A stretch of 64,000 bases of DNA from Pyrinomonadaceae bacterium. Lineage in GTDB: Bacteria > Acidobacteriota > Blastocatellia > Pyrinomonadales > Pyrinomonadaceae. The position numbers were made by a program, and so were the translations under genes. The notes under the pieces were generated by a model. It saw only the letters and a list, made by a program, of their open reading frames with translations, was not told the origin of the DNA and did not search any database. Positions 1 through 64,000 of this stretch are shown here, one piece after another. How positions within the stretch are numbered: the first letter of the stretch is position 1; every line of letters starts with the position of its first letter. The stretch covers positions 240,855 to 304,854 of the forward strand of contig JBJXEG010000011.1 of assembly GCA_046155085.1 (NCBI GenBank). The letters run 5' to 3'.

Positions 1-747
1 ATCGACGCGAAACAACGTCAAACCGTGCGCCGGGGCCGTCTTTCCGGCGAGGTCGCGGTCGCCCGTGACGATGGCCGTCTGAATTGTATCACTATCTTTT
101 TCACCGCGCCCGACCTCGAGCATTGTGCCGACGATCGAGCGGACCATGTATCGCAGAAAACCTTTTGCACTAATGCGAAATTCGATCATCACGCCCTGCG
201 CACGGTCGTCCCAATGCGATTCGACTGTAAAGGCCGTTACATCACGGACGCGGTTATCGCCGTCCGCCTGTGCCGATGAGAACGCCGTCCAGTCATGCTC
301 GCCAAGGAAAAATCTCGCCGCCTCATTCATCCGGCTCACGTCCAGTGGCCTCGCCTCGTGATGGGCGAACCGCCGCCACATCGGCGACATTACCGGTGCG
401 TTGACCACTCGGTAAACATACGTTTTCATCTTTGCCGAAAACCGTGCGTGAAATTCGTCCGGCGTTTTTTCGGCTTTCATTATGCGGATGTCTCGCCACA
501 GATTGCCATTGATAGCGTGTTTGAGCTTGTCGGGCGTAAATTTACCATCAGGCAGCTTTACGTTCGCAACCTGACCCTCAGCATGAACCCCCGCATCCGT
601 CCGCCCCGAACCAACCACGGCGACCTCAGTATCCGCGATCATCCCGATCACACGCTCAAGCTCGCCCTGGATCGTCCGGTCATTTTCCTGGACCTGCCAA
701 CCATGAAAATCGGTGCCGTCGTATTGGATCAATAAGCGATAATTCAT
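1..747 (-). CDS. truA: tRNA pseudouridine synthase A (3' end runs off the window)
   Basis: Absent from the supplied track because there is no stop inside the window. My reverse-strand translation from ATG 747-745 reads MNYRLLIQYDGTDFHGWQVQENDRTIQGELE...VVGSGRTDAGVHAEGQVANV...FLRYMVRSIVGTMLEVGRG and stays open through base 1. GRTDAGVHA is the TruA catalytic loop. ATGA overlap with the pyrE stop. Confidence 0.9.
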   Translation of the reverse strand, partial: MNYRLLIQYDGTDFHGWQVQENDRTIQGELERVIGMIADTEVAVVGSGRTDAGVHAEGQVANVKLPDGKFTPDKLKHAINGNLWRDIRIMKAEKTPDEFHARFSAKMKTYVYRVVNAPVMSPMWRRFAHHEARPLDVSRMNEAARFFLGEHDWTAFSSAQADGDNRVRDVTAFTVESHWDDRAQGVMIEFRISAKGFLRYMVRSIVGTMLEVGRGEKDSDTIQTAIVTGDRDLAGKTAPAHGLTLFRVD

Positions 748-1328
748 CCTTTTCGATTCGATCTGCTTCCGGGTTTGACCGCATCAATGCCCTGTGCGCA
801 CATTGGACATACATCGGGTGAATAACTTGGCACATCGAGACTGACAAGCGAAATGCGCGGAACGCCGACATCCGCCTCTCCATTCGAGCGGTCGATTATC
901 GATGCGGCGGCGACCACTTTTGCCCCGTTTTGCTCAAGAGCGGCTATGCATTCCCGCGTCGAGCCGCCGGTCGTAATTACATCTTCGACAACCAGAATTC
1001 GCTCGCTCGGCGAAACGGTAAATCCGCGCCTTACGGTCATCACGCCTTCCTGACGCTCTGTCCAGATAAACCTAACGCCCAATGCCTGCGCTACCGCAAA
1101 TCCAATAATTAGACCGCCGATCGCAGGGCTTGCAACAGTCTCAACACCGTCGGCCAGACCCCGCTTAGCTAATTCGCCTACGATCTCCGCTCCGAAAAAG
1201 ACAGCATCCTTTGGATCCTGCAGCGCAAGAGCGCATTGCAGGTATTGCGGGCTGTGCAATCCGCTCGATAGAACAAAATGCCCGTCGAGCAAGGCGTTCG
1301 TCTCCTCAAATCTCTTCAAAATATCCAT
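744..1328 (-). CDS. pyrE: orotate phosphoribosyltransferase
   Basis: ORF 744-1376. PRPP loop ILVVEDVITTGGST. The likely true start is MDILKRF (ATG 1328-1326). Confidence 0.88.
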   Translation of the reverse strand: MDILKRFEETNALLDGHFVLSSGLHSPQYLQCALALQDPKDAVFFGAEIVGELAKRGLADGVETVASPAIGGLIIGFAVAQALGVRFIWTERQEGVMTVRRGFTVSPSERILVVEDVITTGGSTRECIAALEQNGAKVVAAASIIDRSNGEADVGVPRISLVSLDVPSYSPDVCPMCAQGIDAVKPGSRSNRKG

Positions 1329-1398
1329 CAGAAATTGCCGTACGAAAAAACTCTGCCAGCTCAATAAACTCAGCAAACTCTGCTAAACTCTATCTAAG

Positions 1399-2241
1399 AT
1401 GACACCGTATCCTAACCTAATTTCCGAGTCATTGCTAATAAATGAGACCGTTGCCCTGCTGCGTTCGTTTGGCGGCAAAGCGTCGGCGGTTAGCGTGGTT
1501 GATTTTGTAATGAAGATCCGCAAACCCGACCCGATGCTCGCGCGTCTGTTGGTTACCGACCTGATCGAGCGCGACCCGCGACTCTCGCTAAACATGGACA
1601 CGGTTGAGCTTAGGCTTGACGAAAATGAGAATCGCGAACTTGCCCTGACTGAGTTTGTCGTCTTTGATCTCGAGACGACCGGGGCCAAGGCGCCGCCGTG
1701 CCGGATCACTGAGATCGGAGCTTACCGCGTGAGAAACGGCGAGGTGACTGACAAATTTGAGACGCTGGTCAATCCCGAAATGCTGATCCCGCCATTTATA
1801 ACACAGCTTACAGGCATCAGTGATTCGATGGTCGCGGAGGCACCGCTTTTCTCGGATATCGCCCCTGATTTTCTGACCTTTATTGGCGATTCGGTGCTCG
1901 TGGCCCATAATTCGGGCTTTGACATGAGGTTTCTCAATCACGAGGTCGGCCGCGTTTTCCCTGATTACCGAATGGCAAATCCATGCCTCTGTACGGTCCA
2001 GCTTTCGCGTCGGCTATTGCCGCACATCGCCAATCACAAGCTAAAGACCGTCGCCGAGCACTACTCGATCGACCTCGTCAACCATCACCGCGCGAGCGCC
2101 GATGCCTACGCGACCGCCCATATTTTTGTAAATCTGCTGGCAAAACTTCACGACGGCGGCGTCACTGACCTCGCGGCGGTGCGAAAAATGAGCTCGCGTA
2201 AGAATGGATATGTGAGGCAAGCTCAGAACCACCTGAGATAA
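1399..2241 (+). CDS. DnaQ/epsilon-like DEDDh 3'-5' exonuclease with ~95-aa N-terminal extension
   Basis: Exo motifs VVFDLETTG, VAHNSGFDMRFL and HRASADAYAT. Confidence 0.8.
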   Translation: MTPYPNLISESLLINETVALLRSFGGKASAVSVVDFVMKIRKPDPMLARLLVTDLIERDPRLSLNMDTVELRLDENENRELALTEFVVFDLETTGAKAPPCRITEIGAYRVRNGEVTDKFETLVNPEMLIPPFITQLTGISDSMVAEAPLFSDIAPDFLTFIGDSVLVAHNSGFDMRFLNHEVGRVFPDYRMANPCLCTVQLSRRLLPHIANHKLKTVAEHYSIDLVNHHRASADAYATAHIFVNLLAKLHDGGVTDLAAVRKMSSRKNGYVRQAQNHLR

Positions 2242-2350
2242 AGGGCGGAAGTCTTAGAACCACCTGCCAAAGCGGGCGGAACGAACTATAATATCAAAGG
2301 CGCTTAAACGCAGCGTACTTGCCGCCGCTTACGCAGGCGGTTCTGACATT

Positions 2351-2743
2351 ATGAATAATCAACAATTAGATATCCGCCCAACTCCGCGAAGCGATATGGA
2401 TCTCTTTCCGCTTGATACTTTTTCGTATGAATTTGCGGGTAAGGAGATCTGGGTCGAGTTTGAAATGCCTGAATTTACGGCGATCTGCCCCTTTTCCGAT
2501 TTCCCCGATTTTGGTGTTATCCGGCTGAAGTATGTCCCGAATAAATTGTGCGTCGAGCTAAAAAGCCTGAAACTCTACATCAACTCATTTCGAGACGTTA
2601 AGATCTTTCATGAGCACGTCGTAAATGTCATTCTGGAAGATTTTGTCGCGGCCTGTGATCCGCTAAAAGTCGAGATCGAAGGCGATTATCATGTTCGGGG
2701 AAATATTAAGACAGTTGTGCGTGCCAACTACACGAAGTCATAA
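2351..2743 (+). CDS. queF: NADPH-dependent 7-cyano-7-deazaguanine (preQ0) reductase, type I
   Basis: 130 aa. [15 protein letters not shown] (catalytic Cys region) and the [12 protein letters not shown]...FHE motif are typical of unimodular QueF. Confidence 0.88.
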
Positions 2744-2773
2744 TTACGAATTTCAAATTACGAATTACGAATT
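2742..2773. repeat. left arm of perfect 32-bp inverted repeat (AATTACG heptamer-based)
   Basis: AATTACGAATTTCAAATTACGAATTACGAATT. Its exact reverse complement lies at 3129-3160. Confidence 0.97.
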
Positions 2774-3117
2774 GTTTTTTGTTGTTACTTGGATCTTGCC
2801 GATGATCTTGAGTAGTTCTTCAATGTCATTTAACAAACTCTCGGCCTCCCGCTTTTCGAGATAATCGGTTGCTAATAAGAGGCTTATCCAGTATTTCGTT
2901 ACCTCGCCTCTTTGTAAGCAATACTTAATTTTGAGATGAAATCCGGTCTTGACTGACCGCCGACGGCTTCTTGAGCGTTCGCTCCAATCGCAGTGCCACT
3001 TCGTAAAAATTGTCTAGATAGAACGTATTCTTTCTTCTTCTCGACTAAGAATTTATAGGCCTTAACAGTCCTGATCGCGAATGCAAAACTCTTGTCGAGC
3101 AAAACATTATCTTTCAT
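2765..3117 (-). pseudogene. four-helix-bundle protein (23S rRNA intervening-sequence protein / Avd-like family), frameshifted
   Basis: ORF 2899-3117 gives MKDNVLLDKSFAFAIRTVKAYKFL...LRSGTAIGANAQEAVGGQSRPDFISKLSIAYKEAR then a stop. The family continues in another frame as TKYWISLLLATDYLEKREAESLLNDIEELLKIIGKIQVTTKNNS* (stop at 2765-2767). A 1-nt indel lies at about 2899-2902. Confidence 0.8.
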
Positions 3118-3128
3118 ATGGACTCTTT

Positions 3129-3160
3129 AATTCGTAATTCGTAATTTGAAATTCGTAATT
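3129..3160. repeat. right arm of perfect 32-bp inverted repeat
   Basis: AATTCGTAATTCGTAATTTGAAATTCGTAATT is the exact reverse complement of 2742-2773. Confidence 0.97.
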
Positions 3161-3168
3161 GGCTTTGT

Positions 3169-3933
3169 TCAGGCGTAGGTGCGTGCGACGCCCCGGCCGA
3201 GCAGGCGGTTATATTCGTCGTTGACGACGGCGTAGCATTCGCACACGGCTTTTTCGAGACCGATACGGTCGAGGACGGTTATGGTCCCGCGAACATTTTT
3301 TATCAAATTTTTCGCTGAGAGCTTTTGTGCGGCAAGCGTCACGCCCTCGCGGCGGACACCGAGCATATTTGAGATCAGGTCGTGGGTCATCACGAGCTTG
3401 TCGGAATCGAGCCGGTCGTGGCTGAGCAGCAGCCAACGGGAAAGCTGTTCTTCGACCGTGTGGAGGCGGTTGCAGACGGCGGTTTGCGAGATCTGGGCTA
3501 TCAATGCCTGAGTGTATCTGAGCAGAATCTTTTGAAACGGCCCGCCGAGCGTAAATTCGTCCTTCATATCCTTGGCTTTCATTCTAAAGCCAAATCCCGC
3601 GCTCTGGATGATCGCCCGGTTGGTAGTCGTCTCGCCGCCCATAAACAGCTCGACCCCCAAAATGCCGTCGTTGCCGACGACACCGATCTCAGCGGTCGCT
3701 CCGTTTTCCATAATATAGAGCAGGGAAACGATCGCCGTCGTCGGAAAATAGACGTAATCCATGCTGTCGCCCGACTCGTGCAGGACCTGACCGAGCTTTA
3801 GCGAAACGCGATCGAGCTTACCCGCGATGCGGTCAAAGTCGTGATCTGTCAGACCGGCGAGGATATAGTTTTTTAGAGCCTCGTGTTTTTCGGCGGCATC
3901 GGGCATATTCTTGTCGTTAGTCTCGAAAATCAA
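3169..3933 (-). CDS. Crp/Fnr family transcriptional regulator
   Basis: cNMP-binding-like barrel plus C-terminal HTH (LISNMLGVRREGVTLAAQKL). Confidence 0.85.
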   Translation of the reverse strand: MIFETNDKNMPDAAEKHEALKNYILAGLTDHDFDRIAGKLDRVSLKLGQVLHESGDSMDYVYFPTTAIVSLLYIMENGATAEIGVVGNDGILGVELFMGGETTTNRAIIQSAGFGFRMKAKDMKDEFTLGGPFQKILLRYTQALIAQISQTAVCNRLHTVEEQLSRWLLLSHDRLDSDKLVMTHDLISNMLGVRREGVTLAAQKLSAKNLIKNVRGTITVLDRIGLEKAVCECYAVVNDEYNRLLGRGVARTYA

Positions 3934-3983
3934 AGTGAGGAATATTCCAAAAACATAAGTTTATCAAACTTATGAAACTATTA

Positions 3984-3999
3984 TGTGCGATAACGCACA
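3984..3999. promoter_or_regulatory. CRP-type palindrome TGTGCG-N4-CGCACA, candidate autoregulatory site
   Basis: TGTGCGATAACGCACA has perfect 6-bp arms and lies 51 nt upstream of the Crp-family start at 3933. Confidence 0.5.
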
Positions 4000-4145
4000 A
4001 AGCAAAAAAAATGAAAAAGGGGCTAAACCGGAAACCTGACAACGAATAGATTAACGACGAATGAAATTAAGTAAATAGCCGATTTTGGCGTAATTTGTCA
4101 AGCAGATTGGACAGTGAGAATCGTGAATATCGAGTGCGTCGACCG

Positions 4146-4859
4146 TTACTTCTTGTCGTAGTTGGGATGGTTTTTAGAAATGATCTCATAGCAATCGCAG
4201 GTTACGTCCCGTAGGCCTTTTAGGTCCAGGATAAGAAGTTTTCCACGGTTATAGCTGATAAGCCCCCGGTGCTGGAGTTCCCTGGCGGCCTTATTGACCG
4301 CCTCGCGTCGCACCCCGACCATATTCGACAAAAATTCCTGTGTTATCTCGAACTTGCCCGTCCTCATCCGGTCATGTGTCATCAGTAACCAGCGGGCCAT
4401 CCGTGCCTCGATCGGGTGATAACGGTTGCATGCCGCAGACTGCGCGGTTTGCGCCATCAGTGAGTGGGTAAAGCGCTTTAGGATCCGCGACATCTCGTCG
4501 CTGTTTGCGCACTCGGCCAAAAAATCCGCCGTCGTCATCCGCAGGGCGACGCCTTCGCCCTGAACGAGCGCAAGGTTGTTTGACGTTTTTACACCCAAAA
4601 ATACCGGCAGGCCGAGCATACCTTCGCTGCCGACGATGCCAACCTCAAGCGTAGATTTTTCTTCGACGGTTGAGAGCAGCGAAACGATCCCGCTCTCGGG
4701 AAAAAAGACATGCTTGATTAGCGCTGCCGTCTCATAGATCGTTTCACGATAGACCAGATCGACGCGTTCGAGCTTTTCAAAACAATGCTTGTAATCCTTT
4801 TCCGGCAAGGCAGCAAGGAGGCGATTGGTGGTGGTTATTATTGTATTTAGATTAGTCAT
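4146..4859 (-). CDS. Crp/Fnr family transcriptional regulator (paralog of 3169-3933)
   Basis: ORF 4146-4952. The likely start is MTNLNTII (ATG 4859). HTH is FLSNMVGVRREAVNKAARELQ. Confidence 0.85.
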   Translation of the reverse strand: MTNLNTIITTTNRLLAALPEKDYKHCFEKLERVDLVYRETIYETAALIKHVFFPESGIVSLLSTVEEKSTLEVGIVGSEGMLGLPVFLGVKTSNNLALVQGEGVALRMTTADFLAECANSDEMSRILKRFTHSLMAQTAQSAACNRYHPIEARMARWLLMTHDRMRTGKFEITQEFLSNMVGVRREAVNKAARELQHRGLISYNRGKLLILDLKGLRDVTCDCYEIISKNHPNYDKK

Positions 4860-4984
4860 TCGTTTTGCTCCTGCTCTGGTCGCGGGTTCCAAAAAACCGT
4901 GCACCCGAAACGCTTGTGAAACGAAACGGACGTCGAATGACGACTCTCTCATTAACTAACGTATGACAATTTTCACCGGGGCGT

Positions 4985-5000
4985 TGTGCGGTAACACACC
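4985..5000. promoter_or_regulatory. second, degenerate CRP-type site
   Basis: TGTGCGGTAACACACC, i.e. TGTG-N6-CACA, shares 13 of 16 nt with the 3984 site. It lies 126 nt upstream of the second Crp gene. Confidence 0.35.
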
Positions 5001-5218
5001 GACAGCGACGCCGGCGCATGAGCGTACACCGCAGCCGCCAAACGTATGGAAGCGCACATACAGCTTTATCCATAACTGTTTAACTTGTTTCTATCTCCGG
5101 GCCTTCCGGTATGTAGATTGGAGATCCATGTATATGAAACGGTTTCTATCTTCGATGTACTGGTTAAAAGAGGGAGTATTTAATTTATTTAGAAAAGAAA
5201 AATAGTGGTATCGAGGAC

Positions 5219-5563
5219 GTGCCAATAATCAATATGAACGATATAGCTGTCAACCAAACGATAATCGAAACTTATAAACGGCCGCTCGCCCCGGCCCTAC
5301 GCCCACCGGTGCCCCTAACCATCTTTCAGCGGCTGCAAAAACAGGACGCCTCGGCCTTCGTCGATTGCGTTGATGCCTACGCTGATTTCATCTGGGCTCT
5401 CGCAACTAGGTTCACAAATTCGGAAGACGAAGCAAAAGCAGCCGTCGCGGAAATGGAAAGCGACATTCGGCGATGTGCCGAGACCGGCGCACCTCTCACG
5501 GAAGAGGATGCCCGCCTTAGCTCCGTCATCGCCTGGCGGCGGTTAATAAAATTTCTGGAGTAA
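5219..5563 (+). CDS. hypothetical protein resembling sigma-70 region 2 only
   Basis: FQRLQKQDASAFVDCVDAYADFIWALATRFTNSEDEAKAAV looks like ECF sigma region 2. There is no region 4. The start is uncertain (GTG 5219 or ATG 5234). Confidence 0.4.
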   Translation: MPIINMNDIAVNQTIIETYKRPLAPALRPPVPLTIFQRLQKQDASAFVDCVDAYADFIWALATRFTNSEDEAKAAVAEMESDIRRCAETGAPLTEEDARLSSVIAWRRLIKFLE

Positions 5564-5619
5564 TTCCGGGAATATCTATGGTGATGCATAGATAGTACTG
5601 ACAAGGGGTCACAAGGGGT

Positions 5620-5663
5620 GGGACGGACAGGCAATAAATATATTTCGAAAGCCTATCCGTCCC
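5620..5663. repeat. 13-bp stem hairpin (12/13 paired), preceded by tandem ACAAGGGGT x2
   Basis: GGGACGGACAGGC-N18-GCCTATCCGTCCC. ACAAGGGGT occurs at 5601-5609 and 5611-5619. Confidence 0.7.
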
Positions 5664-5706
5664 TAAATCTATCTCTCGATCATAGAATAAAAGATCGTGA
5701 ATTATT

Positions 5707-5880
5707 ATGGCAGAAGAAAATGGAACAGGCAGCAACGCCGTTTGGGCGATCGCACTGGTGGTGATCGTCGCGATAATTGCAGGATTAGTCTATTACAGCG
5801 GTATCTTAAAAACGAGACCAGCAAAAAATCAGGTTGACATCAATGTAACGGCGCCGGCGGCACCCGCACCCGCCCGGTAA
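5707..5880 (+). CDS. 57-aa single-pass membrane micro-protein
   Basis: My translation: MAEENGTGSNAVWAIALVVIVAIIAGLVYYSGILKTRPAKNQVDINVTAPAAPAPAR. It falls below the track's size cutoff. Confidence 0.45.
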   Translation: MAEENGTGSNAVWAIALVVIVAIIAGLVYYSGILKTRPAKNQVDINVTAPAAPAPAR

Positions 5881-5899
5881 TGAATAAGGAGTGAATACT

Positions 5900-6049
5900 A
5901 TGGCAGAAAATAATATATGCGAACATAAAATGTGCAATTGCACCGTCACTGGCGATGAGCAGTTTTGCAGCGATCACTGCCGCGAAGCGTCCTCCCATGG
6001 CATGGCTGAGATCGCTTGTGACTGCGGATGCCCTGGCTGTAAACTATAG
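5900..6049 (+). CDS. 49-aa Cys/His-rich metallothionein-like (SmtA/BmtA-like) peptide
   Basis: My translation: MAENNICEHKMCNCTVTGDEQFCSDHCREASSHGMAEIACDCGCPGCKL, with 9 Cys and 3 His. An AAGGAG RBS sits 8 nt upstream. The C-x-C...CS..C...C-x-C-x-C..C spacing is reminiscent of bacterial metallothioneins. Confidence 0.55.
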   Translation: MAENNICEHKMCNCTVTGDEQFCSDHCREASSHGMAEIACDCGCPGCKL

Positions 6050-6258
6050 TGTCAAAGGACGTTATAAAAGTTGACGGCGAGGACGTGGTGGTGCGCGAAG
6101 ATACGGCCAAGGCCTATCGCTTTGTTCATTGGGGCGTGATCACGGCGGCGATCGGCCTCATAATAATGATCGCCTTATTTGCAATATTTTTCTGGCGGGC
6201 GGCAAGCGACGGTAAGCTTGTCAGCCCGGCTGATAGCAGCAAGTCGACCAGCCGGTAA
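6049..6258 (+). CDS. 69-aa single-pass membrane protein
   Basis: The GTG start overlaps the preceding TAG by 1 nt. TM segment is WGVITAAIGLIIMIALFAIFFW. Confidence 0.5.
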   Translation: MSKDVIKVDGEDVVVREDTAKAYRFVHWGVITAAIGLIIMIALFAIFFWRAASDGKLVSPADSSKSTSR

Positions 6259-6278
6259 ACGAGGTCTTTCTCTCAGCC

Positions 6279-6818
6279 CTAATGGGTCGCCGCCGTTGCA
6301 ATGATCGTCGGCTGGATGATGCGATGCTTGAGACAGGCCGCCTCGATCAGGGCGTGTATCTCGCTCTCCATCAGGCCGTGATCCTTCTTATCCGCATTCG
6401 AAACCTCAGAGATGATCAAAAATTTTGCTTTCTCAAGCATCGTCTGTTCACGAAACGAGAGTTTCTTTTCGTAACTGATAAACGTCAGTTTTTTTAGTAC
6501 GTCCGCCGCCTCAAATATATCGCCCGAGTGGAGCTTGTCAGTAAATTCGCGCGAGCGGGTCTTCCAGTCGCACGAAACACACTCGAAATCTTCGGACAAG
6601 CTCTCAATCAGCTCGCGGCATTTTGCGGAGCTGATGATCGGCCGTATCCCAACACTCTCCGCGTTGACCGCCGGGACAAATATGGTTGAATTATCATGCA
6701 GGACCCGCAGGGTATAACCATCCATCTTGCAATCGCCGATCGTGCAAGTTGTGGTTCCCTCGACCAGGCAGATGCCCTGATTCGGATACGCTACTTTTTG
6801 ACCTATATTTAGCTGCAT
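6279..6818 (-). CDS. carD: CarD/CdnL family RNA-polymerase-binding regulator
   Basis: MQLNIGQKVAYPNQGICLVEG... is a CarD_TRCF-like N-domain. A GAGGAAG RBS precedes ATG 6818. Confidence 0.75.
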   Translation of the reverse strand: MQLNIGQKVAYPNQGICLVEGTTTCTIGDCKMDGYTLRVLHDNSTIFVPAVNAESVGIRPIISSAKCRELIESLSEDFECVSCDWKTRSREFTDKLHSGDIFEAADVLKKLTFISYEKKLSFREQTMLEKAKFLIISEVSNADKKDHGLMESEIHALIEAACLKHRIIQPTIIATAATH

Positions 6819-6962
6819 CTTCCTCGTCTCTCCCAAGGATCCAGAGACCGGAAACGAAAAGCGTGAAAGTTCAAAAAAACGACTTCTCCGCGAGAAATTG
6901 TCACTCGGTATAAGATGAGTATAACACGTCGGGCGGCCGGAGCGTAAGAAAAATTTGCGGTA

Positions 6963-8021
6963 TTATGCTGGCAATTCGATTCGAAATGTCGTCCCGGCTC
7001 CGAGCCCCGATTTGACCGAGACCTCTCCGCCATGGAGCTTAGCAAGATGCTTGACGATCGCGAGTCCGAGACCGGTGCCGCCCAGATCCCGCGAACGCGC
7101 ACGGTCAGTGCGGTAAAACCGCTCAAATATCCTGCCAATGTGTTCGGGCAGGATACCCTCGCCGGTATCGATGACGGAGATCGCGTCCTTGCCGTCCGCC
7201 TGCTCCAGCGTGACTGTCACACTTCCGCCGTCGCGGTTAAATTTGATCGCGTTGTCGATCAGATTAGTGAGCATCTGTTCGAGCCGTACCACATCGGCAA
7301 AAACGGTACCATTTTCCGGCACCTCGTTTCTGAGCGCGATACCACGCTCACGGGCCTTGGCTGACAGCGTTGCGAGCACGTCCTGCGTTGCCGAAAAGAG
7401 TTTTACTTCGCGCATCTCAACCGTGACATTGCCCGATTCGATTAGCGACAGCTCGAGGATGTCGGCGATCAGGCTGTGCATCCGCTCGGCGTTGCGGCGG
7501 ATGACACCGAGAAAACGGCGGTTATTTTCGACATCATCCATGCCGCCGTCTTCGAGCGTCTCGACAAAGGCGAGGATCGATGTGAGCGGGGTTCGGAGTT
7601 CGTGTGAGATGTTGGAGAGAAACTCTTGCCGGACGGATTCGAGGCGGTCGATCTGGGTCGTCTCGTAAAAAAACCCAATCGCATGGGTCACGCCCTCGAG
7701 ATCGATCGGCGCGACGTGAACGTCAAACTTGCGGTTTCCTGTGCGGGTGAGCTCGAGCCGGACATCCGATGAGACTTGAGTATGAACAGCCCGGCGAAAA
7801 GCCTCGTGCAGGTCGAGATCGCGGATCACCTCGCTCAACCGCTTGCTCTCGATGTCGAGTCCGTCGCGGCCAAACGCCACGGCTGCCGGCACATTGCAGT
7901 TAGCGATCCGCATGTCGCGGTCAATGACCAACACGCACTCGCGTGTCGTATCGAGAATCTTCTGCAGCATCCGGTCGAACGATAACGTACCGACCGGCTC
8001 ATTGACCGCAACGGAATTCAT
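6963..8021 (-). CDS. cytoplasmic PAS-domain sensor histidine kinase
   Basis: H-box SHELRTPLTSI and N/G boxes (DNAIKF, DTGEGI, GGTGLGLAIV). No TM segment. Confidence 0.88.
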   Translation of the reverse strand: MNSVAVNEPVGTLSFDRMLQKILDTTRECVLVIDRDMRIANCNVPAAVAFGRDGLDIESKRLSEVIRDLDLHEAFRRAVHTQVSSDVRLELTRTGNRKFDVHVAPIDLEGVTHAIGFFYETTQIDRLESVRQEFLSNISHELRTPLTSILAFVETLEDGGMDDVENNRRFLGVIRRNAERMHSLIADILELSLIESGNVTVEMREVKLFSATQDVLATLSAKARERGIALRNEVPENGTVFADVVRLEQMLTNLIDNAIKFNRDGGSVTVTLEQADGKDAISVIDTGEGILPEHIGRIFERFYRTDRARSRDLGGTGLGLAIVKHLAKLHGGEVSVKSGLGAGTTFRIELPA

Positions 8022-8030
8022 AACCCCTGT

Positions 8031-8714
8031 TTAGCACCCGATAAAACGATAGCCAACCCCGACGACCGTCTCAATACATCCTCCGCAATCATCCAGTTTT
8101 TGCCGCAGACGCCGGATATGCACGTCGAGCGTCCGCGTATCGCCAAAATAACTGTATCCCCACACATTGTCGAGTAACTGCTGCCGCGAGGCGACACGGC
8201 CCGTGTTTTTTATAAGATGCTCGAGCAGCGCAAATTCCTTTCGCGTGAGCTTGACCCGTGTGCCGCTGCACGAGACCCGCATGTCGGCAAAATCCACGGC
8301 CAAACGCTCGTCCTCGTATTTCGGCGACGATTCTTTCTCGGACCGCCGCAGCACCGCCCGGACGCGGGCAATGACCTCTTTTATCGAAAACGGTTTGACC
8401 ACATAATCGTCGGCCCCGGTCTCCAGCCCCATGATCTTATCGCCCTCGGCCGCCTTCGCCGTGAGCATGATGATGGGCGTTAATTCGGTCAGCGATTCGC
8501 GGCGCAAGCGGCGGCAAAGCTCCATCCCGCTCATCCCCGGCAGCATGAGATCGAGAATTATCAGCGACGGCACGGCCTTTTCGTCGAGAGCGAGCCGCAG
8601 TCCTTTCTCCCCTGATTCCGCGACGACCGGCCTAAAGCCCTCGCGTTTGAGGTTATAGTGCAGACTCTCGGCGATGTCCGCATCGTCCTCGATGATCAGA
8701 ATTGTTTGCTGCAT
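8031..8714 (-). CDS. OmpR/PhoB-family response regulator
   Basis: REC domain (LIILDLMLPGMSG) plus a winged-helix output (LTRKEFALLEHL...TLDVHIRRLRQKL). Confidence 0.9.
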   Translation of the reverse strand: MQQTILIIEDDADIAESLHYNLKREGFRPVVAESGEKGLRLALDEKAVPSLIILDLMLPGMSGMELCRRLRRESLTELTPIIMLTAKAAEGDKIMGLETGADDYVVKPFSIKEVIARVRAVLRRSEKESSPKYEDERLAVDFADMRVSCSGTRVKLTRKEFALLEHLIKNTGRVASRQQLLDNVWGYSYFGDTRTLDVHIRRLRQKLDDCGGCIETVVGVGYRFIGC

Positions 8715-8911
8715 ACCTAAATTGTAATGAATTATTAACCGTTCTGCGACAGTCTATGCCGAAAGATTTAATTGGGTATGAACAAAACGTTACGTTCGGG
8801 TTAAATTTTGAAAGTCGTCAGGCGTTTGTTCTCATCGCAATATTCCACAGAAATGACTTTGGGTAAATCTCATAAACGGATTTGATATTTTGTTCTCGGC
8901 CTTGCCGATGT

Positions 8912-9403
8912 CTAGCTCATCTCATCTTTTGGCCGGAAGATTTTCTGCAGAGTGCCGCAACCATCATTGATCTCGTGCCATTTACTGATGTCGAGGTCGA
9001 TCACCGCGAGCGCGGCGGTGGGCATCGATTCGACGCTCCCGGTGAGATAGCGGATAAAGCCCTCCATACCGGGATTGTGACCGACGATCATGGCGGAGTG
9101 GAACGCATCATCGAGTTCCGCTATGACCTGGCGAAGCCTGTTTGGACTCGCTTCGTAAATGAGATGTTCGAACTCGACTCCCGCGGTGAGTTTACCCGCT
9201 TCTTTAACCAAAGTTGTCGTTTGCTTTGCTCTCTCAGCCGGTGAGCTCAAGATTATCGATGGTTGTAGACCATGGCGTGCAATTAGCTCGCCCATAAACG
9301 GCGCTGCCTTAAGCCCGCGCGGATTTAAGGGGCGCTCAAAATCCGAAAGATTCGCATCATCCCAGCTAGATTTTGCGTGACGTAAGAGGAAGAGAGTCTT
9401 CAT
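8912..9403 (-). CDS. sixA: phosphohistidine phosphatase SixA-like (histidine phosphatase superfamily)
   Basis: LLRHAKS catalytic motif. 163 aa. Confidence 0.75.
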
Positions 9404-9581
9404 AAAATTTTGGCGGGAAGACGGATGTGTCGAGAAATTCTACCGCCCACTAAGCAAAACGACAACCGCTATTATTAAGAAAACGTTACAATCGCGTAAA
9501 GTTCTCGCTTCACCACCTGCGTCTAAACGGTACTTTTACCGGTACAGGGTTTACAATAAAAATATAAAAGGAGAAATTTTT

Positions 9582-10298
9582 ATGAATCAGATATCACGAC
9601 GCGAGGCGCTTACGGGAATTATCGGAGCCGGTGCGGTTGCCCTTAGCCTGCCGGAAAATGGATTTGCCGAAACGGCGCAGGAAATACTGCCGCTTGCGTT
9701 TGCAGGAAAACATCAGCCGAAACCACTCCCGTTTGACGCGGCGAAATTGACCGGTATTTCGGAAAAGCTGATACGTTCACACCACGAAAACAATTACACG
9801 GGAGCGGTAAAGGCCCTCAATCTGGTCGAACAGCGGCTCAATGCGCTTGCCAAAGAGAAAGACCTGCCGCCGTACATCTATGGCGATCTCAAGCGGCAAG
9901 AGCTTATACGCACCGGTTCGATCGTTCTCCATGAAAAATATTTTGCCAATCTCGGCGGCAACGGAAAGGCGGACGGCAACGCGCGTAAGCTGATCGAGCA
10001 ATGGTTTGGCAGCTATGAGGCGTGGGAAACCGAATTCAAACGCGTCGGCAACGCTCTCTCGGGCGGTTCGGGCTGGACCGTGCTCGGATTTAACCAACAC
10101 ACGCACGAGGTACATAATTACTGGTCCGCCGATCACACTTCCAATCCGCCGTTCACCGTCCCGCTGCTTGTACTCGATATGTACGAACATGCGTACCAAA
10201 TGGATTACGGGGCCGCTGCCGCAAAATACGTCGATGCCTTTATGACCAACGTCAATTGGGAAGAGGTCAACCGCCGCGTCGAGGCGGTAAAGATCTAA
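9582..10298 (+). CDS. Fe/Mn superoxide dismutase with twin-arginine signal peptide
   Basis: [17 protein letters not shown] Tat signal, plus [11 protein letters not shown] and [15 protein letters not shown] motifs. Confidence 0.85.
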
Positions 10299-10387
10299 AA
10301 ACCTTTTAGCGCATCGCCCGTAATATACACGAGCATTTACAGCGTCGCGACTTGACGCTTATAATCGCGCTTTCGAAAGCCATTGAA

Positions 10388-10798
10388 ATGAACATTTTCC
10401 GAACATCAGGATCACGCCGTAACCGCACACAATTTGCGCGGTTACTCGCCAGTATTCTGCTTATCGGTATCGTTTATTCGGCAACGTTCGGCTCCGTTCA
10501 CACACACGGATACTCTGCGGCTAATTCCGGCACGACCATATCCACGAGCTCTGCGGGACAGATTATCGCGTTGCCGCAAGTACCGCTTCACAGCCGTACG
10601 AATGGCAATGACTGTCTCGTTTGCGTTCTCCACCGGCAATTTTCGAGCAGCACGGTTCACACACCGCTCTTCATTGCGGGGCCGCCCGAGCAGATCGCTC
10701 AAGTCTCCGCACCTGCGGTCTTTTACCGCTTAAACCTTACAATTTCACATCCTATCGCCCGCATGTCAGGGCGCGCACCGCCGCTCCGCCGATCATAA
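10388..10798 (+). CDS. hypothetical membrane-anchored His/Cys protein (possibly DUF2946-like)
   Basis: N-terminal TM (LLASILLIGIVYSA), then HTHG and CLVCVLH. It sits directly upstream of a TonB-dependent receptor. The family assignment is a guess. Confidence 0.35.
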   Translation: MNIFRTSGSRRNRTQFARLLASILLIGIVYSATFGSVHTHGYSAANSGTTISTSSAGQIIALPQVPLHSRTNGNDCLVCVLHRQFSSSTVHTPLFIAGPPEQIAQVSAPAVFYRLNLTISHPIARMSGRAPPLRRS

Positions 10799-11006
10799 TT
10801 CGGTGGTCAGTCCCGTAAGATCGTTAAACCAAACATACCATCGAAATCCACGCAATTAATCTGCGGCGGGTTGTCTTGCCCGCAAAATGACCTCTTTACC
10901 ACGGTATTGAGATCATCGCTCTACGAATCAAAATGCTCCCGCCGAATTTCGCGTGGGCCTGCTGAGCCAAAACGCTTCCGGTTTTGAGCCTCAACTAATT
11001 ATTGAC

Positions 11007-13190
11007 ATGAAAAATATTATTTCAGTTCTTTTTATATCCGTTTTGTTTAGTTTCTCGGCATTTGCACAAGTGACGGGCACGATCAGCGGCACAGTACGGC
11101 TCGCTGGCGAAGACACCGTCCTGCACGAGGCTTCGGTACAGATAGTTGAGCTCAAACGCACGACGGCCACGGACAAGAATGGCTTTTACCAATTCATCGG
11201 CCTTCCCGCCGGAACCTACACGGTCGCCGTGCACCAGGAGGGATTTGGAGATACCAGGAAAAAGATCGATCTCGCAGCGGGGGGGACGGCAGCGGTCGAT
11301 TTTGCTCTTACTATCTCAGGCCTCAAGGAACAGGTGACCGTAACGGCCACCGGCTCCGAGATCTCTACATTTGAATCGATCGCGGCGGTTGACACTATGA
11401 ATTCGAGCCAGATCACCGAACGGGCCGCCGTTGGCCTCGGTGACGTTCTGAACAACGAGGCGGGTGTCTCAAAACGGTCTTCGGGTCCCGGCAATTCAAG
11501 ACCCGTAATCCGCGGTTTTGACGGCGACCGCGTTTTGGTCTCCAACGATGGGGTTCGGGTCGGTTCGCTCGCGTCGCAATCCGGTGATCACTCCGAACCC
11601 GTCGATACGCTCGCCCTCGAAAAGATCGAAGTCGTCAAGGGGCCCGCTACTCTTCTGTACGGCAGTAACGCGATCGGCGGCGTGGTAAACGCGATCAGCG
11701 GTCATGACGAGGGTGCCCATCCCGGCGTTCGCGGATATTTTTCAGGCATCGGAGGAACAAACAACAGTCAGGGGGCGGCTAACGGTGGTATTGAATATGG
11801 CGTTAAGAATTGGATGGTTTGGGCCAATGCCGGCAATCAGAGAACCGGTGACTACAGCGCCGGCGGAAATTTTGGAAAGGTTCGCAATACGTTTACGCAA
11901 AATACCACCGGGGCGATCGGTCTCGGATATTTTGCAAAAAAGGCCTTTTTTAACGCTAACTATAGTTATTATCAGAGTCGCTACGGCATCCCTCTAGATT
12001 TTAACGACCCTATGGCCGAGTTTCGCTCTTTGCGTGTTTGGCGCGGCGATCTCAAATTTAACTTTGGTTACAACGACCCCGATTGGTTAATCTCCAGCAT
12101 AAAACTTACAGTCGATCTCAGCAATTACCGTCATCAGGAACTCGCAGACGGCGTTGTTGGGACTACCTTTCGAAACAAAGTCTCGTCATTTCGAGGAATT
12201 TTCGAGCAAAAGAAAAAGGGCAGATTGAGCGGACGTTTTGGACTCGAAGGTTATGGACGCACATTCTCTACTTTTGGCACGGAAATGCTTGTCGATGGCC
12301 CGGTAAAGCAAAATGCCGTTTCTGTTTTTGGCCTCGAGGAGTTAAATTTTGAACGGGTAACAGTTCAGTTTGGGGGCCGGGTCGAAAACAACAGCTACAA
12401 CCCTATAAATCCGCGCCTACTAGATCGTAAATTCACTGGTTTTTCAGGTGCCGCGGGTGCCAAATTTGACCTGTGGAAAGACGGGCTTTTTGTAATCAAT
12501 TATTCGCATGGGTATAGGGCCGCCGCGCTCGAGGAGCTTTATAACAACGGCCCGCATGATGGGTCGCTGTCCTTCGAGATCGGCAACCAAAATCTGAAAC
12601 CGGAGGTCAGTGATGGGATCGACGTTTCACTGAGGCATCAGAACAGCCGTTTCAAAGCGGAAGCCAATTTCTACTACTACGCCTTTAAGAATTTTGTATT
12701 CCTCGCCCCGACCAATACTTTTGACCCCGGCAGCGGGCTCGAAATAGCAAATTATCTTCAGGGTGACAGCCGCTTTACCGGCACCGAACTCAGCCTCGAT
12801 GTGACGGCCAATAAGTTTGTCAATATTTTGACCGGGTTTGATTACGTCAATGCCCAGCTCAAGGACGGGCGCCCGCTGCCGCGTATCGCACCGCTTCGCG
12901 GTCATATCGGCCTCGACCTGCACTACCAGAATTTGAGCGTCCGGCCCGAATTTGTCGCTGTCGGACGCCAGGACCGTATATTTACAAACGAAACACCGAC
13001 TGCGGGGTACGGCACCGTCAACGTTGCAGCCTCGTTCATCATTCCCACCCGTCATACGGCCAATATATTCTCCGTCAATGTCTTTAACCTGAACAACAAG
13101 CTGTTTTACAACCACATCTCGTTTATCAAGGATATTTCACCAGAGATCGGCCGCGGAGTGAGATTTAGCTATACGGTTCGGTTCTTTTGA
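11007..13190 (+). CDS. TonB-dependent receptor with N-terminal carboxypeptidase-regulatory-like domain
   Basis: Signal peptide MKNIISVLFISVLFSFSAFAQ, GTISGTVRL...GTYTVAV, plug IEVVKGPATLLYGSNAIGGVVN, and a barrel ending RFSYTVRFF. Confidence 0.9.
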   Translation: MKNIISVLFISVLFSFSAFAQVTGTISGTVRLAGEDTVLHEASVQIVELKRTTATDKNGFYQFIGLPAGTYTVAVHQEGFGDTRKKIDLAAGGTAAVDFALTISGLKEQVTVTATGSEISTFESIAAVDTMNSSQITERAAVGLGDVLNNEAGVSKRSSGPGNSRPVIRGFDGDRVLVSNDGVRVGSLASQSGDHSEPVDTLALEKIEVVKGPATLLYGSNAIGGVVNAISGHDEGAHPGVRGYFSGIGGTNNSQGAANGGIEYGVKNWMVWANAGNQRTGDYSAGGNFGKVRNTFTQNTTGAIGLGYFAKKAFFNANYSYYQSRYGIPLDFNDPMAEFRSLRVWRGDLKFNFGYNDPDWLISSIKLTVDLSNYRHQELADGVVGTTFRNKVSSFRGIFEQKKKGRLSGRFGLEGYGRTFSTFGTEMLVDGPVKQNAVSVFGLEELNFERVTVQFGGRVENNSYNPINPRLLDRKFTGFSGAAGAKFDLWKDGLFVINYSHGYRAAALEELYNNGPHDGSLSFEIGNQNLKPEVSDGIDVSLRHQNSRFKAEANFYYYAFKNFVFLAPTNTFDPGSGLEIANYLQGDSRFTGTELSLDVTANKFVNILTGFDYVNAQLKDGRPLPRIAPLRGHIGLDLHYQNLSVRPEFVAVGRQDRIFTNETPTAGYGTVNVAASFIIPTRHTANIFSVNVFNLNNKLFYNHISFIKDISPEIGRGVRFSYTVRFF

Positions 13191-13213
13191 GCTGACTTGG
13201 ATATAATGTCGAT

Positions 13214-13879
13214 ATGACAACCGAAACCCTAGCATTCGATACCACAAATGGACCGGCGACGGCCTTTGCCGTGCGGCCGGACAACGCAAGCGGCAAGGCC
13301 ATAATTATTCTTCAGGAATACTGGGGTCTAAACGATCATATTAAGGATATCGCCGGGCGCTATGTGGACGAGGGCTTTATCGCGATCGCCCCCGACCTTT
13401 ATCGCGGAAAAGTGACGGCGGACTCCGGCGAAGCCGCTCAGTTAATGCAGTCGCTGGCAATCGAGGACGGGCTCGACACGATCAAAAACGCGATGCAAAC
13501 CGCCGCTGAAAAATATGGCATTTCGCATTTTGGCATTACCGGCTTTTGCATGGGAGGGACGTATGCTTTGCGGGCGGCTTGCGAACTCGAAGGTTTAAGT
13601 GCGGCGGCGCCATTTTACGGTGACATTCCGGAAGACGAGATTTTGCAAAAGTTGACGACGCCGACGATATTTATTTCTGCGGTTCAGGATAAATGGATAA
13701 ACCCCGAAAAGGTTGCAATGCTTGAGGATGCGGTCGAGCGGTTTGAGCTGCCTGTCACATCCGTAAAATATGATGCTGACCACGCATTTTTTAACAATAC
13801 GCGATTGGCGGTCTATGACGAGGCGGCGGCAAATGACGCGTGGGCACTCGTCGTCGGATTTTTTAACGACAAATTGTAG
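13214..13879 (+). CDS. dienelactone hydrolase family protein
   Basis: IIILQEYWGLNDHIKDIAGRYVDEGFIAIAPDLY, GFCMGG nucleophile elbow and a C-terminal H. Confidence 0.8.
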   Translation: MTTETLAFDTTNGPATAFAVRPDNASGKAIIILQEYWGLNDHIKDIAGRYVDEGFIAIAPDLYRGKVTADSGEAAQLMQSLAIEDGLDTIKNAMQTAAEKYGISHFGITGFCMGGTYALRAACELEGLSAAAPFYGDIPEDEILQKLTTPTIFISAVQDKWINPEKVAMLEDAVERFELPVTSVKYDADHAFFNNTRLAVYDEAAANDAWALVVGFFNDKL

Positions 13880-13888
13880 CTGGGTAAT

Positions 13889-15091
13889 TTAGAGTTGACC
13901 GATCATCGCTTCTTCGCGGACCGTTGGACTTGCAGGTAAAAGACCTTTGCGAATCTGTTTTTGCTTATACATTCCTGCATCGGCTCGCTTAATCGTACTT
14001 TCGAGATCATTGAGATCGGCAAAATCGGCAAATGCATGTGAAACGCCGATATTCATCGGCACCTTGACCCCATCGACTCGTACGCCGGACAGAATTTCTT
14101 CCATTCGGTGCATTCGTGAGTTTGCCGTTGTAGAATCGAGTCCGATCATAATTACAAAAAATTCGTCTCCGCCCCAGCGAAAGATCAGATCCTCCGCCCG
14201 GATCAGCTCACGTATAGCACGAACCACCATGCGAATTACAATGTCGCCGACAGCGTGTCCGTGAATATCATTCACCATCTTAAGATCGTCGACGTCAAAG
14301 AAGCCGACGCAGCCCGAAACCAATTGGTTTTCGTCGCCATTCCGCTTGAGATAGCCGTGAAAAGCGTGGCGGTTGAGGGCGGTGGTCAGCGGGTCGATAT
14401 GTGCAAGCTCCTCAAGTTTTCGGTGAGCGGCCTGAAGTTTATCGTTAGCGGTTTTGGCATCGGTCAGGACCTGCTCCAAGAGAACAATGACCATTCCAAA
14501 CCCAAGCAGGATCTGCAAAACCATGTCTACGACTGAGTTGTATTGAAGATAATCAAACTCTATGAGGAGGTATTGGCGGGCGGAAAAAACAACAAAATAT
14601 TGGACAAAATCCACCACTAAGAGGACGAGTGCGGTCTGCATCACATTCCATCCGAATGTGCGGATCTTCGATCTCCACATCGCAATGCTTGCGATCGCAA
14701 AAAAACCGGAAAGGATCAACGAGTGGACGTTAAAAACGAGATTGAAATCGTCACCCAGAAACGGCAGTCCAAAGGCGACAACGATAAACGGCAAAATGAA
14801 AAGCTCCTGGCGGATCTTCATTTCCGCATTGCCCACGAGGCTGCGGCATCCGGCAATAAGCAGAAACCCAAAAATATACTCGGTCAGAAAGTAAAAGCTA
14901 AAAAGTTGCGTCGAATAGTATTCGTAGCTAAAAGCGAGACGCAGGCAAAATAGGGCGAATGACAGAGAGAGCCAGGCATTGGTCCAGTGCTTGAGCGCAA
15001 CGACATTTATTGAGCGCCTTAGAAACAGCGTCAACAGAGTTATTAGTGAAACTCCGGCTAATTGAATGATCAGACCTATCTTCGAGTCCAT
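13889..15091 (-). CDS. membrane-bound diguanylate cyclase (GGDEF with RxxD I-site)
   Basis: Multiple TM helices followed by RAEDLIFRWGGDEFFVIM. The likely start is MDSKIG (ATG 15091); the longer track ORF would overlap the pfkB gene. Confidence 0.85.
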   Translation of the reverse strand: MDSKIGLIIQLAGVSLITLLTLFLRRSINVVALKHWTNAWLSLSFALFCLRLAFSYEYYSTQLFSFYFLTEYIFGFLLIAGCRSLVGNAEMKIRQELFILPFIVVAFGLPFLGDDFNLVFNVHSLILSGFFAIASIAMWRSKIRTFGWNVMQTALVLLVVDFVQYFVVFSARQYLLIEFDYLQYNSVVDMVLQILLGFGMVIVLLEQVLTDAKTANDKLQAAHRKLEELAHIDPLTTALNRHAFHGYLKRNGDENQLVSGCVGFFDVDDLKMVNDIHGHAVGDIVIRMVVRAIRELIRAEDLIFRWGGDEFFVIMIGLDSTTANSRMHRMEEILSGVRVDGVKVPMNIGVSHAFADFADLNDLESTIKRADAGMYKQKQIRKGLLPASPTVREEAMIGQL

Positions 15092-15204
15092 ATTACTAGA
15101 AAACCTGGGGTGGTTATCTAACTGCAGAGGCGGGATTGCTAGTTTGATGATCGCGGTGGGCGAGAGACCACATAAAGATAATAGTACAAAACCGTTGTTA
15201 AAGT

Positions 15205-16158
15205 CTATATATTTTTTAACAATGCTTTTAACTCTATTTGCGTCGGCAGTGTGGTCCTTGCCCCGAGCCCGCGGCACTTTAATGCGGCGACTGCGTTCGC
15301 AGCCCGCCCGCTTTCTTCGACCGATGCCCCGCTGAGCATACCGTGTAAGAAACCTGTCCGGAAAGCATCGCCCGCGCCGGTCGTATCGATACAGCCGCCC
15401 GGCACCTCGAAGGCCGGCGTTTCGATAAATGTGTCGTCGCACAAAACGATCGACCCCGATATTCCTAGTGTTAACCCGACGATGGAGCAGCCAAAGCGCG
15501 ATCGGATCTCTCGCAACGCCGATCTCTTACCGCTCACGCCGAGCAATCTACCCGGAAAATCGGCGGATGCGATACAGATATCGACAAGCGGCAGCAGTTC
15601 ATCAACCCCTTCAAAAACCTTATCGATATCCATCGACACGATCGCCCCGGCGGAGCGTGCCGCAGCCGCGAGTTTGATGCAGGCCCGCGTATCATGAGGT
15701 GTGATGTGGAGCACTTTGCAACGGGTTGCGGCCTCCGCAGGAGCATCTTCGGCCGTGTAGGCGAGTTTTTTATCGCGTTGCCAAAGGACTGTTCGCTCTC
15801 CGCTTTGACCGTCGATCAGGATAAAGCCGACCTGCGTTCTGGTTTCAGGGACTCGTTCGGACATCGAAACGTCGACGCCTTCGTCGGTCAGTGACCGCAA
15901 TCCGAATTCGCCTTCCCGATCGCTTCCAAATCTGCCGACATACGCCGTCTTCATCCCGAGCCTTTGCAGCCCCGCCATTGTCGACGCAGCTTCACCGCCG
16001 GCAGCCTGAATGTAGGTTTCGAGCTCCATCTTCGAATTGAATGCCGGATATTCGGGTACGCGGATCAGGTAATCAACCGCGTTAGTGCCAAAACCAACAG
16101 CGTCAAACTCCTTATCCGGCAAAACCTTAAACGGAAAGTTCATATTTATCATTTGCAA
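15205..16158 (-). CDS. PfkB-family carbohydrate kinase
   Basis: AAGGEAAST and DTTGAGDAFRTGF PfkB signatures. Confidence 0.82.
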   Translation of the reverse strand: MQMINMNFPFKVLPDKEFDAVGFGTNAVDYLIRVPEYPAFNSKMELETYIQAAGGEAASTMAGLQRLGMKTAYVGRFGSDREGEFGLRSLTDEGVDVSMSERVPETRTQVGFILIDGQSGERTVLWQRDKKLAYTAEDAPAEAATRCKVLHITPHDTRACIKLAAAARSAGAIVSMDIDKVFEGVDELLPLVDICIASADFPGRLLGVSGKRSALREIRSRFGCSIVGLTLGISGSIVLCDDTFIETPAFEVPGGCIDTTGAGDAFRTGFLHGMLSGASVEESGRAANAVAALKCRGLGARTTLPTQIELKALLKNI

Positions 16159-16301
16159 GCCGGTGCGAATGGCGGCAAAATTTTGTAATTTATTCTTGCT
16201 AAACTGTTCACAATCAAGTTAGATTGATAATGGCTCTATTTTCACTTGCTTCTTAGGTGAAAACAAGCAAACACCATAGGTTTTCGGAGATACAGCATAT
16301 A

Positions 16302-16517
16302 ATGCCGACATCGATCTGCCCCGAATGCAGCGAGGAAGTTTTCGTTGACGCCGAATCAGAGCAAGGCGACAACATCGTCTGCGAAGAGTGCTCGTCAAAA
16401 CTAGTTGTGGTCGGTCTTGACCCTTTTGAGCTTGATCTCTACGAAGATGTGGGTGGAGATTCCGTATCTGACGACGACGATCTACAGAGCTACGATTACG
16501 ACGATTCCCGCTACTAG
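16302..16517 (+). CDS. LysW/ArgW-like zinc-ribbon protein with extended acidic tail
   Basis: MPTSICPECSEEVFVDAESEQGDNIVCEECSSKLVVVGLDPFELD matches the LysW pattern CPEC...G..VVCE.C...L.VVGLDP..L. The tail ends DYDDSRY, not EDWGE. Confidence 0.6.
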   Translation: MPTSICPECSEEVFVDAESEQGDNIVCEECSSKLVVVGLDPFELDLYEDVGGDSVSDDDDLQSYDYDDSRY

Positions 16518-16660
16518 TTTGATTCTGCGGTATCCATTATTCGGTCGATCTGACCGGATACATTCAAACTGACAGGTCAAATCGACAACCTCAATAGTCC
16601 GTTTCTTACACCACGGCCCTGTTTTTCAACGTTTTTGGCACCATAATACCGATCGTATTT

Positions 16661-16676
16661 TGGCACGCGGTTTGTA
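16661..16676 (+). promoter_or_regulatory. possible sigma-54 (-24/-12) promoter
   Basis: TGGCACGCGGTTTGTA compared with the consensus TGGCACG-N4-TTGCW (GT replaces GC at -12). About 80 nt upstream of the HD-GYP gene. Confidence 0.25.
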
Positions 16677-16754
16677 TATCGATCTGCGTGAGTGTCCCAG
16701 CTTCGATTTCGCGGGCATTCGTGTCGCCTAATTGGCATTCCCGTTTTTTGATTC

Positions 16755-18743
16755 GTGATGAAAAACCTGCCCCTTAGTAAGTATCAAACATCGACCAAGG
16801 TCATTTGCGTTTTCTCGCTGCTGATCGCAATAGCTGTCGCCGGCCTTGTGGCTGCTTCGGTTATCGCCTTTTTCTATGCGAGTTTGATAATGATGGGGCT
16901 GCTTATCTCTCTTGTTGGTATCGGTTACCGCATTCACGTAAAAAGCTTGGAACACAAGACAAAGCAGATATCAGAATTTAGCCGCGTCCACCTTGCCACC
17001 GTCGAGGCCCTCGCAACCGCCATCGACGCCCGCGACCAGGTTGGTCTTGGGCACGTTCGCCGAACACAGATTTACGCCGTCCGTATGGGCAATATTCTTG
17101 GTCTCGGGGAAGATGACATAAATGCGCTCCGCACCGGTGCGCTACTCCACGACATAGGAAAGCTGGCCATTCCTGACCACATTCTAAACAAACCCGGCAG
17201 CCTAACCGCCGCCGAACTGGAAAAAACAAAGATCCACCCGCTGGTCGGTGCTTCGATCCTCGCAAACGTCGGCTTTAAATATCCTGTTATCCCGACGATC
17301 AAATATCATCATGAGTGCTGGGATGGCCGCGGCTATCCGGAAGGTTTGAAAGGAAATGAAATTCCGCTGACGGCCCGGATTTTGTGTGTAGCGGATGCCT
17401 ATGACACCCTCCGGGGGGCACGCCCATACCGTCCGGCGATCCCACGCGAAAAAGCCCGGCAAATAATTCTTGACGGTTCCGGAACGCGATTTGATCCTGC
17501 GATCGTGCAGACCCTGATCCGTAATCTCAGCTTTCTTGAGGAAGAGATAAGGGGTCAGGGGCTCGGGTATTCCGATTCGCCAAGCTCTGAGGTCCCGGCA
17601 TCGGAAACGCGCGATCACAATTATGTCGAGCAGATCAAACTGGCGAATCGCGAGGTCTTTAACCTTTACGAGCTCGCCCGCGAATTTAGCTCGTCCGTAA
17701 CACTCACTGAAACGCTTACAATGTTTGCGAAAAAGGTTGGTGAATTCGTTCCGTTCGACACATGTGCGCTTTATATGCTGGACGAGAAAAAAAGTTTTGC
17801 GATCGCGAATCATGTCGAGGGTGATAACGCGGGCGTGCTATCCAGCCGCTCGGTAAGGGTCGGGCAGGGTGCGACGGGTTATTCTTTGAAATCGGGTAAG
17901 ACTGTCCAAAATGTAGATCCGGATCTCGATTTTTCATATTCGCAGATAGAGTTGGCCGGTAATTATTCGACGATGGCATCCGTGCCGTTGATTGCTGATG
18001 ACGAACTCCTCGGAGCGGTGACGATCTATTCCAAAAGTCTTAAAATCTACGGCGAGGAGCATATCCGTCTGCTTGAGACGATTTCACATATTGCCGCCGA
18101 CGCTATCGGCAAATCGTGCCAGCACGAAGAAGCAAAAACGCACGCCCTGACCGATCCGATGACAGGCTTGCCGAATGCCCGCAGCCTGCAGCTCCAGTTT
18201 GACAAAGAGGTCGGGCGCTCCGGGCGTAGCGGGACCAGCTTTCAATTATTGATGCTCGACCTCGATGGGTTTAAGGCGGTCAATGATTCGTTTGGCCATA
18301 AGGTCGGAGACGAGATGCTGCGTGAGATCGGGCGGGTGATACAGGGCCAACTACGCGATTACGACTTTCTTGCACGCTATGGCGGTGATGAATTTGTCGC
18401 CTTGATACCGGAAACGGGGGGCGAGGATGTGATAGAACTGTGTGACCGTATCGAGCGGGCGGTCAGCCAATTTTCCCTTCGCTTTGACGATGACCGGTCA
18501 GCATCGGTTGGTGTCAGCCTTGGTTCGGCCGAGTACCCGCGAAACGGCGAGACATTCGATCAAATGGTAGCCGCCGCCGACAAGGCTATGTACACACGCA
18601 AACTCAGCCGCAAACGCCTGTCGCAAATAGCGAATGCTCCTGTGCATCAAACGGCGCTGGCCACGGAGGATCAGATTCTCAACGACAGCTTTATAGTCGA
18701 ATTGGACGAATCGCATGTCCTCGCGTCCGCGCCCATCAATTGA
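16755..18743 (+). CDS. multidomain c-di-GMP protein: TM - HD-GYP - GAF - GGDEF
   Basis: HDIGKLAIP...HHECWDGRGYPEGL (HD-GYP), a central GAF-like region, and RDYDFLARYGGDEFVALI (GGDEF with I-site). GTG 16755 or ATG 16758 could be the start. Confidence 0.88.
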   Translation: MMKNLPLSKYQTSTKVICVFSLLIAIAVAGLVAASVIAFFYASLIMMGLLISLVGIGYRIHVKSLEHKTKQISEFSRVHLATVEALATAIDARDQVGLGHVRRTQIYAVRMGNILGLGEDDINALRTGALLHDIGKLAIPDHILNKPGSLTAAELEKTKIHPLVGASILANVGFKYPVIPTIKYHHECWDGRGYPEGLKGNEIPLTARILCVADAYDTLRGARPYRPAIPREKARQIILDGSGTRFDPAIVQTLIRNLSFLEEEIRGQGLGYSDSPSSEVPASETRDHNYVEQIKLANREVFNLYELAREFSSSVTLTETLTMFAKKVGEFVPFDTCALYMLDEKKSFAIANHVEGDNAGVLSSRSVRVGQGATGYSLKSGKTVQNVDPDLDFSYSQIELAGNYSTMASVPLIADDELLGAVTIYSKSLKIYGEEHIRLLETISHIAADAIGKSCQHEEAKTHALTDPMTGLPNARSLQLQFDKEVGRSGRSGTSFQLLMLDLDGFKAVNDSFGHKVGDEMLREIGRVIQGQLRDYDFLARYGGDEFVALIPETGGEDVIELCDRIERAVSQFSLRFDDDRSASVGVSLGSAEYPRNGETFDQMVAAADKAMYTRKLSRKRLSQIANAPVHQTALATEDQILNDSFIVELDESHVLASAPIN

Positions 18744-18747
18744 ACGC

Positions 18748-21700
18748 TTAAAACGCTTGGGAGAACCGAAAATGAATGTGGTCTTGCCGCAACTGGTAGA
18801 TCGCGTTTGGAAATATGCCCTGGGGGATGAGAAATCTCGGTGGATTTAGCAGTCGGCCATAGTCAACGCCAAATTCTCCGCCGACGGGCGTTTTTATTCG
18901 AAAACCTAGTCCGACCGTATGGGTCCACACGGCCCGCTGATTTTGAAGCTCCACATTATTTGCGGGAACTGTAGGCGGTTTTAAGATGTCACCGGCGCGG
19001 CGAAATACATTGCCGCCGTCGTAGAACGGCACTGCACGCAGAAATTTGGTGACCGGTATCCGCGCTTCGAGATTTACGGCGGCGAATGCGTTTCCGCCAA
19101 ACGGGACGGTGAAAGGTGGGAGGAAGACCGGGTCGCCTTTGCTGTTGCGAAACGACCCTACAGGTACGATCGCGACGCGCGGCCCGGCCTCTTCGAAATC
19201 AAACCCCCGAAGCGAGTTTGCACCTCCCGCAAAAAACCGTTCACTAACCGGCAAGAGTCCGTTCAACGATGGAAATTGAGCGTTTGTAAATCTGTTGCCG
19301 CCGGAGAATACTTGACCGACGCCAATAAGCGCTCGAGCGGCGAGCGTCGTATTCCTTAACCACGGAAAGGTGTAGTAGATATTGTAGCTGGCCTGAAATT
19401 TGTGAAAGCCGATATTCGCACCGAGGAAGGGAATCGACACGTTGTAATCGGCGGTCAGATAATCACCCTTCGTAGGGTCGCTCGCATTGTAGCGGCAGGC
19501 GGCGGTCGGCTCGCCCTTGGCTATCAGTTCGAGCAGCGAATATTTGACCGAGCAATTTTGACGCGTATCGCGGACAAATGTCGTGGTAAAGCCCGATATT
19601 CGCGTTTGGGCGTCCGGCCGCAGCAGATCCTTGATAAGCAGGCTTTCGATGTTGTAGAGACGCACATCCTCAAACCGGTACCGGAAAAATAAGATACTGC
19701 GGCTTTTCCGGCTCAGCGTCCGGCTGGTCTCGGCCGATAATGTCAGACGGTTTATGGTCGGACTGCCGGCGCGGGCACCAAATTGGTCGATCGCGTTGCC
19801 GTTGGCATCGATCCGTTGCACGATGCCGAATGTGCCCTTATCAAACACCGAGCGGAAAAAACGTGTAACAGTCGTGTCGCGTTGGTATTGGATCGAGATC
19901 GTAAGAGGCGCATATTTTTTCTCTCCATCCCGGATAAAGCGAGGGTTGATAAAGTCAAACTGGACCAATTGCTGCCGTTGACTCACTTTTACACGCGCTC
20001 CGCCCTGCCATAGATTGCCGAAGAGGTTAACGTGACGAATATCAAAAAAGCCATTCAAGCCAATATCCGTTGAGTATCCGCCGCCATATGACAAGAGTCG
20101 GGCAGGTTGCTCCTTAAGATTAACGATGACATCTGTCAGGCGTTCGCCACCGGGTGCATCGCCTTTTGGCTGAGGCTTAATATCCACTCGGCTAAAGGCA
20201 TCAGTGCCGTAGAGATTTTGTTCGCTCGAATAAACGTCTGCCGCCCGGAGCAGATCGCCGGTGCGAAATGTTAGGGCCCGCATGGCGGCGGCCGTTTTGG
20301 TCTTGCCGTCATTATTGATAAGGATGCGGTCAATCCGAACCTTTTTACCCTCGTTCTCGATCTTAAATTCAAGATTTACTTCTCGTTTATCAGCACCGGC
20401 CGCGATTGGCGTCTCAATAACCGACGAGACCACGCGGGCATCATAGTAGCCACGCTGTGAATAATATTGCGAAAGTTTTTGGACAGCGTTCCGCATTCTC
20501 GCACGCGAATAATTTCGCCCAGTGAGAACCGGCAGCTCGGCGGTCAATTCCGTTGTCGGGATCGCCAAATTACCCACAATACTCACATCGCGGACAACGG
20601 TTGGGACGCCCTCCTCGACGACAAATGTAATGATCAGATCTTGGCCGTTTGGCGATACACCCTGATTGACACGCACCTGCGCATCGCGATAACCAAGCTC
20701 CGCCATGAGAGATTGGATCGTCGCGCGGTCATCCTCCAGAATAGTCTCGCTCGTATAGCCATTGCCGTATCCGAGCAAAGGCACCACACCTAAAACCGTC
20801 GCCGTTTGAGAGCCGAGTACGGTCTGAACATCCTCGACGGTCAGTTTGTCCGTACCGGTAATACGTATCTTACTGAGCCGGAGACGCCGGTTTAGAGCGA
20901 CCTGATATGTGACCTCGACCTCACGACCGATGAGGTCCTCGCCGCCCAAAAACGAACACAAAAATTCTGTACCATTTGCTATCGGATTATTTTCGCTGTC
21001 ATTAAGAGTCGGTTTGACCGTACATATCGGCGTTACATTAGCAAAGAAAAATCCCCGCTCCTGATAGTAGTTTTCGAGCCGCCGTTCGCCCTCGACGATC
21101 GCCGCAAAATCGAGCGTCCCATCCCGTTTGATCGGCAAGAGCCGGGTCTGCGTCGCGGCGCCGACCTTCGAACCTTTTTCACCGTCGATCTTAATGGTAA
21201 CGGTCGGGCCGACCTTTCCGGTCAGATCGATAGTTACACTATTACTATCGCTGTCATAAACGACACGGGGCTCATCAAGCTCGGGCGCGATAAAATCATC
21301 TTTTCTTAGAATATTGCGGATCTTTTGGAGATCGGCCGTCAGCCGGTCGCGCGAAAAGTATTCGCCTTTGCGAAGCTTGAGTTCCGATGCGAGAATCGGC
21401 TTTTTACCTCCCGCGATGTTTATACGAAAATCTGCAACCTTTACCTGTGTATTGGGCATAACGCGAAACGTTACGCCGACCTCGTTTTCATTTTGCAGCG
21501 GCCGCCGCTCGTATGTCACCTCAGACTGGTAAAAGCCCCGCTCACGCAAATAATCCAAGATCTCGTCGGCATTGCTGCGGAGCGTTTGCTCGGTTATGGC
21601 GGTACCGGGCGTCAGCAGGTTGAGCTTGAATAATAGATCCTGTTCGAGCACCCTATCGCCGACCGTTGTACCGACGATGAAATCGATTTTTTCAGCCTGA

Positions 21701-22086
21701 GTCTTTCGCTTGATGTTAAAATAGATATCGACGCCCCCAGCCGCATTCGTCGAGGCCGCAACTGTGATCGTGTCGATCTTCTTTGTGGAATACAATGCCT
21801 GGATCGCATCCCGGATTCGCGTGGATGTATAGATCGGCCCGAGAGCTTCTTTCGCAATTTGGCGGTATTGCTCGGCCTGTTGGTTGTTGGTCGGCATCGT
21901 TCCAAAGCTAATATCGACCTTGTCGATGCGTGCCTTTTCGTATTTGGTTTGGGCCGGCGTAGTCATGAAACCACCGCACGCGAGCACGACATACACCGCC
22001 ACCTGCAAGATTTTTGACACACCGCCCCAGGGCGGCGATTTTACGTTTCCCGCCGCATCTAACTGTTTGTCCCGCTTGATACTCAT
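18748..22086 (-). CDS. bamA: Omp85/BamA-family outer-membrane assembly protein, unusually long (1112 aa)
   Basis: About 660 N-terminal residues of POTRA-like repeats. The barrel starts near LSYGGGYSTDIGLNG and ends HFRFSQAF. Confidence 0.85.
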   Translation of the reverse strand: MSIKRDKQLDAAGNVKSPPWGGVSKILQVAVYVVLACGGFMTTPAQTKYEKARIDKVDISFGTMPTNNQQAEQYRQIAKEALGPIYTSTRIRDAIQALYSTKKIDTITVAASTNAAGGVDIYFNIKRKTQAEKIDFIVGTTVGDRVLEQDLLFKLNLLTPGTAITEQTLRSNADEILDYLRERGFYQSEVTYERRPLQNENEVGVTFRVMPNTQVKVADFRINIAGGKKPILASELKLRKGEYFSRDRLTADLQKIRNILRKDDFIAPELDEPRVVYDSDSNSVTIDLTGKVGPTVTIKIDGEKGSKVGAATQTRLLPIKRDGTLDFAAIVEGERRLENYYQERGFFFANVTPICTVKPTLNDSENNPIANGTEFLCSFLGGEDLIGREVEVTYQVALNRRLRLSKIRITGTDKLTVEDVQTVLGSQTATVLGVVPLLGYGNGYTSETILEDDRATIQSLMAELGYRDAQVRVNQGVSPNGQDLIITFVVEEGVPTVVRDVSIVGNLAIPTTELTAELPVLTGRNYSRARMRNAVQKLSQYYSQRGYYDARVVSSVIETPIAAGADKREVNLEFKIENEGKKVRIDRILINNDGKTKTAAAMRALTFRTGDLLRAADVYSSEQNLYGTDAFSRVDIKPQPKGDAPGGERLTDVIVNLKEQPARLLSYGGGYSTDIGLNGFFDIRHVNLFGNLWQGGARVKVSQRQQLVQFDFINPRFIRDGEKKYAPLTISIQYQRDTTVTRFFRSVFDKGTFGIVQRIDANGNAIDQFGARAGSPTINRLTLSAETSRTLSRKSRSILFFRYRFEDVRLYNIESLLIKDLLRPDAQTRISGFTTTFVRDTRQNCSVKYSLLELIAKGEPTAACRYNASDPTKGDYLTADYNVSIPFLGANIGFHKFQASYNIYYTFPWLRNTTLAARALIGVGQVFSGGNRFTNAQFPSLNGLLPVSERFFAGGANSLRGFDFEEAGPRVAIVPVGSFRNSKGDPVFLPPFTVPFGGNAFAAVNLEARIPVTKFLRAVPFYDGGNVFRRAGDILKPPTVPANNVELQNQRAVWTHTVGLGFRIKTPVGGEFGVDYGRLLNPPRFLIPQGIFPNAIYQLRQDHIHFRFSQAF

Positions 22087-22099
22087 CCGCAGCTATTCA

Positions 22100-25000
22100 C
22101 TAAAATCGCCTTCTAAACCGAATCTCAAAGCTAAAATTGTCGCGCGTCCGGGTGACATTACTCAATGGCCTTTGCTCATATTGGGCAACAAACGAGAGTT
22201 TGTTCGAGACACGATATTCCAGAGCCAATACCTGATTTTGATCTTGCGATAAATTTGTCGCATAGGTAACGCGCAAATTGTTATTGATCTGCCGTCCAAC
22301 TGTCAGCCGGGCCGTCGGATTGAGCCGCTGCCCGGAAAGTATCGGGTCGATCTCAAAGACATTCAGCCCAAAGAGCCGGTCTGTTGCCTTACGAGCCGGA
22401 TTATTGATGATCGAATCTGTCAGAATCTCGGCGGCAGTATTGATACCCGTCTGTGCAAGCGTCGGAATTCCGCCGTTTGTATTTGCGAGATTTCCAGTTG
22501 TGATCAATGAGACCACATCGGCCTGCGGCAGTGCAGGAGACGAACGTACGGTCGCCGAAAGCTGCTCAGAGTCTTTTAACGGCCCGTTGAGATTTACAAA
22601 GATCTGGTATCCGGCGATTTCCGATTCGGCCTGAAGATTGATGATCGGGTCGATCGCGGTATTTGGCGGAAATTCGAGTACGCCGCGCTGTACCACGTAA
22701 CGGTCTTTGCGAAAGAAAATAGTACCGCTATTTGCAGTTATGCGGCCCGAGAGACGAGGATTAGAGGCGTCGCCCGTCAAAATAAGCGAAACCGACGCTG
22801 TCAGATCGGCGACATTGTTACGGACGATCAGCGCATCGCGCCCCTCAATGATGAGGTCCAATCGCGGGGCCGAAACCGAGCCACCGCCCGACGCGAGGTT
22901 TGCGTCACGCCGCGCACCGACAACGTTAGCGAGATCGATATCCTTTGAGTAAAGGCTGCGTTTGGCAAATACCCGCCCGCCGATAGTCAACTGCAGATCC
23001 GATGCGGGCGTTTCGCGCCGGCCGGAAATTTCGAGCTTTGCATCACCGGTCGTCAGAAAATCTTTTGGCAGCGGAACGGTAACGTTATTACCGTCGAGCG
23101 AAAACCTAAATGCCTGTATAGACAACCCGTCAAGCAAGCCGCCGCCCGAGGCGACAAACTTACCGCCGCCGAGATAGCCGGTCGCACCATCCACCTCGAC
23201 CTGATTTGTCGTAAAGATCACCCGGGCAGCTAAGCGCTCAACCGTAAATCTATCTGACCCAAGAAAAGTTGCGACCGATCCGTTTACAATGTTGGCCGTG
23301 CCCGAAAGGCGGGCGGTCGAATTAGGACCAGCCAGCCTGACCGCGGTATCGGCAAAGCCTGAGAAAAAGATGTCCTTAGAGGCGAGATTTAAAAGGTTGA
23401 GGTTGACCCGGCCATCGATCGACAAATTATTCACACCATCTGCCGTCAACGCCTTGGTACCGGTGATCGTCATATTTGACCCGCCGCCCGAGAAACGCGC
23501 CTTTTCAAAGTTTATCTCCGAGGTACTAAATTTGATCAAGATCGGCTCGGCCGCCGACAACGGAGTCTCCTGTATTTGGAGGGCAAGCTGAGAAAACGCC
23601 GCCGTGCCATTGAGCGCCGCCGCGGAATATACGCGATTGCCCTTATCATCCAGTTTACTGAGGTTGCCGCCAAATTCGACCCGTCCGGTGCCGGTACCGG
23701 TGATCGGCATTCCCTTTACCTGCGGGATAAATGCTAGAAACGGCTCGATCGGGCTTTGATTGAAATCGGTCGCGACATTAAACGGCAAGTTGTCGTCACC
23801 TAAATTTACCGTGGCTGCGATAACCTGCGGGCGGCCGTTAAGATCGGCTGTCAGATCGGCGGTGAGGATTTGATTAGTGGTAATTCCTTTGAATGTTACC
23901 GGTCCGAGCGGGTTTTCGCCAACCGTGACATTTGGCGCCGTGCCGCTAAAATTTACGTTATATGTCGATGTCCGGTCCGCATTGCCCGTCGCCAAAGAGG
24001 CAAAATCGACATCGCCGGATATCACCGGTATCGCGTCATTTTGCGGGAGCAAGGCCACTAGGAGCGGCACCGGAATCATTTTGCCGCGAATATCCAGATT
24101 GAATGCCGTTGACAGCCGGTCGTAGCTACCTTCCGCCGTCAGACGCCCTGCCCCGATCTGCATCTCGCCGCGCTCCAGATCGATCAGCGTACCCTTAAAG
24201 ACCGCTTTGACGATGAGATTATCGAATGTCTGTCCCGCAATAGTCCCTTTTGCGGCCTCTAAGTTGACCTCGCCCTGAGCTTCGTTTGGCAACCCGCGAA
24301 TATCCACCGTGCCTGTTGTACTACCGTTAAGATCACGGATCCGCTCCGGCAATGTGATCGGCAACGCCGCAAAGAGATTGCCGGCGTTGACGCCCGACAA
24401 GGTCGCGTTAACAGAAATGTTGTTATTGCCAGTATTTGGAATGCTCACGGCGAACACAGCGCTTCCCCCGATGCCCGGCTCCCGCAGATTTCCATTGCGG
24501 AGCTCAACACCCAGCGGCGATACAAGTATGTCTGTCGAAATACTGCCTATTTCGCGCCCGCGTAGCGAGATCGAATCAAGCATCGCACGTCCGTCAACCG
24601 TAGGGTCTGACAGATTGCCCGTCACCGTTCCGTCAAAATTTAGATTTCCCGCAAATTGGACCTGCATCGAGTCCAGTTGGCGTTCAAGCTCCGGCGAGAC
24701 GCCGAGTACCCGGATGAGGCGGTCGATCTCCGACGCATCGGTTGACCTCAGGGCAAGCTTGAGATCTGAGTTTTGATCATTTAGATCGAAACGCCCGGTA
24801 GCGGAAAGCTTGCTTTTTTCGGAATTGAGATCCGCGAGATCGACATTAAATAGTCCGTTGACCCCGCTCAAATTTACCCGGCCGTTTACGGGTATCAAGG
24901 CGCTGTCGGCAGTTCCGGCATTTGCTCTGATGTCGCCATTCAGGCTGCCGCTCGCTGTGCGAAAATTCGTCCCGTTAAAGGTGAGATCGACGTCGCCGGT

Positions 25001-27223
25001 CGTCTGGCCCACAATCGGGATGACGCGCCCGCCATATAGTGCGAGGAGTTTTGATATATCGAGATCCCTAAAATCCCCCGTAAATGTTGACCTGCTCCGG
25101 CTGTTAAAAGCGATTACGGCTTTGCCGTTAAGCTGGCCGTTCATGACCGCAGCAGTCAGCTCATCGAGTGCGGCGCGGTCATTGGTGACGTCAACCTTTG
25201 CGGTTGCTGCACCAAGCGAAACGCTTCCTAAGGCGCCTCCGCCGAGGCTCATATCGGCTGTCGCACGATACCGCCCCGAAGGTTCGAGCACATAGACCGG
25301 CTTTTCAAACCGGACGGCCTCGAGTGTGCCGCCGCTAGGCAAATTGGCAGTTTTCTTAAGAGCGATCTTGCCGGCATCGATGTCATTTGAGTGAACCTCG
25401 ACCCTACCCTGCCTGATCGTGACGCGAACTCCGCCGATATTGAGGCTGCCGAGAATAGCCGCACCGGCGTCGACCTTCGCGACTCGCAACTTGTCAGAAT
25501 ATATGACCGTTTGGGCCGAGGTGTTTTCGAGATTGACCAATGGAGCCTCGATGCCGTCGATGTGCACTCCATTGGCGTCAACCCGGTCCGAGCGCAGATT
25601 CGTGGCGGAGACCTCGGTCGATCTTGTCAGGGCGGAGAAGCGGAATTTGTCCGCCGATACGTTTTTAGCCTTAGAGCCATTGACCGCGAACGTCTCCGAC
25701 CGTATGCCGTCAACATCGACATCGGTGCGCCCCGGGGCGTTTCTTACCCGCACGTTCCGGCCCGTAACGCCCTGCAAGCTGTACTGTTTTGTCGAGAATG
25801 ACCGTGCGCCTGCGTTTGGAGCGGTTATGTTAGTTACTCCATTTGCCATCGAAAAACGTAGATTTCGTGCCGTAAGCTCGCCAAACTCAGTATCCCCGAT
25901 CGCAAACTTCCGTGCCCGCCCGGTGCCGGACTCAGCCCGAAGCTGATTGTCCTTATACTCGGCGAGCGCGTCCGAAAGATACAACCCGCCGATGGTCAGC
26001 GAACCTGATTTCGCCGCCGCCGCCTGCAGCTCGCCGACCCATCGAAAATCGGTTCCCGTACCGCGAACATTCCCGACCATCTTTAGAAAATCAATCCGAA
26101 AATCGTCAAATGTCAACATTTGGGCGATGGCCGTGCCGTTCGCAGTGTAATTTGAGTTGATCCCCTCAACGGTCGCGGCGACATTCAATGCCTTGAGATA
26201 AACGCCGCCGGCCCTTAAGCTGGCGGCGTCCGCCTCGCCCTCAATGTGGTAGTTTTCACCTTCGCCGGTTACTTTGCCCTTAAAATTTCCAACGCCGACT
26301 AAGGAAGTTCCGTTGGCAAAGATGCTTGAGGCCTGCGTCAGATCGACCGACGACTGAATATCGAAAGCGTACTTTGGTGCCGCCCAGTCGGTCAGCGTTC
26401 CGGTAAGAGTTGACTCGCCAATTGGCGTTCGGAGTTCGAGGCTCGTTAGCTCCGCTCCATTGCTATCTGCGATGCCGATCGCGCGAAGGCTGATACTCTC
26501 CACGACATTTGTATCGTAAACAAAATTTGACTCACGCGAGGTCAGGTCAAAATTGTATCGTTTTGGCTCGTCGATAAGATCGGCTGGAGCCGCGGAAACC
26601 TCGCCCTTTATCGGCGAGATCAGAAACAAGATATTTTTTGCGTCACCGGATATTTTTCGCGAGACATCGCCAAAATGCACAACGGTGTCAGAAAGGGAAA
26701 AATTGACCGAGTCGTATTTAAAATTTACGGCCGAGCCCGCCTGATCTTCCACAAGCTTTAGGTTGGCAAAATTTGAGCGTCCATTCTCATCAAATTTTAC
26801 CCACACCTCGGCCCCCGTTACCTCGGTCGAGTCAATATTGATGTCACGGCTTGTCCTGAATGCGAGCAGATCGAGGACGGTCATCTTTAGGCGGGCATCG
26901 CGGATAAAGAAGAGCTTTTGTCCGGACAATCTGTCGTTGAAAGAGGCGTTATGCAGTTCGAGCGCAAGCGGAGATGCCGACAAGCGAAATACATCCGCGT
27001 CGAAAACGATACCGATATCAGCCATCTTTGCCCTGAATTGATTTTTTGTGTAGTTGTCAAAGACACCCGTCCTGAAAAGGACGGCCAGTACGCCTATTGC
27101 GAGCAGGATCGCAGCGGCAACCGCGACGGCCGAAATGAGTATGTTGCGCCGCGTAAAATATCTTCGCCCGACGGACGGTCTATCCCTGCCGTCACTCGTT
27201 TTTCCAAGGTCTTTCTCTGACAT
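22100..27223 (-). CDS. tamB: translocation and assembly module protein TamB (AsmA-like, DUF490 C-terminus)
   Basis: 1707 aa with an N-terminal anchor ILISAVAVAAAILLAIGVLAVLF and a beta-rich body. C-terminus is LTVGRQINNNLRVTYATNL...LALEYRVSNKLSFVAQYE. Its stop lies 13 nt before the bamA start. Confidence 0.85.
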   Translation of the reverse strand: MSEKDLGKTSDGRDRPSVGRRYFTRRNILISAVAVAAAILLAIGVLAVLFRTGVFDNYTKNQFRAKMADIGIVFDADVFRLSASPLALELHNASFNDRLSGQKLFFIRDARLKMTVLDLLAFRTSRDINIDSTEVTGAEVWVKFDENGRSNFANLKLVEDQAGSAVNFKYDSVNFSLSDTVVHFGDVSRKISGDAKNILFLISPIKGEVSAAPADLIDEPKRYNFDLTSRESNFVYDTNVVESISLRAIGIADSNGAELTSLELRTPIGESTLTGTLTDWAAPKYAFDIQSSVDLTQASSIFANGTSLVGVGNFKGKVTGEGENYHIEGEADAASLRAGGVYLKALNVAATVEGINSNYTANGTAIAQMLTFDDFRIDFLKMVGNVRGTGTDFRWVGELQAAAAKSGSLTIGGLYLSDALAEYKDNQLRAESGTGRARKFAIGDTEFGELTARNLRFSMANGVTNITAPNAGARSFSTKQYSLQGVTGRNVRVRNAPGRTDVDVDGIRSETFAVNGSKAKNVSADKFRFSALTRSTEVSATNLRSDRVDANGVHIDGIEAPLVNLENTSAQTVIYSDKLRVAKVDAGAAILGSLNIGGVRVTIRQGRVEVHSNDIDAGKIALKKTANLPSGGTLEAVRFEKPVYVLEPSGRYRATADMSLGGGALGSVSLGAATAKVDVTNDRAALDELTAAVMNGQLNGKAVIAFNSRSRSTFTGDFRDLDISKLLALYGGRVIPIVGQTTGDVDLTFNGTNFRTASGSLNGDIRANAGTADSALIPVNGRVNLSGVNGLFNVDLADLNSEKSKLSATGRFDLNDQNSDLKLALRSTDASEIDRLIRVLGVSPELERQLDSMQVQFAGNLNFDGTVTGNLSDPTVDGRAMLDSISLRGREIGSISTDILVSPLGVELRNGNLREPGIGGSAVFAVSIPNTGNNNISVNATLSGVNAGNLFAALPITLPERIRDLNGSTTGTVDIRGLPNEAQGEVNLEAAKGTIAGQTFDNLIVKAVFKGTLIDLERGEMQIGAGRLTAEGSYDRLSTAFNLDIRGKMIPVPLLVALLPQNDAIPVISGDVDFASLATGNADRTSTYNVNFSGTAPNVTVGENPLGPVTFKGITTNQILTADLTADLNGRPQVIAATVNLGDDNLPFNVATDFNQSPIEPFLAFIPQVKGMPITGTGTGRVEFGGNLSKLDDKGNRVYSAAALNGTAAFSQLALQIQETPLSAAEPILIKFSTSEINFEKARFSGGGSNMTITGTKALTADGVNNLSIDGRVNLNLLNLASKDIFFSGFADTAVRLAGPNSTARLSGTANIVNGSVATFLGSDRFTVERLAARVIFTTNQVEVDGATGYLGGGKFVASGGGLLDGLSIQAFRFSLDGNNVTVPLPKDFLTTGDAKLEISGRRETPASDLQLTIGGRVFAKRSLYSKDIDLANVVGARRDANLASGGGSVSAPRLDLIIEGRDALIVRNNVADLTASVSLILTGDASNPRLSGRITANSGTIFFRKDRYVVQRGVLEFPPNTAIDPIINLQAESEIAGYQIFVNLNGPLKDSEQLSATVRSSPALPQADVVSLITTGNLANTNGGIPTLAQTGINTAAEILTDSIINNPARKATDRLFGLNVFEIDPILSGQRLNPTARLTVGRQINNNLRVTYATNLSQDQNQVLALEYRVSNKLSFVAQYEQRPLSNVTRTRDNFSFEIRFRRRF

Positions 27224-27235
27224 TTATCCCACTTG

Positions 27236-28366
27236 TTAGTTCAATTCAATTGTTTCAACGATCTCGAGGTCAAACGCCTCGAGGGCGCTGATCTTTGGCG
27301 GATGGTTGGTCAAAAGACGTATCTTATTTACACCCAGATCCTTTAATATTTGTGCACCGATGCCGTAATCGTGGACGTTGCCATATCCCGTTTCCTGACG
27401 CGCCGTCTGAAAATCGATGGTACGTTCCTGCATTAGGGCGTATGTCCGGAGCTGATTTACCAGATCAAGATTATTCTCACGCTGACGCAAATACAGTATG
27501 ACACCATACCCCGACTCAGAAATTTTTACGAGGGAGGCTTGCATCGCGGCTGCGGCTTCGCCAAGCGTCGAACCGAACATTGCAAACGTAACATTCTCCG
27601 TTTGGACGCGAACAAGCACCGGCTCGGTTGCACTCGAAACGTCGCCCGCGACCATCGCCACATGTGTCTCGCCATTGATAACGTTTTCAAAAAGGATGGT
27701 TCGAAAGACGCCCGAGCGGGTCGGTAGATCAGTTTCGACGATCCGCCGGATCAGCGTTTCCTTTTCGATCCGGTAGCGAACAAGATCGGCAACCGAGATG
27801 ATCTTAAGGCCGTGCTTTGCGGCAAAGATCTCCAGTTCGGGTAAGCGGGCCATTGTGCCGTCGTCATTCATGATTTCGCAGATGACGGCAGCGGGCTGTA
27901 ATCCGGCTATCTTTGCAATATCGACGCTCGCCTCGGTTTGCCCGACACGCACAAGGACGCCGCCGCGTTTTGCTCTAAGCGGAAAGACATGGCCGGGCCG
28001 TGCAAGATCGGATGGCCTTGACGCCGGGTCAACTGCGGTCAAGATCGTTTTTGCCCGGTCGGCGGCTGAGATGCCCGTGGTTACCCCCGTCCGGGCCTCG
28101 ATCGACGTCGTAAAAGCGGTGCCCATGCTCGAAGTGTTTTCCGTTGTCTGCGGAAACAGCTGCAGCTCGTCACACCGCTCCTCCGTCATAGGCATACAGA
28201 TCAGGCCGCGGCCGTGAACGGCCATAAAGTTGACGATCTCCGCCGTCACCTTTTCAGCCGCACAGACGAGATCGCCTTCGTTTTCGCGATCTTCGTCATC
28301 AACGATGATTATCATTTTGCCGTCGCGTATGTCGGCGGTAGCGGCTTCGATAGAGGAAAATGGCAT
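27236..28366 (-). CDS. ribB: 3,4-dihydroxy-2-butanone-4-phosphate synthase fused to a degenerate GTP-cyclohydrolase-II-like domain (RibBX-type)
   Basis: The N-domain [16 protein letters not shown] is RibB-like. The C-domain aligns to RibA, but where RibA has the RVHSEC...C.C zinc site this protein reads [23 protein letters not shown], with no Cys. Confidence 0.8.
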
Positions 28367-28463
28367 GCTGTATAATCCGCGTGGGCATTTGCCCGATCCC
28401 GTCAGTTCGTTTAGATTTTATCGAATCGAGTGGATTTAAGCGAATAATACAGCGGTAGGCCGC

Positions 28464-29339
28464 TTAGTGGTTTAGATTTAGCGTCTTTAGATAATCGCGA
28501 AACTCCGCTCCCAGATCGTCGCGTTTTAAGGCCAATTCGACCGTGGCGATCAGAAATCCGAGTTTGTCGCCCGCGTCGTGCCGCGTCCCTTCGAGCTTGA
28601 CGGCGTAGAAAGGCCGTGTTTTTAATAAGATACGCATCGCGTCGGTGATCTGTATCTCCCCGCCGGAGCCGGGCGTCGTCGCCTCGATCGCGTCAAAAAT
28701 ATCGGGTGTGAAAATGTAGCGGCCGATGATCGCAAGATCTGATGGAGCGTCGGCATAGGCCGGCTTTTCGATCATGTCATTTATCTTGTAAACATTCGGC
28801 TCTACTTCCGTGGCGTCGATTACGCCGAAACGCGAGATCGCCTCACCCGCAACCTGCATTGTAGCAATCACGGGGGCGTTGTACCTCTCAAACACTTCGG
28901 CCATCTGTCTTAAGGCCGGCCGTTCGCTGTCAATAATGTCGTCAGCGAGCAGGGCTGCAAAAGGTTCGTTCCCGACAAAATCTTTTGCCTGATAGATCGC
29001 GTGGCCGAGGCCCAACGCCTGCTTTTGCCGCGTGTAGCTGATCTGAGCTATGTCCGATATGGCACGGATCTGCTCGAAAAGATCGTCCTTTCCACGCTCT
29101 TTGAGCATCTGTTCGAGCTCAAATGAGATGTCGAAATGGTTTTCGATCGCACCTTTATCGCGGCCAGTGATGATTAGGATCGATTCGATGCCGCTCGCGA
29201 CCGCCTCTTCGACGGCGTATTGGATCAGCGGTTTATCGACCAGCGGCAGCATTTCTTTCGGGCTCGATTTGGTCGCCGGCAGAAATCTGGTGCCGAGGCC
29301 GGCGGCGGGGAAAACAGCCTTGCGAATTTTGTTTGTCAT
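28464..29339 (-). CDS. galU: UTP--glucose-1-phosphate uridylyltransferase
   Basis: KAVFPAAGLGTRFLPATKSSPKEMLPLVDKPLIQY. Confidence 0.9.
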   Translation of the reverse strand: MTNKIRKAVFPAAGLGTRFLPATKSSPKEMLPLVDKPLIQYAVEEAVASGIESILIITGRDKGAIENHFDISFELEQMLKERGKDDLFEQIRAISDIAQISYTRQKQALGLGHAIYQAKDFVGNEPFAALLADDIIDSERPALRQMAEVFERYNAPVIATMQVAGEAISRFGVIDATEVEPNVYKINDMIEKPAYADAPSDLAIIGRYIFTPDIFDAIEATTPGSGGEIQITDAMRILLKTRPFYAVKLEGTRHDAGDKLGFLIATVELALKRDDLGAEFRDYLKTLNLNH

Positions 29340-29401
29340 ACCAAGTTTGTTAAATTCGATAAGTCTTTCACATAAGACAAACTTTAGATTTTAGGGTAAA
29401 A

Positions 29402-29857
29402 ATGGCGGATAAACAAACATTCGAAACCGTGCTGATACAGCATCCGGGCATGGAGGCGACCGGTGTGACGATCCCTTTCGACGTGGAGGAGGTCTTTGGC
29501 GCCAAGCGAGTACCGGTTAAAGCCGTTGTAAACGGCGAAGTCTATCGCGGGTCGATCGTCCGGATGGGCGGTGAATATTGTCTCGGCATCCCAAAGATTT
29601 TTCGTGAGGCCGCCGGTATTAGTGCGGGTGACCACATTGTAGTTACGATCGAGCGTGACGATGAAGAAAGGGTTGTGGCGGTACCCGCCGACTTAGCGAG
29701 TGCTCTTGCCAAAAGCGGACTTAGCGAAACATTTGACGCGATGAGCTATACCCATCGCAAGGAACACGTCCGTGCGATCGAAGAGGCAAAAGCCCCGGAA
29801 ACCCGTGCGAGACGGATCGCAAAAACAATTGAAATGGTCGCTGCCAAAAAAAAGTAA
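29402..29857 (+). CDS. DUF1905 / YdeI-OmpD-associated family protein
   Basis: The two-part architecture (N-terminal barrel, then a C-terminal [24 protein letters not shown] helix) is typical of the YdeI family. Confidence 0.6.
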
Positions 29858-29859
29858 AA

Positions 29860-31149
29860 ATGTTAGACCTTAATTTTGTCAGAGATAATTTGGATGCGGT
29901 TCGTAAAGCTCTTGCGAATCGTAACTTTCCCGCCGACTCCCTCGACACATTTGTCGAGCTTGACTCCGAGCGCCGACGGATGATACGTGAATCCGACGAG
30001 GCTAACCGAGTACTAAATGATGCCAGTAAAGAAATTGGCGCCCTTGTGCAGGCGAAGGATTTGGAGAAAGTAGCTGAAAAAAAAGAAGAGGTTTCCGCCT
30101 GGAAATTGCGGCATGCGATGCTAGACGCCCACCGGAAGGATATTGAAGCAGCAGTGCACGAATTGCTATCGGGGTTGCCGAATTTACCCGCGGACGACGT
30201 TCCCGTCGGCTCAGACGAAACTGCAAATGTAGAGATCCGCCGGTGGGGAGATCCGCGTAAATTTGATTTTGAACCGAAGGATCACGTTGACCTCGGCGAA
30301 GGTCTTGGCATACTAGACTTTGAACGAGCAACGAAGATTGCTGGTTCGCGCTTTGCGATCCTTAACGGCCCGGGTGCAAGATTGAGCCGGGCACTCGTCA
30401 ATTTTATGCTCGATGTTCACACGACCGAGCACGGCTACACCGAGACGCTGCCGCCTTTTCTTGTAAACCGCACCGCCCTTTTTGGCACGAATCAGTTGCC
30501 AAAATTTGAAGGCGACCTGTTTCATATCAAGGACGAACGGGGCTTTGCCCTGATTCCGACCGCCGAGGTCCCGGTCACCAATTACCATGCAAATGAGATT
30601 CTCGACGCAAAAGATCTGCCGGTAAAATATGTCGCATATACGCCGTGTTTTCGCAGCGAGGCCGGGAGCTATGGCAAAGATACGCGTGGGCTGATACGTC
30701 AGCACCAATTTGAAAAGGTCGAGCTTGTAAAATTGAGCCTGCCGGAAAACTCTGAGGACGAACATGAAAAACTGACAGCGAACGCCGAACGCATCTTGCA
30801 GCTTTTGGGCCTCCCCTACCGGACCGTTGTTCTATCGACAGGCGATATGGGTTTTGGTGCAAAGAAAACTTACGACATCGAAGTTTGGCTGCCCTCGCAG
30901 AAAACCTACCGCGAGATATCAAGCTGCTCAAACTGCGGTGACTTTCAAGCGCGGCGTATGAACCTCAGATTTCGCCGTGCCGGCGGCGCCAAGCCGGAAT
31001 TTGCACATACACTCAACGGCAGCGGTCTCGCCGTTGGCCGCACGTGGATCGCAATTCTAGAAAATTTTCAGCAAGTCGACGGAGGCATTCTGGTTCCGGA
31101 AATTTTGCAGCCATACATGAATGGGCTGACGGAGATAAAGTCATCCTAG
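29860..31149 (+). CDS. serS: seryl-tRNA synthetase
   Basis: N-terminal coiled-coil arm plus class II motifs ([26 protein letters not shown]; [16 protein letters not shown]). Confidence 0.93.
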
Positions 31150-31243
31150 CGTTACGCTTTGTAACCGCATATGAAGCAGAGAAAAATCAACTATTCATAT
31201 CCTTCATGATCTGCTTTATGTGCGTCATCTGCGGCTAAATGCC

Positions 31244-31272
31244 TTGACGAAACGCGACCCTGTAATTACAAT
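31244..31272 (+). promoter_or_regulatory. sigma-70-type promoter TTGACG-N17-TACAAT for mazE, overlapped by an 8-bp-arm palindrome
   Basis: -35 at 31244-31249 and -10 at 31267-31272. The palindrome TAATTACA-A-TGTAATTA spans 31263-31279. The ATG is at 31279. Confidence 0.5.
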
Positions 31273-31278
31273 GTAATT

Positions 31279-31527
31279 ATGAAAACCCAGATCATCCAGA
31301 TCGGTAATTCGCAGGGCATACGTATTCCAAAGGTGCTGCTCGAGGATTGCAAGATCACCGGCGAGGTCGATCTCGTGATACACGCTGACGGTATTCTGAT
31401 CCGAAATGTACAAAAGCCGCGGGCCGGTTGGGGCGAGGCATTTAAGGAAATGTCGGAAAACGAGGACGATGAACTTGTTGATGCTGGTTCGGCTACCAAG
31501 TTTGAAAAAAAGGAGTGGCAATGGTAA
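31279..31527 (+). CDS. mazE: AbrB/MazE/SpoVT-family antitoxin
   Basis: IQIGNSQGIRIPKVLL swapped-hairpin motif and an acidic C-tail. The gene overlaps the toxin gene. Confidence 0.8.
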   Translation: MKTQIIQIGNSQGIRIPKVLLEDCKITGEVDLVIHADGILIRNVQKPRAGWGEAFKEMSENEDDELVDAGSATKFEKKEWQW

Positions 31528-31841
31528 GCCGCTTCGATGTTTATCTTGTCAATCTTGACGCCGACCCCTCGAAGGACGCCAAGAATACGCGCCCCTGTGT
31601 CGTCATCTCGCCAAACGAGATGAACCACAACGTCCAAAACGTGATCATTGCACCGCTCTCCTCAGCCGGTCCGAAATACCCGACGCGGATCCCGGTCACT
31701 TTTCTCAATAGCGAACGTGCTATCATTCTCGACCAATTGCGCGTCGTCGATAGTGTTAGGCTTGTAAAAAAGATTGGTGAGATCGACAAACCTGTTCAAA
31801 AGGAAACACTCGACCGTTTGCAAGAAATGTTTGCGGAATAA
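31515..31841 (+). CDS. mazF: MazF/PemK-family endoribonuclease toxin
   Basis: RFDVYLVNLDADPSKDAKNTRPCVVISP is a PemK fold signature. The start may be ATG 31521. Confidence 0.82.
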   Translation: MAMVSRFDVYLVNLDADPSKDAKNTRPCVVISPNEMNHNVQNVIIAPLSSAGPKYPTRIPVTFLNSERAIILDQLRVVDSVRLVKKIGEIDKPVQKETLDRLQEMFAE

Positions 31842-31854
31842 TAGAGATAGTCGA

Positions 31855-32661
31855 TCAGGCCTTTTTAGACTTCGCCTTATTCCACAGATCATCCATTTCT
31901 TTCAGATCTGCGTTTTCCAGACTCTTGCCGGCCAGTTTCAACTCGTCCTCGATAAATTTGAACCGCTGGCGGAATTTTCGGTTCGTCTTCTTTAGAGCGG
32001 TTTCAGGTTCGACGTCGAGATGGCGTGCAAGGTTCATAACAACAAATAGCAGATCGCCGATCTCCTCGGCTGCGTTTCCTGTCTCTCCTTTTACGATGGC
32101 TTCTTTCAACTCGGCGATCTCCTCATCAAACTTGTCAAAGATCTGACCCGCGTTTTCCCAATCAAAGCCGACCTTCGCGGCCATCTTTGTAAGCTTTAGC
32201 CCCTCGAGCAATGCCGGAAAATGTACGGGTACTTCGTCGAGGATCGAATCTCGCTTTTTCTCGATCTTGCCCGAAGCTTTTCGCTCATTGGCCTTGAGCT
32301 GATCCCAATTATCAAGAACATCTTTGGCCCGGTCGAGTTTTGCATCGCCAAATACATGCGGATGCCGGAGGATCAGCTTTTGCGTCACACCGGCCGCGAC
32401 ATCATCGACTGTAAAATCTCCACGCTCCGCCCCGATCGTCGAGTGGAAAATGACTTGCAGCAAAAGGTCGCCAAGCTCTTCGCGTAAATTTGCCGTGTCG
32501 CCGGTCGCATCCGCCTCCTGGATGGCGTCAAACGTCTCGTAAGCCTCTTCGAGTAGATACGGCGACAGAGACTGATACGTCTGCTCATGGTCCCACGGGC
32601 ATCCACCGGGGGCACGTAGCCGGGCCATTACCGCAACGAGTTCGTCCATTGATTTTGACAT
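31855..32661 (-). CDS. mazG: nucleoside triphosphate pyrophosphohydrolase MazG (tandem MazG domains)
   Basis: Repeated EExxE/D motifs (EELGDLLLQV, EEIGDLLFVV). Confidence 0.88.
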   Translation of the reverse strand: MSKSMDELVAVMARLRAPGGCPWDHEQTYQSLSPYLLEEAYETFDAIQEADATGDTANLREELGDLLLQVIFHSTIGAERGDFTVDDVAAGVTQKLILRHPHVFGDAKLDRAKDVLDNWDQLKANERKASGKIEKKRDSILDEVPVHFPALLEGLKLTKMAAKVGFDWENAGQIFDKFDEEIAELKEAIVKGETGNAAEEIGDLLFVVMNLARHLDVEPETALKKTNRKFRQRFKFIEDELKLAGKSLENADLKEMDDLWNKAKSKKA

Positions 32662-32721
32662 GACCTAAATTTTGAATTCTTTTTCGGCAAAATGCTACTA
32701 TCGAATTAAGGATTAAAATAT

Positions 32722-33285
32722 ATGATCGGCAATGACGACAATCAAGAAGAGGTCAGTTTTAAGGTCGCTGATAAGCGAAAATTTAATGCCGACGGGTCAG
32801 TGCGTGACGGTGTGACGCTCGATGCGGCAAAGGCTGCCGAGCCGCCAGCCGCGAAACCGGGGACCGAGCCGGCTACGGCCCCCGCGCCCCCTCAGGCGGA
32901 AAAAAGCGGGGACGACCCGGCGGCTCTCGACCAGGACCAGGCAGACGAAAGCGGTGAAATCCCGGGTGCCGAAGACCCGGCGAGCTTTGTAAATTTTCTT
33001 TCGATGCTCGCCACAAACGCGGCCAGTGCTCTCGGCGCTGTGCCAAATCCGGCGACTGGCCAGCGAAGCCTCGACCTCGAGACGGCTAAGTACTGGCTTG
33101 ATGTGCTGGGTATGATCCGCGACAAGACAAAAGGCAATCTTCATCCTAAAGAAGACCGCCTGCTCGAGGGACTGCTCGCGGATCTGCGTCTGCAATATGT
33201 CCAGCTTGTAAAAGCAACCGAAGAAAAGCTTAGGTCCCAGGCCGCTCAAAAACTCTCGGGCGCGGATATCCTAGGTAAAAAATGA
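32722..33285 (+). CDS. DUF1844 domain protein
   Basis: FVNFLSMLATNAASALG...AKYWLDVLGMIRDKTKGNL...LLADLRLQYV matches the DUF1844 pattern. Confidence 0.65.
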   Translation: MIGNDDNQEEVSFKVADKRKFNADGSVRDGVTLDAAKAAEPPAAKPGTEPATAPAPPQAEKSGDDPAALDQDQADESGEIPGAEDPASFVNFLSMLATNAASALGAVPNPATGQRSLDLETAKYWLDVLGMIRDKTKGNLHPKEDRLLEGLLADLRLQYVQLVKATEEKLRSQAAQKLSGADILGKK

Positions 33286-33368
33286 TTGACCACATAGATA
33301 CATAGGACACATAGCCGGAAAAATATTTCTCTATGTGCTCGATGAATCTAGGCGGTTAAAATCTTTGT

Positions 33369-34130
33369 ATGCGTCTAACGTTTCTCGGAACCGGAACTTC
33401 CACGGGTGTGCCATCGATCGGGTGCGATTGCGAGACATGCCTGTCTGAGGACCCGCGTGACAAACGGCTGCGTGTCTCGATTCTCATAGAGCACCGCGAT
33501 AAGAAAGTACTAGTTGATACGTCGATAGATTTTCGCCAACAGGCCTTGCGGGCAAGGATCAATCACCTTGATGCAGTTCTCATAACGCATTGCCACGTCG
33601 ATCACGTGTTTGGCCTCGATGACATTCGCCCACTCAATTTTCGCCACGGAGCGATGGGCGTCTATGCTAATGAGATCGCCTGGGTCGATCTGCGCCGCAT
33701 TTTTCAATATATATTCAATCCCACCCATTTTGGGGGCGGCCTGCCGCAATTGATACCCCACACCGTCGAGCCAAATGCCCCGTTCTGCGTCGGCGAGGAT
33801 CTTGAGATCACGCCGCTAGAGGTCACACACGGCAAGTTGCCGGTCATCGCATACCGCTTCAATGACTTTGCCTACGCCACCGACCTGAAGGTCATTCCAC
33901 TCGCGTCAATGGAACGCCTTCGCGATCTTGACGTTCTAGTTCTCGATTGTGTCCGTATCAAACCGCACTCGACGCACCTATGCCTCGATGAAGCGCTTAC
34001 CATCATCGAAGATTTAAAGCCGAAACGAGCTTTCCTCACACATCTCAATCACGACATCCTGCACGAACGCGATTCGCGTCTGTTGCCGGATAATGTGCGG
34101 TTTGCATACGACGAACTGGTGGTCGATTAA
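33369..34130 (+). CDS. MBL-fold metallo-hydrolase (PhnP-like)
   Basis: HCHVDH (HxHxDH) motif. N-terminus is FLGTGTSTGVPSIGCDCETC. Confidence 0.78.
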   Translation: MRLTFLGTGTSTGVPSIGCDCETCLSEDPRDKRLRVSILIEHRDKKVLVDTSIDFRQQALRARINHLDAVLITHCHVDHVFGLDDIRPLNFRHGAMGVYANEIAWVDLRRIFQYIFNPTHFGGGLPQLIPHTVEPNAPFCVGEDLEITPLEVTHGKLPVIAYRFNDFAYATDLKVIPLASMERLRDLDVLVLDCVRIKPHSTHLCLDEALTIIEDLKPKRAFLTHLNHDILHERDSRLLPDNVRFAYDELVVD

Positions 34131-34279
34131 GGCGTAAAATAACACTCGATTTAACTTAAATTCAATGTAAGTTATTGTGCCGCAATGCGTTACGAAATTG
34201 TTACGCCCAATTTAACGCTGTACGTTAGACGTGGCGCGCTAAATGCTGCAAAAACTAGACTTAGACGAAAGTTTTAAAA

Positions 34280-34323
34280 CCACTATATTTTGTGTTGACA
34301 ACGGGAATAGACTACCATATAGT
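34280..34323 (+). promoter_or_regulatory. nrdA promoter TTGACA-N17-TATAGT with overlapping NrdR-box-like site
   Basis: CCACTATATTTTGTGT (34280-34295) matches 14 of 16 positions of the NrdR box acaCwAtATaTwGtgt. -35 at 34295-34300 and -10 at 34318-34323. A weaker half-box CTATAT lies at 34325-34330. Confidence 0.55.
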
Positions 34324-34521
34324 CTATATCCACTAAGGGACTCAGCCTTTAATTTAAGTATTTAGAGACCCGTCTGAAACACTTACCAGTCCGGTGTAAA
34401 GCAGCGGCCTTGCTTGCGAAAATGTAATGCGGGGGGAGTGGAACTTTCTCTCTTTTTTTACCGGACAAATCACGTGAGCGTGTCGAAATGCGGCCCGGAC
34501 GTAGGAGGAAAATAGCTAATC

Positions 34522-36936
34522 ATGGACACTTTTTTTGGACAGACCGGCACCGCCGCAACCCGACAAACGGATGACTCGGCCCAAACTTCGATGCAGGTAC
34601 GCAAACGTAACGGCTCGCTCGAGCCGGTCGATATTAATAAGATCGTTCGTGCAATCACGCGTTGCTGCGTCAATCTACCGGGTGTGGACAGCCTACGCAT
34701 AGCGACTAAGACCATTAGCGGTCTTTATGACGGGGCAACGACCCGCGAGCTCGACAAGCTGTCGATCCAGACGGCGGCAAGTCTGATATTTGAGGAGCCG
34801 GAATACTCGCTCCTCGCGGCCCGCCTGCTCAATCAATATGTTGAGAAGGAGGTCCGCAATCAGGAGATACATTCATTTTCACAGTCGATCGCCATTGGCG
34901 TTAAAGAGGGGTTGATCGGGACACGTGTCGCCCAGTTTGTCACGGAGAACAGCCGGAAGCTAAACGACGCGGTTGATAAGACACGAAACGACCTGTTTGA
35001 GTTTTTTGGTCTTCGCACATTGTATGACCGCTATCTCCTGAAAAACCCTGAGACACGGGACGTGATCGAATCGCCGCAGTTTTTCTGGATGCGCGTCGCC
35101 TGCGGCCTCGCCGAAAACCCCTACGAGGCTATAGACCTATATAATCTCTTTTCGTCGCTCGAATACGTGCCCAGTACCCCGACGTTATTCAATTCCGGTA
35201 CACAGCACGAGCAGCTCTCATCGTGTTTCCTGCTCGATTCGCCGCTCGACAGCCTCGACAGCATTTACAAAAAGTATTCCGACGTCGCTATGCTCTCGAA
35301 ATTTTCGGGCGGCATCGGCATAGCATATTCACGCGTCCGATCACGCGGATCACTAATTCGCGGGACCAATGGCCATTCGAACGGTATCGTGCCGTGGCTC
35401 AAGACGCTTGACTCCAGTGTCGCAGCGGTAAATCAAGGCGGCAAACGCAAGGGGGCCTGCTGTGTCTATCTAGAAACGTGGCATGCCGACATCGACGATT
35501 TTCTCGAGCTCCGCGACAACACCGGCGACGACGCGAGCCGCACGCACAACCTCAATCTGGCAAATTGGATACCCGACCTTTTTATGAAGCGGGTCCAGGC
35601 GGACGGCCAATGGTCGCTGTTTGATCCAAAGATCGTGCCGCATTTTCCGGATCTCTATGGTGAGGAATTTGAGGCGGCGTATGTCAAAGCCGAGGAAGAA
35701 GGGCTTTTTATGCGTCAGATAAATGCCCGTGACCTTTACGCCAAGATGATGCGGACGATGGCCCAAACCGGCAATGGATGGATGACATTTAAGGACGCGA
35801 GCAACCGAAAATCGAACCAGACGGGACGCCCGGAAAACGTCGTCCACCTTTCAAACCTCTGCACCGAGATAATCGAGGTCACGTCAGATAGCGAGACGGC
35901 CGTGTGTAATCTCGGTTCGATAAATGCGGCCCGCTACGTTAAGGATGGTCAGTTTGACTACGACAAGCTCCGCCGCAACGTGCATCTCGCCGTCAGACAG
36001 CTGGATAAGGTGATCGACCTCAATTATTACGCGATCCCCAGCACCGCAGGTTCGAACAACCGCTGGCGTAACATTGGCCTGGGTGTGATGGGTTTGCAGG
36101 ACGTTTTTTTTCAGATGCGTCTCCCTTTCGACGGTGATGAAGCACGAAAAATCTCGGCTAAAATACAAGAGGAAATCTACTTTGCCGCACTCGACGCCTC
36201 GTCGGACCTCGCCGTGACACGCGGCATGCATCCGGCATTTTTCGAAACGCGTGCCGCACAGGGTGATCTGCAATTTGACCTTTGGGGTGTAACGCCCGAC
36301 GACATCGGACGCTGGGATGCCTTGCGTGAAAAGATCAAGGCGACGGGACTGAGAAATTCCCTGATGATCGCCATCGCTCCGACCGCCACCATTGCCTCGA
36401 TCGCCGGCTGTTACGAATGCATCGAGCCGCAGGTGTCAAACCTGTTCAAACGCGAAACCTTGTCGGGCGACTTTGTCCAGATCAACAAATACCTGGTCAA
36501 AGAGCTAAAAGCCATCGGTCTCTGGACCGACGAGATTCGCAATAAGATCAAACTGAGCGAAGGCTCGGTGCAGGACATCGATGAGTTTAGCGACGAGCTA
36601 AAAGCGATCTACCGCACCTCATGGGAGATACCGATGCGTTCCCTGATCGACATGCAAGCCGACCGGGGAGCGTTCATCGATCAATCGGCTTCGCTCAACC
36701 TGTTCATGGAGAGCCCAAATATCGGTAAGCTTTCATCAATGTATATGTATGCGTGGCAAAAGGGCTTGAAAACGACGTATTACCTTCGCTCGCGCCCAGC
36801 TACGCGGATTGCACAGGTCGCCGCCGCTGATAATATCGCATCTGTTATCGAAGAGCCTACGAAGAAGGTGTATACAGATGAAGAAGCGTTGGTTTGTTCG
36901 CTGGAGAATCCCGAGGCGTGTGAAGCATGTCAGTGA
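34522..36936 (+). CDS. nrdA: class Ia ribonucleoside-diphosphate reductase alpha subunit
   Basis: ATP-cone (VRKRNGSLEPVDINKIV), NLCTEI active-site loop and a C-terminal redox tail ENPEACEACQ. Confidence 0.93.
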   Translation: MDTFFGQTGTAATRQTDDSAQTSMQVRKRNGSLEPVDINKIVRAITRCCVNLPGVDSLRIATKTISGLYDGATTRELDKLSIQTAASLIFEEPEYSLLAARLLNQYVEKEVRNQEIHSFSQSIAIGVKEGLIGTRVAQFVTENSRKLNDAVDKTRNDLFEFFGLRTLYDRYLLKNPETRDVIESPQFFWMRVACGLAENPYEAIDLYNLFSSLEYVPSTPTLFNSGTQHEQLSSCFLLDSPLDSLDSIYKKYSDVAMLSKFSGGIGIAYSRVRSRGSLIRGTNGHSNGIVPWLKTLDSSVAAVNQGGKRKGACCVYLETWHADIDDFLELRDNTGDDASRTHNLNLANWIPDLFMKRVQADGQWSLFDPKIVPHFPDLYGEEFEAAYVKAEEEGLFMRQINARDLYAKMMRTMAQTGNGWMTFKDASNRKSNQTGRPENVVHLSNLCTEIIEVTSDSETAVCNLGSINAARYVKDGQFDYDKLRRNVHLAVRQLDKVIDLNYYAIPSTAGSNNRWRNIGLGVMGLQDVFFQMRLPFDGDEARKISAKIQEEIYFAALDASSDLAVTRGMHPAFFETRAAQGDLQFDLWGVTPDDIGRWDALREKIKATGLRNSLMIAIAPTATIASIAGCYECIEPQVSNLFKRETLSGDFVQINKYLVKELKAIGLWTDEIRNKIKLSEGSVQDIDEFSDELKAIYRTSWEIPMRSLIDMQADRGAFIDQSASLNLFMESPNIGKLSSMYMYAWQKGLKTTYYLRSRPATRIAQVAAADNIASVIEEPTKKVYTDEEALVCSLENPEACEACQ

Positions 36937-36937
36937 A

Positions 36938-37256
36938 CCAATATGGTGAAGATAACCTCAAACGAAATATACAAATTTGTAAAATCGATCGAGGGTAAAA
37001 CTGTAAGAACCAGAACTGGGCGTGATTTTCTGGTTCGCGTTGAGGGGGAGAAGTTAATTTACACACCTCAATCTTCCGCTAAAGCCCGGAAGCAGTATCG
37101 AAAGGTAGTTGACCGCGTTTGCCAACAAGTATCAGCAACGAACTCGTTTCGCCTCAGTGATTATACGTCTTATACCGTTAACGGATCATACATCCTGGCT
37201 CTGATTCAGGAATATATCTCTCGAGGAGATTCGCAGTAATTAAAAACCCTTTGCTA
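36938..37256. mobile_element. inserted segment between the two copies of the nrdA 3' end
   Basis: Flanked by GCGTGTGAAGCATGTCAGTGAA (36916-36937) and GCGTGTGAAGCTTGTCGGTAAA (37257-37278). It contains only ORF 36943-37239. Confidence 0.4.
36943..37239 (+). CDS. hypothetical 98-aa basic protein, no family recognised
   Basis: ORF in track. It starts 6 nt after the nrdA stop and is AT-richer than its flanks. Confidence 0.5.
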   Translation: MVKITSNEIYKFVKSIEGKTVRTRTGRDFLVRVEGEKLIYTPQSSAKARKQYRKVVDRVCQQVSATNSFRLSDYTSYTVNGSYILALIQEYISRGDSQ

Positions 37257-37278
37257 GCGTGTGAAGCTTGTCGGTAAA
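37257..37278 (+). repeat. relic duplicate of nrdA 3' end (reads LACEACR-stop)
   Basis: 19 of 22 nt are identical to 36916-36937. In frame, CTA GCG TGT GAA GCT TGT CGG TAA. Confidence 0.8.
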
Positions 37279-37284
37279 TAAGCC

Positions 37285-37668
37285 ATGAGAGATTATGTTG
37301 TATATAACAATCCAGATTCAGTAGGCGATCTATACAAAGAAAATCCGTTATGCGTATTCACGGACAAAAAAGTGTCAACTGAGGTAATTGGCTCTCGTGT
37401 TTGGTTAATTGTTGGCGAAGGCCGCCCAAGAAGTTATTTTTTGCGATGCTGGTTCTTTGTCGATGATATCGATCGGGGAAAAGAACGCGGCTTCGCCACA
37501 AAGCTAAGTGGGTCAGAAGGAGTGGTGTTCGAGCCAATGACTTTACTTCCCGGCGATGAGGAGTGGTTTCTCTCGTTCAAAAAGGATCAAGGCAATTTTG
37601 CATTTGGATTTAGTTCCATCAAAAACGGCCAGACCATTGTTCATCTCGAACAAATCGCCCAGGTGTGA
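37285..37668 (+). CDS. hypothetical 127-aa protein, no family recognised
   Basis: ORF in track. It starts 7 nt after the relic stop. I count about 36 G+C in its first 100 nt by hand. Confidence 0.5.
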   Translation: MRDYVVYNNPDSVGDLYKENPLCVFTDKKVSTEVIGSRVWLIVGEGRPRSYFLRCWFFVDDIDRGKERGFATKLSGSEGVVFEPMTLLPGDEEWFLSFKKDQGNFAFGFSSIKNGQTIVHLEQIAQV

Positions 37669-37683
37669 ATCAACAAAATTATT

Positions 37684-38682
37684 ATGCTGTTAGATCAAGG
37701 TTTCAACTTAACGCTTCGTCCGATGAAGTATCCGCAGTTTTATGAGATGTATAAAAATGCGATCAAGAATACGTGGACGGTCGAGGAGGTCGATTTTTCG
37801 ACCGATGTAAACGACCTGCGTAACAAGATGACGCCGTCTGAGCGGCATATGATCAATCGTCTGGTGGCGTTTTTTGCGACCGGCGATTCGATCGTATCGA
37901 ACAATCTAGTTCTAAATCTCTACAAACACATTAATTCGCCCGAGGCTCGGATGTATCTGTCGCGGCAGCTTTATGAGGAAGCTGTCCACGTTCAGTTTTA
38001 TCTGACGCTGCTAGACACCTACATTCCCGACCACCACGAGAGGGAGCAGGCGTTTGCGGCGGTGCAGAATATTCCGTCGATCCATAAAAAGGCCGAGTTT
38101 TGTTTCAAATGGATAGATTCGATCCAGAATCTCCATGCTCTTGAGACCAAGGAAGACCGCAAACAATTTCTGCTCAATCTGATCTGCTTTGCGACCTGTA
38201 TCGAAGGCCTGTTTTTCTTCGCGGCCTTTGCTTATGTATATTTTCTGCGTTCCAAAGGTTTGCTCCATGGCCTCGCGGCGGGGACAAATTGGGTCTTCCG
38301 CGACGAGTCGGCACACATGGCGTTTGCACTCGACGTGATCAAAGAGGTACGCAACGAAGAGCCTGAACTTTTTGACGAACCGCTTCACCGCCAGATCGTC
38401 GAGATGATCGACGAAGCCGTGACGTGCGAAATGCAGTTTGCCGAGGACATCCTATCCGGTGGCATTTCAGGTTTGTCAGTTGCCGATATGCGTCAATACC
38501 TCGAATTCGTTGCCGACCAACGGCTCATCATGCTAGGCATGCAAAAGGTCTACGGCGCAAAAAACCCGTTCTCATTCATGGACCTGCAGGACGTTCAGGA
38601 ACTCGCCAATTTCTTCGAACGCCGCGTCTCGGCCTACCAGGTCGCCGTGGCGGGCGATGTGAGTTTTAACGAATCTTTTTAG
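37684..38682 (+). CDS. nrdB: class Ia ribonucleotide reductase beta subunit
   Basis: Di-iron/radical motifs FATGDSIV, EEAVHVQFY (ExxH plus Tyr) and RDESAHM. Confidence 0.92.
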   Translation: MLLDQGFNLTLRPMKYPQFYEMYKNAIKNTWTVEEVDFSTDVNDLRNKMTPSERHMINRLVAFFATGDSIVSNNLVLNLYKHINSPEARMYLSRQLYEEAVHVQFYLTLLDTYIPDHHEREQAFAAVQNIPSIHKKAEFCFKWIDSIQNLHALETKEDRKQFLLNLICFATCIEGLFFFAAFAYVYFLRSKGLLHGLAAGTNWVFRDESAHMAFALDVIKEVRNEEPELFDEPLHRQIVEMIDEAVTCEMQFAEDILSGGISGLSVADMRQYLEFVADQRLIMLGMQKVYGAKNPFSFMDLQDVQELANFFERRVSAYQVAVAGDVSFNESF

Positions 38683-38839
38683 GTGTCGATCCAGACTTGT
38701 TCTTTCCGAAGAGCCACGTCCAACGACTCAAAAAAATCGCAAAGTGACCCGGTACACGCTCAAATCAGGTCGGACATCGCGGAGTATTACCATCGATCGC
38801 TCCACCAACCCAGCTGGCCGAAGTTTCCCCAACAAAAGA

Positions 38840-39646
38840 TCACGGTTTAGACGGCAGGCGCAGCTCCCCGATCTCTCGGCGAAGGGCGCGGACCTCATCG
38901 AGGATTATCTGGGTGTGAGCCGCTTCGGCGCCCTTGAGATCTTCGGCTACCTGCGACTGCATGGCATTGACGACCACCGCGATAAATAAATTCAACACCA
39001 TGAACGTCGCGATCAGCAGGTAGGTGACAAAGAATATCCAAGCGTAGGGCGACTGCTCCATCAACCCGCGCGCAATATCGGGCCACCCTTCGACCGTCAT
39101 CACCTGGAACAGCGTGAACAGCGAGGCTCCCAGACTGCCGAAGTACTCTGGAGAGATCGCCCCAAACAATTTCGTAGCCATTACCGCCGATACGTATAGC
39201 ACGAGAGCCATCAGGCCGATGATCGAGGCCATGCCCGGCAATGCCGTGAGCAGGGCGTTAACCACCCCGCGCATCGAGGGAACCATCGAGATCAACCGCA
39301 TTGCACGCAGCACACGCAGGGAGCGAAGGACGCTGAACGCACCGCTTGCCGGCATCAAAGCGATACCTACGATCACGAAATCGAACACTCGCCACGGATC
39401 GTGAAAGTAGCGGCTACGATATACAAAAAAGCGCAATGACAACTCGAGCACAAAGACCCCGAGCACCGCCCGGTCGATCGCATACAGCAGGCCGCCAAAG
39501 CTGGCGACAATCGCTGGCGAGGTTTCGATTCCGAGGGTGATCGCGTTCGCGACGATCAGAGCGATGATCGCTCGATCAAAAAATGGATGCTCGATGAAGA
39601 AGCGAACGCGCTCGCGCAAGCTAGGTAAGGTTGTGAAATCGGTCAT
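38840..39646 (-). CDS. bacterial voltage-gated sodium channel homolog (NaChBac/BacNav family)
   Basis: S4 is SVLRSLRVLRAMRLISMVPSMR (Arg every third residue). The pore LFTLFQVMTVEGWPDI compares with NaChBac LFTLFQVVTLESWAS. The likely start is MTDFTTL (ATG 39646). Confidence 0.85.
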   Translation of the reverse strand: MTDFTTLPSLRERVRFFIEHPFFDRAIIALIVANAITLGIETSPAIVASFGGLLYAIDRAVLGVFVLELSLRFFVYRSRYFHDPWRVFDFVIVGIALMPASGAFSVLRSLRVLRAMRLISMVPSMRGVVNALLTALPGMASIIGLMALVLYVSAVMATKLFGAISPEYFGSLGASLFTLFQVMTVEGWPDIARGLMEQSPYAWIFFVTYLLIATFMVLNLFIAVVVNAMQSQVAEDLKGAEAAHTQIILDEVRALRREIGELRLPSKP

Positions 39647-39891
39647 ATTCGTTGTGCCTTGTTGTGGCATACAGAACCACAGCCAACATCAAGGATCCTT
39701 TTGTCCTGGGGAGACTCGAGTTTCTCGACATCCAGTTCGAGGCGCTTTTGCACCACGCCGCGCCAGTAATTGTCTATAATCCGCGCGACCACTCCTTTCT
39801 TAACGTCGTAGTTCGCGTCAAACCTCTCTGCATCGTCGTGAAAATAGTCACGAACTTTTTCCTCAACCTTACCCAAGAGTTCTTGTTTCAT
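39643..39891 (-). pseudogene. 82-aa ORF = N-terminal remnant of a class I SAM methyltransferase
   Basis: It ends just after motif I (KRILDVGCGS). ATGA overlaps occur at both ends (terC stop / its ATG; its stop / channel ATG). Confidence 0.45.
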
Positions 39892-40865
39892 ATATTTTTT
39901 TCTACTCCTTCGCTTTGCGGAAAGATAAGCGACAACATGATCGATCCTGAGATAACCGTCAGGATAAACCCAAGTGAATATGAGATCGGGAACTTTCCGT
40001 CGAATAAATTATTCAACCAGACCATCTTTAGTCCGACAAAAACCAAAACTATCGCAAGGCCGTATTTCAATAAATAAAACTTGTCGATCACGCCGGCAAG
40101 CATGAAATACAACGACCGAAGGCCGAGTATCGCAAATATATTCGAGGTGAAAACAATAAAAGGCTCTTTCGTTACGGCAAAGATCGCGGGAACGCTGTCA
40201 ACCGCAAATATGATGTCGGTGGCTTCTAGAAACAGCAAAGCAATGAACAAAGGGGTTGCATGCCAACGGTCGCCTATCCTTAGGAAGAAACTCTTGCCGT
40301 CGATCTTATTCGTAACCGGCATGAACTTTCGAAATATTCGGATCAGCAGATTCTTTTCCGGCTTGATCTCTTCGTTACTCGTAAAAAACATCTTGATGCC
40401 GGTAATTATCAAAAATCCGCCAAACAGATAGATTACCCAGTGAAACTGCATTAGTGCGGATCCCATGGCGATAAAGATCGCTCTAAAAATAAGCGCTCCC
40501 ATAATGCCGTAAAACAGCACGCGGTGCTTATACTTAGCCGGGATGCCAAAGTAGCCGAACACCAGCACAAAGATGAATATGTTATCGACCGACAGCGAAT
40601 ACTCGAGAACGTAACCGGTTAGGAATTCGAGCGTCGATGTCCTCGCGACATCAGCCCCAAAATTAGTCAATGTGTATTGATAAAATCCCCCGGAAAATAC
40701 CAACGCAAGCGCGACCCATATCGCGCTCCAGATAGTCGCCTCCTTAAATGAGACGACGTGTTCCTTTCGATTGAAAACGCCTAGGTCGATGGCGAGCATC
40801 GCCAGTACAAACACCAGAAATCCCGCGTAGAACAGCCAATACTCAACAAACGGAAATAGAGTCAT
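39888..40865 (-). CDS. terC: TerC-family integral membrane protein (Alx/YkoY-like)
   Basis: Multi-TM protein. MTLFPFVEYWLFYAGFLVFVLAMLAIDLGVF...YVLEYSLSVDNIFIF is the TerC signature. A GGGAG RBS precedes ATG 40865. Confidence 0.88.
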   Translation of the reverse strand: MTLFPFVEYWLFYAGFLVFVLAMLAIDLGVFNRKEHVVSFKEATIWSAIWVALALVFSGGFYQYTLTNFGADVARTSTLEFLTGYVLEYSLSVDNIFIFVLVFGYFGIPAKYKHRVLFYGIMGALIFRAIFIAMGSALMQFHWVIYLFGGFLIITGIKMFFTSNEEIKPEKNLLIRIFRKFMPVTNKIDGKSFFLRIGDRWHATPLFIALLFLEATDIIFAVDSVPAIFAVTKEPFIVFTSNIFAILGLRSLYFMLAGVIDKFYLLKYGLAIVLVFVGLKMVWLNNLFDGKFPISYSLGFILTVISGSIMLSLIFPQSEGVEKNI

Positions 40866-40924
40866 TTTTTCTCCCTCGCTACACACAACCAGTAACAAAA
40901 TTAGGTCGGCTTGTTAGTCGACCA

Positions 40925-41875
40925 TTAGTTCCGATCGATCGCTCCGTTCAGAATTCGGGCGATTTGTTTCACTGCGGTGATCTCCTCGTCGCAGATCCGG
41001 GGGCCGCCGGAAGGGGAATCGGAATCGCCGCCCGAGACTTCGGCGACCAGTGTGCATTGTGATATCAGGCTATATTTCTGCTCCGCATGTTCGTCGTCGG
41101 AGAGTGTTTCCAAACCGGCTCTTAGTTTCTTAAGCGATTCCTGGAAAACCTCCTCTTTGGGGCTCAGCTCCAACCAGCCAAGCAATTGGTTCAAATTCTC
41201 GTTGTTCGGATCAATACCAAGGTCAAACATGGAATCGAAGATAAATTGCCGTTCCCGTTTTGTTATCCGCCCATCCGCCCACGCGACCTTTACAAGCGGC
41301 AGCAGTTTAAGGTGATCATCGATACTGTTTTTCTTAGCGGCGGATGCACCCCCCGGTTGTTTCTCTTCCAAAACGGAGAAGCGTTTTTCCGTTTCTTCAA
41401 GCTTGCCTTTCTCGCTTTCACCACTTGTATGCCCACGCCACATACCGAATATTTGTTTTTGTCCGAGTTCGGCTACATACCTCGTTTGCCCGAGCATGAG
41501 CGACGAGATCGCAGCGGTCTGGCCGACCGGCAGACCTGACATCAGATCAGCGATACCGTCCCACAAACTTTCGATCATTGCTGCATGCGGCCGGCTCGAA
41601 AGCCTGGTCATGATTTCGATAAAATTCTTGTCGTCGTTCAGCAGCCCGTAGATCTCAGCCGTTTTCAGAATTGCGTTCTGTTCGGCCCTCCCTACTCGTC
41701 CATCTACCCACGCGACCTCGATCATCGGTGTCAGCATTAGCAAATATGAGTCGTCGGTCGTTGAACCGCTAAGGTGTAAAAAGTTGCGGATACGTCGGGC
41801 GTAGCCGTTGAATTGTTGTTCTCTTTTAGATTGACTTCGATATTCCGAGATGCCGTGCATTAAGAAATCATTCAT
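40925..41875 (-). CDS. tandem TerB-like domain protein
   Basis: Two repeats, MIEVAWVDGRVGRAEQNAI and LVKVAWADGRITKRERQFI. An AAGGAG RBS precedes ATG 41875. Confidence 0.6.
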   Translation of the reverse strand: MNDFLMHGISEYRSQSKREQQFNGYARRIRNFLHLSGSTTDDSYLLMLTPMIEVAWVDGRVGRAEQNAILKTAEIYGLLNDDKNFIEIMTRLSSRPHAAMIESLWDGIADLMSGLPVGQTAAISSLMLGQTRYVAELGQKQIFGMWRGHTSGESEKGKLEETEKRFSVLEEKQPGGASAAKKNSIDDHLKLLPLVKVAWADGRITKRERQFIFDSMFDLGIDPNNENLNQLLGWLELSPKEEVFQESLKKLRAGLETLSDDEHAEQKYSLISQCTLVAEVSGGDSDSPSGGPRICDEEITAVKQIARILNGAIDRN

Positions 41876-41909
41876 TCGCACACTCCTTTTGTTCTGAGTC
41901 TGCGAACGC

Positions 41910-41947
41910 AAAAAGACCTCTCGCAGACTAAAGCCGCAAAAGGTCTC
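41910..41947 (-). terminator. intrinsic terminator / riboswitch expression platform
   Basis: The minus-strand RNA GAGACCUUUUGCGG-CUUUAGU-CUGCGAGAGGUCUUUUU forms a 13-bp stem (with G-U pairs) followed by a U5 run. Its 5' half is the conserved 3' segment of the aptamer. Confidence 0.65.
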
Positions 41948-42050
41948 GAAATTTCCCGACGCACCGGCTCGCTTGGCTATTTATGCGAACGTATTGACGA
42001 TGTCGTGGACCTCTGTGTAAACAGAGGGATCTACTCCCCAACTAAATTGT
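41935..42050 (-). ncRNA. yybP-ykoY-like (Mn2+) riboswitch aptamer
   Basis: The minus strand reads ...UUAGUUGGGGAGUAG AUCCCUCUGUUUACACAGAGG...ACAUCGUCAAUACG...GCGUCGGGAAAUUUCGAGACCUUUU. It contains the hallmark GGGGAGUAG and GAGACCUUU segments. It sits in the leader of a TerC-family operon, the classical context for this riboswitch. Confidence 0.6.
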
Positions 42051-42056
42051 TTTTAA

Positions 42057-42085
42057 AAGATAGCGAAACCTTACCGAATTGTCAA
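42057..42085 (-). promoter_or_regulatory. promoter TTGACA-N17-TATCTT upstream of the riboswitch
   Basis: Minus strand: -35 at 42085-42080 and -10 at 42062-42057. The predicted TSS is about 7 nt before the aptamer begins. Confidence 0.45.
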
Positions 42086-42173
42086 GTATTACTTATTGAG
42101 CGGATCGCACGGTGTGTAGGTGAGGAGATGTCACGTCATTTTACGCCGAAGCACTCTGACGCGGCATGCATGA

Positions 42174-42578
42174 TCACTCATATGTCCGGCCGCCGTGTTT
42201 TAGCCATCCGGCCTGATGGCGGTTTGCCGGGTCGTGATGCGTCCAGTGGATAAGGCCGCCTTGGTCATTCCAAATATACTCACCGCTAAAGCCAACAGTG
42301 TCGCCGACCTCTAGATCGTCGATGCGCCGGGCGACATCGAGATTGTGTTGGATCAGAACGGTCTGTCCGGATGCAACATACAGGATAATTCGTTGATGCG
42401 GCGTGCCGGAGCGGTCGTCTAAGAGCATGCGTAAAACGGTGCCTTCGCCGGTGACCTGTACATTTGTCGCTTTGGCATCGAAAGCCTTTTGCACGCTACC
42501 TGCCGTCTGCTGGTCCTGTCCGCATGCGGCCAATAGAGCGACTAGGACGAATACGCCAAACACCAAAGATCTTCTCAT
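42174..42578 (-). CDS. DUF3465-like lipoprotein
   Basis: MRRSLVFGVFVLVALLAAC lipobox. HQRIILYVASGQTVLIQHNLD...GEYIWNDQGGLIHWTHHDP fits the family pattern. Confidence 0.6.
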   Translation of the reverse strand: MRRSLVFGVFVLVALLAACGQDQQTAGSVQKAFDAKATNVQVTGEGTVLRMLLDDRSGTPHQRIILYVASGQTVLIQHNLDVARRIDDLEVGDTVGFSGEYIWNDQGGLIHWTHHDPANRHQAGWLKHGGRTYE

Positions 42579-42619
42579 CAGGTTATGATAAGCCAATCGG
42601 CCCCCATCAGGAAAAACTA

Positions 42620-42946
42620 TTAAAAAATGACTGTTAGCGTCGCAACATGAAAGACGGCGATAAAAAGGTTGCTTATCACAACCGGGTTTCTTAGCGTCCC
42701 CACCGTAAGTGGTGTCGTCAGTTTGTAGACGATCTGAACGAACAACAATGCTGCGACAGCATCATTTCGTGGATGAGCCAAAAGCATTGCGGAACAAATG
42801 AGGATAGCAAAATATATCGAATGTAATATGCCGCGAGCGGGTGTTTTTTCTCCATAACTTTCCCTCGCCCAATCTGCGTTTCTAGCAATACCTGCGCAGA
42901 CCGGAATGAGGACCAAGATGTTGAGAAGTAATGACAATTGGATCAT
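42620..42946 (-). CDS. hypothetical 4-TM membrane protein
   Basis: The hydrophobic ORF in the track extends to 43066. The start is uncertain (MIQLSLL at 42946 is favoured). Confidence 0.45.
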   Translation of the reverse strand: MIQLSLLLNILVLIPVCAGIARNADWARESYGEKTPARGILHSIYFAILICSAMLLAHPRNDAVAALLFVQIVYKLTTPLTVGTLRNPVVISNLFIAVFHVATLTVIF

Positions 42947-43146
42947 CAATTTCGTTGTTTCTCCTAAATTTTCGGTTAATTTGATACGTTCTTCCGGACT
43001 TTGAAGCGACGTTCGCCGTTTACTACTTCGGCCTTCCACACGTGTTGGATTCAGCGAAATTGCCAAAGGGCACTCCGTCGAAATTCGTGATAAGGATCGA
43101 ATGGGTTATTATTTCCTTTTCGTACCCGTAACCTATAAATCATTTT

Positions 43147-44124
43147 ATGACCGGACAAATTACAAATTTTATCAAGCACCACTATCGCCATTTCAATTCG
43201 GCGGCGTTGATCGATGCGTCTGAGGCTTATGTCAAACATCTCGCAAGTGGCGGCAAGATGATGATAACGCTTGCGGGGGCGATGTCGACGGCGGAGTTGG
43301 GCCTAAGCCTGGCCGAGATGATCCGGCAGGACAAAGTGCAGATAATCTCTTGCACGGGAGCGAATCTTGAGGAAGATCTGTTCAACCTCGTCGCTCACGA
43401 TTTTTACGAGCGGGTGCCGCATTACCGCGACCTGACGCCGGCCGACGAACAGGAACTGCTCGACCGTCACATGAACCGCGTGACCGACACCTGCATCCCC
43501 GAGATGGAAGCGATGCGGCGGCTGGAGAAAGCGATGGTGGATGTCTGGACTGCGGCTGACGCAGCCGGAGAGCAGTATTTTCCACATGAATTTATGTATC
43601 AGGTGCTCAAAAACGGCTCGCTTGAGGAGTATTACCAGATCGATCTCAAAGACTCGTGGATGTACGCCGCGATGGAGAAAAACCTTCCGATGGTCGTGCC
43701 GGGCTGGGAAGATTCGACGATGGGCAATATGTTCGCCGGCCACGTCATCACCGGCGATATCAAAAACGTGCACACCGTCCGCACCGGCATCGAATATATG
43801 ATGTCGCTCGCCGAATGGTACACCGCGAATGCGACCGACGATTCGACCATCGGATTCTTCCAGATCGGCGGGGGCATCGCAGGCGATTTCCCGATCTGCG
43901 TCGTTCCGATGCTGCACCAGGACCTCCAACGCGACGGCGTCCCCGTCTGGGGCTATTTCTGTCAAATATCAGACTCAACGACGTCGTACGGATCTTATTC
44001 GGGAGCTGTACCGAATGAGAAGATCACCTGGGGCAAGCTCGAAGCAACGACGCCAAAATTCATCGTCGAATCTGACGCCTCGATCGTCGCACCGCTGATG
44101 TTTGCTTATATTCTTGCCTGGTAA
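43147..44124 (+). CDS. deoxyhypusine synthase-like protein
   Basis: HYRHFNSAALIDA...MMITLAGAMSTAELG...IISCTGANLEEDLFNL is typical of the DHS family. Confidence 0.8.
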   Translation: MTGQITNFIKHHYRHFNSAALIDASEAYVKHLASGGKMMITLAGAMSTAELGLSLAEMIRQDKVQIISCTGANLEEDLFNLVAHDFYERVPHYRDLTPADEQELLDRHMNRVTDTCIPEMEAMRRLEKAMVDVWTAADAAGEQYFPHEFMYQVLKNGSLEEYYQIDLKDSWMYAAMEKNLPMVVPGWEDSTMGNMFAGHVITGDIKNVHTVRTGIEYMMSLAEWYTANATDDSTIGFFQIGGGIAGDFPICVVPMLHQDLQRDGVPVWGYFCQISDSTTSYGSYSGAVPNEKITWGKLEATTPKFIVESDASIVAPLMFAYILAW

Positions 44125-44137
44125 ATGGGTAAGTCCA

Positions 44138-44890
44138 CTATTCCACAGGTCGAAAATTGCTGTATCGAGTGTAGAGATCATCATCGGAAATCTTGATGCG
44201 ACTTATTACCTTTCCTTGACCGTTGCGGTCGTAAACGGTAACCGTGCGATACCCATCAAAATTCTCGACGATTGCGAATGTATGTAGTCGGTTGCCCTCT
44301 ATCTTTGCGAAGTCGGTCGCTGTTCCGCCATAAACACGAAATGCATCGACGCATTTTAGCTTCTTGTTGTAAGCGATGTTCGGGTACTCCGCAGAATTTT
44401 CGATATGTACAAGCTTGTCTGAAATTTTGTCGTAGATCAACAATGTTCGAATTTTGTTGGCACCTCGTGCCGCTATGCCGGAGATAAAAGTTAAGTCTTT
44501 CAGACCGTCCCCGTTGAAATCCCGAAACTTTGGGTCAGCTTGATCAATAGCGTCATCGGCGATCTCGAGCGTTTGTTTTAATTCCCATTTTTTTGCACTA
44601 TCCATTGAGTAAAATCTAATGACCGCAAGGTTATCCGAGTGATAAGTGCGGAACTCGCCGCGTTTCACTATCTGCATTTCGATCCTATTGTGTCGGGGGC
44701 GGCCGATTATTGACTGATTTGAATAACTCTCTAAAACTTCCTTAGAATTTGGGTCTGATTGAGACGGGTTCGGCTCTAAAATTTCTGTCGTTTGATCTTT
44801 AACTGATGACGAGATCGGCACGGAAACTTTATCGTATTGACAAGATACCGCGGAGCAAACGAAGAATAGGATTAAGAGCCGCAATCTCAT
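44138..44890 (-). CDS. hypothetical lipoprotein with FG-GAP/VCBS-like DFNGDGLKDL motif
   Basis: MRLRLLILFFVCSAVSC signal/lipobox. AT-richer than its neighbours. Confidence 0.5.
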   Translation of the reverse strand: MRLRLLILFFVCSAVSCQYDKVSVPISSSVKDQTTEILEPNPSQSDPNSKEVLESYSNQSIIGRPRHNRIEMQIVKRGEFRTYHSDNLAVIRFYSMDSAKKWELKQTLEIADDAIDQADPKFRDFNGDGLKDLTFISGIAARGANKIRTLLIYDKISDKLVHIENSAEYPNIAYNKKLKCVDAFRVYGGTATDFAKIEGNRLHTFAIVENFDGYRTVTVYDRNGQGKVISRIKISDDDLYTRYSNFRPVE

Positions 44891-44981
44891 AGGAGAGTAC
44901 TTCAAATAAAAACTACTATAACATTATAGTTATAGTCGTTTAGCCTTTATCGCCCAATCTCGTGGTGTATGATATTAACTT

Positions 44982-45962
44982 ATGTCGAAGCGAAAGATCA
45001 TCGTCACGGGCGGAGCGGGTTTTATTGGCAGTGCTGTCGTTTGGCGCCTGAACAAGCTTGGGCATGAGGATATTCTGATCGTCGACCGAATGGACGAGAC
45101 TGATAAGTGGAAAAATCTTGCTCCGCTTAGATTTGCGGATTATATAGACGCGGACGATTTTATTGATGAAATCGGAAGTTTTAAGAACGTAAAGACAATC
45201 TTCCATCTTGGAGCATGTTCGTCTACTACCGAGACCGATTCGGACTATATGTTCCGAAACAATTATCAGTATACGAAGGACCTTGCCGAATTTTCGCTGG
45301 CAAATGATATCCGGTTTGTTTACGCTTCGTCTGCGGCGACTTATGGCGACGGTTCGGCCGGGATGGCAGACGGCACCGATGAGCTTGACAGTCTTCGCCC
45401 GCTGAATGTTTACGGGTATTCGAAGCATTTTTTTGACCAGTACGCGACCCGCAACGGCATGTTCGATCGGATAGTGGGGCTGAAATATTTTAATGTCTTT
45501 GGGCCGAACGAGAATCATAAGGGCGATATGCGGAGCCTAGTGAACAAGGCCTTTAGCGAAATAAACGCGACCGGGATGATCGGGCTGTTTAAGAGCTGTA
45601 ATCCTGAGTACAAGGACGGCGAATTTGGGCGGGATTTTGTGTATGTAAAAGATGCGGTCGATATGACGCTGCACTTTGCCGAGAACGAGGTCGGTGGTTT
45701 GTTTAATGTCGGTTCGGGCCGGATGGCGACGTGGAACGCTCTGGCAAACGCAACTTTTGCCGCTATGGGCCGCACGCCCAATATCCAGTACATCGATATG
45801 CCTGAGCAACTTCGCGACCGTTATCAATATTACACACAGGCCGATCTGACGCTGATCAGGCGAGCGGGTTATTCACCGGAAACGACCTCGCTCGAATCGG
45901 CAGTCGCTGATTACGTTCAAAATTATCTTATCCCAGGCAAGCATCTAGGTGATCGACAGTAA
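44982..45962 (+). CDS. hldD: ADP-L-glycero-D-manno-heptose 6-epimerase
   Basis: IIVTGGAGFIGS, YGYSK (YxxxK) and LFKSCNPEYKDGEFGRDFVYVKD. Confidence 0.88.
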   Translation: MSKRKIIVTGGAGFIGSAVVWRLNKLGHEDILIVDRMDETDKWKNLAPLRFADYIDADDFIDEIGSFKNVKTIFHLGACSSTTETDSDYMFRNNYQYTKDLAEFSLANDIRFVYASSAATYGDGSAGMADGTDELDSLRPLNVYGYSKHFFDQYATRNGMFDRIVGLKYFNVFGPNENHKGDMRSLVNKAFSEINATGMIGLFKSCNPEYKDGEFGRDFVYVKDAVDMTLHFAENEVGGLFNVGSGRMATWNALANATFAAMGRTPNIQYIDMPEQLRDRYQYYTQADLTLIRRAGYSPETTSLESAVADYVQNYLIPGKHLGDRQ

Positions 45963-46741
45963 TGAGCCAGAACATCGGCGATCTAAACTGGAGCGGCACC
46001 GTGCTCGTATGGGACGAGCAAGCAATATTTCTTGGCCTCGCGGCCGGCGCGAGCCTGCACGAATCTCCTGCGATCAAGGTCTGCGTTGCTCTCGACGGCA
46101 ATTTTGGGCTCCGGACAAGTGAAGCCGAAGAATGGACTGATTACAATTCCGCGATTATCGCTCCGGGCCAGCCACACGCTATTGATGGGCGGCAGAATCG
46201 GATGGTGATGCTCTTGCTCGCACCCGAAACGCCGCTTGCCCAGCCGCTGGCACCTATATTTTCGAAGAACGGCATCACAAAAATTAACTCGGCGGTCGAA
46301 AAGATCCGTGCGATCTTTGCCGATCTTGACCAAGCAAAAGCGGGCGACGAGCCAAATGTCTGTCATCAAATGGTTGAGGCGATTGGTGGGGACGACAGTC
46401 TGCCGATCGACAGCCGCGTAGCACAAAGCATCGAATGGATCAGGTCGAGCCGCGAAGAGGGCATTGCTGTCCAGGAGATCGCCTCGGGTGTCGAGCTATC
46501 CGAAAGCAGGTTTTCGCATCTCTTTACGGAAAACGTTCGCATTCCTGTCCGCCGCTACTTGCTCTGGCTGCGTCTGCGTGACGCGATGCATCTGCTGGCC
46601 CAAGGGCGTTCGCTGACAGAGACTGCTCACGAAGCAGGTTTTTCCGATTCCGCACATCTTGCCCGCACTTTCCGCTCACTGCTCGGTATCGCCCCGTCTG
46701 CACTGACCAAAGAAAGTTCTATCACATCTTTTCTCAAATAG
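45962..46741 (+). CDS. AraC-family transcriptional regulator
   Basis: C-terminal dual HTH (SRFSHLFTENVRIPVRRYLLWLRL...GFSDSAHLARTFRSLLGIAPS). TAATG overlap with hldD. Confidence 0.85.
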   Translation: MSQNIGDLNWSGTVLVWDEQAIFLGLAAGASLHESPAIKVCVALDGNFGLRTSEAEEWTDYNSAIIAPGQPHAIDGRQNRMVMLLLAPETPLAQPLAPIFSKNGITKINSAVEKIRAIFADLDQAKAGDEPNVCHQMVEAIGGDDSLPIDSRVAQSIEWIRSSREEGIAVQEIASGVELSESRFSHLFTENVRIPVRRYLLWLRLRDAMHLLAQGRSLTETAHEAGFSDSAHLARTFRSLLGIAPSALTKESSITSFLK

Positions 46742-46789
46742 CAGGAGCGTTCAAGCATTTCTAGGACCTAGTATTTATGCTTTGTTCTA

Positions 46790-48559
46790 ATGAACAATGA
46801 CAAACTGATCTATCCCGAGCCAATTGTGATCGGCGCTGACGAAGGTGAAAGCTGGGACAACTGGGGCTTTCGTGACACGAGCTTTGCGATAAACGAACGT
46901 GACGTTGTCGAGATAACCGGCGCTCGTTACGAGCTTAGCGGCAAAGAACTGCCTCGTCTTTTGCCCTGGATCCGAGAGACGCTTGAGATTGATCTCGACG
47001 TACGCGACCAGCACACGAATTCGTATCCAACCGAAATTCCAGCTCCGGTCGAATCGCCAGCATTTACAAAAGCGATCTCGGCATTCCTAAGTGATAACCA
47101 AATCGACACTGATGGTGAAAACCGTCTGCGTCACGGTCACGGACACACGCAGGAAGAGATGTTTTCGATCAAGCATAATAAACTTGGCCGCATCCCCGAC
47201 ATGGTCGTTTATCCCGAGAGTGAGCAGCAGGTCGCAGGATTGATCTTGGCTGCAAAGGAAAACGATGTTGCTCTGCTGCCTTTTGGAGGCGGTACAAATG
47301 TTACGGATGCCCTTCGATGTCGTAACGACGAAAAACGTGTGATCATCTCGGTCGATATGCGCCGCATGAACCGGGTGCGTTGGATCGACAAGGAAAATAT
47401 GACGGCCTGTGTCGAGGCTGGTGCCGTTGGCCGTCACATTATGACGCAGCTTGCGGAATATGGCGTTTCGATGGGCCACGAGCCTGACAGCGTTGAGTTT
47501 TCGACGCTGGGCGGTTGGATCGCGACCAACGCGAGCGGGATGAAAAAGAACAAGTACGGCAACATTGAAGACATCGTTGTCGATATGACTGTCGCGACCG
47601 CCGATGGCGAGCTGAAACGGAGGACGACCGCTCCGCGTGAATCCGTCGGCCCAGACATGCGGCGCCTGATCTTTGGCTCCGAGGGAACGCTTGGCATCGT
47701 TACGTCCGCCGTCGTTAAGCTATTTCCGCTACCAGAAGCTCAAACTTATGGCTCTGTCCTGTTTCCATCATACGAGGACGGCTATGCCTTTATGCACGAG
47801 CTTGCCCACACATCTACACCTCCCGCAAGCGTCCGGTTGGTTGATAACCTGCAGTTCCAATTCGGACTTGCTCTAAAGCCGGCTTCGTCCGGAATAAAGG
47901 TCTGGAAGAGCAGTATCGAAAAATTTTTCGTTACCAAGGTCAAGGGCTTTGAACCCTGCAAGATGGTCGCTTTGACGCTGGTTTTCGAAGGCACGAAAAA
48001 AGAGGTCGTGCGTCAGCAGCAGGACGTTTATCGCATCGCCGCAAAACATGGCGGAATGAAAGCGGGAGCTGAAAATGGCCGTCGCGGCTATCAGCTTACA
48101 TACAGCATTGCCTATATCCGCGACTTTTTGATGAATCACTACATCATTGCTGAGTCCTTCGAAACATCCTGTGCGTGGAGCGACGCACTGAAGATATGCG
48201 ACAACGTCAAAAAGGTTCTGCGTGATGAATACACGAAACGTGGGTTTCCCGGAAAGCCTTTTGTCACGTCGCGGATCACCCAGGTTTACAGGACGGGCGT
48301 TGCGATCTATTTTTACTTTGGCTTTTATTATAAGGGTGTTGAAAATCCGTCTGAGGTCTATCTCGAGCTTGAAAACATCGCCCGCGAAGAGATACTCCGC
48401 TGCGGCGGGTCGCTCTCGCATCATCATGGCATCGGCAAAATTCGTGAGCAATATCTGCCGGAAATAATGTCCGAAACCGCCATCAAATGGAAGCAAGAGA
48501 TCAAACACGGACTCGATCCGCAGAACGTTTTTGGTGCCGGCAATCAGAATCTGAGGTAA
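46790..48559 (+). CDS. FAD-linked oxidase resembling alkyldihydroxyacetonephosphate synthase (AGPS)
   Basis: N-terminal WDNWGFRDTSFAINERDVVEITGARYELSGKELPRLLPW (AGPS-specific lead-in), an FAD-binding PCMH domain, and C-terminal SLSHHHGIGKIR. Confidence 0.75.
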   Translation: MNNDKLIYPEPIVIGADEGESWDNWGFRDTSFAINERDVVEITGARYELSGKELPRLLPWIRETLEIDLDVRDQHTNSYPTEIPAPVESPAFTKAISAFLSDNQIDTDGENRLRHGHGHTQEEMFSIKHNKLGRIPDMVVYPESEQQVAGLILAAKENDVALLPFGGGTNVTDALRCRNDEKRVIISVDMRRMNRVRWIDKENMTACVEAGAVGRHIMTQLAEYGVSMGHEPDSVEFSTLGGWIATNASGMKKNKYGNIEDIVVDMTVATADGELKRRTTAPRESVGPDMRRLIFGSEGTLGIVTSAVVKLFPLPEAQTYGSVLFPSYEDGYAFMHELAHTSTPPASVRLVDNLQFQFGLALKPASSGIKVWKSSIEKFFVTKVKGFEPCKMVALTLVFEGTKKEVVRQQQDVYRIAAKHGGMKAGAENGRRGYQLTYSIAYIRDFLMNHYIIAESFETSCAWSDALKICDNVKKVLRDEYTKRGFPGKPFVTSRITQVYRTGVAIYFYFGFYYKGVENPSEVYLELENIAREEILRCGGSLSHHHGIGKIREQYLPEIMSETAIKWKQEIKHGLDPQNVFGAGNQNLR

Positions 48560-48565
48560 AGAGGT

Positions 48566-49402
48566 ATGATGCGAGCCGAAAAGTTGATCCAGATCATCAA
48601 GAGCGCCAAACTTACAGGCGGCGTAGACGATCCGCCTGCGTGGCAGATCGAGAAGACGCGCTTTCAGTCAACGCTTTGCCGTATCTTGCTTCTGCCGATC
48701 GGCGGCCTGTTGGTTGCAGTAATGAAATACATCCGCGGCTATCGTATCGAAAATATGGCGGCGATACGCGGTCAGTTCAAGGCGATCTGGCAGGAAAAAG
48801 AGCGGGAGGATTATCCACTCGTTATTTGCTCCAACCATCTGACCTTTATCGACTCGGCCTTGATAATCTGGGCACTTGCATCGAATTATTGGTATTTCTT
48901 TAACTATCGTGCGTTTACATGGAACGTGCCCGCGGGTGATTTTTTTAAGAAAAAGCTGCATTATCACACAATCCTTTACCTAACCAAGTGCATTTTTATC
49001 GACCGCAAAGGCTCGCCCGCACATAAAAATGCGGTATTAAATCTATGCCGCTATCTGCTTGCCAAAGGAAATGTCGTGCTTATCTTTCCGGAGGGTCAAC
49101 GAAGCCGTGAGGGTAAGTTTGACGTTGACCGTCTGCGGTTCGGCACGGGAAAAATACTGACCTCACTCGAAGAAGCTCGCGTCCTATGTGTTTATATTCG
49201 CAGTCCGCTGCAAAAGGTGTTTTCAAATTATCCGCCGAAAGGTTCGCGTTTCAGGCTTTATATGAAACTGATCAAGCCGAATGTTGACGGGCTCTCGAAA
49301 AAGCAATCGAGTATCACTGCCGTGAAGGAGATCGGGACAGTGATCGAACAGATGGAGAATGAGTTTTTTGCCGCTCACGAACGCGAAAATCATTTAGAAT
49401 AA
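48566..49402 (+). CDS. PlsC-family (lyso)phospholipid/DHAP-type acyltransferase
   Basis: HX4D motif NHLTFID and FPEGQRSREG. Confidence 0.8.
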   Translation: MMRAEKLIQIIKSAKLTGGVDDPPAWQIEKTRFQSTLCRILLLPIGGLLVAVMKYIRGYRIENMAAIRGQFKAIWQEKEREDYPLVICSNHLTFIDSALIIWALASNYWYFFNYRAFTWNVPAGDFFKKKLHYHTILYLTKCIFIDRKGSPAHKNAVLNLCRYLLAKGNVVLIFPEGQRSREGKFDVDRLRFGTGKILTSLEEARVLCVYIRSPLQKVFSNYPPKGSRFRLYMKLIKPNVDGLSKKQSSITAVKEIGTVIEQMENEFFAAHERENHLE

Positions 49403-49406
49403 CATC

Positions 49407-49991
49407 ATGAATCTGCTTGCTATCGTCCTCATGCTTTCCTGTCTTCCGTCCGCGTTGATCGATTTTGCAATGCCAAAATGGAAAGCCGACAAAAACGTCC
49501 GGATCGAGGATACTTACAAGTGGCTTTATCAGGCTACCCGCGGCGGTGAACACGCCGCGCCGGACCGCGAGATGGCCAAACAATGGCTTGACGGCGAGTG
49601 GAGCGGGTTGAGCCTGCCGCAAAAAGGCGAGCCTCTCTGGGACCCTCTGTGTCCGGGTGGTGAGATTGGCCGCCTAAACCTCCGGCCATTTAAGACGCGG
49701 GGCGGCAGCGAGGACGATATTCTCGCCGCCTTTCTGACTGCAAGCCGTGAATATCGGTCGACGGTCTCAAGTTTTACCGACGCGTGGCTGGAGTTGGGAA
49801 AACGCCTAAGGAAAAAATCCCTTGGTCAGATAGATCGTAAAGCCTGGGACCGGCTCGATGGTGACATGAAAGCCAAAGATTATCCCGCCATTCACCACAG
49901 CTCGAATTACGAAAAAGCCAATAATCCCGCCTATCGCATTCTGACGGCGGGCGAAATGCGAAAACTCATAGCAAAACTAAAACAGCCCTAG
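49407..49991 (+). CDS. hypothetical secreted protein
   Basis: Signal-like N-terminus MNLLAIVLMLSCLPSALI. It starts 4 nt after the acyltransferase stop. Confidence 0.5.
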   Translation: MNLLAIVLMLSCLPSALIDFAMPKWKADKNVRIEDTYKWLYQATRGGEHAAPDREMAKQWLDGEWSGLSLPQKGEPLWDPLCPGGEIGRLNLRPFKTRGGSEDDILAAFLTASREYRSTVSSFTDAWLELGKRLRKKSLGQIDRKAWDRLDGDMKAKDYPAIHHSSNYEKANNPAYRILTAGEMRKLIAKLKQP

Positions 49992-50046
49992 TCCCATTTC
50001 CCGTTTGCTTTAACACTCCCGCGTGAAATACCATTTTCATTTGGCA

Positions 50047-51000
50047 ATGAAGATATTTCACGGCACCGAAAACGCTAATATTCTGCGGCCAACCGTCCTG
50101 ACGCTTGGCGTTTTTGATGGCCTGCACCTTGGGCATCAGCGAATAATGCAAACGGTTGTCGAGCGTGCCAACGCGATCGGTGCACATGCGACAGCGATAA
50201 CATTTGATCCACATCCACGTGCCGTTTTGCATCCCGAAACCGCCCCGCCGCTGCTCCAGACGCTCGATCAGCGCTTAGCAAATCTAGAAGTGCTGGGAAT
50301 TGGCCAAACCATTGTCATCCCATTTACACGGGCATTTTCCGGCCAACCGGCTGAGGATTTTTTGTCCGATATTATTTATGACAGGCTTAACGCAAAGGAG
50401 GTATACCTCGGCAAAGGCTTTGCTTTCGGCAGAGATCGAGGCGGCAATATCGAATTGCTCAAGACGATGAGCAAAACGCTGGGTTTCGTCGCGGATGAGG
50501 TCGCTGAAGTTCAAATCCGCGGGACGCGGATCAGCTCGTCAAATATTCGTAAACTCCTCGACGAAGGCAAGGTAAACCTGGCTCGCCGAATGCTGGGTCG
50601 ACCATACGGCGTCGAGGGCGTTATAATTCGCGGCAACCGCCGCGGCCATACCATCGGTTTCCCGACGGCAAATCTCAAGCCTCACAATCGCGTAATTCCA
50701 CGCTACGGCGTTTACGCGACAGCCACGCTGATCGACGGGGCGTGGAGAAAGAGCATTACCAATATTGGAGTCCGGCCGACCTTCGAAAACGAAGCTGAGC
50801 CGTCGATCGAATCTTATATCTTCGACTTTGACGGCAACCTATATGGAGACGTACTTCGCGTCCGGTTTCTGCACCGCATCCGTGACGAGCGCAAGTTTAA
50901 CGGTATTGATGAACTTAAAGCTCAGATCGAGCGGGACACCTTGCGGGCAAGGAACTATTTTTGCCATCAGGGCGTAAAGAATATGCTGGCGGTACTGTGA
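50047..51000 (+). CDS. ribF: bifunctional riboflavin kinase / FMN adenylyltransferase
   Basis: GVFDGLHLGHQ (FADS) and GFPTANL...RPTF...ESYIFDFDGNLYG (RFK). Start MKIFHG at 50047. Confidence 0.9.
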   Translation: MKIFHGTENANILRPTVLTLGVFDGLHLGHQRIMQTVVERANAIGAHATAITFDPHPRAVLHPETAPPLLQTLDQRLANLEVLGIGQTIVIPFTRAFSGQPAEDFLSDIIYDRLNAKEVYLGKGFAFGRDRGGNIELLKTMSKTLGFVADEVAEVQIRGTRISSSNIRKLLDEGKVNLARRMLGRPYGVEGVIIRGNRRGHTIGFPTANLKPHNRVIPRYGVYATATLIDGAWRKSITNIGVRPTFENEAEPSIESYIFDFDGNLYGDVLRVRFLHRIRDERKFNGIDELKAQIERDTLRARNYFCHQGVKNMLAVL

Positions 51001-51038
51001 AGTTTGGTAGGTCGCAGTAAGTACGAATAGAGAAAGAA

Positions 51039-52748
51039 ATGAACGATATCGCGGTAAAAGAAAGAATCGATCCGGCCGTTGCAAACGGAGTTTTATTGCC
51101 GACAAATGGGCTTGAGATCGCCAAACGCACTTCGAACGAAGATCTGATCGCCGAAGAGCGTGAGCTTCTGCGAACGGAAGAATCTGTCGAGAGTAGTTAT
51201 CTCGGTATACGCGGTTATCTGCGGTTGTTTCAGATCTCGCGAGTTATAGCCATGCTGTCGCTGTATCTCTATCTTGACCAGTACGATATTCATCGTAAAC
51301 ATAGCCAAAAAAAAGCGGCGGCGCGTATGGACAACGCCCGCAGTCTGACGCGAGCGGCCGTCTATGGTGAAAAATTGTACGGTTTGCGTCTATGGTTCGT
51401 TGATATTTTTTTGTTGAGTGTTCGGCGGTTTTTCGTCGGCAACAGCATAAATAAGGAAGCCAATCAGGAAAGACAGGCCCTGTGGCTTAAAGAAAAACTG
51501 ATAAAGCTGGGGCCGACGTTTATTAAGATAGGTCAGTCCATGGGCACCCGAGCTGACCTTTTGCCGCTGCCGTTTGTGAAAGAATTAGGAACGCTGGTCG
51601 ATCAGGTTCCGCCGTTTCCAAACGACGTTGCTTTTGCGATCATCGAGCATGAGCTTGGCAAGAAGATCAACGAGGTGTATGCCGAGTTTGACCTTGAGCC
51701 GGTCGCGGCCGCCTCTCTCGGTCAGGTATATCGGGCCCGGCTTCACAGCGGCGAAGAGGTTGCCGTCAAGGTGCAGCGGCCAAATCTCGAAGCTACTATA
51801 AAAGGCGATATCGTAATCCTCAAAAAGGTCGCAAAATTTGCCGAGCGGTTTCCGCAGTTAAACGAAAATGCTGATTGGGCCGGGATGCTGCGCGAATTTG
51901 ACGTAACGATTCACGAAGAGATGGATTACGCCGCTGAGGGGCGCAACGCCGAGCGATTTCATGAGAATTTTAAGAATTGGAAAAATATTCATGTGCCTAA
52001 GATCTACTGGCACGCTACGACCGCCAGGATATTGACCATGGAGTTTATCCACGGCACAAAGGTCACGGATCTTGCGGAACAGGCACGGCTCAACATCTCG
52101 CCGGCAAAGGTAAACCGTTTACTCATTAAAACCTATCTGAAACAGCTTTTAGAAGACGGCTTTTTTCACGCTGATCCGCATCCCGGCAATCTGCTTGTAA
52201 TGCCCGACGGGCGGCTAGCATTCTTTGATTTTGGGATGGTCGGGAGGATCTCGCCCAAGCTTCAGGCAAAAATGATCGATGCCTTTTTCCACGTTGTCGA
52301 TAAAGATCCGGGCGGGATTGCCGAAGATCTGATCGAGCTTGATTTCCTAAAACCCGGAACAAACCCGAGCGCGATTAAGCCGGTCGTTGAAAGGATGTTT
52401 GAGTTTCATTTCGACCTTAAACTCAAGGATGTTAATTTTAAGGAGCTGACATACGATCTGGCCGACGTGATGTACGACTATCCGTTTCGTCTGCCGTCAA
52501 ATTTTACATACATAATGCGTGCCCTTATGACGCTCGAGGGCATAGGTATCGTGACCGACCCGGAATTCAATTTCTTTGAAACGGCTAAGCCGTACGCCAA
52601 AGAATTTATGCTTCGGCGTGAGGGCAAGGACTTTCGCAAGCTGTTCGTCGACAAGATCATGGGCCGCGACGAGGGCGGCCACATCGACTGGGACCGTACA
52701 TGGAAGCTCGCAAAGATGGCGTTTCGCACCGTTTTGAATGCAGGTTGA
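51039..52748 (+). CDS. ABC1/UbiB-family atypical kinase
   Basis: LGPTFIKIGQSMGTRADLLPLPFVKEL...AAASLGQVYRA...FHADPHPGNL. Confidence 0.88.
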   Translation: MNDIAVKERIDPAVANGVLLPTNGLEIAKRTSNEDLIAEERELLRTEESVESSYLGIRGYLRLFQISRVIAMLSLYLYLDQYDIHRKHSQKKAAARMDNARSLTRAAVYGEKLYGLRLWFVDIFLLSVRRFFVGNSINKEANQERQALWLKEKLIKLGPTFIKIGQSMGTRADLLPLPFVKELGTLVDQVPPFPNDVAFAIIEHELGKKINEVYAEFDLEPVAAASLGQVYRARLHSGEEVAVKVQRPNLEATIKGDIVILKKVAKFAERFPQLNENADWAGMLREFDVTIHEEMDYAAEGRNAERFHENFKNWKNIHVPKIYWHATTARILTMEFIHGTKVTDLAEQARLNISPAKVNRLLIKTYLKQLLEDGFFHADPHPGNLLVMPDGRLAFFDFGMVGRISPKLQAKMIDAFFHVVDKDPGGIAEDLIELDFLKPGTNPSAIKPVVERMFEFHFDLKLKDVNFKELTYDLADVMYDYPFRLPSNFTYIMRALMTLEGIGIVTDPEFNFFETAKPYAKEFMLRREGKDFRKLFVDKIMGRDEGGHIDWDRTWKLAKMAFRTVLNAG

Positions 52749-52863
52749 GATGTCATTTTGCGGCCCAAAGCGTTAGACAGATCTTTTCATCATCAAGAAA
52801 CGAGTCTCGGTTATCTTCACATTGATCTATCTGACTGTTTTTCCTACACTCGCGACAAGCAAA

Positions 52864-53511
52864 ATGTCTAATTCTCGGCGGCTAACCGTCGCTCACATTA
52901 CTGATGACCTCACGATCAGCGAGCTTAGAGCCTCCATTTGGGAAAAGGCTCGGGATATCCTGATCTCAAAATATTGGTCCGGAGCCGGGGCGCCCGCCAC
53001 GCGGCATTTCAAAGCCCGGCTGTTATGGTCAGACACGGCGTTGTACGTGCGGTTTGAGGCAGCCCAAAGTGAGCCGCTTGTTGTCAGTGAAAAAGCGGAC
53101 GTTAAAATGAAAATACGCGGCCTGTGGGACCGTGATGTGTGCGAGATATTCATCGCGCCTGACAAAAAGAAGAGAAATAAGTATTTTGAATTTGAGATCG
53201 CACCAAATGGCGAATGGATCGATCTAGGAATTGAGGTCACGCCCGATGAGCGGGTAACCGATTGGGATTACAAGTCCGGCATGACATCGTTCGCGAAGAT
53301 CGAAGAGGGCAAAGTCGTGATGGCGATCAAGATCCCGTGGGAAGCATTCGGCGTTGCACGTCCCAAGATCGGTGATGTCTGGCTCGGCAATCTATTTCGA
53401 TGTGTCGGGAAAGGTAAGACGCGCGGCTATCTGGCTTGGAGCCCGACCGAAACCCCGAAGCCGAATTTTCATGTACCGGAAAAGTTTGGTGAGTTTGAGT
53501 TTGTAAAATAA
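52864..53511 (+). CDS. carbohydrate-binding family 9 / DOMON-like protein
   Basis: FKARLLWSDTALYVRFE...YFEFEIAPNG...WSPT pattern. Start MSNSRRL. Confidence 0.5.
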   Translation: MSNSRRLTVAHITDDLTISELRASIWEKARDILISKYWSGAGAPATRHFKARLLWSDTALYVRFEAAQSEPLVVSEKADVKMKIRGLWDRDVCEIFIAPDKKKRNKYFEFEIAPNGEWIDLGIEVTPDERVTDWDYKSGMTSFAKIEEGKVVMAIKIPWEAFGVARPKIGDVWLGNLFRCVGKGKTRGYLAWSPTETPKPNFHVPEKFGEFEFVK

Positions 53512-53580
53512 GTTCAGAGTGCAAGCTTTAGCTTGTTTCGCTACGTCCAGAAAAACAAGCTAAAGCTTGCACTCTGAACT
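53511..53580. terminator. perfect 28-bp-stem palindrome filling the gap between two convergent stop codons
   Basis: AGTTCAGAGTGCAAGCTTTAGCTTGTTT (53511-53538), a 14-nt loop, then the exact reverse complement (53553-53580). Confidence 0.7.
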
Positions 53581-53581
53581 T

Positions 53582-54355
53582 TTACACCGTCATTCCGCCA
53601 TCGATCGCAATTGTCTGTCCCGTGATGTAGCTTGACGCGTTAGAGGCAAGAAAGACCGTCACGCCTTTTAACTCGCCTTCTTCGCCCACGCGGGGAATTA
53701 CATTGTTCTCCTGAATAGATCTTTCATAAATATCGATCACGGCATCGGCTAGCCGCGAGTGAAAAAAGCCCGGAGCGATGGCGTTGACGCGGATGCCTTT
53801 GCGGCCCCAGCTTGCTGCCAACTCTCGTGTCAGGCCAATGAGACCTGCCTTGCTTGCAACATAACCCGCGTAAAAAGGGCCGTTCGCCGACGAGGTAAGA
53901 CCCGCGATTGAGGCAATATTGATGATCGAGCCGCTTTTTTGCTTGAGCATCTCGCGGCCCGCAGCCTGAGCAAATAGGAAACAGCCGGTCAAATTAACGT
54001 CGATGACCTTTTGCCACTGATCGAGCGGCATATCCTCAGGCATCGCTCCCCATGAGATGCCGGCGTTGTTGATGAGGATATCCACTGTGCCAAATTTTGC
54101 GACCGTAGCATCGACGACCTTTTGGACATCCTCTGCTTTCGCAACATCGCAGACCGTTCCCGCGACGGTAAAGCCTTTTCCCTCAAACTCTTTGACAGTC
54201 TCATCGAGCCACTCGGCCCGACGGGCGCAGAGCATTAAATCCGCGCCGGCTTCGGCCAGCCCCTCAGCCATTTCCTTGCCAATGCCCCGCGATCCACCGG
54301 TTACAATGGCAGTTTTTCCCGATAGATCAAATAATTCCTTAACGTTTTTCGACAT
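53582..54355 (-). CDS. SDR-family oxidoreductase
   Basis: TGGSRGIG, NNAG and YVASKAG (YxxxK). Start MSKNVKE at 54355. Confidence 0.88.
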   Translation of the reverse strand: MSKNVKELFDLSGKTAIVTGGSRGIGKEMAEGLAEAGADLMLCARRAEWLDETVKEFEGKGFTVAGTVCDVAKAEDVQKVVDATVAKFGTVDILINNAGISWGAMPEDMPLDQWQKVIDVNLTGCFLFAQAAGREMLKQKSGSIINIASIAGLTSSANGPFYAGYVASKAGLIGLTRELAASWGRKGIRVNAIAPGFFHSRLADAVIDIYERSIQENNVIPRVGEEGELKGVTVFLASNASSYITGQTIAIDGGMTV

Positions 54356-54474
54356 AATTGATTTGTGAATAGTAACTGTAACGAGTAAATAGTAAACCAA
54401 ATGCTTAAATATCTGTATTGCTCAATTGTTCGCGATCCATTTACTAATCACGATTTACTATTTACGATTGAGAA

Positions 54475-55269
54475 ATGGCGAAAACCCAAAAAGAACTCGC
54501 ATTTCTCCATGATTTATACATCCAGAACGAATGGACCCAGCGTTTTGCCGATCTGGTCGATAAACATCTAAATCTCGACGATTCGGACAATTTACTCTAC
54601 ATCAATGCCGGAACGGGCAGCCATGCGTTAGCGCTTCAGGAGAAATTTGGCGAAACGACGGATGTTTTTGCGACCTGCGAAAACGAAGATGTACTAAAGA
54701 TCGCACTTGATAAGGCGGCGGCCCTAAGCTCTGCGGTCGATTTTTCGATGATCCGCTTCGACAATGATGCATTTGATACGGTTTTGGCAGACTGCACATT
54801 TGCAAGGACGGATGAGGTCGAAACTCTTATTGAGAATGCTGTACGTGTCGCCCGCGTGACCGGCGATGTCGGCATATTTCTACCAACGTCGGGAAGTTTC
54901 GGAGAGGTTGCGTCCCTGCTGTGGGAGGTACTATTTACCGAGGGCTTTGGCGTACAGGGCACCGCCGCCGAGAAAATCATCAATGATCTGCCGACCGTAT
55001 CGGTTCTTGAATCGATCGCTGAACGGGCCGGGCTTGTTAACATCGAGACCCACAGCGAGATCGAGGTTTTTGAATATGAGAATGGCGATGAATTTATCGC
55101 GTCGCCGCTGGTGGCAGATTTCCTGCTACCCGCCTGGCTCGATGGCCTCGATGAAAACGAAAATGAGCGAGTCGTAAAGAAGCTCGCTCAGATAATAGAT
55201 GCCGAGGGCGAATCGCTCAGCTTTAGATTTTCGGTAAAGGCGACGCTGCTTACAGGTGAGAAAAAATAA
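54475..55269 (+). CDS. methyltransferase-fold protein with degenerate SAM motif
   Basis: LLYINAGTGSHALAL occupies the position of motif I. Confidence 0.45.
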   Translation: MAKTQKELAFLHDLYIQNEWTQRFADLVDKHLNLDDSDNLLYINAGTGSHALALQEKFGETTDVFATCENEDVLKIALDKAAALSSAVDFSMIRFDNDAFDTVLADCTFARTDEVETLIENAVRVARVTGDVGIFLPTSGSFGEVASLLWEVLFTEGFGVQGTAAEKIINDLPTVSVLESIAERAGLVNIETHSEIEVFEYENGDEFIASPLVADFLLPAWLDGLDENENERVVKKLAQIIDAEGESLSFRFSVKATLLTGEKK

Positions 55270-55476
55270 TTAAATATCCTCTTCTTGAATATTTGCCATT
55301 TTCATCAAATGCTTTTGCAGTCCGATCTTGAGCATCCGATTTTTATGAACTGGAATTGAAAGCCTAACGTCACCGTTTGGTTTTCCGTAAATGTGATGGC
55401 TTCTTTGAATGCGAAGCAAACTCCATCCACGCCGCTAGACAAGTTTTGCGAAGTTTTTGCCGGATATCGGCTTCAT
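55270..55476 (-). pseudogene. hicA: HicA mRNA-interferase toxin with in-frame amber codon
   Basis: My translation: MKPISGKNFAKLV*RRGWSLLRIQRSHHIYGKPNGDVRLSIPVHKNRMLKIGLQKHLMKMANIQEEDI. The TAG at codon 14 is at 55437-55435. The ATG overlaps the hicB stop (ATGA). Confidence 0.8.
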
Positions 55477-55676
55477 ACAGCAACTTCGAGTAGTCTATCA
55501 GTCGCACCCATCTGAATAATTGACATGTCCACCGAAAGACATCCCTCAATGGCCTCGCGAAGGTTCGCCTCTAACTCCTCATACGTGTCACCCTGTGTAG
55601 CGCAACCGGGAATAGATGGAACCTCGGCCCAAAAACCACCTTCTTCCGCTTCGTGAACGAAGACCTTTACTTTCAT
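55473..55676 (-). CDS. hicB: HicB-family antitoxin
   Basis: MKVKVFVHEAEEGGFWAEVPSIPGCATQGDTYEELEANLREAIEGCL. Confidence 0.82.
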   Translation of the reverse strand: MKVKVFVHEAEEGGFWAEVPSIPGCATQGDTYEELEANLREAIEGCLSVDMSIIQMGATDRLLEVAV

Positions 55677-55677
55677 A

Positions 55678-55938
55678 TCAATGCTCGGCCTGTGCTGCCG
55701 CCCTTCGCCGCATTTCGTCGGCCAGAGCATCATCGCTCATCTGGTTTATCTGCGGGGCAGCCGCGTTTGATGAGAGCTTTTGTGCTTCGGCTTTTTCTTC
55801 GTCCTCGGCTTCGCGCATGCCGTCTTTAAAAGCTTTTCGCGATTGGCCAAGTGACTTGGCAAGTTGCGGTAACTTAGTCGCACCAAATAGTAAAAATAAG
55901 ACCGCAACGATCAAAATAATTTCTGTTGTTCCAAGCAT
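55678..55938 (-). CDS. tatA: twin-arginine translocase subunit TatA/E
   Basis: MLGTTEIILIVAVLFLLFGATKLPQLAKSLGQSRKAFK. Confidence 0.9.
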   Translation of the reverse strand: MLGTTEIILIVAVLFLLFGATKLPQLAKSLGQSRKAFKDGMREAEDEEKAEAQKLSSNAAAPQINQMSDDALADEMRRRAAAQAEH

Positions 55939-56036
55939 ATAATTAATCCTAAATATCAGACGTTATCAATTGCCAAATAGCCTAAACGACGAGCTGATTT
56001 CATAATACCGCTATTTCGGCCAAATTTCATTCAAAA

Positions 56037-56990
56037 TCATTGATGTTGCGATCGAAACCGATCCATCGCTTCGACGAGGGCGGATGTGATGCCGGGTTCC
56101 GACACGGAATGTCCGGCGTCGGGAACGACGATAAGTTCAGCCTCCGGCATCGCCTTATACAGCTCCCAAGCCGAACTGATCGGGCAAACGACATCATATC
56201 GGCCCTGGACTATCACCACGGGCAAGTGCCGGATCCTATCCACATTTTGGAGCAGGTAATTTTCCGACGGGAAAAACGAGTTATTTACAAAATAGTGCGA
56301 TTCGATGCGGGCGAGGCTCAGGGCCTCATGCTCGCCTTCCCAATGGTCCATCAGATTTTTGTCGGGATAGAGCTTGGATGTCGAGCCTTCCCATACGCTC
56401 CACGCACGTGCTGCCGACAGGCGTGTCTGCTCGTCGTCGCTGGTGAGGCGCTTGTGATAGGCGGCGATAAAATCACCACGTTCGGCCTCAGGAATTTCGT
56501 CGCGGTAACGCTCCCAGAAATCGGGAAATATTTCAGATGCACCATACTGGTAGAACCACTCAAGCTCCTTGCGCCGTGTGAGAAAAATCCCACGCAGGAT
56601 CAATCCCAAACAGCGGTCGGGGTGTGTCTCGGCGTATGCAAGGCTCAGCGTCGAGCCCCAAGAACCACCGAAAACATACCATTTATCCACGCCAAATTTT
56701 TCGCGGAGCTTTTCCATGTCGTCGATGAGATCCCACGTCGTATTCTCTCGAAGCTCGGCATGAGGGGTCGAGCGTCCGGAGCCGCGTTGGTCAAACAATA
56801 TGACCTGATAGACCGAGGGATCAAAATACTGCCGGTACATCGGTATCAGGCCGCCGCCCGGCCCGCCGTGCAAAAAAACTACTGGAATGCCGTCCGGATT
56901 TCCGACCCGCTCATAGTAGATCGTGTGAATCTCGGAGACTGTAAGCGTCCCCACGTCAAATGGTTCGATCTCAGGATAAAGTGATGCCAT
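56037..56990 (-). CDS. pip: prolyl aminopeptidase (proline iminopeptidase)
   Basis: VVFLHGGPGGG, GGSWGSTLSLAYA (GxSxG) and a C-terminal DAGHS. Confidence 0.9.
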   Translation of the reverse strand: MASLYPEIEPFDVGTLTVSEIHTIYYERVGNPDGIPVVFLHGGPGGGLIPMYRQYFDPSVYQVILFDQRGSGRSTPHAELRENTTWDLIDDMEKLREKFGVDKWYVFGGSWGSTLSLAYAETHPDRCLGLILRGIFLTRRKELEWFYQYGASEIFPDFWERYRDEIPEAERGDFIAAYHKRLTSDDEQTRLSAARAWSVWEGSTSKLYPDKNLMDHWEGEHEALSLARIESHYFVNNSFFPSENYLLQNVDRIRHLPVVIVQGRYDVVCPISSAWELYKAMPEAELIVVPDAGHSVSEPGITSALVEAMDRFRSQHQ

Positions 56991-57089
56991 AAAATTGATA
57001 ATACGCGAACACTAAGCCGAAAATAAAACTATTAACCAAGAACTATCAACTGAATAAAAACTCATTTTCCTGTTTATAGTTACAAGTTA

Positions 57090-59030
57090 TTAGTTAGTAG
57101 TTAAAAAATTATCGTACCACAACTGAAAAACAAGCAGAGTCCAGAGCTGTTTGTGGTGGCTGGCGATGCCTTTTTCGTGTTCGTTGATTAGTTTTTGTAC
57201 GTAAGCCGGTTCGAATATACCCTGAACCTTTAACCTCGCGGGCGTGAGCAGGTCGTGCATCAGCGGATTTAGTCGCCCGCGAAGCCATTCGGCGATCGGG
57301 ATGCCAAAGCCTTTTTTGGGGCGGTTCAGGATCGTTGCGGGCAGCAGATCGGCCATTGCTTTTTTTAGGATGTGCTTTCCGCTTTTGCCCTTGAGCTTGT
57401 ATTCGAGCGGGAGCGACGCGGCAAACTGCCCGACTCGCGGATCGAGGAAGGGCGCACGCGTCTCGAGCGAAACAGCCATCGCGGCTCTATCTACCTTGGT
57501 CAGGATGTCCTCGGCCATGTAGTAGTTGATGTCGAGAAACTGCATCCGCTCGATATCGGTCGTTGCATCGCAAAGCTGGACGAGGTCACGCGGGCCGCGA
57601 TAAATATCACCATCGCTTGCTGCGAGTATTGCAGGCGTTAACAATAGGGTTTGCTCGCCGAGGCTGAATGAGCCAAACCACGAATGATGCCGTTCGACGG
57701 TGTCAAGATTTGCCCCGCGGACAAAGCGTTTTGCTTTGTAGTCGAACGACATGTTCTTATTCGAAACAGGCAAGCGTTTGACTATCGGTTCGACGAGGCC
57801 TTTGCGGATAACCGACGGAACGCGGGCGTATTTTGCCGCGACAGTGTGGGCGTAATACATCGGGTAACCGGCAAAAAGCTCGTCGCCGCCGTCACCCCCG
57901 AGCGCGACCGTGACGTGTTTTCGAACAAACTGTGCCAGCAAAAAGGTCGGTATTAAAGAACCGTCGGAAAGTGGTTCGTCGAGCCAGGTGCCGACGTCGC
58001 TGATCAGATTTCCTGCGGTCGTAGCAGACAGTTTTTCTTCGTAATGTTCCGTATCTAAATGCTTCGCGACCTGGCGGGCGTATTTCGATTCGTCAAAAGA
58101 GTCTTCTTCGAAACCGATAGAAAACGTCTTGACCCGCTCGGTCGCATGTTGGACCGAAAACGCCGCAACGGTCGAAGAATCGATACCACCCGAGAGCAAA
58201 ATGCCCAGCGGCACATCCGCCACGAGCCGCATCCGGACAGCGTCAGAAAGCAGGTTGCGGAGTTCGGCCGCGGACGAATCGAGAGAACCACCCCGTCCGC
58301 CCACAGCGGCGTCTACCTCCCTCCTCGCGTAAGGAGGGGAGCTTGCAGTTGACCAGCTCATGTTCCAATACCGTCGTGTCCTCACCTCACCGTTTTCGAC
58401 GACCATTATATGAGCAGCAGGGAGCTTGGAGATACCTTTGTATATCGAATTCGGCGCGGGAACATAGTCGTATGAGAGATATTGCCGCAAAGCGTCGAGA
58501 TCCAATTCAGCTTTTACCGCGGGATGAGCAAGTAGTGCTTTTGGCTCAGAACCGTAGATCAGTTTGTCGTCGAAAACCCCGTAATAGAGCGGTTTTTCGC
58601 CAAAACGGTCGCGGGCGATAATGAGCTTTTTTTGACGCGTGTCCCACAGCACGAATGCAAACATTCCGTTGAGGTGATCGACAAGGGCTTCGCCGTATTC
58701 GTCGTATAGATGCGGCAAGACCTCGGTATCAGACTTTGTACGGAATTTATGGCCCCGCTTTTCTAGGTCGGCTTTGATCTCGCGATAGTTGTAAAGCTCG
58801 CCGTTCATCATAGCGATGACCGACCTATCCTCATTAAATACAGGCTGGTCGCCCGTCTTGAGATCGATCACCGACAGCCGCCGCATGCCCAATGCGACGG
58901 TGTCGTCCATCCAAACCCCTTCGGAATCGGGGCCGCGATGAACGATTCGCTCGCACATGGAATGGAGTACGGGTTCGGTGTGATTTTCTTTAGATTGTTC
59001 GAGGTTTATCCAACCGGTGATGCCGCACAT
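57090..59030 (-). CDS. asnB: asparagine synthase (glutamine-hydrolysing) family amidotransferase
   Basis: MCGITGW (Ntn Cys) and the SGGIDSS PP-loop. Confidence 0.88.
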   Translation of the reverse strand: MCGITGWINLEQSKENHTEPVLHSMCERIVHRGPDSEGVWMDDTVALGMRRLSVIDLKTGDQPVFNEDRSVIAMMNGELYNYREIKADLEKRGHKFRTKSDTEVLPHLYDEYGEALVDHLNGMFAFVLWDTRQKKLIIARDRFGEKPLYYGVFDDKLIYGSEPKALLAHPAVKAELDLDALRQYLSYDYVPAPNSIYKGISKLPAAHIMVVENGEVRTRRYWNMSWSTASSPPYARREVDAAVGGRGGSLDSSAAELRNLLSDAVRMRLVADVPLGILLSGGIDSSTVAAFSVQHATERVKTFSIGFEEDSFDESKYARQVAKHLDTEHYEEKLSATTAGNLISDVGTWLDEPLSDGSLIPTFLLAQFVRKHVTVALGGDGGDELFAGYPMYYAHTVAAKYARVPSVIRKGLVEPIVKRLPVSNKNMSFDYKAKRFVRGANLDTVERHHSWFGSFSLGEQTLLLTPAILAASDGDIYRGPRDLVQLCDATTDIERMQFLDINYYMAEDILTKVDRAAMAVSLETRAPFLDPRVGQFAASLPLEYKLKGKSGKHILKKAMADLLPATILNRPKKGFGIPIAEWLRGRLNPLMHDLLTPARLKVQGIFEPAYVQKLINEHEKGIASHHKQLWTLLVFQLWYDNFLTTN

Positions 59031-59036
59031 AAAGTA

Positions 59037-59060
59037 AGCAGTCAGCAGTCAGCAGTCAGC
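59037..59060. repeat. tandem heptamer (AGCAGTC) x3.4 in the asnB 5' leader
   Basis: AGCAGTCAGCAGTCAGCAGTCAGC lies immediately upstream of the asnB ATG (59030). Confidence 0.95.
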
Positions 59061-59097
59061 AAAAGAATCTTTCGGCTCGCGGCTTACTGCTAACTTT

Positions 59098-60066
59098 TCA
59101 AAATCCTATCTTCTCCCGCACAGCGTAGATAGCCTTATCTTGCGATTCGTGGTATGTCCGGACGAGCAGCTCGGCGAGCAATCCCATTAGAAAAAACTGG
59201 ACCGAGATGGCGAGCATCACGATAGCGATGATCGGCAGCGGCGTTAGGATAAACGAAACCGCATAGACAAACTTCAAAACGAAGGCCCACACCGCCGCAA
59301 TAACCGACGTAAAAAACGCGATCATACCAAAGGCACCGAAAACGTAGAGCGGCTTTGTATGATACTCGGCCATGAACTTGATCGTTATGAGGTCGAAAAC
59401 GACCTTGATGGTGCGCGAAATGCCGTATTTTGATTTGCCCATGGTCCGCGCATGATGATCGACCGGTATCTCTGCCACGCGGGCTCCCGCCCAGCTTGCG
59501 TAGATCGGAATAAAGCGGTGCATCTCGCCATACAGTTTTACGTCTTGGATCACGTCGCGGCGATATGCCTTTAGCGAACAGCCGTAATCGTGCAACGGAA
59601 CGCCGCCGATCCAGGAAATGACAAGGTTGGCGATTTGCGATGGTATCTTACGGGAAAATAACTTGTCCTGGCGGTTTTTTCGCCAGCCGGAAACGACATC
59701 GTAGCCCTCATCAAGCTTGTCGAGAAGGCGCCTGATGTCGGCCGGATCATTTTGCAGATCGGCATCCATCGGGATGAGGATGTCACCCTTGGCGGCGTCG
59801 ATGCCGGCGGACATCGCTGCCGTTTGTCCGTAATTTCGGCGAAGCGAGATCACGCGAACGCGGTCGTCCGACGCAGCGATCTCCTTTAAAATATCAAGGC
59901 TCTTGTCCGTAGAACCGTCATCCACATAGATGACCTCAGCCGTCTTGCCAAGCGCATCGAGCGCCGCCGCGATCTTTGCATGCATTGGCCGCAGATTTTC
60001 TTCCTCGTCGAGCACGGGTAAGAAGAGTGAAAGTTCGGGGTTGTCTGAATTACTAACTTTGTCCAT
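59098..60066 (-). CDS. GT2 polyprenyl-phosphate glycosyltransferase (ArnC/GtrB/DPM1-like)
   Basis: VIYVDDGSTD, DADLQND (DxD) and two C-terminal TM helices. Confidence 0.85.
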   Translation of the reverse strand: MDKVSNSDNPELSLFLPVLDEEENLRPMHAKIAAALDALGKTAEVIYVDDGSTDKSLDILKEIAASDDRVRVISLRRNYGQTAAMSAGIDAAKGDILIPMDADLQNDPADIRRLLDKLDEGYDVVSGWRKNRQDKLFSRKIPSQIANLVISWIGGVPLHDYGCSLKAYRRDVIQDVKLYGEMHRFIPIYASWAGARVAEIPVDHHARTMGKSKYGISRTIKVVFDLITIKFMAEYHTKPLYVFGAFGMIAFFTSVIAAVWAFVLKFVYAVSFILTPLPIIAIVMLAISVQFFLMGLLAELLVRTYHESQDKAIYAVREKIGF

Positions 60067-60084
60067 TTATCTACGGTTAATTCT

Positions 60085-60157
60085 AACAGGATAGACAGGA
60101 TTAACAGGATTCAGAAAAATCAAAAATCCGTCACCGTGCTTATCCTGCTTATCCTGT
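60085..60157. repeat. intercistronic hairpin built from ACAGGAT word repeats
   Basis: AACAGGATAGACAGGATTAACAGGAT on the left pairs with ATCCTGCTTATCCTGTT on the right (15 of 17 positions in the best register). Confidence 0.75.
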
Positions 60158-60159
60158 TG

Positions 60160-60963
60160 TTAATTCTTTTTGGCTACCACGACGATCGACACGCCGAAGG
60201 GGAAATTGAGATTTTTCAGCCAAAAACGTTCGGCACCGAACAGCTTGCCGAAGAAGCCGTTGAGCGCCGAGACGGTGATATTGTTTTCGGATTCGGGCTT
60301 GATGCCTGTGATCTTCATTATCGTTCGACCGGCGAGGATGGGAGCAAAGAACGTCCAGTTGGCGTAGGTCGCACGCTCGACCGTGTAACCTGCGGTTTTC
60401 AGACGATCGACGATCTGCGACTTGGTGTAGCGGATACGGTGATTTGAGATATCATCCTGCACACCCCAGAGCCACATAAAAGCCGGGACAAATATTAGCG
60501 AATAACCGCCATGTTTTGTCACGCGAAACATTTCTCTCAATCCAGCGATGTCATCGTCCAAGTGCTCGACTACATCGAGTGCTGTCGTCAGGTCGAAAGA
60601 ACCGTTCTCGTACGGAAGCGTTTCGGCAAGGCCCTTTTGGACCTTTAATCCCTTTCGTCTGCAAAATTCCAGCGCATCGTCTGAGACATCAACGCCTTCA
60701 GCCTCTCCATAGGCTGAAAGCATTTCGATATTTGCACCGGTTCCGCAGCCAACGTCGAGTATACGGAGGTTTGGAGTTCCAACGTTAGTTGGCTGATCCC
60801 CCGAATTTGCCGCCTGAAGGCGGGACTCTAAGCGGGTGACGATGCCTTTCAAAAAACTTTCAAGAATCGCGCGGCGGCCGACGAACCACCAATGCGAGCC
60901 CTCGACCTCGTCCATTATGGCGTATGTATGCTGTTGCATTTCTTGTGGCAAAGCGGCGTTCAT
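60160..60963 (-). CDS. class I SAM-dependent methyltransferase
   Basis: ILDVGCGTGAN motif I. Start MNAALPQ at 60963. Confidence 0.82.
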   Translation of the reverse strand: MNAALPQEMQQHTYAIMDEVEGSHWWFVGRRAILESFLKGIVTRLESRLQAANSGDQPTNVGTPNLRILDVGCGTGANIEMLSAYGEAEGVDVSDDALEFCRRKGLKVQKGLAETLPYENGSFDLTTALDVVEHLDDDIAGLREMFRVTKHGGYSLIFVPAFMWLWGVQDDISNHRIRYTKSQIVDRLKTAGYTVERATYANWTFFAPILAGRTIMKITGIKPESENNITVSALNGFFGKLFGAERFWLKNLNFPFGVSIVVVAKKN

Positions 60964-61075
60964 AATTATATTTTGCCACAATGGGCGGAAACCTGAGCGG
61001 CAACGGAGGTTGTTTCCTTGACCACCACTCTCGCGAACTATGTTAGACACCCGCCCAACCGGTCGTGTTTTTGCC

Positions 61076-61717
61076 CTAAACCACTATCCCCATCATTTGG
61101 CTCGCCAGGCTGCCCTGATTGCCGTCGGGAGCTAGGCCGTAGCTGTCACGGAGGCGTTGGCGGATGCCGTCGTCATTGACGAAACACGATCCGTTGTCGC
61201 CGAGATGTAGAATCATTAATTGCAGCCCCTCGTCGATATATTCGGGCTTATCGATGCAGAGCATATAGTCGCCAGCTGTCTTGTGGGCTTCCCATTCCAG
61301 CTCGTAAAGCGTCGGGTTAAAGATGCCGATGGGGTTCATATCCGCGTTCGAGAGGCTCGCAAGCGTCTGAGCAAAATCATAAGCATGACGCCCTTCGTGG
61401 ACAAACGTCCCCTCGCATCCACGCTGTCCGCCCGTGTCGATCGTCTCCTCGGCGATAGCGATGTATATCTCGCCCAAAGCTTCACGCAGGCTGATCCGCT
61501 CAGTCGCCAGCTTGTAATTCGTCTTGACCGGATTTATCACTCCGGTAATGCCCGACGCGTTGATCTTCGCGACCGGTTTGACGCGAACGAGCATATTAGA
61601 TTCCATGATCTCGTTCATCATATACCGATGAAAATCATTGCCCTTAGCCAAGATCGTCGCAAACGCGTCCTCGATCGACTGGCGGTATTTTTTGTCGATT
61701 CCTCTATCGAACTTCAT
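61076..61717 (-). CDS. hypothetical protein with HExxH motif (putative metallopeptidase-like)
   Basis: FVHEGRHAYD. The start MKFDRG (ATG 61717) overlaps the upstream stop as ATGA. No signal peptide. Confidence 0.45.
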   Translation of the reverse strand: MKFDRGIDKKYRQSIEDAFATILAKGNDFHRYMMNEIMESNMLVRVKPVAKINASGITGVINPVKTNYKLATERISLREALGEIYIAIAEETIDTGGQRGCEGTFVHEGRHAYDFAQTLASLSNADMNPIGIFNPTLYELEWEAHKTAGDYMLCIDKPEYIDEGLQLMILHLGDNGSCFVNDDGIRQRLRDSYGLAPDGNQGSLASQMMGIVV

Positions 61718-62709
61718 ACGATCTTTCCAAATCCGCACCAGCTATTTTCATTATGCCACGTTATTTTAACGTCCTCGGCGGCGATCTCGTTCCACCAGCC
61801 AGCGAAATCCTCTTTCGAAATATAAAACGCCGTCGGGGCGACCAGATGGTCGAAGACGATATTGTGCTGCTCCCGCCAGCCGAAGGTGCCGAGGTGGTTG
61901 AGGTATTCGTTGTAAAACAGCTTGTTTGCTATCGGCTTTGCGACCGAGTTCATGGGGCGATAGAGCAGCTTGGTCGAGAGAAAAACGCCGAGCGTCGGCA
62001 GTTTTGACAACTGGTAAAGCAGCGGTTGGCTTATCTGCGACGTAAAGCTCTCGCGCACCGGATTGACATACCGCGTGATCCACTCGTTATTCTCGGCACC
62101 GTAAACCCAGGCCGAAATATGGCCGCCATGTTTTACTCTTGATGCCAGCGAGAAAAACGCCTTTTTCGGGTCCGGCGTGTGATGCAGGACGCCGACGCTG
62201 AATGCGTAATCGAAAACCTTTTTGAGCGGCAATTTGAAGATATCGCATTGGACGATATGGGCGTTTGGCATATCGCGGGTCAAGGCAAAGGCGGTTTCGA
62301 CGCCGTCACCGAGGTCGATACCGACGACCTCAGCAGCTCCCCACTCGGCGGCGAGCTTTGTATGCCGTCCTTTGCCGCAGCCGCCTTCGAGCACGATCTT
62401 GCCTTCGAAAAACTCTTTTTTTACCGGTTGGAGCCAGCCGAGAAATTGTTCGTTGTACTTCGGGTCCTCCTGAGTAAAATTTGTCCACTGCCACCCAAAA
62501 TTCTCAGCCGTTTCGGCCTTATCTTCATCGATCTTTCCCAGATCCGCAAAACGCGGTACGCCGCTCACGACCTTATATTCGCGATCGCATTTCTTACATG
62601 TCAGTACACCCTCAATGATCTCCTTGCCGTCGTATTTGCTCGCATAGGCCAGCAAAATATCACCGCCGCAGGTCGGACATGCAAGTAAGTCAAGTAATTT
62701 TTCTTTCAC
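61714..62709 (-). CDS. Trm112-like zinc-ribbon fused to class I SAM methyltransferase
   Basis: LLACPTCGG...LTCKKCDREYKVVSGVPRF followed by LEGGCGKGRH. The GTG start overlaps the mazF-like stop (GTGA). Confidence 0.8.
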   Translation of the reverse strand: MKEKLLDLLACPTCGGDILLAYASKYDGKEIIEGVLTCKKCDREYKVVSGVPRFADLGKIDEDKAETAENFGWQWTNFTQEDPKYNEQFLGWLQPVKKEFFEGKIVLEGGCGKGRHTKLAAEWGAAEVVGIDLGDGVETAFALTRDMPNAHIVQCDIFKLPLKKVFDYAFSVGVLHHTPDPKKAFFSLASRVKHGGHISAWVYGAENNEWITRYVNPVRESFTSQISQPLLYQLSKLPTLGVFLSTKLLYRPMNSVAKPIANKLFYNEYLNHLGTFGWREQHNIVFDHLVAPTAFYISKEDFAGWWNEIAAEDVKITWHNENSWCGFGKIV

Positions 62710-63050
62710 AATTCGAGGCAGGTCCGAACGGCTTTTTCGATTGCTCGCATCGATTCATAAGAAACCCTTCCGGCAGGTTTTGAGGGGAATCGCGAAGGGT
62801 CAACCGAGCGAATCTGAAAACATATAAATACGGTCTCAATAGCTAGACCGGTTTCGACGGGCGACAGACGGACGTTAGAAGGATAATCTTTTGAAACATT
62901 CGCTCCCTTAGTTCCGGCAACGACAGTCACAACCAACGGCAGCCTATTGATCCAGTCAGAAGAAAGCACTAAAACTGGACGCTTTCCGGCTTGCTCCCGA
63001 CCCCGCGACGGATCAAGATCGACAAAATAGATCTCGCCACGCTCGATCAT
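62706..63050 (-). CDS. MazF/PemK-family toxin
   Basis: GEIYFVDLDPSRGREQAGKRPVLVLSS. Confidence 0.82.
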   Translation of the reverse strand: MIERGEIYFVDLDPSRGREQAGKRPVLVLSSDWINRLPLVVTVVAGTKGANVSKDYPSNVRLSPVETGLAIETVFICFQIRSVDPSRFPSKPAGRVSYESMRAIEKAVRTCLEL

Positions 63051-63274
63051 TTACCGAGCCCGTCCATCTCGGTTATCCGAAAATCTCTCGCAATTTCTTC
63101 CATTTCCCGCTGAATTTCAGGATCCGACGCCATCTCGATCATTCGTGCCTCAAATTCAGAGGGACTTTCCGGGCGTCGGCTAAGACGTTCGGCAATGCGG
63201 GAGATAAGTGTCAACTGCTCATCCGCTGGGAGCAATATTATATTCGATTCAATTTGCGACATTACCGTATTCAT
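63047..63274 (-). CDS. putative cognate antitoxin (75 aa, acidic, non-AbrB type)
   Basis: ATGA overlap with the toxin gene. Assigned by position only. Confidence 0.55.
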   Translation of the reverse strand: MNTVMSQIESNIILLPADEQLTLISRIAERLSRRPESPSEFEARMIEMASDPEIQREMEEIARDFRITEMDGLGK

Positions 63275-63329
63275 AGTAAACCATTATAAATAAAATGGAC
63301 CCAAGACACTAAGTATTTTCCTTAGTGTT

Positions 63330-63827
63330 CTAATTTTGGCGATTAACTTGCCTTGCCCTAAAAGCCTCAAACTCAGCAAACGGAAATGGCTGACGCCAGT
63401 TGAATTCGAATTCGTCCGTGTCTCGGTCCGCGTAGAGCTGGTCAAATGTTTTGGCGAAAGCCGAGAAAACATCGCCGACCGAACCTGTATGCGAAAAGAT
63501 CAATTTCCGTTCGCCTGACTCACGGGTCTCCGTCGGGTATTGGTAGATGTCGATCTCGACATTTCCACCGTCGCGGACAAACCTAAAATCGAATTCCTCA
63601 GGGTCGCGGTTCCATTTGAGGAGATATTCATGCGCACCCTCCTTACCGGTCGGGTTTCCGCCTTTCTCGTCGAGCAGATCAGTCAATATTTGCAACAATT
63701 CCGGCAAAGCCAGTTCGTGCGGGGTATGGGCGGTCGTCGTGTGAAATTCGCTCACGCCGTCGTCAAAACCGATCGACATCCATCCGCACTGCGGCGAGTT
63801 AAAACTGACCTCAAGTTTCCCCGACAT
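63330..63827 (-). CDS. hypothetical 165-aa acidic protein
   Basis: ORF in track (MSGKLEVSFNSPQCGWMSIGFDDG...). No motif recognised. Confidence 0.5.
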   Translation of the reverse strand: MSGKLEVSFNSPQCGWMSIGFDDGVSEFHTTTAHTPHELALPELLQILTDLLDEKGGNPTGKEGAHEYLLKWNRDPEEFDFRFVRDGGNVEIDIYQYPTETRESGERKLIFSHTGSVGDVFSAFAKTFDQLYADRDTDEFEFNWRQPFPFAEFEAFRARQVNRQN

Positions 63828-63894
63828 AAGTAAATTATGGTAACTTTATGTCGAAAGTTCCACAACTTAGGCATCAGACATTGGAGGAGAAAAT

Positions 63895-64000
63895 ATGAGA
63901 GCTCGATATATCGCCGCTATCGCATTTATTTTAGTGGCCGTTTCATTTCTAACTCGACAAACGTTGGGGCAGAAGACTGTCCCCAAGCGGCCTTCGGCGA
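63895..64000 (+). CDS. secreted/membrane protein, 5' fragment (continues past the window)
   Basis: A GGAGGAG RBS precedes ATG 63895. MRARYIAAIAFILVAVSFLTRQTLGQ is a signal peptide. Confidence 0.5.
   Translation, partial: MRARYIAAIAFILVAVSFLTRQTLGQKTVPKRPSA

What the first reader, a model, noticed from the sequence alone, without database searches (positions are those of the whole stretch)
36913..37683. Two unknown ORFs wedged between nrdA and nrdB, bracketed by a duplicated nrdA 3' end
nrdA ends GAG GCG TGT GAA GCA TGT CAG TGA (EACEACQ-stop, stop at 36934-36936). At an offset of 341 nt, the string CTA GCG TGT GAA GCT TGT CGG TAA (37254-37277) again reads LACEACR-stop. The two copies (36916-36937 and 37257-37278) share 19 of 22 nt, and the three differences are one synonymous change, Q/R, and TGA/TAA. 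Only ORF 36943-37239 (98 aa, basic) lies between the copies. ORF 37285-37668 (127 aa) starts 7 nt after the relic stop, and nrdB follows. Neither ORF resembles the usual RNR-operon accessory proteins: there is no NrdH-like CxxC, no NrdI flavodoxin-like motif, and too few Cys for a YfaE-type ferredoxin. I recognise no family for either. Both are visibly AT-richer than the flanks. The pattern looks like a gene cassette inserted into the extreme 3' end of an essential gene, with the essential C-terminal CxxC redox tail regenerated. That is the signature left by free-standing homing or selfish genes, and the nrdA-nrdB spacer is a known landing site for mobE in T-even phages. The pair could be a selfish cassette, a novel toxin-antitoxin or defence pair, or new RNR accessory factors.
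Basis: partly seen in the sequence, partly recalled or inferred. Interest (0 to 1): 0.8.

Follow-up and report, generated by a model that had tools for sequence, protein, structure and literature searches.

The report
Accessory-gene slot between nrdA and nrdB
Two small foreign genes, related to modules found in bacterial anti-phage restriction systems, sit in the gap between the two ribonucleotide-reductase genes of a soil acidobacterium, and that gap holds different small genes in nearly every related genome.

Summary
nrdA (34522-36936), ORF98 (36943-37239), ORF127 (37285-37668) and nrdB (37684-38682) lie head to tail. A 19/22-nt copy of the nrdA 3' end sits at 37257-37278, and both ORFs are AT-rich (GC3 0.43 against 0.63-0.65).

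A related contig (L001) shows the predicted ORF98-free allele: nrdA ...EACEACQ-stop, 7 nt, ORF127, nrdB. The relic is therefore a real nrdA/ORF127 junction. It brackets only ORF98, so the two ORFs are separate acquisitions and not one cassette or pair.

In the 12 closest Acidobacteriota the nrdA-nrdB spacer runs from 5 to 1387 nt and carries unrelated small co-oriented genes. It is a hypervariable cargo slot inside an essential operon.

ORF127 models as a PUA-like (EVE/ASCH/YTH-type) barrel. Its homologs are embedded in Hma defence systems, fused into a DUF6508 protein, or follow a GmrSD-like enzyme. It is under strong purifying selection and is younger than its flanks.

ORF98 belongs to an unnamed ~95-aa domain family. 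The domain also forms the N-terminus of HNH and NOV_C nucleases and sits beside restriction-modification and base-modification genes.

Neither ORF has a nuclease domain or matches any RNR accessory family. Biochemical function and insertion mechanism are inferred only.

The parts
34295..34323 (+). Promoter-like site (TTGACA-17-TATAGT, 11 of 12) upstream of nrdA. It is the only candidate start for one nrdA-ORF98-ORF127-nrdB transcript.
   Evidence: Consensus scan only. No + strand promoter-like or terminator-like site lies between 36937 and 37683.
34522..36936 (+). nrdA, the class I ribonucleotide reductase large subunit (ATP-cone, all-alpha and barrel domains). It ends ...LENPEACEACQ-TGA.
   Evidence: Pfam Ribonuc_red_lgC 2.8e-193, Ribonuc_red_lgN and ATP-cone. 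The ORF is listed.
36916..36937 (+). Copy 1 of the 22-nt direct repeat. This is the functional nrdA tail (ACEACQ-stop).
36943..37239 (+). ORF98, a stand-alone member of an unnamed ~95-aa alpha/beta domain family. It is AT-rich and is absent from the allele in L001.
   Evidence: An exhaustive HMMER search found 244 representatives at E<=1e-3. Family alignments are A2 and A3. The AF2 model has pLDDT 88.8. There is no Pfam or PDB match. Fused homologs carry HNH or NOV_C.
37240..37256 (+). A 17-nt stretch between the ORF98 stop and the relic. It is the right-hand end of the segment that L001 lacks.
   Evidence: Comparison of the window with L001.
37257..37278 (+). Copy 2 of the repeat. This is the relic nrdA tail (ACEACR-TAA), which no ORF uses. 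It is followed by a 7-nt spacer and the ORF127 ATG, as the intact tail is in L001.
37285..37668 (+). ORF127, a small protein with a PUA-like (EVE/ASCH/YTH-type) fold. It is AT-rich, and L001 carries it at 94% aa identity in the same position.
   Evidence: 9 + 18 homologs. The AF2 model has pLDDT 89.1. The top Foldseek PDB hits are all PUA-like. dN/dS is 0.07. Homologs are embedded in Hma systems or stand next to a GmrSD-like enzyme, and one is fused into a DUF6508 protein.
37684..38682 (+). nrdB, the class I RNR small subunit. Its first ~170 nt belong to the low-divergence tract shared with L001.
   Evidence: Pfam Ribonuc_red_sm 1.3e-85.

Best explanation
The nrdA-nrdB intercistronic gap of this Pyrinomonadaceae-like acidobacterium is a lineage-wide cargo slot. 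Small co-oriented accessory genes are gained, lost and exchanged there, most likely by recombination anchored in the highly conserved nrdA and nrdB flanks. They are most likely expressed by read-through from the nrdA promoter.

This genome holds two independently acquired cargo genes. ORF127 is a PUA-like beta-barrel protein. Its relatives are accessory or embedded components of Hma (helicase-methylase-ATPase) and GmrSD-like restriction systems, so it is most likely a binder of (modified) nucleic acid or nucleotides. ORF98 is a stand-alone copy of a new ~95-aa domain. The same domain forms the N-terminal, non-catalytic module of HNH and NOV_C nucleases, and it also occurs beside HsdM, RAMA, Nmad2/Nmad3 and McrC-like genes. 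It is most likely a substrate-recognition or regulatory module.

The nrdA-ORF127 junction is the older arrangement, shared with L001. The ORF98 segment lies between the live nrdA tail and a dead copy of it. This duplication is the footprint of an illegitimate, microhomology- or one-sided-homology-type join. It was tolerated because it left the essential NrdA C-terminal CxxC intact.

Shown: the anatomy, the ORF98-free allele, the hypervariable slot, the folds, the family contexts, and purifying selection on ORF127. Inferred: co-transcription, the binding functions, and the recombination mechanism and its polarity.
For: The ORF98-free allele is in L001: nrdA ...ENPEACEACQ-TGA, 7 nt, ORF127, 15 nt, nrdB.

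The slot: spacers in the 12 closest Acidobacteriota are 5, 9, 81, 88, 137, 305, 306, 525, 699, 788, 873 and 1387 nt. Their + strand cargo is unrelated: Bro-N proteins, DUF5076, DUF4160, two unknown ORFs and a decayed fragment. None of them has a tail repeat.

Foreign composition of both ORFs.

ORF127: the model has pLDDT 89.1. Ranks 1-29 of the Foldseek PDB search are EVE, ASCH, YTH or the VcaM4I reader domain, with a best E of 6.8e-4 and TM 0.62. Homologs lie between HmaA plus a DUF6508 protein and HmaB. Others follow a HEC-06/GmrSD-like enzyme, lie next to an HNH-effector-like gene, or sit on a plasmid beside DUF4145, RES and HsdR genes. One copy is fused inside an 856-aa DUF6508 protein. 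Against L001, dN/dS is 0.074 and dS is 0.32, compared with dS 1.21 for nrdB (Fisher p 3e-5). The lowest divergence runs from ORF127 codon 32 to nrdB codon 57.

ORF98: 244 family representatives. C-terminal HNH in five fused homologs and NOV_C in one. Neighbours are HsdM, a RAMA protein, Nmad2/Nmad3 with a McrC-like gene, and TA- or DarT-rich islands.

No promoter-like or terminator-like site and no Rfam match lie inside the gap.

Literature: 62.7% of Hma systems carry embedded genes, many of which are defence systems (10.1101/2024.01.29.577857). PUA/EVE domains act as modification sensors of restriction enzymes (PMC7897488, PMC6765204, PMC7641849).
Against: No binding or defence activity was tested for either protein. 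ORF127 matches no Pfam EVE, ASCH or YTH model by sequence, and the structural match is moderate (TM 0.62). The ORF98 model has no significant structural neighbour, so its role as a recognition module rests only on domain architecture and neighbourhood. No Hma system, nuclease or other defence gene was found among the ten large proteins scanned elsewhere in the 64-kb window, so any partner for these lone modules is unknown. The polarity of events is not settled. Deletion between the two 22-nt repeats would also produce the L001 state. The relic could also be a donor tail that arrived with ORF127. No donor allele carrying ORF98 next to nrdA was found. Only one relative (L001) shares ORF127 at this site.
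Confidence: 0.6

Rival explanations
1. Alternative history: ORF98 was there first, directly after nrdA. The ORF127 block was imported later by one-sided homologous recombination anchored in nrdB. Its ragged left end carried the last 22 nt of the donor's nrdA, so the relic was never part of this genome's own nrdA.
For: The least diverged tract against L001 runs from the 3' two-thirds of ORF127 into the first ~170 nt of nrdB (pS 0.21-0.43, against 0.63 for the rest of nrdB). This fits a recent recombination event with its right end in nrdB. The relic is contiguous with ORF127 at the same 7-nt spacing as in L001. A 19/22 identity is no higher than between orthologous tails of different genomes.
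Against: At the four synonymous sites of the tail, the relic agrees with this genome's live tail at three and with L001's tail at none. Divergence rises again in ORF127 codons 1-31 (pS 0.43), so the recent tract may not reach the relic. No allele with nrdA followed by ORF98 alone has been found.
Confidence: 0.25
2. ORF98 is the remnant, or a non-autonomous satellite, of a site-specific integrative element. That element would use the nrdA 3' end as its attachment site and carry a replacement copy of it. The known precedents are prophages that integrate into the 3' end of icd or of tRNA genes (own knowledge). The two 22-nt copies would then be attL and attR cores.
For: Direct repeats of about 22 nt flank the insert, and the target gene's 3' end is preserved. 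L001 looks like a precise empty site.
Against: The insert is only 319 nt plus one repeat and encodes no recombinase. No integrase was seen among the neighbouring genes examined. None of 12 relatives with other cargo at this site has a tail duplication. No terminal inverted repeats were found.
Confidence: 0.1
3. It is a selfish homing cassette of the T4 mobE type. One of the ORFs is, or was, a site-specific nuclease that cuts cargo-free nrdA-nrdB junctions and spreads by gene conversion.
For: There is presence/absence polymorphism at one site. ORF127 is younger than its flanks, and the tract extends into nrdB, which resembles co-conversion. Relatives of ORF98 are fused to HNH nucleases. GIY-YIG genes occupy the same spacer in Dyella. 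mobE lies between nrdA and nrdB in T4 (PMC2790892).
Against: Neither ORF has any nuclease domain by sequence or by structure. In the HNH fusions the ORF98-like domain is the N-terminal, non-catalytic part. No HNH remnant can lie downstream, because only 17 nt separate ORF98 from the relic. Recombination through the conserved flanks explains the exchange without a nuclease.
Confidence: 0.05
4. ORF98 and ORF127 act together as a two-gene toxin-antitoxin or defence module.
For: They are adjacent, co-oriented and small, and both come from families found in defence or TA-rich islands.
Against: L001 keeps ORF127 under strong purifying selection without ORF98. Profile searches over all 125 other fetched loci find no locus with both families. 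Neither matches any PADLOC model. Neither has a recognisable toxin or effector domain.
Confidence: 0.08
5. They are new ribonucleotide-reductase accessory factors, for example redox partners, assembly factors or regulators.
For: Their position inside the nrdAB operon implies co-expression. A PUA-like protein could in principle bind nucleotides.
Against: They are absent from the 12 closest genomes, which carry nothing or unrelated genes there. They match no NrdH, NrdI, YfaE or other family. Homologs of both occur far from RNR genes, in restriction or defence loci. Their base composition is foreign.
Confidence: 0.05

Closest known systems
Integration hotspots flanked by conserved core genes in bacterial chromosomes (general concept; own knowledge) and genes 'embedded' within operons of Hma defence systems (Payne et al., bioRxiv 10.1101/2024.01.29.577857)
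   Same: One fixed gap between two conserved genes holds different small accessory genes in different genomes. The cargo is co-oriented and tightly packed. Cargo is exchanged faster than the flanks diverge.
   Different: The slot lies inside an essential two-gene housekeeping operon, not between operons or inside a defence system. The cargo is only one or two genes of 96-277 aa. No integrase or transposase is involved.
PUA-like superfamily modification readers: EVE (MJECL36 2p5d, PH1033), ASCH, YTH, and the EVE domain of the restriction enzyme VcaM4I (PMC7897488, PMC6765204, PMC7641849)
   Same: The ORF127 model has the same barrel fold. Its homologs sit next to or inside restriction-type systems, as EVE domains do.
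   Different: There is no sequence-profile match to EVE, ASCH or YTH. ORF127 is stand-alone with no nuclease in the window. The ligand is unknown. This family associates with Hma and DUF6508, which was not described in the papers read.
Phage T4 mobE, a free-standing HNH homing endonuclease between nrdA and nrdB (PMC2790892)
   Same: A foreign gene lodges in the nrdA-nrdB gap, with presence/absence polymorphism between relatives.
   Different: The setting is a bacterial chromosome, and neither ORF has a nuclease domain. Here the gap holds many unrelated genes across relatives, not one homing gene.
Sensor-plus-nuclease architecture of modification-dependent (type IV) restriction enzymes, where an N-terminal reader is joined to a C-terminal HNH or PD-(D/E)xK domain (PMC6765204)
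   Same: Homologs of ORF98 occupy the N-terminal position in front of HNH or NOV_C domains.
   Different: The ORF98 domain is not one of the known readers (PUA, SRA, DUF3427, RAMA). It has no Pfam match and no structural match. ORF98 itself has no nuclease.
Prophages and integrative elements that insert into the 3' end of a gene and carry a replacement 3' end (for example e14 and phage 21 in icd; own knowledge)
   Same: The gene's 3' end is duplicated: one live copy and one dead copy flank the insert.
   Different: The insert has no integrase. The repeat is only 22 nt. The other cargo genes at this site have no repeat.

Membership tests
PUA-like superfamily (EVE/ASCH/YTH) - ORF127 | A small pseudo-barrel beta fold with flanking helices that superposes on solved EVE, ASCH or YTH domains | tested here: met
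   The AF2 model has pLDDT 89.1 and pTM 0.85. Foldseek PDB ranks 1-29 are EVE (2p5d E 6.8e-4, TM 0.62; PH1033), ASCH, YTH, VcaM4I and the thymocyte protein DUF55.
PUA-like superfamily (EVE/ASCH/YTH) - ORF127 | A sequence-profile match to a curated family (Pfam EVE, ASCH or YTH) | tested here: not met
   No Pfam hit at E<=1. No PDB sequence hit with the protein or with the family profile.
PUA-like superfamily (EVE/ASCH/YTH) - ORF127 | A ligand pocket that binds a modified base or nucleotide | not testable with these tools
   This needs binding assays or a co-structure. The conserved residues are listed.
Hma-embedded gene (sensu Payne et al. 2024) - ORF127 family | The gene lies between hma genes of a PADLOC-recognised Hma system | tested here: met
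   This holds for the homologs. In L002/L003 the flanking genes score HmaA 3.9e-187, HmaB 6.9e-124 and HmaC 3.8e-119. Loci L008-L014 and L107 keep the same gene order as far as each contig reaches. It does not hold for the window copy, which lies between nrdA and nrdB.
Free-standing homing endonuclease (mobE-like) | Encodes a nuclease domain (HNH, GIY-YIG, LAGLIDADG, PD-(D/E)xK or similar) | tested here: not met
   No nuclease family in Pfam, NCBIfam, PADLOC or PHROGs. The folds are a PUA-like barrel and an unclassified alpha/beta domain.
Free-standing homing endonuclease (mobE-like) | Presence/absence polymorphism at one site, with co-conversion of the flanks | tested here: inconclusive
   An ORF98-free allele exists. 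A low-divergence tract runs from ORF127 into nrdB. Ordinary recombination through the conserved flanks explains both.
Toxin-antitoxin or two-gene defence pair | The two genes co-occur as a conserved pair | tested here: not met
   L001 has ORF127 alone. No locus among the 125 other fetched loci contains both families.
RNR operon accessory proteins (NrdH, NrdI, YfaE) | A match to the family, and conservation at the position in related genomes | tested here: not met
   No Pfam or NCBIfam hit. Both ORFs are absent from the 12 closest genomes.
Site-specific integrative element | Flanking direct repeats (att cores) | tested here: met
   A 22-nt repeat at 19/22 flanks ORF98.
Site-specific integrative element | Encodes, or is associated with, a tyrosine or serine recombinase, and the site is used repeatedly | tested here: not met
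   There is no recombinase in the insert or among the neighbouring genes examined. No repeat occurs in the 12 relatives with other cargo.
Transposable element or MITE | Terminal inverted repeats and a short target-site duplication | tested here: not met
   No terminal inverted repeats bound either ORF. A 22-nt duplication is longer than those known for transposases (own knowledge).

The most novel reading that the evidence does not exclude
The nrdAB intercistronic slot may not be a passive landing pad. It may be a selected expression site where orphan 'reader' modules of restriction systems (the PUA-like ORF127 and the ORF98 domain) are produced in step with ribonucleotide reductase. There they could sense modified or phage-derived nucleotides or DNA. 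Alternatively, they could guard RNR, a frequent phage target, and work in trans with nucleases encoded elsewhere. That would be a new, minimal kind of defence or guard module built into an essential operon.
Probability: 0.1. Interest if true: 0.75.

Novelty: new variant of a known kind. Interest (0 to 1): 0.5.

Why it matters
The finding documents an intercistronic gap inside an essential housekeeping operon that behaves as a fast-turnover slot for small accessory genes. There are at least ten different states among 14 related acidobacterial genomes.

It also gives first characterisations of two unannotated protein families that are tied to restriction and defence systems. One is a PUA-like family embedded in Hma systems and fused to DUF6508. 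The other is a new ~95-aa domain that precedes HNH and NOV_C nucleases. Both are concrete candidates for new modification-sensing or regulatory modules of anti-phage systems.

The live and dead nrdA tails form a clean natural example of how insertions at the end of an essential gene are tolerated. If the cargo has no link to RNR, the finding is a tidy but unsurprising case of hotspot biology.

Tried and rejected
Searches that found nothing for either ORF:
- Sequence searches against Pfam, NCBIfam, PADLOC, PHROGs and PDB.
- A word-indexed protein search with ORF98. Only the exhaustive HMMER search found the family.
- Foldseek with the ORF98 model against PDB and BFVD gave no significant match, only partial SH3/KOW/Tudor-like overlaps at E>=0.04.
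- Viral contigs for ORF127 gave no relatives. The ORF98 alignment was too variable to run that scan.
- tblastn against phage genomes gave no hits. Plasmids gave one ORF127 homolog and none for ORF98.
- The metagenome scan for close ORF98 relatives, meant to find a donor allele, found none.
- Rfam found nothing in 34000-39000.

Ideas tested and dropped:
- Looking for a mosaic break at the 3' end of nrdA against nine relatives showed no clear signal.
- Looking for tail duplications in the 12 relatives found none.
- A third partial repeat (GTGTGAATCA at 37663-37672) was judged a chance match, because it is in a different register relative to the stop codon.
- A 17/22 match at 6524 was also judged chance.
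- ORF98 is not a part of the DUF6508 proteins, and the two ORF families are unrelated.
- My guess that the 73-75-aa ORFs in L034 and L076 were KTSC-domain proteins was not confirmed.

Full report
**1. Observation**

- nrdA is 34522-36936 (804 aa, with ATP-cone, all-alpha and barrel domains) and ends ...LENPEACEACQ-TGA.
- ORF98 (36943-37239) starts 6 nt later.
- Seventeen nt after its stop comes GCGTGTGAAGCTTGTCGGTAAA (37257-37278). This matches the last 22 nt of nrdA plus one base (36916-36937) at 19 of 22 positions.
- Seven nt further on, ORF127 (37285-37668) starts.
- nrdB (37684-38682; Ribonuc_red_sm) follows after 15 nt.

With up to three mismatches the 22-mer occurs only at these two places in the window on either strand. 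The expected count from shuffles is 0.01.

Both ORFs have GC3 of 0.43, against 0.645 for nrdA and 0.628 for nrdB. Windowed GC drops to 0.41-0.45 over 36850-37750.

Neither ORF matches Pfam, NCBIfam, PADLOC, PHROGs or any PDB sequence.

**2. The relic is real, and the predicted empty site exists**

The closest ORF127 homolog (P0001, 94% aa) lies on ENA contig k141_451784 (L001). Its first 140 nt read ...YTDEEALVCSLENPEACEACQ-TGA, then ATATGCT, then the ORF127 ATG. After ORF127 come a 15-nt spacer and nrdB. L001 is therefore an allele with ORF127 but without ORF98.

The live nrdA stop in L001 sits at the same 7-nt distance from ORF127 as the relic does in the window. This shows that 37257-37278 is a former or imported nrdA end and not a chance string.

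It also shows that the repeat brackets ORF98 only. The two ORFs are separate acquisitions.

**3. The gap is a cargo slot in the whole lineage**

A scan of one genome per species with NrdB returned 80 loci. The 12 closest are all Acidobacteriota (Pyrinomonadaceae or Blastocatellia MAGs) with 84-94% NrdB identity.

In these 12, nrdA always ends ENP(E/D)xCExCQ. The distance to nrdB is 5, 9, 81, 88, 137, 305, 306, 525, 699, 788, 873 or 1387 nt.

The longer gaps hold unrelated + strand genes that start a few nt after the nrdA stop:
- L021: a 98-aa ORF with no family.
- L027: a DUF5076 protein.
- L024: a 150-aa ORF with no family.
- L025 and L029: 277-aa Bro-N proteins, with a decayed copy in L019.
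- L029: a DUF4160 protein as well.
- L018: a chimeric DUF5076 fragment followed by palindromic repeats.

None of these loci contains ORF98 or ORF127, and none has a duplicated nrdA tail.

The window, L001 and L018 are about equally distant from each other (82-85% nrdB nt identity), yet they carry three different gap contents.

No + strand promoter-like or terminator-like site and no Rfam family lie inside the window's gap. A near-consensus promoter-like site lies upstream of nrdA at 34295-34323. Co-transcription with nrdAB is the simplest reading, but it is inferred.

The rest of the window is ordinary chromosome. It encodes BamA, TamB, RibBA, a TonB-dependent receptor, a GGDEF protein, AsnB and UbiB, and no defence system was found among the large genes scanned.

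**4. ORF127**

Nine homologs came from the protein database and 18 more from metagenome contigs. They form a well-conserved family with 30 invariant columns.

The AlphaFold model built on this alignment is confident, with pLDDT 89.1 and pTM 0.85. Its best PDB matches are uniformly members of the PUA-like superfamily:
- the EVE proteins MJECL36 (2p5d; E 6.8e-4, TM 0.62) and PH1033;
- ASCH from Zymomonas;
- the Mmi1 YTH domain;
- the reader domain of the modification-dependent restriction enzyme VcaM4I;
- the human EVE/DUF55 protein.

Fold-level membership is therefore met, while sequence-profile membership in EVE, ASCH or YTH is not.

The genomic contexts of homologs are consistent with this assignment.
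- In a Pyrinomonadaceae MAG and several metagenome contigs, the gene lies directly after a 1523-aa SNF2/NOV_C helicase and a DUF6508 protein. Where the contig extends far enough, it lies directly before a DUF1156 methylase, a 155-aa gene and a DUF499 ATPase. PADLOC names these HmaA (3.9e-187), HmaB (6.9e-124) and HmaC (3.8e-119). The ORF127 family is therefore an Hma-embedded gene in the sense of Payne et al. They report that 62.7% of Hma systems carry embedded genes, many of which are defence systems themselves (10.1101/2024.01.29.577857).
- In L107 the 856-aa DUF6508 protein contains an internal ORF127-like domain (residues 449-571 of the translated frame; domain E 3e-45), in addition to the stand-alone copy downstream. 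This fusion links the two families functionally.
- Other homologs directly follow a GmrSD-like enzyme that matches HEC-06 (7.5e-63).
- Others lie next to an HNH-effector-like gene.
- One lies on a Polaromonas plasmid beside DUF4145, RES-domain and type I HsdR genes.
- No phage or viral contig carries the family.

**5. ORF127 is functional here and younger than its flanks**

Between the window and L001, ORF127 has 20 synonymous and 7 non-synonymous codon differences. By Nei-Gojobori, dN/dS is 0.074. The gene is therefore maintained by selection even though no Hma system or nuclease is nearby.

Its dS is 0.32, against 1.21 for nrdB in the same pair. Nucleotide identity is 92.7% against 84.4% (Fisher p 3e-5).

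By block, the proportion of synonymous differences (pS) is:
- 0.43 for ORF127 codons 1-31;
- 0.21 for ORF127 codons 32-127;
- 0.43 for nrdB codons 1-57;
- 0.63 for the rest of nrdB.

The last 21 codons of nrdA are identical in protein but differ at 16 synonymous positions.

The first 111 nt of nrdB are 92% identical in this pair, against 79-82% in the two other pairs of comparable overall distance.

The ORF127 block has thus been exchanged between these lineages, or received from a common donor, after the lineages separated. One recombination end lies in nrdB. Recombination through the conserved flanks suffices to explain this, and no nuclease needs to be invoked.

**6. ORF98**

The word-indexed search found nothing. 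The exhaustive HMMER search of 1.84 billion representatives found 244 proteins at E<=1e-3, 17 of them at E<=1e-10.

Most are stand-alone proteins of 93-105 aa. Their shared signature is L..FA..L.G..L.T...F.V.V...L.YTP.STGK.R...RV...F..T.S..P.DY...T.NASY.LALI, and ORF98 keeps it.

No member hits a Pfam family convincingly. The family profile hits no PDB sequence.

Longer members carry the domain at the N-terminus, followed by an HNH nuclease (P0015, P0030, P0075, P0116, P0128) or a NOV_C domain (P0051). One 1545-aa protein matches it in nine stretches.

The AlphaFold model (pLDDT 88.8) is helix, four strands, helix, helix. It has no significant neighbour in PDB or BFVD, only partial overlaps of the strand part with SH3, KOW or Tudor-like barrels at E>=0.04.

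Stand-alone homologs sit in these contexts:
- directly after a type I HsdM methylase (L105, the closest homolog at 48%);
- after a RAMA-domain protein (L098);
- overlapping the start of an Nmad2-Nmad3 operon beside a DUF2357/PDDEXK_7 (McrC-like) gene (L099);
- in islands rich in Fic, AAA_13, HigB-like, BrnT, HicA, PIN, DarT/Macro and HNH-helicase genes.

The most economical reading is a substrate-recognition or regulatory module of DNA restriction and modification systems, here in orphan form. This rests on architecture and neighbourhood only.

ORF98 and ORF127 are unrelated by profile comparison. They never share a locus elsewhere.

**7. How the duplicated tail arose**

The data fix the structure but not the path.

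History A holds that nrdA-7 nt-ORF127 is ancestral, as in L001. The ORF98 segment joined inside the last 22 nt of nrdA, and the tail was duplicated so that NrdA kept its C-terminal CxxC. That motif is needed to shuttle reducing equivalents in class I RNR (established knowledge). The downstream copy then decayed (Q to R; TGA/TAA).

History B holds that ORF98 already followed nrdA. The ORF127 block then entered by recombination anchored in nrdB, and its ragged left end carried the donor's last 22 nt of nrdA.

Evidence for A: at the four synonymous sites of the tail, the relic agrees with the window's live tail at three and with L001's at none. The recent tract also seems to stop inside ORF127.

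Evidence for B: the recent tract ends in nrdB. In addition, 19/22 identity is no more than orthologous tails of different genomes show, since 11 of 78 pairs reach 19 or more.

A third formal possibility is that L001 derives from the window-like state by deletion between the repeats.

A site-specific integrative element is unlikely. There is no recombinase, no reuse of the site with repeats in 12 relatives, and no inverted repeats. A 22-nt duplication is too long for known transposases (own knowledge).

I favour an illegitimate join helped by one-sided homology. Confidence in this mechanistic step is low.

**8. Comparison with known systems**

It fails its defining test, because neither ORF has a nuclease.

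The RNR-accessory idea fails on distribution and on family membership.

The pair (TA or defence module) idea fails because the genes are acquired and retained independently.

The best fit is a core-gene-flanked hotspot, or 'embedded gene' slot, whose current cargo is two orphan modules from restriction and defence systems.

ORF127 is a new sequence family within the PUA-like fold. ORF98 is an unclassified domain.

**9. Verdict**

Novelty: a new variant of known kinds.

Interest is moderate (0.5). The operon-internal hypervariable slot and the two uncharacterised defence-linked families are worth follow-up. Nothing here contradicts current understanding.

Noticed in passing
L037 3486-3779 (-), L041 3468-3761 (-); similar ORFs in L051 3486-3809 (-) and L058 3443-3775 (-): In Dyella and related Xanthomonadales, the 480-770-nt nrdA-nrdB spacer holds a ~98-110-aa GIY-YIG catalytic-domain gene on the opposite strand (Pfam GIY-YIG 1e-14 and 7e-15 for L037 and L041). 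So the nrdA-nrdB gap attracts nuclease-type selfish genes in another phylum as well.
   Followed up: partly
L107 3399-5966 (+): An 856-aa Hma-embedded DUF6508 protein carries an internal ORF127-like domain (residues ~449-571 of the translated frame; domain E 3e-45). A stand-alone ORF127 homolog lies directly downstream at 6004-6384. The result is a fusion plus a tandem paralog.
   Followed up: partly
L018 3386-3990: The nrdA-nrdB gap of the closest complete genome (MFD04651.bin.2.34) holds a 96-aa chimera. Its N-terminus matches DUF5076. By eye, its C-terminus resembles the end of an IS200-like (Y1) transposase. It is followed by inverted copies of a ~35-nt GC-rich palindromic unit that looks REP-like. 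The nrdA reading frame in this long-read assembly is also broken near 3142, either by assembly error or because it is a pseudogene.
   Followed up: no
window 36874-36933 compared with L001 67-129: The last 21 codons of nrdA encode identical peptides in the window and L001 but differ at 16 synonymous positions. This is far more than nrdB (pS 0.63) or ORF127 (pS 0.21-0.43). The 3' end of nrdA seems to have a different history from the rest of the locus.
   Followed up: partly
window 38683 onward compared with L001 1538 onward: Synteny with L001 ends right after nrdB. L001 continues with deoxyhypusine synthase, two small TA-like pairs (Unstab_antitox; PIN), FAD synthetase and UbiB. The window continues with an ion-transport channel and a TerC-like gene on the opposite strand, and its UbiB homolog lies 12 kb further on (51039-52748).
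   Followed up: no
protein P0018 (1545 aa) and P0029 (736 aa): Large proteins match the ORF98-type domain in nine and seven separate stretches. This is an unusual tandem-array architecture for a domain that is otherwise stand-alone or fused to a nuclease.
   Followed up: no
L034 3735-3959 (+), L076 3641-3859 (+): A conserved 73-75-aa ORF (M[KQ]RY.N.SG.SGV..Y...) occupies the nrdA-nrdB gap in a Dyella genome (L034) and a Pseudoxanthomonas genome (L076). It has no Pfam match.
   Followed up: partly
L099 6001-7747: An ORF98 homolog overlaps by 4 nt the start of an Nmad2-Nmad3 (nucleotide-modification-associated) gene pair, next to a divergent DUF2357/PDDEXK_7 gene. This may be a DNA-modification operon in which the ORF98 domain is a regular component.
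   Followed up: no
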